A DNA stretch of 32,000 nucleotides from Paramicrosporidium saccamoebae KSL3 (lineage: Eukaryota; Fungi; Cryptomycota): positions 154,990 through 186,989 of the forward strand of contig MTSL01000178.1 of NCBI GenBank assembly GCA_002794465.1, written 5' to 3'. Shown here piece after piece: positions 1 to 32,000 of the stretch. Positions within the stretch are counted from its first letter, which is position 1, and each line of letters opens with the position of its first letter. The translations under genes and the position numbers were made by a program. The notes beneath the pieces were generated by a model. The model did no database searches. It was given only the letters and a program-made list of their open reading frames with translations, and was not told the DNA's origin.

Positions 1-1
1 G

Positions 2-490
2 AACAAGTCACGTGCCGAAGAATCCTTCACCCTGTTACTACTGGCCATTTTAGCCATTTCGGGAATCACGCAGGGGATTTTGGACATGGGTACGATTTTG
101 GGAATGCATCGGGTGTTTTCAGGTCTAACAGGCACTCCAAGGGCATTCTGGCTGTTGGGAATCTCCTCGGTGGTACTCAGTGTGCCGATGGTTCTTCTGA
201 CGACAAGACGGATAGCAAAGCCTCTGGGCGACATTGCGGCACTGGGGATGATGATGACAACAGCCGTGGAGCTGGGATGTTATCTACCGATGCAGGCGGC
301 CTTGTTCCTGGGATGGCCCATTAGTCCGGTGCTATGCAAATTACCCGCGGTGCTATTAGTAGCGTGGCTTGGTGGTCGCGGTATCCATCGGAGGACGGCC
401 TTGCAAGCGACATTGGCCGTGACTCTTTCCCCCATAATTGTTGTTTCGTTGGTAGCCCTTACTGCGTTCCTTGTTGCCATGTGGAGATGA
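2..490 (+). CDS. C-terminal part of a multi-pass membrane protein (5' end outside the window), family unassigned
   Basis: Frame is open from base 2 to TGA at 488-490 (NKSRAEESFTLLLLAILAISGITQGILDMG...VALTAFLVAMWR) with several hydrophobic helices. The TTG start in the ORF track is not a real start. Confidence 0.6.
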   Translation, partial: NKSRAEESFTLLLLAILAISGITQGILDMGTILGMHRVFSGLTGTPRAFWLLGISSVVLSVPMVLLTTRRIAKPLGDIAALGMMMTTAVELGCYLPMQAALFLGWPISPVLCKLPAVLLVAWLGGRGIHRRTALQATLAVTLSPIIVVSLVALTAFLVAMWR

Positions 491-686
491 TCCATGTTGA
501 GACGATGGAGCTTTGGTAATAGATGGACAAAGGGTACATTGTAAAATATGATAGACTAAAATACATAATATAAGTATGCCAATATTGACAGACCAGAGAG
601 AGAGATATAGTGCGAATGCTAATATGAGTATGGTGTTTAAGTGGAGGGAGACTTGATTAGATTGAGAGAAACATGATCAAGTAGAG

Positions 687-762
687 GACCTGATGAAACG
701 GAGGAAATTCTGATCAACTAGAAAGACCTGATTAAACAAAGAAAATTCTGATCAACTAGAAA
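687..762. repeat. Tandem duplication, 2 x 38 bp
   Basis: gacctgatgaaacggaggaaattctgatcaactagaaa (687-724) followed by gacctgattaaacaaagaaaattctgatcaactagaaa (725-762). Confidence 0.9.
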
Positions 763-834
763 GAAACAATTCATCTCCCATGTCATATAACACCACATAT
801 CGCATATCACAAACCAGCCGGGGTAGTCTTCAAT

Positions 835-1293
835 ATGACGGACAAGCTTATGATGTCGCTCGACGACATAATCAAAACCGAAAAGCCGCGTCACTCTGCC
901 TCACGCGGCCGTGCTGGACGTGGCCGTGGTGCTTCAAGGGGAGTGAGCAAGACACATTCGGTGCGCAGCCATACCGCTTCAAGACCCAACACCCGACCCA
1001 CCGACACTCGACGGGATAACCGTCCCGAAACTCGTCCGGTAAGCCGTCCAGTAGCCCGTCCAGCAACCCGTCAGACGACTCGTCCTCATACCGCCCAGCG
1101 ACCCTCAACTCAGCGACCTGTCCGTTCGCCGACAAAGAAGCAACAGAATTATGAAATCACCATTGTTAACGACCGCGCATCGGAAGCACCGACCTCGTAC
1201 CGCACAATGGACGTTTATCCCAGTCGACCCGCAGTAGAGCGATACCGTCCGCCGGTGACATATGGACATATGGAACAGATCCGCAAGCCTTAA
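835..1293 (+). CDS. ALYREF/Yra1/UIF-like mRNA export adaptor with N-terminal UAP56-binding motif and RG-rich region, no RRM
   Basis: MTDKLMMSLDDIIK matches the ALYREF/Yra1 N-terminal box (DKxDMSLDDII), followed by RGRAGRGRG and RPxx repeats. Confidence 0.65.
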   Translation: MTDKLMMSLDDIIKTEKPRHSASRGRAGRGRGASRGVSKTHSVRSHTASRPNTRPTDTRRDNRPETRPVSRPVARPATRQTTRPHTAQRPSTQRPVRSPTKKQQNYEITIVNDRASEAPTSYRTMDVYPSRPAVERYRPPVTYGHMEQIRKP

Positions 1294-1304
1294 TAAATTC
1301 GTTT

Positions 1305-2627
1305 CTATTTCTGCTTCTTCTTCTCCAATAGGGCCAATAGTTTTCGGACCTCAGTCATTGTAATGCCAATGGATGCGGCCACGGTGAGATAGGCGTGCGG
1401 ATAGGCCGTATGATGAGTCCCAAATGGCTGTCCCATTCGGACGAGACGCGCTCCCGAGACGGAACGATGGAATAGACGTGCGCCAAGCATATCGTCAGTT
1501 GGATCTACTACGAGGGCTATAGATATGTCATTGGAGGGTGTCTCCAAGACTCGATGGCTCAAGCAGAGTCCCTCCTTCAATGCCTTGAAACAGTCGATCC
1601 GTTGCTGCAATAATTGACGGTAACCAACGGCTCCCATGGACAGCAAGGTGATGAGCAGATCGAGAAGGGGTGAAATGCTGGCTCGGCCTGGATAGAGAGC
1701 AGCCACTTCGGCACAAAGGACGTCTGCTCCAAAGACAATCGATCCTCCAACGGGAACCATGAAATTCTTGTCGCTGCTCTGTATCACTGCCGTCACTAAA
1801 CCCCGACGGATGGCTTCATTTAGTTGCTTGGTGACAACATTGGATTGCAATCCGTAGGCATTGTTGACCACTTGGGGGATGGCGTAGAGCTGACACAATT
1901 CTCCAATTGCACATATATTGTCACAGCCTCGTGGTGCAAAGCAACTGCTGGTTGCCACCACTGCTGCAATATTTTCTGCGCCCAGACGGCCAATGGTTGT
2001 CTCGAGGGCATTCAAATCTGTACTCACTTGATCCCTCATCAGACAGTTCTCCACCACCACCAGTTCCAGTCCCGTAAAGCTGACACATTTCACACACGAT
2101 TTCTGGTCGATTCTCGGCATCAGTACATAGCGACTTTTGGGACGTCGAAGGGCTATTACTCGCAATACACAGGCCAATCCCATTCCTGTGGCTACCGGCA
2201 GCACTAGCACACCTCCCAACATTCCCAATTGTAGACCTGCCACCTTGATTGCCTGTTTCACCAGCTTGGTGGTAATAATCTGTATGAGGGAAGATCCGGG
2301 GGCTTTGGGCTGCACCTCTGTCAGTTCACCTGACCGGCCAATGCCATGGGCCAGACCAAAATGTCTTCTTTTCACGATTCCCGAGTATACTCGTCCTTCC
2401 CGCTCACCCGCTCCGCAAGAGTCTGGGTTGTTGTTTGCGTCCATGCATGCGAGCTTGTTTATAATAAACTCAATGGTGCTGTCATCGTATCCTTTTGAGG
2501 GCAGGGTCGGGTTGCCTAGAAAGTCCAGAAACAGCTTTTCCCGCTTCTCCACTGCCTGTCCCGCCTGTTGCAATACGCTCTCTCCACACTGGTCTAATTG
2601 ACTGCCAATAACTGTCTGTGCTCTCAT
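1305..2627 (-). CDS. SEPSECS: O-phosphoseryl-tRNA(Sec) selenium transferase (selenocysteine synthase, SepSecS)
   Basis: Diagnostic motifs GAGEREGRV, HGIGRSG, QPKAPGSS, LPVATGM, RIDQKSC, SCFAPR, VNNAYG, QSSDKNFMVPVGG (PLP lysine) and YPGRAS; 440 aa with no interruption. Confidence 0.97.
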   Translation of the reverse strand: MRAQTVIGSQLDQCGESVLQQAGQAVEKREKLFLDFLGNPTLPSKGYDDSTIEFIINKLACMDANNNPDSCGAGEREGRVYSGIVKRRHFGLAHGIGRSGELTEVQPKAPGSSLIQIITTKLVKQAIKVAGLQLGMLGGVLVLPVATGMGLACVLRVIALRRPKSRYVLMPRIDQKSCVKCVSFTGLELVVVENCLMRDQVSTDLNALETTIGRLGAENIAAVVATSSCFAPRGCDNICAIGELCQLYAIPQVVNNAYGLQSNVVTKQLNEAIRRGLVTAVIQSSDKNFMVPVGGSIVFGADVLCAEVAALYPGRASISPLLDLLITLLSMGAVGYRQLLQQRIDCFKALKEGLCLSHRVLETPSNDISIALVVDPTDDMLGARLFHRSVSGARLVRMGQPFGTHHTAYPHAYLTVAASIGITMTEVRKLLALLEKKKQK

Positions 2628-2665
2628 TGGCGGGATTACAATTAGTCGCCCTCCCCTTGTCAGCC

Positions 2666-4918
2666 ATGGAATTTGAACTCGGCAAATTGACGCCAGTCTC
2701 CGACACCACTGTCCATTCGGCCTTTTCCGACCATGCCCATTCTCCGCCCAAACGGGGACCCGGACGACCCCGCGGCAGCACTACTAAGAAGCTAAAAGCC
2801 CTCGAGGCCCTGTTTAATGACCCCAATATCATGGCGGCCGGCCGGAGGAGCACCAAGACCAGTCCCACCTTGGGCGAGGCCGAGACTACTGCCGAATTCC
2901 ATCGTGCCTGTCAGTATGGACAGGTTGGATTGGTCGACTCTATGGTGCGCAAGGACAAGGTCGATGTCAATTGTCGCGATTCCTCCCTCAATACTCCATT
3001 GCATGAGGCCGTCAGCCATAGACAGGTGCAGGTAGTCACCATGCTCCTCAAATTTGGTGCCGATCCTGAGGCCGAAAATATTATTGGAGAAAAGCCCGTC
3101 TCCCTCGCCGGTGTCCATGAAATTGTTGAGCTGTTGGCAGATTTTTCACAGTGCAGCAAAGAGGCCGAGGTTGAGTCGCTGTTTCGGTATTGTTGGCTGG
3201 GACAGATTTTAAATTTGCACAGGAAATGGATTGGCGACAATGAAGATGCAAACCTTGTTGACAAGAATGGCTCTACTGGCTTGCATTATGCAGCAATTAG
3301 AGATTATGCCCAGGTGGCCGGGATGCTAATCTCTGCCGGAATCGACATTAATGCGGCAAACAAGAAAGGAAACACGGCATTGCATGAGGCTTGTCGTTTC
3401 TCATCTCCCGAAACATTACGGCTCCTGCTCGAGGCGGGGGCCCTTTACTCCATTTTGAACAATTCTGGACACTCGCCCATTTATTATGCCAGCAAGGCCC
3501 TCCGAAGGGTGTTTCGGAAATTTGCCCGTGACAAGGGCATTGACGACCCCGATTTCCTTTTGGCAGCGAGTACTCAGCGCTATGTGGAAGTGTCCGAGGG
3601 CGATGCCGAGGAAGAAGACGAAGCGGAAGAGTCGGGTATAATGATTAATCATCGGTTGGGAGGGTTGACGAGGGAAGAACGGAAATTGCAGCAGATGTTG
3701 GCCATTTTCAGTAGGTCAGTGTCGGGTGAGGTGGAGGGGAAGCGGAAAAAGTTGTCGAATCGGTCTCGTCCTCAGAACAGCGGAATTGTGACTGAGGAGG
3801 AACTGACCCCGCCCAGGCCATCCAGACCAAGGAATCATGGCCGGCCGGTGAGAATAGATCCGACATATGTTGACAAGTCCTCCGGGAGGACACAACTTCA
3901 CAAATTTGCTGCTCGGGGGAAACTGACAGAAATTGCCGATTTATTAAAACTTGATGACAGTCTCATCCAGCGAACTGACAACGGCGGCTATTTGGCTTTG
4001 CATGAAGCCTGTCTCGGGGGACAGCTAGGGGCTGTGAAGGCTCTAATTGAAGCCGGTTCAAATATCAACGCCACCTCCAATAATGGCGATACGCCTCTGC
4101 ATGATGCAGTGGAAAATGTGCATGTGGATATTGTAAAATATTTATTGTCCAAAGGTGCCGATACCAAGGCAAAGAATAAGAATGGAGACCGACCCATTGA
4201 TGTTTCCAAAGATGCGCAAATAGTCGATATCCTACGGGGCACTAACAAGTTGTCTGACTTGGACTTTTATGATCCCGACTTCAAATCACGTGGCCGTAAG
4301 GCGCACAGCACAAAGTTGCACGACTCGAAGGAACCGAAAGAATCAAAGGAATCGAAAGATTTTGATTCTAAACCACCCGGCTCAGAGTCTGAGGAAACCG
4401 GGACACCCAGGAGATCATCTCGACGTGCTCCGATAGAGGCTGGTCTAGATAAGCTTTTTGGAAAGACAAATGGTCGCAAGATTATTGAAATTGTCACCAA
4501 TGAACCGCTGGTACAACTTCACTGTGGGGCCACCGATATGGAAAATGCTGGCTGGTACTACCTGGGGGCCCAAGCCGATGCCCTCTTCCAGAAATCCTTC
4601 CATCCTCTCCGTCTCCAAGACTCAGTGCCCCTCAGCAAACGGCGTCATCTCTCTCCCGAAGAGACGGACCGTCTGCTCGACTCTGCAATCGTCGACCGAC
4701 TCGGTAATTTCCGCAAATACTTGGTTGCTGATCCAATTCTCCTGACTAAAGAGTCGGTCCAACGGGCCTTTGACCGTGCAGGGGGTTCTCTGGCCAATGT
4801 TCCAGTGTTATATGCTGATCTGCAGCGATTGGCACGAAGGCCGGACGATGAGACGGCCCACCTCCCACCAAAGCTAAAGATGAAATGGCAGCGCAAGTCG
4901 GCAGAAAACCCGGCATAA
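2666..4918 (+). CDS. Ankyrin-repeat protein with N-terminal AT-hook (probably nuclear/chromatin; Hos4/ANKRD11/BCOR-like architecture)
   Basis: First ATG at 2666. KRGPGRPRGS AT-hook. Two ankyrin clusters (NTPLHEAV, STGLHYAA, NTALHEAC; RTQLHKFA, YLALHEAC, DTPLHDAV). Confidence 0.85.
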   Translation: MEFELGKLTPVSDTTVHSAFSDHAHSPPKRGPGRPRGSTTKKLKALEALFNDPNIMAAGRRSTKTSPTLGEAETTAEFHRACQYGQVGLVDSMVRKDKVDVNCRDSSLNTPLHEAVSHRQVQVVTMLLKFGADPEAENIIGEKPVSLAGVHEIVELLADFSQCSKEAEVESLFRYCWLGQILNLHRKWIGDNEDANLVDKNGSTGLHYAAIRDYAQVAGMLISAGIDINAANKKGNTALHEACRFSSPETLRLLLEAGALYSILNNSGHSPIYYASKALRRVFRKFARDKGIDDPDFLLAASTQRYVEVSEGDAEEEDEAEESGIMINHRLGGLTREERKLQQMLAIFSRSVSGEVEGKRKKLSNRSRPQNSGIVTEEELTPPRPSRPRNHGRPVRIDPTYVDKSSGRTQLHKFAARGKLTEIADLLKLDDSLIQRTDNGGYLALHEACLGGQLGAVKALIEAGSNINATSNNGDTPLHDAVENVHVDIVKYLLSKGADTKAKNKNGDRPIDVSKDAQIVDILRGTNKLSDLDFYDPDFKSRGRKAHSTKLHDSKEPKESKESKDFDSKPPGSESEETGTPRRSSRRAPIEAGLDKLFGKTNGRKIIEIVTNEPLVQLHCGATDMENAGWYYLGAQADALFQKSFHPLRLQDSVPLSKRRHLSPEETDRLLDSAIVDRLGNFRKYLVADPILLTKESVQRAFDRAGGSLANVPVLYADLQRLARRPDDETAHLPPKLKMKWQRKSAENPA

Positions 4919-4934
4919 TAAATATTTTTTGTTA

Positions 4935-5211
4935 ATGGCGACAATTTCTGCCGGAGTGCAGGTAGCGCATTGGAATGGAATGCTCATGAATGTAGTTTGC
5001 AAGATGGAGTGCAGTGGGAGTGGGACTCGTCGCCGGCGTATTCAGTGGGACGCGTAGAACGTCGGCAACCAAAGAACACAAAACAGAGGACAATGTCTCG
5101 ACGGGTCGACTGGAGGAACATGGACATTCTGTCGGTGTCTCAGCAGGTCGGCCAGCGGATAATGCGTCTGACGCAGAATGGACGCGCTACATTGAATCCA
5201 CCTCCTCATAA
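4935..5211 (+). CDS. Probable mitochondrial ATP synthase subunit e (intron-split; not recovered intact by the ORF track)
   Basis: Exon 4935-4961, intron 4962-4995 (GTAGCG...GCTCAT..TAG), exon from 4996. Gives MATISAGVQFARWSAVGVGLVAGVFSG..., resembling the subunit e R[YW]SAL-x-G plus GxxxG helix. Possible second in-frame intron 5147-5176 (GTCGGC...CTGACGCAG). Confidence 0.55.
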
Positions 5212-5305
5212 TAAAATGAATCGATTATGAACACGATGACGAGGGTAGGAGTTGGTTAATCCCGAGACTGGAAATGAAAAGAAATTGTTAACCAAATCGC
5301 GCGGT

Positions 5306-6430
5306 ATGAATACGTCGCCAAGTCGGATAGCCACCATCACTAGCAAAATAGTCAGTTTGGTCTCTTCTCCACTCCGACAATTGCAGGATGGGATGACCGT
5401 GGATGATGAGATTACACTCCGGACGCGCTCCGGCTCGGGGGGACTGGTGAGTTCGGAGGGGGCAAGCGGGGAATATTTCCCAGCCGCATCCACCGAGGTC
5501 TTTCAGCCGTCGCGTGGAATCAGCGATGAAAGTATCCCCACGGCAGTCGAGCGGGAATTTGATCCCATCGGACTGATTGCCTTTGAGTCGCCGTCAAAGT
5601 CAACCCGAGCGAACAATATGAGTACCCCGCCGCGTGGGACATTATTGGATATTGACTCGCTCTCTCCTCTCTCACCAACATCACAGCCAAAATACACAGA
5701 ACGAGAAATGACCCTTTTAAAAACACAATTTGATGACCGCACCGAGCGGCAAACAGAGCTTCTTCAGACTGAAATTGCCATTCTCCAAGAAAAATATGCG
5801 GCCGCCCTAACCGCTGGAGAGGAGATGCGCAGTCTTCTTGGCGAATATGAGCGGACGATGGCCCAGGTGGTGGAAATTCGACATCAGAGCACGGATCAGC
5901 TTGGCAGCATAGAGCAGCTGGCGCAGGAAAAGAGGCAATTGTTGGTCGACATGCAGGCCATGCAGATTGCCTTTGCCAACTTGAAGCAACGCTATGATGA
6001 GAACAAGACGATGAATGAACAACTCAGACTAGTACGTTCTATTTTAGTATTAATGCTATAGCATGAACAAGGCCTAAAGGCCAACATTGCCGCCCTCCAA
6101 ACGGACCTACAGAATGCCGATCGTCGCTACGAAACACTCCACAGCCACGCCGAGTTGAAGCTACAAGAAGCCAACGAGGAATTGTATCGTCTCCAAACGA
6201 CACTCGAGATTGAGTTGTCGGCGACACGGGCAAAACTGCATAAATCCGAGCTAAAGGTGAGCGGACTGGAGGGTGCAGTGGAGGCCAAAAGTCGGGAGAA
6301 TTCCGAGCTGATGGCCATTTGCGATGAGCTAATCCAGAAGATTGACTCGCAGGCGGCAGTAGCTGGGGGGACGTCCAGGTCGGCCAATATACTAGCCTCT
6401 TTGAATTTAAATAGGGTAACCAATCAGTAA
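5306..6430 (+). CDS. TACC-domain coiled-coil protein (spindle/centrosome)
   Basis: Exons 5306-6031 and 6062-6430; 30-nt intron GTACGT...TTAAT..TAG joins the two ORFs in frame. C-terminus RYETLHSHAELKLQEANEE...KSRENSELMAICDELIQK is a typical TACC domain. Confidence 0.88.
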
Positions 6431-6592
6431 ATTTCCCTGCACAGGATATCGAGTCAGCGAAATTTTGCGGTATCAAGCCATTAGCTTCACAGGATATCAA
6501 TAATACGGGATATCAGGTCAGCCTGATATTGATGGGTATGCTACTCGAATACATCTCACCCTTGACCAGGGGTAGCGTCGTCCGGATCCGAA

Positions 6593-6906
6593 ATGGTAAT
6601 ACTATCCACCACATACTCATCCATCCATAGACCAAAGGAACCACCAGCTTCGGAGAACGCCACACCAAGGGTCACACCCTCTGCCGTCGCTGCGGCAACC
6701 GCTCCTTCCACAAGCAGAAGAAGACGTGCTCCCAGTGCGCCTACCCGGCCGCAAAGCTGCGCAGCTTCAACTGGAGCGTGAAGGGAAAGAGACGCAAGAC
6801 GACCGGAACTGGCCGCATGCGTCATCTCAAGGGAATGGCGAGACGATTCAAGAATGGGTTCCGCGAGGGTGTTGCTACGCCAAAGGTTGCTGCCAAGCAG
6901 GATTAA
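6593..6906 (+). CDS. RPL37: 60S ribosomal protein L37 (eL37)
   Basis: ATG 6593-6595, intron 6596-6630, exon 6631-6906: [68 protein letters not shown]; C2-C2 zinc finger intact. Confidence 0.98.
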
Positions 6907-6959
6907 AGCTAATAAAGCCATCGGCATGTTATATTCGATCTGCACATACAGCTACTATA

Positions 6960-7066
6960 TGTTGTGAGAGGTGAGATGTTGTGAGGGTGAGATGTAGAGA
7001 TATTGTGGGGAATGAGATGTTGTAAGGGGCAAGATGTGGATATATTGTGAGGGATGAGATGTGGAT
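6960..7066. repeat. Degenerate G/T/A-rich repeat (recurring GAGATGT/TTGTGAGGG)
   Basis: Several imperfect copies of gagatgt and ttgtgaggg in the RPL37-FTase convergent spacer. Confidence 0.7.
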
Positions 7067-7082
7067 CACTTGTTTCAATATG

Positions 7083-7186
7083 AGGTACACGCGAATCACT
7101 TCAACAGGAGGTACACATGAATCACTCCAACAGGAGGTACACGCGAATCACTTCAACCTGAAATGTACACAAATCACTTCAACTTG
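7083..7186. repeat. Minisatellite, about 4 x 26 bp
   Basis: aggtacacgcgaatcacttcaacagg units at 7083, 7109, 7135 and a degenerate copy at 7161. Confidence 0.9.
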
Positions 7187-7205
7187 AAATACACAAGAGC
7201 CACTT

Positions 7206-8327
7206 TTATTGGGACCAATATTGAAGAATAGAGTGCACTCGAGAGGAAACAAGATTATATTCGGGCATGATGGAGGGTAGCAGATTGTTAGAGTCTCCCA
7301 ATACAATGCCACCATCGACAAGTTCGGTCAGATCAGGCGATTCTCTCTGCGCCAAAGATAAGCCGCTAAGGCAATAGCAGGTGTGGTAGTAATCCTCAGA
7401 TTTTTCAGGTTTGTCCCGAAGACCACCAGTGGCTTCGTTTTGACAACAGGCCAAGATGAATTTCTGGAGAGAGAGAGAATCGAAATAGGAGGCGGGACAG
7501 AATCGCCTCATTAGTGGGAATAGGGCACCAGTCCAGAACGAATAACAACCATCAACTAGCTTGTGTGTCCGGCCACGGAATCCGCCAGTGATGAGACATT
7601 GTGACATGACTGCAAAGCGATCTAGAGCATGTAAATCGACCCCTTCCACATCCTCAAGGATCGCCAAAGTGGCAAATGCGCAATATGTATAGCCTCCTTG
7701 GGCCTCGGCCATTGGAAGTGCACCAAATCCACCCTCATAAGATTGGCATTTCTTAATAAACGATGCAACATTTACGGTCAGTGCCGGCGTCAGGATTCCT
7801 GTCAGAGAGGCGGATACAATGGCGCAATAAGAGCCACGAACATCGATTTCACCGTCATCATGCGCAGTGAATGAGCCATCGGGTTGTTTCATTCTCCCCA
7901 AAAAGTCTGCCAATCCGCTGCGATTAATAGTTTCATATGCCGCTGCTGTGCCCACAATTGCCAGTGCCGAGACGGCAGCAAAGGTGCACATCAGGTGAGG
8001 AAGTTGTCCAGGACCACCGCCGAATCCACCCTTGGGGTGTTGACAGATTGCCAAGGTGGCTATGGCACGAGCTCGAAGAGCGTCAGTGAACGGATAATGG
8101 AGCAGGTCGAGGGCATGAAGCACCCAGTAGCAGAGCCAAGGCCGACTGGCATCCAGACTTGTGTACGCACTGGAGAGGCGTTCCAGTCCCTTTTCAAGAA
8201 ATGCTATATGCTTCCTCCTCTCCACTCTCAATGTCTCCAGGTCCGTGAGAGACTCATATAGCTGCTGGATAGATTGCTGTACCTCTGCCTCATCCAGTAA
8301 TGTAGGATATTCTTTGCAGAGTGCCAT
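7206..8327 (-). CDS. RAM1: Protein farnesyltransferase beta subunit
   Basis: LDASRPWLCYWVLHAL, GGFGGGPGQLPH, GEIDVRGSYCA, EAQGGYTYC, GRTHKLVDGCYSFW, DYYHTCYCLSGLS. Start placed at ATG 8327 (MALCKE); exact start uncertain. Confidence 0.95.
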   Translation of the reverse strand: MALCKEYPTLLDEAEVQQSIQQLYESLTDLETLRVERRKHIAFLEKGLERLSSAYTSLDASRPWLCYWVLHALDLLHYPFTDALRARAIATLAICQHPKGGFGGGPGQLPHLMCTFAAVSALAIVGTAAAYETINRSGLADFLGRMKQPDGSFTAHDDGEIDVRGSYCAIVSASLTGILTPALTVNVASFIKKCQSYEGGFGALPMAEAQGGYTYCAFATLAILEDVEGVDLHALDRFAVMSQCLITGGFRGRTHKLVDGCYSFWTGALFPLMRRFCPASYFDSLSLQKFILACCQNEATGGLRDKPEKSEDYYHTCYCLSGLSLAQRESPDLTELVDGGIVLGDSNNLLPSIMPEYNLVSSRVHSILQYWSQ

Positions 8328-8698
8328 GCCACGGTATGGACCCCGTGTGTTGGTCCTACTCCGTCCAATACACTTTGGACCTTGACAAGAAGAGTCGTAT
8401 ATATCAGGATGGAACACTCAAGTATTATCCGGCGACAATGACGGCCATTTTGACCGATATGGCGGACGGGGAAGTGGATTGCAAGAAACCGACAAGTGCA
8501 GGTGGATTGGTTGCAGGCGGCGAAATTAGCTTGCAGCGTACTATTGTTCGTATTGATTATGCAAACTGCATGCAGGCAGACCCAGTCACAGAGCCCAATG
8601 TTAAGCCGGTCTTGAGGACCGGTTCAGCTGTACGAGCTAATCCAATCGTCAAAGCTTCCTTAGCCATGGAGACTAATCCCACCAAAGTTCATACAACA

Positions 8699-9427
8699 AT
8701 GCAGTATGACATACTATTTACCAGTGACAAACAGAAAAAGGCCAAGAAATGGCATGATGGCTGGGTAAATATAGCAAATGGAATGGCCATTTTTTATAGC
8801 GACGACGACAAGGTGATACATCGGAAGAAATTGGAAAATGCAGATTTGGGGGAGGGATCCTTGCTGGAGACTGCCTCCTATTTGATAGAGATTACAGCAC
8901 CCACAGACCGAAATATCAAACCAAAGCAGAAACCCGTGAAGCTCGAGGAAGAGTCGCAACCAGAGCTACCGGTGGAATCTCCCGGCTCAGATGTCAAAAT
9001 AAGTATTCTGTACACGGCCGACAAGATTCGCAAGTCCAAGCGGTGGAAAGATGGCATTTTGCATTGGACCGAGTCCACCAACGAAGGTGTCTTTCGCGGT
9101 GAAGAAGAGAGAATTATTTTTCGGTACGTGTACTGATGAGACTAATGTGGGTAGAAGGAAAATGACACCACGGGAGCTAGTGGACGGATATGAAATGTCT
9201 AGTGGTACGTATTTGTTCCAAATAGGGGCTATTGTCTCTACTGGCGAGGATGCCACTATCAAGGCGCCTACATTAACTGTGAATGCACCCACGTTGAAAG
9301 CACCTGTGCCCATCAAAAGACCAAGAGTGACAAAACCCAAGGGAGCCATTGGACGATCTAGTACACACCAATTATGTTATTCTTATAATTAGATGCCGAT
9401 CTTGTCAACATGTTTAAAAAGACTTAA
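8699..9427 (+). CDS. Protein with two tandem DUF2439 (ZGRF1/Mte1 N-terminal-like) domains
   Basis: YDILFTSDKQKKAKKWHDG and ISILYTADKIRKSKRWKDG repeats. Intron 9124-9154 (GTACGT..CTAAT..TAG) joins ORFs 8321 and 9051 in frame; probable second intron 9361-9392 gives C-terminus GRSNADLVNMFKKT. The frame is open upstream, so the start is uncertain. Confidence 0.7.
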
Positions 9428-9563
9428 TAAACATCCCATTGCAGAATAATTTGGCCATTAGCATCATTGGTAAGTAAGCCAAATGAGTCATACAATCATT
9501 GGGCATGGCGATGAGTCATGAAATCATTTAAATGGACAGGCTTCAAAGGCCCGGTCAGTAAAG

Positions 9564-11837
9564 ATGACCTGCACACTGTATGTCCCCACCAAACTCGTGA
9601 CAAAAAACTCTGAGGCATTTGTATTCCAAGTGTTGTTAGCTGCATCTATCGCAAAGGTGTCTGTGGAGGTGGTGCTGGATGGCGCTGAGCACGCAGAAAA
9701 GCCTGCTGGATACCCGCTACCCATCCTGGTGGTTCGGGAGAACAACATCCCAACCGTCTATGTCAGTGGCAAGGCAGCTGTGCAAAAAATACTGGGAGAG
9801 GACTGCAACACACTAGACGGCCTCGTCTTGGAAGATGCCTACTGCAAGTTGGCTGCAGTAGTCTTGGAAGACGGACAGTTGGACGAGTCCCTATTCAAGG
9901 CTGTTGAGCTGACGACAAAAACCACCCAAGTGCTGGTTGCTGGCCTTGTTCGGGTCAGCGAGACAGTCCCCGAGACTGCCAGGCATTGGTACGATGGCTT
10001 CATTTCCCCGCATTCTGCCGCTCTAGCAGGAATTGACTGTCATTCGGCATCACGGACAGAACGGCGAGTCAAAGAGACGGTCTTGTTTGTAGAAGATGCC
10101 TCAGAAAAGAGGCTTCCCAAAAAGGATGGTCGAAATGTCATGATTACCGCAGCTCTCCCATATGTCAACAATGTTCCCCATCTCGGCAACATTATTGGAG
10201 CAGTATTAAGTGCAGACGTGTTTGCACGATATTGTCGTCTGCGTGGCTACCAAACATTGTACGTTTGCGGTACTGACGAGTATGGAACAGCTACTGAGAC
10301 CAAGGCGCTGGAGGAGGGTATTTCCTGTGCAGATCTATGTACAAAATACTTTAAGCTGCACGCGGGGATTTACGAATGGTTTGGCGTGAGCACTGACATT
10401 TTTGGTCGCTCTTCCACCCCCAAACAGACGGAGATTACACACGAAATCTTTAACGGCCTTTACAAGAATGGCTACTTTATTGAACAGTCAGTGGAGCAGA
10501 CGTACTGTGAAAAATGCACTCGATTCCTTGCAGACCGTTATGTGGAGGGCACCTGTCCACTTTGTGGCTACGGTGATGCCCGCGGAGACCAATGCGATGG
10601 ATGTGGTAAATTGGTAAATCCCACCGAGCTGAAGGATCCGCGTTGCAAGATTTGTCGTTCCACACCCGTTGTGCGTTCGTCTGACCATCTTTTCCTAGAT
10701 CTGACCAAATTGCAACCACAAATTGACGATTTTGTCAGCAGACAATCAGTGGCGGGTCGATGGGCTTCGAATTGCACGGCCATTTCCAAGGCTTGGCTAC
10801 ACGAGGGCCTTAAGCCACGTTGCATGACCCGTGATCTGCGCTGGGGAACTCCGGTGCCGGTGAAGGGATTCGAGGAAAAGGTCTTTTATGTCTGGTTCGA
10901 TGCCTGCTTTGGATACATTAGCATCACGGCCAACTACACGGACGACTGGCGTCAATGGTGGCAGAGTAACCAAGCCGACTCCCCCAAGGTGGAACTGTAC
11001 CAATTCATGGGCAAGGACAATGCACCTTTCCATGCAGTCATCTTCCCAGCAACCCTATTGGGCACTGTAAAACCCGATTCGGACGACACCTGTCCATGGA
11101 CCCTGGCCCATCATATCAATACCACTGAATATCTGAATTATGAGAGTGGCAAGTTTAGCAAGAGTCGAAGCATTGGAGTCTTTGGAAACGATGCCCGCGA
11201 CTCTGGCATTCCTGTGGCCGTCTGGCGCTACTATCTGCTTGCTCTCCGGCCCGAGGCCACTGATTCTGCCTTCTCTTGGGAAGAGTTTGGCACGCGCAAC
11301 AACACTGAGCTGCTCGCCAATCTCGGCAATTTTGTTAGTCGGATTACAAAATTTTCCGTGGCCAAGTATGACGGGATTGTCCCTGGGATCCAAGAACTCG
11401 CCAATGTTGATCAGAGCCTGATTGAACGTGTCAACGTAGAACTCCGTTCCTACATTGAGGCCATGGAGGGTGTGCATATCAAGTCGGCTTTGAAGACGGC
11501 CATGGCCATCAGCTCTCTGGGAAATGGCTATCTCACCGAAGCCGGTCTTGATAACCGTCTGCTCAAGGAACAGCCTGCCCGTTGCGCCACCATCATTACC
11601 ATCGCTCTGAATCTGGCCTATCTCCTGAGTGCCCTCCTGGATCCCTTCATCCCCACCTCTGCGGAGGATATTCGCAAAAACTTGAATGCGCCCGTGCGGA
11701 CCATACCCGAGAGCTTTGAAGTCGACGTTCTGCTGCAAGGACACCAACTGGGACAGCCCTTCCACTTGTTCACTAGACTGGATGAGGTACGGTTGGCGGA
11801 GCTGCGTGCCAAATTCTCAGGCAAACAAGTTAAATGA
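9564..11837 (+). CDS. MES1: Cytosolic methionyl-tRNA synthetase
   Basis: ITAALPYVNNVPHLGNIIG (HIGH), GTDEYG, zinc knuckles CEKC/CPLC/CDGC/CKIC, YVWFDA, KFSKS (KMSKS). Confidence 0.98.
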   Translation: MTCTLYVPTKLVTKNSEAFVFQVLLAASIAKVSVEVVLDGAEHAEKPAGYPLPILVVRENNIPTVYVSGKAAVQKILGEDCNTLDGLVLEDAYCKLAAVVLEDGQLDESLFKAVELTTKTTQVLVAGLVRVSETVPETARHWYDGFISPHSAALAGIDCHSASRTERRVKETVLFVEDASEKRLPKKDGRNVMITAALPYVNNVPHLGNIIGAVLSADVFARYCRLRGYQTLYVCGTDEYGTATETKALEEGISCADLCTKYFKLHAGIYEWFGVSTDIFGRSSTPKQTEITHEIFNGLYKNGYFIEQSVEQTYCEKCTRFLADRYVEGTCPLCGYGDARGDQCDGCGKLVNPTELKDPRCKICRSTPVVRSSDHLFLDLTKLQPQIDDFVSRQSVAGRWASNCTAISKAWLHEGLKPRCMTRDLRWGTPVPVKGFEEKVFYVWFDACFGYISITANYTDDWRQWWQSNQADSPKVELYQFMGKDNAPFHAVIFPATLLGTVKPDSDDTCPWTLAHHINTTEYLNYESGKFSKSRSIGVFGNDARDSGIPVAVWRYYLLALRPEATDSAFSWEEFGTRNNTELLANLGNFVSRITKFSVAKYDGIVPGIQELANVDQSLIERVNVELRSYIEAMEGVHIKSALKTAMAISSLGNGYLTEAGLDNRLLKEQPARCATIITIALNLAYLLSALLDPFIPTSAEDIRKNLNAPVRTIPESFEVDVLLQGHQLGQPFHLFTRLDEVRLAELRAKFSGKQVK

Positions 11838-12053
11838 AGTCGTAGAAATGCGTACAAACCTTGACAATAAATTGATTCATACCACAGTCGTGCATTATCT
11901 GTGAGGCTTATGTCTGTGATAATTGTGAGGCATGTGTCTATGGTTAGTATACTTGTGGGATTTATAGCAAGATTTGTTGATTATGGCGTTTGTAGTAATG
12001 CCGTTTTACCGCGGGATCCTCTCTTGAATTTTCCCTCTACACACATTCACTAC

Positions 12054-12183
12054 TTCTGGACTAATCCCAAACTGATTTCGAACTAATCCCAAACTGACTC
12101 TGAACTAATTTAAAACTGATTTCGAACTAATCCCAAACTGACTCTGAACTAATTTAAAACTGGTTCTGGACTAATCCCAAACT
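12054..12183. repeat. Minisatellite, about 5.5 x 22 bp
   Basis: ctaatcccaaactgatttcgaa / ctaatcccaaactgactctgaa / ctaatttaaaactg... units starting at 12061, 12083, 12105, 12127, 12149, 12171. Confidence 0.92.
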
Positions 12184-12217
12184 ACTTCCTCACCCACAAA
12201 TTTATTAAATGACAAGA

Positions 12218-13750
12218 TCATTGGGCCGACTCATCGCCAGACTTTAGAGCCGCATTCCTTTCGGCCTGCAGCGTACGGCACAGTTGCTCCAGTTTGGCCT
12301 TTTGCCCCCTTAGTGTCTCAAGGGCCGCATTCTGCTTCGTCCGCTCATCCGCCATTTCAATAATATTTCGACTCAACGTGGCGCATTTGCTATTCAGCTG
12401 GGCATTTTCGCGCTCGAGACGGGCAAGCTTGCCACCCATTGTTTCCATTTCGGCACGGAAGGTGCCAAAGAGATCGTTGCTCTTCCCGAGCGTCTCCTCC
12501 ACCTGACGGAACTTGTCTACATACTGACGCACCTGTGCCTTTAGTTCTTGTTCAGAACGCGTCAGCGCCGAGATGCGTCGGGTGCTATTTTCTAGGGAGG
12601 TCGTTTGCTTTGCCAGTTGGGTGGCCAGCAAGTCGGCTTTTTCTGTCGTGCAGAGGATGTCCACTTCACGCTGTCTAAGCTGCGCCCCAAAGTGCTCCTC
12701 CCTGGCATGGTAGAGCTCCGTCAAGGCGCTGATCCGATCAGAAAGTGTTGCAGAAGTTTCCTTTTCAAGAATTTCCTTTTCAGGAAGTGCGGGCAGAAGA
12801 AATTCCATTTTGATTTCGACACTGTGTTCGACTGGACGGACGCCTGTAGCAGCAGCGGCTGTAATGGCCGCCAACTCGTCTCGCCTGGCGCCCTCGGCCT
12901 TTATGCGACGATTTTCATTGTGAAGATCTCGACATAGTGACTCTAGACGGTGTTTGATGGCGTTGGCCTTGTCCAGCTCCATTTCTATGAGCTGACGCTG
13001 AATCCGTTCGTCCTGTGCAACCCTCGTGGCGGTATGCACCCGATGTCTCCAGTTCCGATCCTGTTTCACAAGCGTTGCAAATTTCTCCTTCAGGGCCTCC
13101 AACTTTAGCTTGCTTGCCAATTGGGGACTAGCAAGCACATTGAGGGCCGCATCCAGTTCGGCCTCCATTTTGGTCACCAGTTCATAGTCCACTGAAGAAG
13201 GCGGATGGACCTCTTTTTCGCCATCCAGCAAAACTTCCTCCACCTCCTCCTCTATCTCAAAACATTCACTGCCGCTCACCTCAAATTCAAAATCAACGCC
13301 ATCCTCAAATTCGTCGTCAAAGGCCTCTCCCTCTCCGGGGAATGCCAACGCACTGCGTTTTCCACGGATGACGCCGCCAAAGTAGCTTTTAGCAAGATTT
13401 GCCAATGACGAGGTTGGCGTTGATGTGGGTGCTGTTGCTCCATACAGCTGTTGTCGCACCTCACTGAGACGCTTTTTAAGCGACTGAAGAGAAAGCTCCG
13501 TCTTGGTGGCCGCGTTCATTGTGGTGGGGAACGGCTGTTCGCGTTGGAGAAGATATCGGTCCTGGTCTAGACGTTCCAGCTGTTGCTGAAGGGCCAGTAG
13601 ACGTGGCGAAAGTTCCTCCTCCAAGGTGGGCACCTCAGTCTCACCATCGAGCGACAGATTATCAAGGGCCGCAGGGAGACTGGGATGGGCGGCGGTGGGG
13701 GGAGCAGGCTGTGTGGTTGTCGTCTTTTTGCTCTTTTTCCCCTTTGCCAT
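12218..13750 (-). CDS. Taxilin-family coiled-coil protein
   Basis: KHRLESLCRDLHNENRRIK, YVDKFRQVEETLGKSNDLFGTFRAEMETM and KLEQLCRTLQAER are typical taxilin motifs. Confidence 0.9.
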   Translation of the reverse strand: MAKGKKSKKTTTTQPAPPTAAHPSLPAALDNLSLDGETEVPTLEEELSPRLLALQQQLERLDQDRYLLQREQPFPTTMNAATKTELSLQSLKKRLSEVRQQLYGATAPTSTPTSSLANLAKSYFGGVIRGKRSALAFPGEGEAFDDEFEDGVDFEFEVSGSECFEIEEEVEEVLLDGEKEVHPPSSVDYELVTKMEAELDAALNVLASPQLASKLKLEALKEKFATLVKQDRNWRHRVHTATRVAQDERIQRQLIEMELDKANAIKHRLESLCRDLHNENRRIKAEGARRDELAAITAAAATGVRPVEHSVEIKMEFLLPALPEKEILEKETSATLSDRISALTELYHAREEHFGAQLRQREVDILCTTEKADLLATQLAKQTTSLENSTRRISALTRSEQELKAQVRQYVDKFRQVEETLGKSNDLFGTFRAEMETMGGKLARLERENAQLNSKCATLSRNIIEMADERTKQNAALETLRGQKAKLEQLCRTLQAERNAALKSGDESAQ

Positions 13751-13888
13751 GTTCCTAGTAGGTGCGCTATAGTCGGTTCAAAGGTTCTAGTGATAGCGCA
13801 AAAAAGACCGGGGCTCGTCTCCCTGCACCGTGTTCTCTTGGGCCTACCACGGCCCTTCAGACACGGGAAATCTAGTTATTGTATATTA

Positions 13889-15366
13889 CTAAATAAGACA
13901 AGTCTTGATGTCTCTCGCATACACAGCTGCTTTCTGATCCGTAAGTGATGACAAGACTGGCCTGTGCTGATTGGTCAGCACCAGAGGCTGACTTGGGAAT
14001 ATCGTCGCAATTTGGTTGCCGAGTTCATGTTTTGCCAGCGCATTAATCTGCTCATGGACCCAGCTGGCGCCTTCGTAATCTGATTTAAACGTCTTCTTCC
14101 GCTTTGTGTAGGCACGGGCAATGTCGTGCATGGCTGGAGGCAAATATTTCACTGCCCGCTCTGAAATGTCGAGTACCATGACGGCGGCAGCGCCTGGCAT
14201 GAGCGTCTCTATTTTGGAAGCATCTGGACTGGGACGTACAAGGTCTTCAGCCACCCGGTCTGGGTCTAGGTCAGCAAGGACACCTATCGAGGGCGAGCAG
14301 TCGTTCTTGTAATCAATCCTCATGGCTGAGTCTACGTGTCCGGACATTAAATTCACCACTCCAACAGCGGAACGTAAAAATGATACAACACTCTCGTGGG
14401 TCTTTTTGGGTCTTTCACGTGACAATTTCAACAGAGTTGACTGAAAGTTGCGATGCACAGGGGGAAAGTGCTCTTTCATAAAGTGTTGTAAGAAGTCTTT
14501 GAATTTATGCACATCAATTTGATGACGTTCAACATTCATCATTTCTGCCGTCGTCTGCTTGCAATACGCAGGCCAGAGTGAGCTGTAGCTACCAAAGGGC
14601 ATGGCGGGCAAATAGTCATTACCTGAAAATGCAGTCAGTAAGGCGAAATCCAGCCGCCATTGCGCATCGGGTCGTCCCTGGGCCTGTTCCCGGAGTATCC
14701 GGGTGCAATGTTCCACGTCAAAGTTGCCAAAACGACTTTCGGGCTCCCAAGTTGGAAGCATTACGTGCATACGAGGAATACCATTGATGATGGACTGCAC
14801 ATAGGTATCACTGTCAAGTGCAACAATTGCCCGACTGACATTGGGGTTCGTGAGGGCGGACTGGCGAATTTCTTCAAACATTTTAAACTCGCCCTCGCCA
14901 GGACAGGATGCGCCACTGATGATGACTTTGGGAGAACGGGTGATGCCATCCAGGACAAGTCCCTTGATGAACTCTTCGAATCGGGTCATGAAGATGCAGC
15001 CCGGAGTGAATTGCTGGGAATCAAAATTACCGGTTCGCTTTGCTGACCAGGCATTGTCGACACGCCGTTTCCGTTGCTCGTCTAGCTTGGAAAACGATGC
15101 TGGCCCATCGAGGGTCAAGTAGAGTGTCTGCTCCGGGTGGTAGATTCGTGTCATGGCCTTTAATTTGGCACTGACATGTCGATACAGGGCTTGCTCATTG
15201 CGGACGACTCGTGCGCTTGAATGAAGCAAGGAATTGAGGTCTACATACACTTCGTCAAATGAATTCCTAAAATGATGACGTCATACAGCGGATACTTTGG
15301 CTCGGGGCGAGTAAAGGCGGCCTTGTAGGTTCCCTTCAGCCATTTGGTGAAGCCTCTCACTCCCAT
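13889..15366 (-). CDS. Compact XRN-family 5'-3' exoribonuclease
   Basis: ATG at 15366, 29-nt intron 15267-15295, giving MGVRGFTKWL...FDEVYVDLNSLLH. Further motifs LDGPASFSKLDEQRKRR, FDSQQFTPG, PGEGEFK, LDSD and GNDYLP; about 480 aa. Confidence 0.88.
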
Positions 15367-15456
15367 TGGCTGGTATCCTTTCCGAGGACCTTCCTTAGAT
15401 GGAAGATATCTGTAACGTCAAATATTAAGGTTGGCTGCACTCTCTCAACTCTCAGC

Positions 15457-16281
15457 ATGTCGATTACGCTCAGTGGAACTCCCACTAACGACGCTATAGC
15501 CCGACTGGCCGCGTGTCTGACAAAGCTGCAGGAACAAATGGAACGAATGGCACAGATGCAGTCCGAGTCGACCCTGATGGTCAGTCGACTAAGCGGGGCA
15601 GTATTGAGACTTTCTCAAGAGATGGCTGATGGTAAGAATCGCATAGCTGGCCTGGAGGAACGACAAAAGAAGAGACGGAAGACGGACGGACTGCTGATTC
15701 CCAGTTTTGGTTTTGATAATCCCTCGTTGACTCCGACCATCAATCCCACCAGTCTGGCGGCGGATGTGAATGACATTCTGGGCCCACTGGTGCCAAGGAC
15801 GGCACGGGTTTTGGTGGTGGAGGATGATGTTGCCTATCAGTGGCTCGTCAGCAAGAATCTGGAGGCTAAAGGCTTAAATTGCACGCTGGCCCAGACTGCC
15901 GAAGAGGCGCTCATGTTTCTACAACACGCCTCCTTTGATCTGATCTTGATGGACATTTACCTGCCGGGTGGAATCAGCGGTCTAGATACGGCACGTCGCA
16001 TTCGAGCATTCGACTCTGTCACGCCGATTGTCAGCATGACCTCTGCCACTACTCCCCGTCAGATTGCATCCTATTTGGCAGGCGGAATGAATGATGTCCT
16101 TCCTAAACCCTTCTCCAAGGACGGTCTGCTGGGTCTGGTGTCACGGTTCTGTGCGTTGGATCTGGGTGAAAAGGGAAAGGGTCCGATTGAAGAGATTTTC
16201 TCCGATGACATTTTGGATGATGTGGGCACTTCTAGTTCTAGTGGCCGAGGAAGTACCTTTATGTTTGGGCCGCACTTGTAA
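15457..16281 (+). CDS. Response regulator with Skn7/Prr1-type receiver domain and N-terminal coiled coil
   Basis: VLVVEDD, DLILMDI (phospho-Asp), IRAFDSVTPIVSMT and GMNDVLPKPF closely resemble the Skn7 receiver; basic KKRRK patch. Confidence 0.88.
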   Translation: MSITLSGTPTNDAIARLAACLTKLQEQMERMAQMQSESTLMVSRLSGAVLRLSQEMADGKNRIAGLEERQKKRRKTDGLLIPSFGFDNPSLTPTINPTSLAADVNDILGPLVPRTARVLVVEDDVAYQWLVSKNLEAKGLNCTLAQTAEEALMFLQHASFDLILMDIYLPGGISGLDTARRIRAFDSVTPIVSMTSATTPRQIASYLAGGMNDVLPKPFSKDGLLGLVSRFCALDLGEKGKGPIEEIFSDDILDDVGTSSSSGRGSTFMFGPHL

Positions 16282-16555
16282 AAACTGGCGTCGCATGTAT
16301 GATACTAGCGTTAATAAACCGAGTGATCACACTAGTGCGTGATAAACAATTCGCGTCTAAGGAATGTGAGACATGGCTAAGCAGTTTGAATTTAGAGGAT
16401 TATTTAGTGCATTCTCAAATGAAATAGGCCACTCATCAATGCATTTTACCCCACAAAAACACATGTGATAGTAGTTCCTGTGTACAAGTGCCTGTGTATA
16501 GTGCCCCTTTCCTTACATCACACTTGGGGAGACCAGGGCATCAGGAATTATCAAA

Positions 16556-16810
16556 ATGCCAGCGACAGTGAACAAACGGAAATATAACCACCAGAAAGCA
16601 CATCGTGCGCACTCTCGCACAGCAAAGCGCACAAACCCGACTACTCGCACAGCCACACCGCATACCACTCACCAGCGCAAAAGTCTTGCCAGCAACCCGC
16701 GCGCACGTCTGGACCTTTCCAAGAAGCAGCAAAAAAAGCTAGAGAAGCGTGCTTGGATCGCCAGTAAATTAGACGGGGTAGAGGAGGGAAATGCGATGAT
16801 GCTCGAATAA
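16556..16810 (+). CDS. Small basic protein, possibly Alb1/C11orf98-like ribosome biogenesis factor
   Basis: 84 aa, K/R-rich. SNPRARLDLSKKQQKKLEKR resembles the ANITLSxKKxxKL motif as recalled; not searched. Confidence 0.45.
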   Translation: MPATVNKRKYNHQKAHRAHSRTAKRTNPTTRTATPHTTHQRKSLASNPRARLDLSKKQQKKLEKRAWIASKLDGVEEGNAMMLE

Positions 16811-16846
16811 AGAGGGCTTTATTTGTCTCGTTTCTTAAGAGCGTTC

Positions 16847-16924
16847 TATTGGCCTCTTAGTGATGTACTATTGGTCTCTTAGTGGTGTACTATTGGCCTC
16901 TTAGTGGTGTACTATTGGTCTTTT
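16847..16924. repeat. Minisatellite, about 3.5 x 22 bp
   Basis: tattggcctcttagtgatgtac units at 16847, 16869, 16891 and a partial copy at 16913. Confidence 0.92.
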
Positions 16925-16996
16925 GAGAGTGCTTTATTGGCTTGGTAGTGATGGACCAATACGATGCAGATCTGGAAGCTGATGATGCAGGGTGGA

Positions 16997-17315
16997 ATGC
17001 AAGGCATAGTATTCTGCTTAGCGGTGGGTGTAATGCTGGTTGGGGTAAAGAGTAGACAAGTCACTGAACGAGATCTCAACATGGTTCGTCATATAATCAA
17101 TATTATGCGTGGGATGCCGCAAGAGTCCTCCAGCATAATCACCAACCAACCCATTAATACTGCTGAATTGGAACAGACCTTGAAGAATGCGACAATCAAC
17201 ACGGCACCGGCCCTGGATGAGGACCAAGCTGACAATGTATGATATAGTGGATTGATCAGCTGGATAGTTGGGGTTCTATTTGTGTGGTCAAGTGAAAGAT
17301 TGGTATCGATACTAA
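16997..17315 (+). CDS. Small putative secreted protein of unknown function
   Basis: MQGIVFCLAVGVMLVGVKS signal-peptide-like start (an upstream ATG at 16964 is also possible). Probable 31-nt intron 17237-17267 (GTATGA...TAG) extends the ORF to LGFYLCGQVKDWYRY*. Confidence 0.4.
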
Positions 17316-17512
17316 TGTCGGATTGTTACTACGTCGTTTGTGAGACTAAAAGTGGGTCCTTGAATGAGCAGTGAAACAGGGAACGAACTCTCTTCCTGTT
17401 TCTTCCCACTACGCAGCAAATGTACAATCTAGTCTGCAAAAACGATTCATCTTATGAGATAGCATATGCCAGGTCAAGATTTTGTGTATTATTTCCAATT
17501 TTCTATTAATAA

Positions 17513-19267
17513 ATGCATCGGGTAAACGTCAAGTCTCCATATATCCCTGGCCTGTTATATACAAACTCACAAATGGATCGTTTCTTGGCTGCTGTGGTGG
17601 GGCAGCTTCCTGGGTCCGGAGTTCGTGTCAGAAGACAGGCCAGCGTTTTTGGAAGGTTTCTCGAACAGCTACTGGGACTAGAGTATGTTGATGTATCTAG
17701 CCGGGCTGGGGCTGATGTATAGGATGAAGAAGAGTTAATTAGGGAGACTATTAATGACGCTCTGGAGACTATGGGCAAGGAGGACCATCTGATAAAGGAT
17801 CCGGCTTTAGGACATTTGCGCGGACTGGTGCTGACTATTGTCTATATCTCTATTATTGCACCCGAGCTTATTCCAAAGCATTCCATGGCGGACATTGTGG
17901 GCGGCCGAGTGGCATTGCTCGCGGGCTCCAGATTGTCGGGGAATGTGCTGACTTACTTTACTGCCATGGGGGCGCTAAGTGGGTACTTGGACACTGAGCC
18001 AATGTTGATTTACGGAAACCTGATCCAAAAAGTACAACCGCCACTAGCTGGGTGTGCCACTATTTAGATGCTAAAATCTGCGAAGCCGATAGTGCTGATT
18101 GAAGGGCTGAAAGCAACGAAAAGTCACATTGATCCTATGATTGTAAGCTTGACATTGGAACCGACACTGCGTTTGTTGCGTCACGGAGAGAGTGCAGTTC
18201 GTGCAAATGCCTGGAAGACATTGGCGGCAATAATTAAATACGATGACAGTCTCCTCAACGAGACACAGAGAAAAGGGATGAATGCTGTATTTATCGGGGA
18301 AGCAAGCCTTGACGTGGTTGAATCAGCATTGCCAATCATCACATGTGATGAGACCACGATGGAATACTTGAAAGAATTGCAGAGTGAAATGATCAAGGAG
18401 GGATTATGCCCCTTTCATCCAGTTCTATTCAGAAGACTGCTGAGGGTCCAAGAGTTGTGGAGTGATCTGATTATAGAGAGACTGTTGAGTCAATTCCAGC
18501 CCACCCTCGCATGGTGTTCCATATTAATCGACTTGCAGGCTAACAGGCTTCTCCCAAGGAAACTAGACATAGTATCCGAATTGATTAGCGCTGATGATGT
18601 AAATGTTTTGTATGGAGGGCTGAGATTGCTGCTAATGATGACTGCGACACTAGGAGAAGATATCCTCATGCTTCAACGAGAACTAGGACTTTTAGTTGGA
18701 CATGAAGATGTACAGATCCGTCTGGTCGTCTTGAAAATCTTTTTCGCTATTGCCAATGCAGAAAATTGGAGCAAGATCAGCAGCCTTGCACTTGACCAGA
18801 TCAAATATCCGTGCCCTGCCCAAGACCACGCTGCAAATATGTTGATTACTGAACTCGCGTTGAACACGGCTACGCAGTATGGAGGGGGATCAACCTTGGA
18901 GTGGATTTGCAGAATCTTGTCACTGGTTCCAGAAAGGGCTTCAGAGGATGACATTAAGAGATTGTCCATCCCAAAATTAGACTATCCGGTTGAAATCAGA
19001 TTGAGCAGGACTGGGATTCTATTGGGGTTAGAGGCAGTTCAGGATAATCCAGAATATAATCTGCGAAAGAGGCTAATATTAGCAGAGTCTGTGGACGATA
19101 CTGGGGAACCTGATGATATTCACGTTGAATTTGATCAGGACATTTTCGGATCAATGGCGCAGCCTACTGTATCGAGTTCCAGTAGTCCAAAGATTTCTCC
19201 AGCATCACCCAACTACCCACCAGAGCTGATAATGGATATTTTTGCGTCAATACAGAGGGCCCAGTGA
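17513..19267 (+). CDS. Leucine-rich alpha-helical (ARM/HEAT-like) protein, three exons, family unassigned
   Basis: Introns 17693-17722 (GTATCT..GCTGAT..TAG) and 18032-18067 (GTACAA..TAG) join ORFs 17513, 17771 and 18068 in frame. ESAVRANAWKTLAAII and HEDVQIRLVVLKIF are HEAT-like segments. Confidence 0.65.
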
Positions 19268-19334
19268 CGAGACGCTATTTTACTGCCTTAGCGCAATTGG
19301 GTTTAAAATATATCTAACAATTATTGTTATCCGC

Positions 19335-19916
19335 ATGGCACCGTACAGGTTCGCCGTGATATGCGCCAGTAACCAAAACCGAAGCATGGAAGCCCATCAA
19401 GTGCTCAGCAAGAAGGGCTTTAATATTGAGTCATACGGAACCAATTCAATGATTAAAGTACCTGGCCCCACGGCCGACCGCCCCAACGCCTACCCGTTCG
19501 GCACGAGCTATGAGCAAATCTACGCAGACCTCAAGACAAAAGACTCTACCCTGTACACACAAAACGGCCTCCTTATGTTGCTTGACCGAAACCGACGCAT
19601 AAAGCCCGCCCCGCAGCGCTTCCAAGACTCTACAGCGCCATACGATATTATTATAACTTGTGAGGAGCGTTGCTTCGACCTGGTGGCAGAAGAGCTGGCA
19701 CACAGGGCAGGACGCGGAAATAGGCCGTGCCATGTGGTAAATTTTGATATTAAAGACACGCCAGAGGACGCGACGGTGGGAGCGAGGGCTATTTTGCAGC
19801 TGGCACAGCAACTGCAAGAATGCACCGATCTAGACGGAGAGATTGAGGGGATCCTTGCTGAATATATAACTTTAAAAGCATCTCATCCCATAATGTACAC
19901 AGTCCAGTTCTACTAA
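19335..19916 (+). CDS. SSU72: RNA polymerase II CTD phosphatase Ssu72
   Basis: ATG 19335. CASNQNRSMEAH (CX5R), SYGTNSMIKVPGP, TCEERCFD, DIKDTPEDA. Confidence 0.97.
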   Translation: MAPYRFAVICASNQNRSMEAHQVLSKKGFNIESYGTNSMIKVPGPTADRPNAYPFGTSYEQIYADLKTKDSTLYTQNGLLMLLDRNRRIKPAPQRFQDSTAPYDIIITCEERCFDLVAEELAHRAGRGNRPCHVVNFDIKDTPEDATVGARAILQLAQQLQECTDLDGEIEGILAEYITLKASHPIMYTVQFY

Positions 19917-20185
19917 AATCAAACCAAAGACGAATTAAAGCTTGTATACGATACGACTGTAATGTCACGGTAGTGGAGAAGATGCTAGAACATGGTTAAT
20001 GTCAATCTTTCCGCTCCTCGTCTCGCATTCCGTGTTTCTGACTTTTCGTTACACATTTGATCCACCACATATCATCCGGTTAGCCATTACACTATTTTAC
20101 AATACTCGAACCGTGGGATTTGTAGAGATTCCTAGTTGTAGATGTATATGCTTATAAAGATTAAATAATTTATCATAAAATCATC

Positions 20186-22405
20186 ATGAGTCAGAGCAGT
20201 GAGAATCATCCGTATGCGTCACAGTGGAAGCAGCCGGAGGAGAAACGACCAGAGCTAGTGGTTTATAACAGTCTTACGCGCACAAAGGTCCCGTTTAGAC
20301 CGGCTGAAGGCAATAGTGTTCGCTGGTACAATTGCGGCCCTACCGTCTATGATGCTTCCCATATCGGCCATGCTCGCAACTATGTCACCTTTGACATCAT
20401 CCGGCGCATTTTAGAAGATTATTTTAACTATGATGTTACGCTAGTTATGAATATTACTGATATTGATGACAAGATTATCCTGCGGGCGAGACAGGCGCAC
20501 TTGGTGGCCGAGCATCGCAAGGAGAACCCCGTGGTCACGGAAAAGCTGCTGGGAGAGCTCAAGGAGGCCCTTGGAGGGTTCCTACAAAGCAAGCTGGGTA
20601 TTAGTGAGGACGGCTGGGTGGTGCTGGAGCAGCAACTTGGTGTTCCATCAGAGAGTTCTGAGGAAAGTGATGCTAAGAAGAGAATGCACTTCAAGACTGC
20701 CCAAAAGGGTCGACTAGCCCTCAACGACACCAAGGTTGGTGATGAGTCTTCCAATCTATTGGATTCGTTCCAAGATATTATGGCCGTCGTCTTGGATGGA
20801 AAGTTTGGTGCGTCAGTGACTGACCAAAAGATCTTTAGAGACTTGGCTGCATATTGGGAGGATGAGTATTTAAAAGACATGGCTGCGCTTAATGTTCGCC
20901 CTGCCAGCTTGATGACTCGTGTGACGGAATTTGTGCCCCAGGTGATTGACTGCATTCAGGAGATTATTAAAAACGGTTACGCCTATGAAGCGCAGGGATC
21001 TGTGTATTTTGATGTTGGAGGCTTTGGTGGTGGAGAAAAGGGGCATTTGTACGCCAAGTTGTGTCCTTGGTCGGCGGGAAATTGCAAGTTTTTCGAAGAA
21101 GGCGAGGGTGCCCTTGGAATGAAGCTTGCTGGTAAAAAGGACCCGCGTGATTTTGCTCTGTGGAAGGCAAGCAAGGAAGGCGAGCCGGTATGGGACTCTC
21201 CCTGGGGGTCTGGCCGACCTGGCTGGCACATTGAATGCTCTGCGATGGCTGCAGCTGTCGTTCCAGGGGTTCTGGACATCCATTCGGGCGGGATTGATCT
21301 TGCGTTCCCTCACCATGACAATGAACTTGCCCAGGCGGAGGCTTACTATGAGTGTTCTCAATGGGTCAATTATTTCATGCATGCCGGCCACGTCCACATT
21401 GAGGGGCACAAGATGAGCAAATCGTTGAAGAATTTCATCACAATTCGGGAATCGCTTGAACGGTACACGTCCAGCCAACTCCGTATCATGTTCCTTCAAC
21501 ACCAATGGCACGCCCCCGTCTTCTACCGAGAGTCATCAATGACCACAGCCATTGCGGTGGAATCGCTCTTTTTCAACTTTTTCAACAACATTGCCGCCCA
21601 TCTCCGTGCTGCTCAGTCTGCCCCTCCATGCTCTGTGGAGCGCGGGGAGAGAGACTTGATAGATTTGCTCACGGAAGTGAGGAACAAGGTGCATATTGCG
21701 CTTTGCGACAACTTTGACACTCCAGCCGTACTGGGACAATTGCAAGAATTGGTGAATCGGACAAATATTTATATCCAGTCCCAGCCAACCCCCAATGCCT
21801 ATGTTCTCCGGATGGTCGGTAAATTTGTTAAAAAGATGCTAAAGACGTTTGGCGTCATTGCAGAGAGTGGAGACGATTTCGCCATAGAAGCATCTGGCAC
21901 GGGCAGCCAAGACGTCTGGGAGACTGTTGGTCCAATTCTCGAAATTGTTTCTGAATACCGCGACCAAATCCGCTCCACAGTCCTAGAAAAGAAGGATTGC
22001 AACGAGTTGCTCAACCTCAGCGACACCGTTCGTAACAAGTTGACTGATCTGGGAGTCATTTTTGAAGATCGTCCTGGCAAAAGCACACTAGTCAAGCTGG
22101 TCAACAAGGAAACTGTAGCCAAAATGAAGGCGGATCAGGATGCGCGAGAAGTTGAGAAGCTAGCTCGCAAGCTGGAGATGGCTCGTATCAACGAAGCAAA
22201 GAAGGCTGAAAAGTTGGCCAAAGCTGCCATTGTGCCGAGTGAATTGTTCAAGAACAATGCCGAGTACTCCAAATTTGACGACCAAGGAGTCCCGACCCAT
22301 GATGCCACTGGCGAAGAGCTCTCAAAGAATGCACGCAAAAAAGCTGTCAAGGAGTATGAAACGCAAGTAGAATTACACCAAAAGTATCTTGATGGCAAGA
22401 TTTAA
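20186..22405 (+). CDS. CARS1: Cytosolic cysteinyl-tRNA synthetase
   Basis: CGPTVYDASHIGHARNY, NITDIDDKII, DFALWK, GRPGWHIECS, HSGGIDLAFPHHDNE, KMSKSLKNF. Confidence 0.98.
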   Translation: MSQSSENHPYASQWKQPEEKRPELVVYNSLTRTKVPFRPAEGNSVRWYNCGPTVYDASHIGHARNYVTFDIIRRILEDYFNYDVTLVMNITDIDDKIILRARQAHLVAEHRKENPVVTEKLLGELKEALGGFLQSKLGISEDGWVVLEQQLGVPSESSEESDAKKRMHFKTAQKGRLALNDTKVGDESSNLLDSFQDIMAVVLDGKFGASVTDQKIFRDLAAYWEDEYLKDMAALNVRPASLMTRVTEFVPQVIDCIQEIIKNGYAYEAQGSVYFDVGGFGGGEKGHLYAKLCPWSAGNCKFFEEGEGALGMKLAGKKDPRDFALWKASKEGEPVWDSPWGSGRPGWHIECSAMAAAVVPGVLDIHSGGIDLAFPHHDNELAQAEAYYECSQWVNYFMHAGHVHIEGHKMSKSLKNFITIRESLERYTSSQLRIMFLQHQWHAPVFYRESSMTTAIAVESLFFNFFNNIAAHLRAAQSAPPCSVERGERDLIDLLTEVRNKVHIALCDNFDTPAVLGQLQELVNRTNIYIQSQPTPNAYVLRMVGKFVKKMLKTFGVIAESGDDFAIEASGTGSQDVWETVGPILEIVSEYRDQIRSTVLEKKDCNELLNLSDTVRNKLTDLGVIFEDRPGKSTLVKLVNKETVAKMKADQDAREVEKLARKLEMARINEAKKAEKLAKAAIVPSELFKNNAEYSKFDDQGVPTHDATGEELSKNARKKAVKEYETQVELHQKYLDGKI

Positions 22406-22658
22406 TTACCTTAATAAACAACTGTTAGCGCGTGAATGCTGTGGTCTGAGTTTAAGGGATTGCAATATCAAAAAAGGATCCGGCTTATATACGACATTAT
22501 ACCCCCACAGAAACAGATAGAGGTCCAATAACCCTACTAAAAGTGTCGTTACTCTGAATTCATGGTCATGGTGAGGTTGTTGTAAAGACCCTTTATTGGT
22601 ATCCCCGGCCCGTAGTTGTAGTAACTCACAGTCAAAAGTTTGATAAATTGGGGTTTAT

Positions 22659-23075
22659 TTAGTCAGACCAGTCATCGTCATCATCGCTTTCAGTATCTAC
22701 AAGGTACTTGCGTCTGTTGGCCAAGGCAGACTGAATAGAATTTTGGGTACTACTCACTGGCTTTTCCGCTTTTCCCGCGGCCTTTAACTTTTTGCCCTCT
22801 CTGATTTGACCCAGCAAGTCATCGCGGCCGTCTGGAGCATAGCTTTGTTCCATTTGAGACAAGGGTGGAGGAGGGGGAGGTAGCGATACTGGAGGGGGTG
22901 GAGGCGGAGGAGGGATACGATTCATTGGTGGTGGCGGGGGGACCCGAGATTGGGGTGTTGATGGGAATACATCTTGCCGTAGATGGACCAAGTCACCCGC
23001 AGCCTCAAAATTGTCCTGTACAGGATCTGTGCTGACCAAACACCAAAGTAATGCGAGTTGCAGAGTCAATTTCAT
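22659..23075 (-). CDS. Putative secreted WASP/WAVE-like protein: signal peptide + polyproline + WH2 + Central + Acidic (VCA)
   Basis: MKLTLQLALLWCLVST signal-like N-terminus; three polyproline runs; GRDDLLGQIREGKKLK (WH2); SIQSALANRRKYL (C helix); ESDDDDDWSD* (acidic tail with Trp). Confidence 0.85.
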   Translation of the reverse strand: MKLTLQLALLWCLVSTDPVQDNFEAAGDLVHLRQDVFPSTPQSRVPPPPPMNRIPPPPPPPPVSLPPPPPPLSQMEQSYAPDGRDDLLGQIREGKKLKAAGKAEKPVSSTQNSIQSALANRRKYLVDTESDDDDDWSD

Positions 23076-23101
23076 TACTGATGCATCTAATTCACAGGAT
23101 G

Positions 23102-23111
23102 CTTATATAAA
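23102..23111. promoter_or_regulatory. Palindromic TATA element in the divergent promoter of the two VCA genes
   Basis: CTTATATAAG is a perfect 10-bp palindrome giving TATATAA on both strands, in the 134-bp gap between ATG 23075 (-) and ATG 23210 (+). Confidence 0.5.
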
Positions 23112-23209
23112 GTTTTTGGATCATTGGTTGGTTGAAATATACAAAGTTGCTGATTGGCCGAAATGATGTAAACAGAAGCTATATCAGGGTCTCGTGGGTC
23201 TATACCATC

Positions 23210-24940
23210 ATGATGGTGCTCAATCTTGCCATTCTCCTGTCAATGCTATGTGTGCAGTCCAATGCCGCGTACACGGAACAAGACATGCAAGATGCGTTGA
23301 ACCTGGGAGCAATCTGCAATCCCCATGTTCTGCCTCTTGCCCTCGGCCGTTCGGGGGTAGACGGTCACGAGCGCAAATTAATGGCCTGCCACTTAATGGG
23401 GGACCATAAATGTGCCATGAAGGCGCTAAGAAAGTTAGAAAAGGTTGTGCCCGAATCGGTACTGTTAGAAAAGTACCGAGCGTTAGCTACTGGCACACAA
23501 GATGTCTATCCGATTACGCAGAGCGAAACGGGCAGAGCAGTTTTTAAAGCGATTGGAGAAGGAAACAATGAAGCGGCCTTTGGTATTCTCGCAGCGAATA
23601 ATGAAGGCCATGAGGACTTGTGGCTGGCAGTAACATTGGCATCATATCCTGGAATGTATTTTAATAGAGTCACCGATCAAGTGCTGGCGACTGGTGACGT
23701 TAGGAAGGATAAATTCCTTGCTGACGCAGTGCGTATGATATCTCAATTATCAGATGAACAGCTCACTCAACGCTATAAAGAGCTGAAAGGACAGCTTAGC
23801 GAGGAGATGGCAAGGAAAGAAATGTATGCGCATGCAGCAGCAGGAAAGCTGGAATTGGCAGGAAAGTATGCCAAGATGGTGACAAGTGGGCCATATGCCG
23901 AGGATGCAGCCCGACTCCGTGGAGCATCTCTCCTGTGTTCGTCCAAGTACGACAAGGCATTCCAAGTGTTCTCTGATGTGATTAACGCAAGATATGGTGG
24001 AGACAATGCAGCGGCACCTAGAGTGATACAACATGGCCTGTATTTGGCACAAAAGAAACCAGATCTGACCGCTGTTGGTGCATTGGCAGAACATGCCATT
24101 GCATCCGGAGTGGTAACTGATGTTCCTGGATTTCCAGCAGTCTCCCAATTCACATATCAAGCGGCGTCTGGGCCAATATCGAGCGGACCGACGATGGGTA
24201 TTCCCCCGCCACCCCCAATGACCCGTATCCCACCACCACCACCACCACCAATGAATCGTATCCCTCCTCCGCCTCCATTGACACAACCCGCCCCTATCTA
24301 TGCCTCTCCACCAAATTTCTCATCCGAAGATTTGCAGTTTGCACGCTCTACCCTGCGAGGCACACCAACAATGGAAAAGCCAACGAGCGGCCGACCATCG
24401 ATGGCCGAACTCCTTAGCGGGGCCAGAAATCTACGTCCCATTACGTCTAACCAGCCAGTAGTACCTCCCCGTAGTGGGTTGGAATCTACTCTCAGCGAAG
24501 GATTTGACAGGATGGCAAGTCAGTTTCGTTCTCAGCCACTCGACTCTGAGTTGACCTCATCTGATGATGACGACGACGACTGGGACACTAGTCCTGGAGA
24601 TGATTATGGCTCGGGATTCACGCCACTACAGTACTCTCCACCGCCTGCTTATGCGCAACCACCAATACAGTCTGTTTATGAACAACCACCAGTACAGCCT
24701 GCTTATGTGCAGCCATCGGTGCAGCCTTCTTATGCACAGCCCTCAACTGCGCATTCGATCTTTGGAGAACGAGTACGTCGTGCAGCACCTCGAGTGGCAC
24801 CACAAGTAGTTCCAACACAGCAGACATCCCCATTTGGTGCTACGCTGAATCGTGTGCAGCAGCCTGCGCCTATAGAGGCCCCAGTAAAGCAAGGACGTGC
24901 CAAGGGGTTTTCAAATATTAGAAATATGTTTGGCGGCTGA
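23210..24940 (+). CDS. Putative secreted protein: signal peptide, helical (TPR-like) domain, polyproline, WH2-like motifs, C/A region and Pro/Gln/Tyr-rich tail
   Basis: MMVLNLAILLSMLCVQSNA|AY signal peptide; PPPPPMTRIPPPPPPPMNRIPPPPP; SSEDLQFARSTLRGT and GRPSMAELLSGARNLRPI WH2-like; GLESTLSEGFDRMASQF C-like; SSDDDDDDWD acidic. Confidence 0.8.
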   Translation: MMVLNLAILLSMLCVQSNAAYTEQDMQDALNLGAICNPHVLPLALGRSGVDGHERKLMACHLMGDHKCAMKALRKLEKVVPESVLLEKYRALATGTQDVYPITQSETGRAVFKAIGEGNNEAAFGILAANNEGHEDLWLAVTLASYPGMYFNRVTDQVLATGDVRKDKFLADAVRMISQLSDEQLTQRYKELKGQLSEEMARKEMYAHAAAGKLELAGKYAKMVTSGPYAEDAARLRGASLLCSSKYDKAFQVFSDVINARYGGDNAAAPRVIQHGLYLAQKKPDLTAVGALAEHAIASGVVTDVPGFPAVSQFTYQAASGPISSGPTMGIPPPPPMTRIPPPPPPPMNRIPPPPPLTQPAPIYASPPNFSSEDLQFARSTLRGTPTMEKPTSGRPSMAELLSGARNLRPITSNQPVVPPRSGLESTLSEGFDRMASQFRSQPLDSELTSSDDDDDDWDTSPGDDYGSGFTPLQYSPPPAYAQPPIQSVYEQPPVQPAYVQPSVQPSYAQPSTAHSIFGERVRRAAPRVAPQVVPTQQTSPFGATLNRVQQPAPIEAPVKQGRAKGFSNIRNMFGG

Positions 24941-25005
24941 TGGTTTGGCACTGCAAAACTGTTAAATAAAGTTCTAGAGTATCTTGAATGTAGGAATTTG
25001 TCATT

Positions 25006-25089
25006 AGATTTGAGATTTGAGACTCGAAGTTTGAGATCCGAGATTTGAGATTCGAGTTTTGAGACTCGAGGTTTGAGATCCAAGATTCA
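25006..25089. repeat. 7-bp microsatellite-like array (AGATTTG variants, about 12 copies)
   Basis: agatttg agatttg agactcg aagtttg agatccg agatttg agattcg ... Confidence 0.85.
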
Positions 25090-25092
25090 TCG

Positions 25093-25176
25093 ACTCATAA
25101 ATTCGTCAATTCATCCACTCATAAGCTCGTCGATTCATCCACTCATAAACTCGTCAATTCCCCCACTCATAAACTC
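25093..25176. repeat. Minisatellite, about 3.5 x 24 bp
   Basis: actcataaattcgtcaattcatcc units at 25093, 25117, 25141 and a partial copy at 25165. Confidence 0.9.
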
Positions 25177-25228
25177 ACTAAAGTTATTCTTCACAAACAC
25201 ACAAAACCATGGTTTATTATGAAACAAC

Positions 25229-26248
25229 TTAGAAATCCGCGTCAAGAGTAAAGGTTTTGCTATCTCCACCCATCACACCAGCCTTTTGATACTCACCAAC
25301 CCGCTTCTCGAAAAAGTTGGTCTTTCCCTGGAGCGAAATCATGTCCATAAAGTCAAAGGGATTTTCGGCATTGTAGAATTTTGGCATTCCAAGGGAGACA
25401 AAGAGATGATCAGCAACAAATTCAATATAACGCGACATCATGGCGCAATTCATCCCAATAAGGGCAACTGGGAGGGCTTCAGTGAGGAACTCTTGTTCAA
25501 TGACCACCGCTTCGCAGATAATCTGACGGACAAGGAGAGGATCAGTCTTCTTTTGGAGGTAGCGGAAGAGGAGACAGGCAAAATCACAATGCAGTCCTTC
25601 GTCACGGCTGATCATCTCATTGGAAAATGTCAATCCAGCCATAAGGCCGCGCTTCTTGATCCAAAAGATGGCGGCAAAGGAGCCGGAGAAGAAGATGCCC
25701 TCGACAGCAGCAAACGCAACAAGACGCTCCCCAAATGATGCTTTGGGGTCCTCAATCCATTTCATAGCCCAATCGGCCTTTTTGCGAACACAGGGGATAG
25801 TGTCTACGGCACGGAACAGGAAATCTCGCTCGATGGGGTCCTTGATGTACGTGTCAATGAGGAGCGAGTAGACTTCGGAATGAATGTTCTCCATCATAAT
25901 CTGGAAGCCGTAGAAACAGCGGGCTTCGGGGAGCTGCACTTCTTTGCTGAAACGCACCACCAGGTTCTCATTGACGATGCCATCGCTAGCGGCAAAGAAG
26001 GCAAGGACTCGCGAGATGAAGAAGCGTTCATCATCAGTGAGCTTTTCCCAATCGTTAAGGTCCTTGGACAAGTCCACCTCTTCGGCTGTCCAGAAGGATG
26101 CCTCGGCCTTTTTGTAAAACTGCCAAATGTCCGGGTAGTTGATGGGGAAGAGGACGAATCGATTCGGGTTTGAGCGTAGCAGGATTTCCTGACTCTCGTC
26201 ATATTCGGTCGTCCCGGTGGATGTGGGGAATTTGTCGTCGGCGAGCAT
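25229..26248 (-). CDS. RNR2: Ribonucleotide reductase small subunit (class Ia beta)
   Basis: [40 protein letters not shown] (radical Tyr), [23 protein letters not shown] and C-terminal DADF; ATG at 26248. Confidence 0.98.
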
Positions 26249-26659
26249 AGTGTGGAGATGCACTACCGCGGTTTCTTCCCGCGTTCCCTTTAAACGATTA
26301 CAAGTTGCCCGCCACGGGCCCTGATTGGGTCTCTTCCCGAAGAAGTTTTCATTGGCGGATAGCCAATTGGAGACTAGGTGGCCGTAGAAATAGGCGAGGC
26401 GAGGATAGATGTGAAAATTTAAAAAATGAATCGTCTCATTCAACCCCCTCATTTAAAGTGTCAAGTCGACCAGCTCGCTCAAACCGTTAATTTAACTTGC
26501 TCACTTAACCTATTCATCCAACCAACTAACCCATCTCCCCCCCCCCACACTCTTTCTCTTCTCCCCTCCGTCCTCACGGGGTATGCACAATGGACCACAA
26601 TGATTGGCCAGCATGGTTACATATTTGGTCAAAGGGCATTGACCGGAGGAACGAATGTG

Positions 26660-28771
26660 ATGCAGTATCTAACGCTGGCACTTTTTTTCATATTGGCCGT
26701 GTGGATTCAAGCTGTGGACATTGAAGTATGGCCACTCTTTCCATTGAGCGAGTCTGATCGTGAACAATGTCGTTCAGAGATATATTGCCAAGGTCCGCTC
26801 TTGGCGACAGTGCAGAGTAGCGACCTTTTCATTGACTGTAAACGGTTCGTTGACATGCCGGGAAAATATTCGGAGGATATAATTGTCAAGAATTTTGCAA
26901 AGCTTCCCAAGAATGCGTCAAAAGACGCAGTGATGGGCTTTGTGACGGACAACTTTGAGCGACCCGGCCACGACCTCCGAGTGGTTGTACCGGGCGACTG
27001 GATTGAAGAGCCACCGTCCATTAAAAAGATCAAGAACCACAGATTGAGGGAATTTGCCTTGGCCGTTCACTCGAAATGGAAGGCACTTGTTCGGATGGTC
27101 GATCCAGAAAAGACGTGTCAGGAGTGTGCTTCCAGCGTGCTGAAACTACCCCATCCTTTTGTCGTACCGGGTGGAAGGTTTAGAGAGTTGTATTACTGGG
27201 ATACGTTTTGGATTCTGGAGGGACTCTATGTCAGTGGCATGTGTGAGACGGCCCACATGAATATTAAAAATTTCCAGTGGATGATCAAGACGTATGGATT
27301 TATTCCGAATGGATCTCGGACTTATTATCTGAACAGGTCCCATCCGCCCTTGTTTACCATGATGGTGCGCAGGTATATGGATCAATGCGTACCTCTCAAG
27401 GAACAGAGCCAGTACATTAAGGAAATACTGCCCTATCTTGACCAGGAATACATGTTTTGGGACAAGTTTCGTTCCGTAAAACTCATGAACCCAACTGATC
27501 CTAAACGACCCTTCCGGATGAGTCGGTACCATGCAGACACCAATCTCCCTCGGCCTGAATCTTTTCTGCAAGATGTTCTAAGTGCGCAGACCAATGGACT
27601 CTCCACCGATGCTCGAAAAAGGCTGTTTCAACAGATTGCTACTGGGGCAGAGTCTGGATGGGATTTCAGTAGTCGTTGGTTCAATGGGTCAGCGACAAAC
27701 TTTACGTCAATTGTCACCTCGAATATCATTCCAGTCGACTTGAACTCCATCATGTATCGCAATGAGATGATCTTGGCCGACTTTCACGACTTGGGAGGCA
27801 CTCCTGCAAGCAGCAAGAGGTATGGAGAGCGGGCACAGAATAGACTAGAGGGGATCAAGACTTATTTATGGAAAAAGGACGAGTGGATTGACTATGATTT
27901 TGTGCGAAAAGTTTCAATGAATTCCGAAAAGACCTTTGTTGTCTCAAATCTCGCCGCTCTCTGGTATGGAGCATTTAGTGCGGCCGAGCTATCTCCCACG
28001 GCCATTGAAAGGATGCTGCAGAAATATTGGCATGTGCTGTGGGGCTATCCAGGCGGAATACCGATTGGCGAGGTCTCGTCTGGCCAGCAGTGGGATTTCC
28101 CAAATGTGTGGGCACCAATCCAGCTTCATTTCATCAACGTGTTTGAAGCACTGGCATCCAAGCTCCCTGATGGAGGTGCATTCTGGAAACGACGCGCAGT
28201 GGATGTAGCACAAAAGCTAATTAATACTACGTATTGCGGATACCACAATTACAAGCAATTTTTTGAAAAGTATCATGCGCAAGTGGTGGGCGAGCCTGGC
28301 GGCGGAGGAGAGTACATTGTCCAAGATGGATTTGGATGGACAAATGGAGTGATTCTGACAGTGCTCGATAGGTACAAGTAGCGATTGTCGCATTAATTGA
28401 TAGGTATTCACAGTACCTGACGGTGCCCGATTCGTGTCCCATCACAGTTCCTTCGGTATCATCGGGGTGAATTCTTTCTAATGTGCGAGTAGAGGGGACG
28501 TGAAGAGACAGACCAGGAGACGGGTCAAGAAGAGGTAGCCTTTCGTAAACGCGAAAGAACCAAAAGTATTGCTAGTTGGATCGACCAGCATCCATTTCTC
28601 AGCTTGTCCATATTGATCTTTGTGTTCCTGCTGCTGTCATTTTTGGTTACCCTCATCAAGGTCGCCCCATACGATCCAGTAGGCAGTAGATCCATGAGTG
28701 GGATCCTCCGGCAGCCCACACCGGCCCTCCTAACACCTCACATAGGAGATGATCCCGCCATATTAGTATAA
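26660..28771 (+). CDS. GH37 trehalase with signal peptide and, after splicing, a C-terminal transmembrane anchor
   Basis: MQYLTLALFFILAVWIQA signal; PGGRFRELYYWD, YYLNRSHPP, AESGWDFSSRW, QWDFPNVWAP, FEKY, GFGWTNG. Introns 28372-28403 and 28456-28492 add YSQYLTVPDSC... and FLSLSILIFVFLLLSFLVTLI, with stop at 28769-28771. Confidence 0.9.
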
Positions 28772-28779
28772 TACAATTG

Positions 28780-29646
28780 TTAATTCCATAAACGGGCAGT
28801 TCCATCTAATGAACATGTTAACAACCCAGACGTTTTGAGATGAACACTAACCGAAGTCACTGGAGCTGTGTGCTGCAATAGTTTTTGCTGCTGCTCACCG
28901 GTAAGCAGGTCCCAAATTAATAGACTGCCATCCTCGCTACCACCAGCAACATAAGCATCGTTATCTAATAGGGCGGCGTTGATGCGATATTTGAGGTTTG
29001 TGTGTCCGCTAAAAGTGTTTAACACAGAGCCGGATGAGGAGTCCATTAGACGGATAGCCGAGTCCAGTGACACGGCGAGGTATGCTAAGCAGTCCTCTGT
29101 GAACCGCACACAGGTGACTGACTTTTGAATGTCATCGACACGAAGCTGGCCCATCCGAATGTCGTAGCATCTCACATGACCATCGACACTTGCCGTTAGA
29201 ATCTGTTCGTCCTTTACATCCACGGACGTGACACTATCGCGGGCCTCTTCCAGGACCATTACGGGGAATCGACCCGTCCGGACGTCCCAAATCCGCACCG
29301 TCCGGTCATATGACGCAGAGACGGCCACCCTTCCAAAATGGACCGCATTAATGCGCTGATAATGGCCGGTAAATCGTCGAATAATGCGTTGGGTGGCGAC
29401 ATCCCAAAGAAAGAGGGTGCGGTCACCGCCGCCAGAGAGAAAGGTATCGCCAGAGGGAGAAATGGCGAGGTCGTAGACTTCCCAGGCATGGCCGCTGTAG
29501 GTGGAGACGTGTGCTCCAGTGTTGGAATTGTGAAGGTTAATGCGTTTATCGTGTCCTCCAGTCAGGACGTAGGTACCAGTCTGTTCAAAGACCCCACAGT
29601 ACACTGGTCCCTCATGGCCCCTAAAGACCCGAGTGCATACAGTCAT
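28780..29646 (-). CDS. WDR83: WD40 protein WDR83/MORG1-like
   Basis: Seven WD repeats; GHEGPV...YVLTGGHDK, YSGHAWEVYD, SASYDRTVRIWD and SVDGHVRCYDIRMG are typical of WDR83. Confidence 0.85.
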   Translation of the reverse strand: MTVCTRVFRGHEGPVYCGVFEQTGTYVLTGGHDKRINLHNSNTGAHVSTYSGHAWEVYDLAISPSGDTFLSGGGDRTLFLWDVATQRIIRRFTGHYQRINAVHFGRVAVSASYDRTVRIWDVRTGRFPVMVLEEARDSVTSVDVKDEQILTASVDGHVRCYDIRMGQLRVDDIQKSVTCVRFTEDCLAYLAVSLDSAIRLMDSSSGSVLNTFSGHTNLKYRINAALLDNDAYVAGGSEDGSLLIWDLLTGEQQQKLLQHTAPVTSVSVHLKTSGLLTCSLDGTARLWN

Positions 29647-29669
29647 GAGCCGTCCCTGGAAATTGTGTA

Positions 29670-32000: not shown

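What the first reader, a model, noticed from the sequence alone, without database searches (positions are those of the whole stretch)
22659..23075. Secreted minimal WASP/WAVE mimic: signal peptide fused directly to polyproline-VCA
Seen: 138 aa made of a signal peptide, polyproline, a canonical WH2 (GRDDLLGQIREGKKLK), a C helix (SIQSALANRRKYL) and an acidic tail ending DDDDDWSD, like the WAVE/WASP DDW[SE]D ends. Known: VCA modules activate Arp2/3 in the cytosol; endogenous WASP/WAVE/Las17 have regulatory N-termini (WH1, GBD, SHD) and no signal peptide; pathogens such as Rickettsia (RickA), baculovirus (P78/83) and Listeria (ActA) use NPF mimics. Inference: a constitutively active NPF that is useless in the parasite's own secretory pathway and so is probably exported to drive host actin, for invasion, motility or nuclear entry. 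I know of no description of such an effector in this lineage.
Basis: partly seen in the sequence, partly recalled or inferred. Interest (0 to 1): 0.92.

Follow-up and report, generated by a model that had tools for sequence, protein, structure and literature searches.

The report
Secreted-type mini-WASP of an amoeba parasite
An intranuclear fungal-lineage parasite of amoebae (Paramicrosporidium saccamoebae) carries a small, conserved gene for an export signal fused to the actin-nucleating "business end" of WASP proteins; it would be the first such host-actin mimic from a eukaryotic parasite, but export and activity are still only inferred.

Summary
Window 22659..23075 (-) is an intact 138-aa ORF. 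It has a 16-residue hydrophobic N-terminus, three polyproline runs, a WH2 motif above Pfam's cut-off, an N-WASP-like C helix and an acidic tail ending DDDDDWSD.

The window is contig MTSL01000178.1 of Paramicrosporidium saccamoebae, an obligate intranuclear parasite of Saccamoeba.

A syntenic 136-aa metagenomic ortholog keeps the start codon, a stop just upstream, a TATA/CCAAT promoter and the hydrophobic N-terminus despite 12 amino-acid changes. Overall dN/dS is 0.17, and 0.04 in the WH2. An upstream exon is therefore very unlikely. A third, more distant ortholog keeps polyPro-WH2-C-EEWSD.

More distant relatives have an empty site (CysRS abutting RNR2), so the gene is lineage-specific.

The divergent neighbour (576 aa) also starts with a signal-like peptide. 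It shares a 42-nt, 95 % identical polyPro segment and has DDDDDDW, but its WH2/C are not statistically supported.

Export and host Arp2/3 activation are inferred: no SignalP or assay was available, and the parasite's own WASP/Arp2/3 content was not determined. No prior description was found.

Verdict: a real, probably secreted minimal nucleation-promoting-factor mimic, and a new variant of a known pathogen strategy. Confidence 0.52, interest 0.72.

The parts
22659..23075 (-). p138 gene: complete 138-aa ORF including the stop codon (signal-like peptide, conserved N-segment, polyPro, WH2, C, A)
   Evidence: ORF list and translation. Called as a gene in GCA_002794465.1. dN/dS 0.17 against the syntenic ortholog.
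23028..23075 (-). aa 1-16, MKLTLQLALLWCLVST: putative cleavable ER signal peptide, with predicted cleavage VST|DP
   Evidence: Hydropathy. The ortholog MKLVVPLVLIMGFVGS|DP has the same length and the same -3/-1 positions, with 12 non-synonymous changes that keep hydrophobicity and no indels. AF2 helix 2-14. This is a heuristic assignment; SignalP was not available.
22956..23027 (-). aa 17-40, DPVQDNFEAAGDLVHLRQDVFPST: conserved segment of unknown role at the mature N-terminus
   Evidence: dN/dS 0.18 against the ortholog. No Pfam hit. No significant similarity to the neighbour. Low-confidence coil in AF2.
22860..22955 (-). aa 41-72: proline-rich region with runs of P5, P8 and P6 (candidate profilin/SH3 binding)
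   Evidence: Contains the 42-nt segment shared with the neighbour.
22782..22835 (-). aa 81-98: WH2 (V) actin-monomer-binding motif, core DLLGQIREGKKLKAA
   Evidence: Pfam PF02205 24.9 bits, above GA 23.1. N-WASP WH2 hit at E = 3.7e-8. dN/dS 0.04 over aa 79-99. AF2 helix 84-92.
22698..22745 (-). aa 111-126: C (connector) amphipathic helix, QNSIQSALANRRKYLV, with conserved RR
   Evidence: Aligned to the N-WASP C helix in 6uhc_H. AF2 helix 111-126. A117, L118, R121 and R122 are invariant in three orthologs.
22662..22697 (-). aa 127-138: acidic (A) tail DTESDDDDDWSD with the Arp2/3-binding tryptophan W136
   Evidence: W-S-D is invariant in three orthologs. 2 non-synonymous against 5 synonymous differences in 12 codons.
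23076..23209 (.). 134-bp shared divergent promoter between p138 and the neighbour, with two CCAAT boxes and a TATATA box about 35 nt upstream of the p138 ATG
   Evidence: Strongly conserved against the metagenomic ortholog, while the 3' flank diverges. In-frame stops lie upstream of the ATG.
23210..24940 (+). Neighbour gene nb576 (576 aa). Layout: signal-like peptide (aa 1-19, ...VQSNA|AY); orphan all-alpha domain (aa 20-298); polyPro (aa 331-356); candidate degenerate WH2 (aa 394-412); helix (aa 426-436); DDDDDDW (aa 452-458); P/Q/Y-rich repeat tail.
   Evidence: The N-domain homolog in L005, including its signal-like N-terminus, matches at E = 5e-18. The WH2/C are NOT supported by Pfam or by a p138-VCA profile.
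22899..22940 (.). Arm 1 of a 42-nt inverted DNA repeat, 95 % identical, encoding PPPPMNRIPPPPPP in p138
   Evidence: the repeat finder I1
24236..24277 (.). Arm 2 of the same inverted repeat, inside the neighbour's polyPro region
   Evidence: the repeat finder I1 and I2
24563..24583 (+). Neighbour's acidic-tryptophan motif DDDDDDW
   Evidence: Six-frame regex scan

Best explanation
p138 is a genuine, lineage-specific gene of the intranuclear amoeba parasite Paramicrosporidium saccamoebae.

Proposed mechanism:
1. Its first 16 residues act as a cleavable ER signal peptide.
2. The mature protein of about 122 aa is intrinsically disordered and is released from the wall-less parasite directly into the host compartment.
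3. That mature protein is an unregulated polyproline-V-C-A module. The polyproline recruits profilin-actin, the WH2 delivers an actin monomer, and the C helix and acidic tail (W136) bind and activate the host Arp2/3 complex.
4. The result is ectopic branched-actin assembly by a constitutively active WASP-family mimic.

The divergently transcribed neighbour is a secreted helical protein that has acquired a related polyPro/acidic-Trp tail. It is probably a co-regulated partner.

Shown here: gene reality, architecture, purifying selection, conserved start and promoter, parasite origin, and a restricted phylogenetic distribution.

Inferred: export, cleavage, host rather than parasite target, and activation rather than inhibition.
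For: Architecture:
- WH2 scores above Pfam's gathering cut-off.
- The V-C-A order aligns to N-WASP.
- AF2 finds helices only at the signal h-region, the WH2 and C, with no folded regulatory domain.

Source and lifestyle:
- The contig belongs to assembly MTSL, P. saccamoebae.
- The published genome paper describes it as an intranuclear parasite. It describes Rozellomycota as growing as naked protoplasts inside the host.
- The adjacent CysRS has early-diverging fungi as its best named hits, at 46-48 % identity.

N-terminus:
- The ATG is conserved, with stops 8 and 6 codons upstream.
- The TATA/CCAAT promoter is conserved and lies 134 bp from the neighbour's ATG.
- Signal-peptide-like evolution: 12 non-synonymous changes in 16 codons, no indels, hydrophobicity retained, and V at -3 with T/S at -1 at the same position.
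- Charges are K2 before and D17/D21/E24/D28 after the h-region. By the positive-inside rule this places the C-terminal VCA on the exoplasmic side. The 12-residue h-region is too short for a membrane span.

Selection and rate:
- dN/dS is 0.17 overall, 0.04 in the WH2 and 0.08 across the VCA.
- The protein is only 67 % identical to its ortholog, while the adjacent CysRS tail is 91 % identical. That is a fast-evolving protein with a constrained core, as is typical of effectors.

Distribution:
- A third ortholog keeps polyPro-WH2-C-EEWSD.
- Relatives with 73, 69 and 64 % CysRS identity have CysRS directly abutting RNR2.

Neighbour:
- It has a textbook signal-like N-terminus that is conserved in its L005 homolog.
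- It shares a 42-nt, 95 % identical polyPro segment with p138 and has DDDDDDW.

Established knowledge (my own, not tested here): isolated VCA fragments are constitutively active on Arp2/3 from amoebae to mammals.
Against: - No dedicated signal-peptide predictor could be run. T at -1 is acceptable but not optimal, and the h-region contains Q6 (P6 in the ortholog).
- There is no expression, localisation or biochemical evidence.
- Early-branching relatives retain WH1 and Arp2/3 genes. The parasite therefore probably has its own Arp2/3, and an endogenous role cannot be excluded by absence.
- The protein has no anchor, so localised nucleation or motility is not explained. A soluble VCA can equally sequester Arp2/3.
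- The neighbour's WH2/C similarity failed a profile test.
- Only three orthologs exist, one of them N-terminally truncated, so the signal peptide is seen in just two sequences.
Confidence: 0.52

Rival explanations
1. The protein is exported as above, but the free, unanchored VCA acts mainly as a decoy. By binding host Arp2/3 and G-actin away from membranes it would suppress host Arp2/3-dependent processes such as phagosome or autophagy handling, or nuclear Arp2/3 functions, rather than build useful actin structures.
For: The same evidence for export applies. The protein has no membrane anchor, no C-terminal hydrophobic segment and no oligomerisation domain. From established knowledge, over-expressed soluble WA/VCA fragments delocalise Arp2/3 and block lamellipodia and pathogen comet tails.
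Against: The polyproline region and a strongly conserved WH2 (dN/dS 0.04) are features of productive nucleation, not needed for simple Arp2/3 sequestration. The conserved 24-aa N-segment could provide localisation.
Confidence: 0.15
2. It is an endogenous, stripped-down NPF of the parasite. The N-terminal hydrophobic helix would tether the VCA to the cytosolic face of a parasite membrane, or would not be an ER signal at all. The protein would drive the parasite's own Arp2/3-dependent endocytosis or phagocytosis of host material, as part of reductive protein evolution.
For: Early-branching microsporidian relatives keep WH1 and Arp2/3 subunits, and Rozella keeps WASP and SCAR. The genome paper speculates on phagocytosis by P. 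saccamoebae. Reduced parasites often lose regulatory domains.
Against: Charge distribution around the h-region predicts the C-terminus outside (sequences). The h-region is only about 12 residues. The gene is absent from the syntenic site in relatives with 64-73 % CysRS identity, which is unexpected for a core cytoskeletal factor. The protein evolves much faster than adjacent housekeeping genes. The neighbour, with a classical signal-like peptide, carries a related tail.
Confidence: 0.13
3. It is a secreted, proline-rich and acidic structural protein of the spore, polar filament or parasite surface, comparable in composition to microsporidian polar tube proteins. The VCA-like end would be incidental, or used only transiently at invasion.
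For: It has a signal-like peptide, high proline content and an acidic tail. The genome paper could not identify polar filament proteins by homology, so such proteins remain unassigned.
Against: The WH2 passes Pfam's curated threshold and matches N-WASP at 3.7e-8. The V, C and A elements are in canonical order and are the most constrained parts of the protein. There are no cysteine-rich or repeat features of structural proteins.
Confidence: 0.06
4. It is an annotation or assembly artefact. Either translation really starts at M51 or M75, or the contig derives from the host or a contaminant, so there is no signal-peptide fusion.
For: The assembly came from a mixed (metagenomic) sample. Internal Met codons exist.
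Against: Codons 1-40 align without indels to the ortholog. Codons 17-40 have dN/dS 0.18, and the ATG and MKL are conserved. The contig is a compact 187-kb eukaryotic contig with fungal-affinity housekeeping genes. The same gene order is seen in several related metagenomic contigs.
Confidence: 0.03

Closest known systems
N-WASP / WASP-family VCA module (WH2 PF02205 + connector + acidic)
   Same: Polyproline followed by WH2, a C helix with a conserved Arg and an acidic tail with Trp, in the same order. The best solved-structure matches are N-WASP WH2/VCA constructs. The -DDWSD end resembles Scar/WAVE termini (my recollection, not tested).
   Different: No WH1/EVH1, CRIB/GBD, SHD, WAHD1 or any other folded N-terminal domain. 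It has one WH2 only, is only 138 aa long, and begins with a signal-like peptide, which no endogenous WASP-family protein has. It is therefore a module match and not a member of any WASP subfamily.
Bacterial and viral NPF mimics that activate host Arp2/3 (Listeria ActA, Rickettsia RickA, B. thailandensis BimA, baculovirus P78/83); named from knowledge and review PMC9569871, not fetched
   Same: A pathogen-encoded, unregulated WASP-like activating region exposed to host cytoplasm or nucleus. P78/83 is notable for acting on nuclear actin, which parallels an intranuclear parasite.
   Different: Those come from bacteria or viruses and are surface-anchored or virion-associated. p138 is encoded by a eukaryote, would use the classical ER pathway, and has no anchor. 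No sequence comparison was made here.
   Same: They are among the best library-wide matches to the p138 profile (E = 3.1e-8 and 4.4e-4). P0029 has the same logic of export signal, polyPro and VCA.
   Different: They are bacterial, use different export signals, carry extra coiled-coil or repeat regions, and share no synteny or orthology with p138. The similarity is confined to the VCA.
Neighbour-family secreted helical protein (nb576 and its 624-aa homolog in L005)
   Same: Same locus, a signal-like N-terminus, a shared 42-nt polyPro DNA segment and an acidic-Trp motif in nb576.
   Different: nb576 has a 280-aa all-alpha orphan domain that p138 lacks. The L005 homolog has no polyPro and no acidic-Trp. 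The p138 VCA profile does not detect nb576, and the N-terminal segments are not significantly similar.

Membership tests
WASP-family VCA module | WH2 (V) actin-monomer-binding motif | tested here: met
   Pfam PF02205 at 24.9 bits against a gathering cut-off of 23.1, aa 81-98. N-WASP WH2 at E = 3.7e-8. Conserved in three orthologs.
WASP-family VCA module | C (connector) amphipathic helix with a conserved basic residue, located between V and A | tested here: met
   The alignment to N-WASP in 6uhc_H spans aa 80-135 (whole-sequence E = 0.066, weak on its own). AF2 predicts a helix at 111-126. A117, L118, R121 and R122 are invariant.
WASP-family VCA module | Acidic tail with a tryptophan near the C-terminus | tested here: met
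   DDDDDWSD at aa 131-138. W-S-D is invariant in three orthologs.
WASP-family VCA module | Stimulates actin nucleation by the Arp2/3 complex | not testable with these tools
   Needs a pyrene-actin or TIRF assay.
WASP, WAVE/SCAR, WASH and WHAMM/JMY subfamilies (full-length membership) | Subfamily-specific N-terminal domain (WH1/EVH1, SHD, WAHD1, or WMD/coiled coil) | tested here: not met
   No Pfam domain other than WH2 at E <= 0.1. aa 17-40 has no hit even at E <= 10. AF2 shows no fold upstream of the WH2 except the N-terminal hydrophobic helix.
Classical eukaryotic ER signal peptide | Positively charged n-region, a 7-15-residue hydrophobic h-region and small residues at -3/-1 | tested here: met
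   K2; h-region L3-V14; V14 and T16 before D17. The ortholog has V14 and S16 before D17. This was a rule-based inspection only.
Classical eukaryotic ER signal peptide | Positive call by a trained predictor (SignalP, DeepTMHMM), or experimental cleavage or secretion | not testable with these tools
   No such predictor is installed and no experimental data exist.
Pathogen-encoded host-Arp2/3 NPF mimics (functional class) | Encoded by an intracellular pathogen or parasite | tested here: met
   Contig of the P. saccamoebae assembly. Obligate intranuclear parasite of Saccamoeba.
Pathogen-encoded host-Arp2/3 NPF mimics (functional class) | Exposed to the host compartment and acts on host actin/Arp2/3 | not testable with these tools
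   Inferred from the signal-like peptide and the wall-less intracellular growth form. No localisation data exist.
Pathogen-encoded host-Arp2/3 NPF mimics (functional class) | Additional to, not a replacement for, the organism's own NPFs | tested here: inconclusive
   None of the 35 library hits to the VCA profile is a named P. saccamoebae protein. A published WASP/SCAR survey table lost its presence marks in the held text. The proteome could not be searched for WH1 or Arp2/3.

The most novel reading that the evidence does not exclude
A eukaryotic (Rozellomycota) parasite secretes, through its own ER pathway, a minimal constitutively active WASP mimic. It does so from a recently evolved two-gene cassette with a shared promoter. 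The products would rewire Arp2/3-dependent actin assembly inside the host amoeba's nucleus or cytoplasm. This would be the first eukaryote-to-eukaryote NPF-mimic effector, and a convergent counterpart of bacterial ActA/RickA and baculoviral P78/83.
Probability: 0.45. Interest if true: 0.88.

Novelty: new variant of a known kind. Interest (0 to 1): 0.72.

Why it matters
Mimicry of WASP-family activators is a classic strategy of intracellular bacteria and some viruses. The searched literature describes no equivalent from a eukaryotic parasite, and nothing is known about effectors of Rozellomycota or of intranuclear parasites of amoebae.

If p138 is exported and active, three things would follow:
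- NPF mimicry would be shown to evolve convergently in eukaryote-eukaryote parasitism.
- There would be a handle on how an intranuclear parasite manipulates host (possibly nuclear) actin.
- The field would gain a naturally minimal 122-aa polyPro-VCA, useful as a tool.

The pattern across close relatives (present, nb-like gene without polyPro or acidic-Trp, or empty site) also gives a rare view of how such an effector cassette arises.

Tried and rejected
1. BLASTP of p138 against the neighbour was not significant with composition adjustment. An unadjusted Smith-Waterman alignment of the VCA against the neighbour was only weakly above shuffles (z = 3.7, 4 of 1000).
2. A profile HMM built from the three p138 VCAs did not detect the neighbour even at E <= 10 among 208 six-frame segments. 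I therefore dropped the claim that the neighbour has a demonstrable WH2/C.
3. The N-terminal (signal plus mature) segments of p138 and the neighbour, or its L005 homolog, are no more similar than segment-wise shuffles. The idea that p138 is a simple internal-deletion copy of the neighbour is not supported.
4. Two JGI metagenome scans, with the p138 alignment and with the neighbour, returned nothing.
5. The word-indexed homolog search with the neighbour found only itself.
6. AF2 of the neighbour was too poor for a fold search (pLDDT 43). Its N-domain gave only a sub-threshold TPR_14 hint (E = 0.083) and no PDB sequence match.
7. I tried to learn from papers and supplements whether P. saccamoebae has its own WASP, SCAR or Arp2/3. 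Searches gave no usable data.
8. The upstream-exon hypothesis was rejected on the basis.
9. A mitochondrial presequence was rejected: the N-terminus has a hydrophobic core, one basic residue and acidic residues right after it. A transmembrane signal-anchor was rejected because the h-region is only about 12 residues. Both rejections rest on composition and length.
10. Host (amoebozoan) or bacterial contamination of the contig was rejected on gene content, fungal-affinity CysRS hits and conserved synteny in related compact genomes.
Full report
**1. The observation**

The minus-strand ORF at window 22659..23075 encodes 138 aa:

MKLTLQLALLWCLVSTDPVQDNFEAAGDLVHLRQDVFPSTPQSRVPPPPPMNRIPPPPPPPPVSLPPPPPPLSQMEQSYAPDGRDDLLGQIREGKKLKAAGKAEKPVSSTQNSIQSALANRRKYLVDTESDDDDDWSD

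- Pfam's WH2 model matches aa 81-98 at 24.9 bits, above its curated cut-off of 23.1.
- A phmmer search of aa 73-138 against all PDB sequences returns N-WASP WH2 constructs first (3m3n_W, E = 3.7e-8). It also aligns the region through the C helix and acidic stretch of full N-WASP (6uhc_H).
- AlphaFold2 (pLDDT 60) predicts only three helices: aa 2-14, 84-92 (WH2) and 111-126 (C). Everything else is coil, so there is no folded regulatory domain.
- In a six-frame scan of the 32-kb window, an acidic run followed by Trp plus polyproline occurs only in this ORF and in its neighbour.

**2. Source**

The exact protein is encoded on NCBI GCA_002794465.1, contig MTSL01000178.1 (187 kb). MTSL00000000 is the genome of Paramicrosporidium saccamoebae. 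The genome paper describes it as an intranuclear parasite of Saccamoeba. It also states that Rozellomycota grow as naked protoplasts inside their hosts.

The rest of the window is compact, intron-poor eukaryotic housekeeping content:
- SepSecS
- an ankyrin-repeat protein
- prenyltransferase
- MetRS
- taxilin
- XRN
- a response-regulator receiver protein
- Ssu72
- CysRS
- the RNR small subunit
- trehalase
- a WD40 protein
- Dus

The best named CysRS relatives are early-diverging fungi at 46-48 % identity. Host or bacterial contamination is therefore unlikely.

**3. Is the N-terminus real, and is it a signal peptide?**

*Ortholog.* A 1258-bp JGI metagenome contig (L002) carries a syntenic ortholog, tail-to-tail with CysRS. 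The prokaryotic gene caller had truncated it to 76 aa, but the full ORF is 136 aa and begins MKLVVPLVLIMGFVGSDPIQNN.... Its CysRS tail is 91 % identical to the window's.

*Start codon and promoter.*
- In both genomes an in-frame stop lies 8 codons (window) or 6 codons (L002) upstream of the ATG.
- The upstream region is conserved, with two CCAAT boxes and a TATATA box about 35 nt before the ATG.
- The 3' flank diverges immediately after a stop codon that overlaps AATAAA.
- The neighbour's ATG is only 134 bp away on the other strand.

An upstream exon carrying a WH1 or SHD domain is therefore very unlikely.

*Coding constraint.* Codons 1-40 align without indels.

| Region | Nei-Gojobori dN/dS vs L002 |
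|---|---|
| Whole protein | 0.17 |
| WH2 (aa 79-99) | 0.04 |
| VCA (aa 73-138) | 0.08 |
| Mature N-segment (aa 17-40) | 0.18 |
| First 16 codons | about 1.3 |

In the first 16 codons, 12 non-synonymous changes all preserve hydrophobicity. That is the usual way signal peptides evolve.

*Signal-peptide features.* Both sequences have K2, a 12-residue h-region, V at -3 and T or S at -1 at the same aligned position, followed by a conserved DP. Acidic residues follow the h-region, so the positive-inside rule puts the VCA on the exoplasmic side. The h-region is too short for a membrane span. None of the 17 other long ORFs in the window has a comparable hydrophobic window within its first 10 residues.

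No trained predictor was available, so "signal peptide" remains a rule-based call.

**4. The neighbour**

The divergently transcribed gene at 23210..24940 (+) encodes 576 aa. Its parts are:
- a textbook signal-like start (MMVLNLAILLSMLCVQSNA|AY);
- an orphan all-alpha domain of about 280 aa;
- a polyproline block;
- an acidic DDDDDDW motif;
- a P/Q/Y-rich repeat tail.

A 42-nt segment encoding PPPPMNRIPPPPPP is 95 % identical between the two genes as an inverted repeat. This shows sequence exchange or shared origin.

Between the polyPro block and the acidic-Trp motif there is a pattern-level WH2-like stretch and a predicted helix. The collinear similarity to p138 is weak (z = 3.7). It fails Pfam and fails a p138-VCA profile. 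I therefore treat the neighbour's V and C as unproven.

**5. Distribution**

*Sequence searches.* A full HMMER scan of 1.84 billion cluster representatives found only the ortholog cluster strongly (5.9e-40). There were 34 weaker VCA matches at E between 1e-9 and 1e-3. These are eukaryotic WASP-like fragments plus bacterial proteins:
- a Candidatus Cardinium hertigii WH2 protein;
- P0029, a lipoprotein-type signal plus polyPro plus VCA protein on a bacterial contig.

*Synteny search.* Using the adjacent CysRS as an anchor, I fetched related compact genomes.

| Locus | CysRS identity to window | What lies at the site |
|---|---|---|
| L002 | 91 % (C-terminal 140 aa only) | full 136-aa p138 ortholog |
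| L006 | 78 % | diverged p138 ortholog (...ILDEIQEGRKLRSV...LSRALNARREAIVGSSDSEEWSD), N-terminus cut by the contig end |
| L003/L004 | 73 % | CysRS directly abuts RNR2: empty site |
| L008 | 69 % | CysRS directly abuts RNR2: empty site |
| L009 | 64 % | CysRS directly abuts RNR2: empty site |
| L005 | 65 % | only a homolog of the neighbour's helical domain (E = 5e-18, signal-like N-terminus included), without polyPro or acidic-Trp |
| L011/L012 | 57 % | locus rearranged, no cassette |

Thus p138 is confined to a shallow clade. It evolves faster than the flanking housekeeping genes (67 % against 91 % identity for L002; 40 % against 73-78 % for L006). The polyPro/acidic-Trp tail of the neighbour looks like a recent acquisition.

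**6. Mechanism**

The best-supported reading is that p138 enters the parasite's secretory pathway, loses 16 residues, and is released from the wall-less parasite into the host compartment. There it would act as an unregulated polyPro-V-C-A module on host profilin-actin and Arp2/3. That isolated VCA fragments are constitutively active across species is established knowledge.

Shown: architecture, constraint, start site, parasite origin and lineage specificity.

Inferred: export, cleavage, host target, and activation.

Rivals:
- A soluble decoy that sequesters Arp2/3.
- An endogenous, membrane-tethered minimal NPF. Topology rules, patchy distribution and fast evolution argue against this, but it is not excluded because relatives keep WH1 and Arp2/3 genes.
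- A Pro-rich structural spore or polar-filament protein.
- An annotation artefact.

The conserved 24-residue segment after the predicted cleavage site (dN/dS 0.18) has no explanation yet. It might localise the protein.

**7. Comparison with known systems**

The VCA module meets the sequence-level criteria of WASP-family VCAs. The protein fails the defining N-terminal-domain criterion of every WASP subfamily, so it works like a WASP VCA but is not a member of WASP, WAVE, WASH or WHAMM.

Functionally it resembles bacterial and viral NPF mimics: ActA, RickA, B. thailandensis BimA and baculovirus P78/83. The last of these acts on nuclear actin. These were named and not fetched.

Literature searches found nothing relevant:
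- No paper links Rozellomycota or microsporidia with WH2 or secreted NPFs.
- The genome paper never mentions actin, secretion or WH2.
- A 2022 review of actin-assembly mimics covers only bacterial effectors.

**8. Verdict**

| Item | Score |
|---|---|
| Novelty | new variant of a known kind (pathogen NPF mimicry, here from a eukaryotic parasite via a classical signal peptide) |
| Confidence in the exported host-Arp2/3 activator reading | 0.52 |
| Confidence that it is exported but acts as a decoy | a further 0.15 |
| Interest | 0.72 |

Noticed in passing
window 23210-24940 (+): Divergent neighbour gene (576 aa). It has a classical signal-like N-terminus, an orphan all-alpha domain, polyPro, a DDDDDDW motif and a P/Q/Y-rich tail. 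Its homolog in L005 (5830-7704) keeps the signal and helical domain but lacks polyPro and the acidic-Trp motif.
   Followed up: yes
window 22899-22940 and 24236-24277: A 42-nt inverted repeat, 95 % identical, encodes PPPPMNRIPPPPPP in both genes. This points to gene conversion or shared origin of the polyPro blocks.
   Followed up: yes
window 24640-24741: Three tandem 27-nt units (75-77 % identity) inside the neighbour's C-terminal tail, encoding degenerate nonapeptides of the type Y-x-Q-P-P/S-V/I-Q-P/S-x. Function unknown.
   Followed up: no
window 22956-23027 (-): A 24-aa segment directly after the predicted cleavage site of p138 (DPVQDNFEAAGDLVHLRQDVFPST) is under purifying selection (dN/dS 0.18). 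It matches no family and is predicted to be coil. It could be a targeting or docking motif.
   Followed up: partly
window 22659-22666; L002 526-533; L006 2532-2539: The stop codon of p138 overlaps an AATAAA polyadenylation-type signal (TAAATAAA) in all three orthologs. Sequence conservation ends right after it.
   Followed up: partly
window 1305-2627 (-): A SepSecS gene (O-phosphoseryl-tRNA(Sec) selenium transferase, Pfam E = 8e-114). This implies selenocysteine machinery in this Rozellomycota parasite.
   Followed up: no
window 12218-15250 (-); L001 16635-19342: The NCBI gene model fuses an XRN_N exonuclease part and a taxilin domain into one product of 981 aa or more. The window shows two separate long ORFs (13889-15250 and 12218-13750). 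This may be a merged annotation or an intron-joined gene.
   Followed up: no
window 15457-16281 (+): A stand-alone response-regulator receiver-domain protein (PF00072, E = 2.8e-22), conserved at the same locus in the relative L003.
   Followed up: no
L013 5001-5738 (P0029); also P0004 and P0005: Bacterial proteins with an export signal plus polyPro plus WH2-C-acidic-Trp are among the closest library matches. P0029 is on a contig with SecG, MlaE and TIM. P0005 is from Candidatus Cardinium hertigii. P0004 has two VCA modules after a signal-like start. These look like uncharacterised NPF mimics of bacterial symbionts.
   Followed up: partly
L003 9739-10281: In the 73 %-identity relative, the CysRS reading frame is split near its C-terminus into overlapping ORFs 8001-9851 and 9739-10281. 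This suggests a short intron or a frameshift that the intron-less P. saccamoebae copy lacks.
   Followed up: no

Follow-up and report, generated by a model that had tools for sequence, protein, structure and literature searches.

A putative secreted WASP-like protein with a new helical N-terminal domain in the intranuclear parasite Paramicrosporidium saccamoebae

Paramicrosporidium saccamoebae is an intranuclear parasite of Saccamoeba, and one locus in its genome raises the question of whether a eukaryotic parasite may mimic the WASP family of actin regulators. Pathogenic bacteria and viruses are known to mimic that family; to our knowledge no eukaryotic parasite is known to do so, and the literature that we searched contained no such case. 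Nothing on an Arp2/3 complex or WASP protein of the parasite's own was found in the P. saccamoebae genome paper, its supplements or a 2026 GTPase survey, and the genome paper makes no mention of actin or secreted proteins. Canonical Microsporidia are without Arp2/3 and WASP proteins (PMC3298513).

The window that we analysed is a 32-kb stretch with which contig MTSL01000178.1 ends. Within it, positions 23210-24940 (+ strand) are a complete coding sequence for 576 amino acids plus stop, identical to the NCBI gene model, with ATG at 23210 as start codon and 24938-24940 as stop. An earlier, sequence-only reading of this DNA had ended the gene at 24600, which is too short; because the reading frame extends to 24938-24940, the acidic-Trp motif of the protein is internal and stands 118 residues before the C-terminus. 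The open reading frame and the order of its motifs are established. A host or contaminant contig was considered and rejected, the gene density being parasite-like and the synteny common to two environmental relatives.

The protein starts with a signal-peptide-like segment, MMVLNLAILLSMLCVQSNA (23210-23266, +), with predicted cleavage SNA|AY. This segment has the highest hydrophobicity in the protein, of which it is the sole strongly hydrophobic stretch, and by inspection it has n, h and c regions with a 13-residue hydrophobic core, and Ser at -3 and Ala at -1 in agreement with the -3/-1 rule. Equivalent segments begin all four homologues described below (P0004, P0005, P0008 and P0007). As to a possible anchoring of the protein to the parasite surface or nuclear envelope by its N-terminal domain, which the sequence-only reading had proposed, the sequence shows no transmembrane segment, GPI-type tail or ER-retention motif; its last residues (NMFGG) are not hydrophobic and do not resemble KDEL. 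The signal peptide proposed in the sequence-only reading stands as a rule-based prediction. Secretion itself, also claimed there, is probable; what supports it are the sequence rules, the conservation of the signal peptide and conserved cysteines.

The next part of the protein, residues 20-305 (23267-24124, +), is predicted to be an all-alpha solenoid. A single-sequence AF2 model of the full protein (pLDDT 42.9, used for secondary structure only) was all-helical from residue 20 to about 305, i.e., over about 285 residues, and AF2 with a 4-sequence alignment modelled the domain with 15 helices, a pLDDT of 82 and a pTM of 0.78. Cys36 and Cys243 are invariant in the alignment of this domain, and Cys60 and Cys68 are retained in four of five aligned sequences. 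Foldseek returned only TPR/PPR solenoids as top matches, all with E ≥ 0.15 and the best with a TM score of 0.32. The top Pfam match was TPR_14 (E = 0.08), whose 14.1 bits fall short of the cut-off of 23.5; no Pfam TPR model reached its gathering score on the large protein, and residues 212-266 matched a single TPR protein in phmmer. Searched as a profile against the PDB, the domain gave a chance match only and no sequence relatives, and a BFVD search found no relative. The domain thus resembles TPR/PPR solenoid proteins in its all-helical hairpin repeats, but differs from them in falling below the Pfam TPR cut-offs, in its insignificant Foldseek scores and in having no sequence relatives in the PDB. 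Modelling and structural search, which the sequence-only reading had put forward as a check, gave a helical fold with no significant structural relative, and its description of a novel, helical, TPR-like N-terminal domain was upheld, with a resemblance at the level of the class. Kinship with the SPIN90/Dip1-type solenoid activators of Arp2/3 was also considered and rejected, these being absent from the Foldseek matches.

Relatives of this domain came from metagenomes. Word-indexed searches with the whole protein or the N-terminal domain returned the self-match or nothing, whereas exhaustive phmmer searches found a family consisting of the large protein and three other metagenomic clusters, P0004 (E = 1.4e-18), P0005/P0008 (1.2e-6 for P0005) and P0007 (5.4e-6). 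Its five sequences are 23-31% identical, and all have a signal-peptide-like segment followed by a helical domain of about 285 residues with invariant Cys36, PL, LLTGD, AAKYAK, LC and LAQ; conserved motifs of the solenoid of the large protein are LLTGD, AAKYAK and LAQK. On these alignments, a new N-terminal domain family is established. Two scans of JGI metagenomes for a closer orthologue, above all the gene expected just past the end of contig L002, found nothing.

Members of the family differ in what follows the solenoid. P0004, which is 31-34% identical to the large protein, has the same order of signal peptide, domain, polyproline, WH2, C and acidic-Trp. P0005, a syntenic orthologue (with CysRS, RNR small subunit, trehalase, WD40 and Dus genes), keeps the solenoid and has no polyproline or acidic-Trp, and P0007 keeps the solenoid without any WCA. 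Because P0005 has neither polyproline nor acidic-Trp, it is the N-terminal domain, and not the WCA, that stays constant across the family, and because P0005 and P0007 lack all or part of the WCA, the WCA is not the family's conserved function. The large protein also diverges fast, being 26.5% identical to P0005 when the flanking genes are 49-81% identical, a pattern typical of host-interaction genes.

The tail of the large protein opens with three polyproline tracts, PPPPPMTRIPPPPPPPMNRIPPPPP (24203-24277, +, coordinates that begin just after the first Ile), found by a six-frame motif scan and translation. In WASP-family proteins and formins, XPPPPP tracks are ligands of profilin (PMC5753033), and the tracts of the large protein, which are of this kind, may also bind it. 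The runs, whose presence agrees with the sequence-only reading, contain five, seven and five prolines (P5/P7/P5) at residues 332-356, ahead of both WH2-like motifs, and the proline-rich region stands directly before the VCA region, as in class I nucleation-promoting factors (NPFs; Kollmar et al. 2012, PMC3298513).

Two WH2-like motifs had been proposed here; both are weak, and direct searches detected neither as a WH2. Motif 2, MAELLSGARNLRPI (residues 398-411; 24401-24442, +), is the best WH2 candidate, a degenerate one: it fits about five of the ten specified positions of the published WH2 pattern, has the correct 4-residue linker, and matches the P0004 WH2 column by column in alignments, as it does, by hhalign, the WH2 of the small neighbouring gene. 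A pattern of WH2 spacing, written post hoc with the sequence already seen, matched the large protein once, at motif 2, along with three positive controls; 54 of 20,000 shuffles also matched it, as did two sites in 13,000 background residues. Motif 1, EDLQFARSTLRGT (residues 373-385; 24326-24364, +), is non-canonical in alignments and fails both the WH2 pattern and Pfam WH2; its EDL...L..[TV] is conserved in P0004, and residues 372-380 form a helix in a low-confidence AF2 model. Pfam WH2 (PF02205) gave no match to the whole protein or to the excised peptides even at E ≤ 10, and phmmer with the large protein against the PDB found no WH2 protein; a WH2 of the class I NPF type is not found in it. 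Because just one segment fits the WH2 pattern, and that one is degenerate, the suggestion of tandem WH2 motifs with Arp2/3-independent nucleation is unsupported.

A C-like amphipathic helix, LESTLSEGFDRMASQF (residues 424-439; 24479-24526, +), follows, and its helicity, claimed earlier, is predicted by the AF2 model at residues 426-436. The C domain pattern consists of three large hydrophobic residues spaced by three, an R/K doublet or triplet and a hydrophobic residue (PMC3298513); here L424, L428 and F432 keep that spacing and precede D-R-M, with a single Arg and no basic doublet. The core of the helix, [IL][EQ]S[AT]L, is common to the small neighbour and P0004. Next comes an acidic region with Trp, SSDDDDDDWDT (24557-24589, +; six-frame scan and translation), in which DDDDDDW occupies 24563-24583 and the Trp is W458. 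The SSDDDDDDW of the sequence-only reading is present, in an internal rather than a C-terminal position, and the region aligns with DSDGDNDDWAT of P0004, which is likewise internal. In six frames of the window, an acidic run followed by W occurs in this gene and its neighbour only. Chance low complexity was rejected, since within the window the motif is confined to these two adjacent genes and the motif order is identical.

Profiles relate this tail to known WCA modules. The WH2 of P0004 matches N-WASP at E = 1.6e-5 (Pfam WH2, E = 0.015), and a two-sequence profile of the large protein and P0004 finds N-WASP V-C-A with E-values of 7.6e-7 and 2.6e-5; the latter match, to 6uhc_H, compares with E = 0.24 for P0004 alone. 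When a WCA HMM was built without the large protein, the C-A region of the latter outscored 1993 of 2000 shuffles. By these comparisons, the tail is homologous to WCA modules.

The neighbour is a small gene on the opposite strand (22659-23075, -), encoding 138 amino acids with signal peptide, polyproline, WH2, C and acidic-Trp. Its canonical WH2 (22773-22826, -) clears Pfam WH2 (24.9 bits; cut-off 23.1) and matches the WH2 of N-WASP at E = 3.7e-8, and C (22698-22736, -) and acidic-Trp (22662-22691, -) follow. An orthologue in L002, a related metagenomic organism, is 67% identical and also keeps a signal-peptide-like segment; dN/dS is 0.17 for the gene as a whole and drops to 0.07 in the WCA, which on this measure is under strong purifying selection.

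Several observations link the two genes. Inverted DNA matches between them (I1/I6/I5/I4) occur in the same order, so that the motifs are collinear, and hhalign aligned the two proteins from WH2 to C with P = 0.005 and one gap. BLASTP between them gave nothing, because of composition adjustment, and a Smith-Waterman comparison excluding polyproline and acidic runs was not significant, 381 of 1000 shuffles reaching the score. One arm of a 42-nt inverted repeat (24236-24277, +) is 95% identical to 22899-22940 in the small gene and encodes PPPPMNRIPPPPP in both genes; because the orthologue of the small gene in L002 has MSQHRIPP in its place, gene conversion within P. saccamoebae is suggested. The genes diverge from a shared promoter of 134 bp (23076-23209) with two ATTGG (CCAAT) boxes and TATA-like elements. 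A 166-nt alignment across this spacer shows 79% identity to L002 with the boxes invariant, so by this alignment the promoter is conserved, and we propose that the two genes are co-regulated from a bidirectional promoter conserved in a related species. The small protein resembles the large one in its paralogous tail, the 42-nt stretch, collinear motifs, promoter and signal peptide, and differs in having no solenoid and no tail after the acidic region, in its canonical WH2, C and A, and in an A region that is C-terminal. The claim that the large protein is NPF-like and paralogous to the small partner holds for architecture and homology (collinear motifs, P0004 and the profile match), and its WH2 is degenerate and its C has a single Arg, where those of the partner are canonical.

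Compared with WASP/N-WASP, WAVE, WASH and WHAMM/JMY, the large protein shares the order of proline-rich region, WH2-type motif, C helix and acidic-Trp. It differs from these class I NPFs by its signal peptide, by an N-terminal domain unrelated to WH1, SHD or WAHD, by a WH2 that is degenerate and undetectable alone, by a C in which a lone Arg takes the place of the basic doublet or triplet, and by an internal A region with 118 residues after it; neither the subfamily-specific N-terminal domain nor the cytosolic location of class I NPFs is indicated. Baculovirus P78/83, Rickettsia RickA, Listeria ActA and Burkholderia thailandensis BimA offer a likeness in the PRR/WH2/CA module, presumably for host Arp2/3, a likeness that rests on architecture and published descriptions rather than sequence comparison. 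P78/83 drives Arp2/3-dependent nuclear F-actin (10.1101/248278), and its producer, like P. saccamoebae, replicates inside the host nucleus. Unlike these bacterial and viral mimics, the large protein has a eukaryotic producer, a relative of Microsporidia, and an ER-type signal peptide, and by sequence it looks soluble rather than capsid- or surface-anchored. With Spire, Cordon-bleu, VopL/VopF (Vibrio) and TARP (Chlamydia) it shares two WH2-like segments 25 residues apart after a proline-rich stretch, but these nucleators have two or more bona fide WH2 motifs, whereas the large protein has one WH2-spaced segment, none that Pfam WH2 detects, and no evident oligomerisation domain.

The reading that we prefer, and to which we give an even chance, is that the large protein is a secreted, fast-evolving, putative host-directed actin/Arp2/3 effector, a variant of WASP mimicry by pathogens and possibly the first case of a eukaryotic parasite mimicking a WASP-type actin regulator. 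We infer secretion, host location, binding to actin and Arp2/3, an activating effect and a role for the solenoid as follows. A soluble protein would be exported through the parasite's classical secretory pathway to the amoeba nucleus, or to the cytoplasm during entry. Its folded, TPR-class alpha-solenoid would most likely be a protein-binding or targeting module. The disordered tail would be built like a WASP-family NPF, with profilin-type polyproline, degenerate WH2, C helix, acidic-Trp and a further conserved tail, and would engage host profilin-actin and the Arp2/3 complex of the host, with the solenoid determining where the protein acts. The partner of the large protein in this would be the small WCA protein, which is co-regulated and fully canonical. 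More tentatively, we consider it possible that the two form a secreted, co-regulated pair of WASP mimics, one a minimal canonical WCA and the other solenoid-anchored, that builds Arp2/3-branched actin in, or en route to, the host nucleus.

A pairwise similarity to the small partner that is not significant outside the polyproline and acidic runs, and a WCA that is not the conserved function of the family, weigh against the preferred reading. What else counts against it (no WH2 match of its own, a C without basic doublet and an internal acidic-Trp, atypical for class I NPFs) counts for another, which we judge unlikely: that the large protein is a secreted effector of the solenoid family whose WCA-like tail is a decayed paralogue no longer activating Arp2/3. 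Its effect would then come from the solenoid and from short linear motifs (polyproline, PPxY and FG), or it would sequester or compete for Arp2/3 or profilin and so modulate the small canonical NPF without nucleation of its own. That P0005 and P0007 keep the solenoid with the acidic-Trp or the entire WCA missing, and that the conserved extra tail bears FG and PPxY motifs, fits such a protein. Decay is harder to reconcile with a V-C-A order and spacing still like those of P0004 and of the small partner, with an intact DDDDDDW and hydrophobic C pattern, and with a polyproline stretch held identical to that of an active-looking partner through apparent gene conversion.

A structural protein of the parasite's own spore wall or polar filament, secreted and with incidental low complexity in place of WCA features, seems improbable to us. 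Microsporidia offer a parallel in PTP1/PTP2, adjacent genes for proline-rich proteins with signal peptides; the Pro-rich region and signal peptide of the large protein, its Tyr-rich 9-residue repeats, its fast divergence and its position next to another signal-peptide gene would all suit such a role, and the polar-filament proteins of P. saccamoebae are not yet identified (PMC5701793). Against it stand the Pfam and N-WASP matches of the small-partner WH2 and the strong purifying selection on that WCA, as well as a collinearity of polyproline, V, C and A and a P0004 WH2 that are hard to explain by chance. Pfam reports no family for the whole large protein, polar-tube families included, and we know of no polar tube protein with a 285-residue solenoid. 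Very improbable is an endogenous cytoplasmic actin regulator, i.e., a divergent WASP/Las17-like NPF whose hydrophobic N-terminus is not a functional signal peptide: PRR-VCA order is a hallmark of cellular WASP-family proteins (PMC3298513) and P. saccamoebae retains many ancestral fungal genes, but a signal-peptide-like segment persists in five of five family sequences despite their low identity and in the small partner's orthologue, cysteines are conserved, Pfam found no WH1, SHD, WAHD, GBD or other WASP-family N-terminal domain in the large protein, and its evolution is far faster than that of neighbouring genes.

If both genes are active, they would offer a concrete way into the question of how microsporidia-like parasites deal with the host nucleus, a natural tool to make nuclear actin, and an effector family in which a conserved folded domain carries a swapped, host-mimicking tail. 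Were the pair of mimics real, mimicry of actin nucleation would be on record for a eukaryotic pathogen for the first time, baculovirus P78/83 would have a cellular counterpart, and the solenoid family would serve short-branch Microsporidia as a modular effector scaffold, carrying interchangeable host-mimicking linear motifs (WH2, CA, polyproline, PPxY and FG). Whatever it does, the solenoid represents a new domain family that is well modelled and has no structural relative.

The sequence-only reading had overlooked the last 118 residues, a basic tail rich in Pro, Gln and Tyr (24584-24937, +), which we characterized by repeat search, residue counts and alignment with P0004. Pfam returned nothing relevant for it. 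The tail contains about four 9-residue repeats with a 27-nt period (24640-24741), one PPxY (PPAY, residue 478), three FG dipeptides (518, 542 and 574) and a basic-aromatic motif at its end, and the positions TP, PF and K.R.K.F.N are conserved with the tail of P0004.

The large gene is real: it runs from an ATG at window position 23210 to a stop at 24938-24940 on the + strand, encodes 576 residues and equals the deposited gene model. The sequence-only reading had placed its end at 24600 and therefore missed 118 residues; the acidic-Trp motif that it described is present but internal, not terminal, since the ORF continues for those 118 residues. The 32-kb window, the final part of contig MTSL01000178.1 (assembly GCA_002794465.1), also carries genes for SepSecS, MetRS, CysRS, the RNR small subunit, trehalase and Dus; its gene complement and gene density are consistent with the P. 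saccamoebae genome. Paramicrosporidium saccamoebae, one of the Rozellomycota ("short-branch Microsporidia"), lives as a parasite in the nucleus of the amoeba Saccamoeba, and its spores have been described as bearing a polar filament; Rozellomycota in general are said to grow within the host as naked protoplasts.

Residues 20 to about 305 were all-helical in AlphaFold predictions. A single-sequence model was poor (pLDDT 43, about 17 helices); with a four-sequence family alignment, pLDDT was 82 and pTM 0.78, with 15 helices. A Foldseek search of the latter model against PDB gave no match at E<0.1 (best E=0.15, TM 0.32), the top matches all being TPR or PPR solenoids. Pfam returned nothing above threshold for the large protein (best TPR_14, E=0.08), a PDB sequence-profile search with the N-domain gave a chance match only, and a BFVD search gave nothing. 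phmmer, run exhaustively with the large protein against 1.8 billion representatives, found four other proteins: the metagenomic P0004 (665 aa as called, E=1.4e-18), P0005 (613 aa, E=1.2e-6; P0008 is nearly identical to it) and P0007 (434 aa, E=5.4e-6), and also P0006, a bona fide TPR protein that matches residues 212-266 repeatedly. The earlier description of this domain as helical, TPR-like and unrecognised thus holds at the level of class, and the domain, new by these searches, founds a very small family. Its members share the motifs LLTGD, AAKYAK and LAQ(K), with Cys36 and Cys243 invariant and Cys60 and Cys68 present in four of five aligned sequences. On metagenomic contig L003 (813-1061), P0004 was called with an 83-residue Cys-rich N-terminal extension, almost certainly a gene-calling artefact; its family-type signal peptide begins at an internal Met (MRLDYSAVSLLVAVTATAYG).

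Beyond residue ~305 the single-sequence model was disordered except for short helices at 372-380 and 426-436. This tail contains three polyproline tracts (24203-24277, +), motif 1 (EDLQFARSTLRGT, residues 373-385), motif 2 (MAELLSGARNLRPI, residues 398-411), a C-like helix (LESTLSEGFDRMASQF, residues 424-439) and, after it, the acidic-Trp motif SSDDDDDDW458. In all six frames of the whole window, an acidic run beside Trp occurred only in the large gene and its adjacent small partner. The basic, P/Q/Y-rich tail that follows (24584-24937, +) has four 9-residue repeats, one PPxY (PPAY, 478) and three FG dipeptides, at least three of which arose in 60 of 20000 shuffles; its basic-aromatic C-terminus is conserved with P0004. 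That the FG motifs of this intranuclear parasite's protein might contact nuclear transport factors is pure speculation.

The proposed likeness of the tail to nucleation-promoting factors (NPFs) was supported by indirect tests but not by direct ones. Pfam WH2 gave no match at E<=10 with the whole protein or excised peptides, phmmer against PDB found no WH2 protein, and pairwise similarity to the small partner was not significant when polyproline and acidic runs were left out. P0004, in which polyproline, an EDL-motif, RNAALLDDIKRGTKLHHVEK, ILESAL..., DSDGDNDDW and a tail follow in the same order, has a WH2 that matches N-WASP (E=1.6e-5) and Pfam WH2 (E=0.015). In the MAFFT alignment, motif 2 falls column for column on this WH2, while the C-like helix lies opposite ILESAL and the acidic-W opposite DNDDW. 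A two-sequence profile of the large protein and P0004 matched N-WASP constructs (E=7.6e-7) and, across WH2-C-A, the full N-WASP of cryo-EM entry 6uhc, an NPF-Arp2/3 structure (E=2.6e-5, versus 0.24 for P0004 alone). With hhalign, profiles of the small-partner WCA module and the large protein paired DGRDDLLGQIREGKKLKAAGKAEKP...IQSALA with SGRPSMAELLSGARNLRPITSNQP...LESTLS (one gap, P=0.005), and a WCA HMM built without the large protein scored it above 1993 of 2000 shuffles, aligning C-A only. A canonical-spacing WH2 pattern, written after the sequence was seen, occurred in the large protein only at 398-411, in three control WH2s and in 0.27% of shuffles. Compared with the WASP-family definition (PMC3298513), the WH2 agrees at about half of the specified positions, the C motif carries the three spaced hydrophobics and a single Arg where a doublet is expected, and the A region is non-terminal. 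Motif 1, by these comparisons, is a conserved motif and no WH2, so that the suggestion of tandem WH2 motifs is unsupported.

The divergent small partner (138 aa, 22659-23075, −) has the order signal peptide, polyproline, WH2, C and A, with a Pfam WH2 score of 24.9 bits (cut-off 23.1) and an N-WASP match at E=3.7e-8. A full orthologue, 67% identical, lies at 118-528 of L002, a contig of a related organism from JGI metagenome 3300042204, in synteny with CysRS, whose C-terminus is 91% identical to that of P. saccamoebae. Between the orthologues dN/dS was 0.17 overall and about 0.07 in the WCA, rough values because dS is saturated; the small-partner WCA is evidently under strong purifying selection. 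Both genes share a 134-bp bidirectional promoter spacer (23076-23209). A 166-nt alignment spanning it with L002 (1-117) was 79% identical, with two ATTGG (CCAAT) boxes and TATA-like elements invariant; L002 stops 20 bp short of the expected large-gene start. A 42-nt inverted repeat (22899-22940 versus 24236-24277), its arms 95% identical, codes for PPPPMNRIPPPPP in each gene of the divergent pair, and the L002 small orthologue differs at that position, suggesting that these paralogues have recently undergone gene conversion in P. saccamoebae. Additional short inverted matches were collinear along the pair.

On L004, a Logan contig from a more distant relative, the syntenic orthologue P0005 lies in a conserved gene order, CysRS, P0005, RNR small subunit, trehalase, WD40, Dus; the small gene is absent, P0005 directly following CysRS (1-3142). 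Identity to L004 was 81% for the RNR small subunit, 67% for Dus, 58% for the CysRS C-terminus, 51% for WD40, 49% for trehalase and 26.5% for the large protein. P0005 retains the "EDLAAIRRQLRPV" and "ALQFKKV" motifs and lacks polyproline and acidic-W, which makes the WCA tail lineage-specific within the family. P0007, from an unrelated genomic context, also lacks a WCA; the solenoid is therefore constant and the tail variable. Among the solenoid family, only P. saccamoebae and the P0004 organism have a WCA-type tail.

Residues 1-19 (MMVLNLAILLSMLCVQSNA), the sole strongly hydrophobic segment, resemble a signal peptide with Ser at −3 and Ala at −1, and all solenoid-family members begin in this way. 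This conserved start, the conserved cysteines and the absence from the large protein of a second hydrophobic segment or a retention or GPI-like C-terminus together argue, by inference, for a soluble exported protein. With about even confidence, we read it as a host-directed effector whose WASP-mimic tail, jointly with the canonical small partner, would engage host profilin-actin and Arp2/3 as WASP does, the solenoid supplying targeting or scaffolding. An effector acting through other motifs, its tail decayed and non-activating, seems unlikely: the negative direct tests would suit it, the V-C-A order and spacing kept in common with P0004 and the small partner would not. More improbable is a structural protein of the spore or polar filament. 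An endogenous cytosolic NPF would explain the WCA-like order, and is very improbable given that its signal peptide would have to be false throughout the family. For a host-directed WASP mimic, baculovirus P78/83 offers a precedent, Arp2/3-driven nuclear F-actin produced by an intranuclear pathogen (10.1101/248278); canonical Microsporidia are without Arp2/3 and WASP proteins (PMC3298513). A literature search found no link of Paramicrosporidium, Rozellomycota or Microsporidia to secreted WH2/WCA proteins, and actin, secretion and effectors go unmentioned in the P. saccamoebae genome paper. Pathogen WASP mimicry is already known; what we propose as new are its putative occurrence in a eukaryotic parasite and the domain family that accompanies it.

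Elsewhere in the window, a clear SepSecS (selenocysteine synthase) gene at 1305-2627 (−; Pfam E=8e-114) implies selenocysteine machinery in this fungus-related parasite; no tRNA genes were found within the 32 kb. The deposited 981-residue model at 12218-15250 (−), which begins as an XRN_N exonuclease and continues as a Taxilin coiled-coil, covers two distinct ORFs (12218-13750 and 13889-15250), perhaps because two genes were merged in the model or because the gene contains an intron. A 274-residue protein at 15457-16281 (+) has a bacterial-type response-regulator receiver domain (PF00072, precomputed annotation). Finally, in the 288 bp that separate the large gene from the convergent RNR small-subunit gene lie two tandem-repeat arrays (25006-25184), one with a 14-nt period and about 4-5 copies, the other with 8- and 24-nt periods and the repeated motif CTCATAA.
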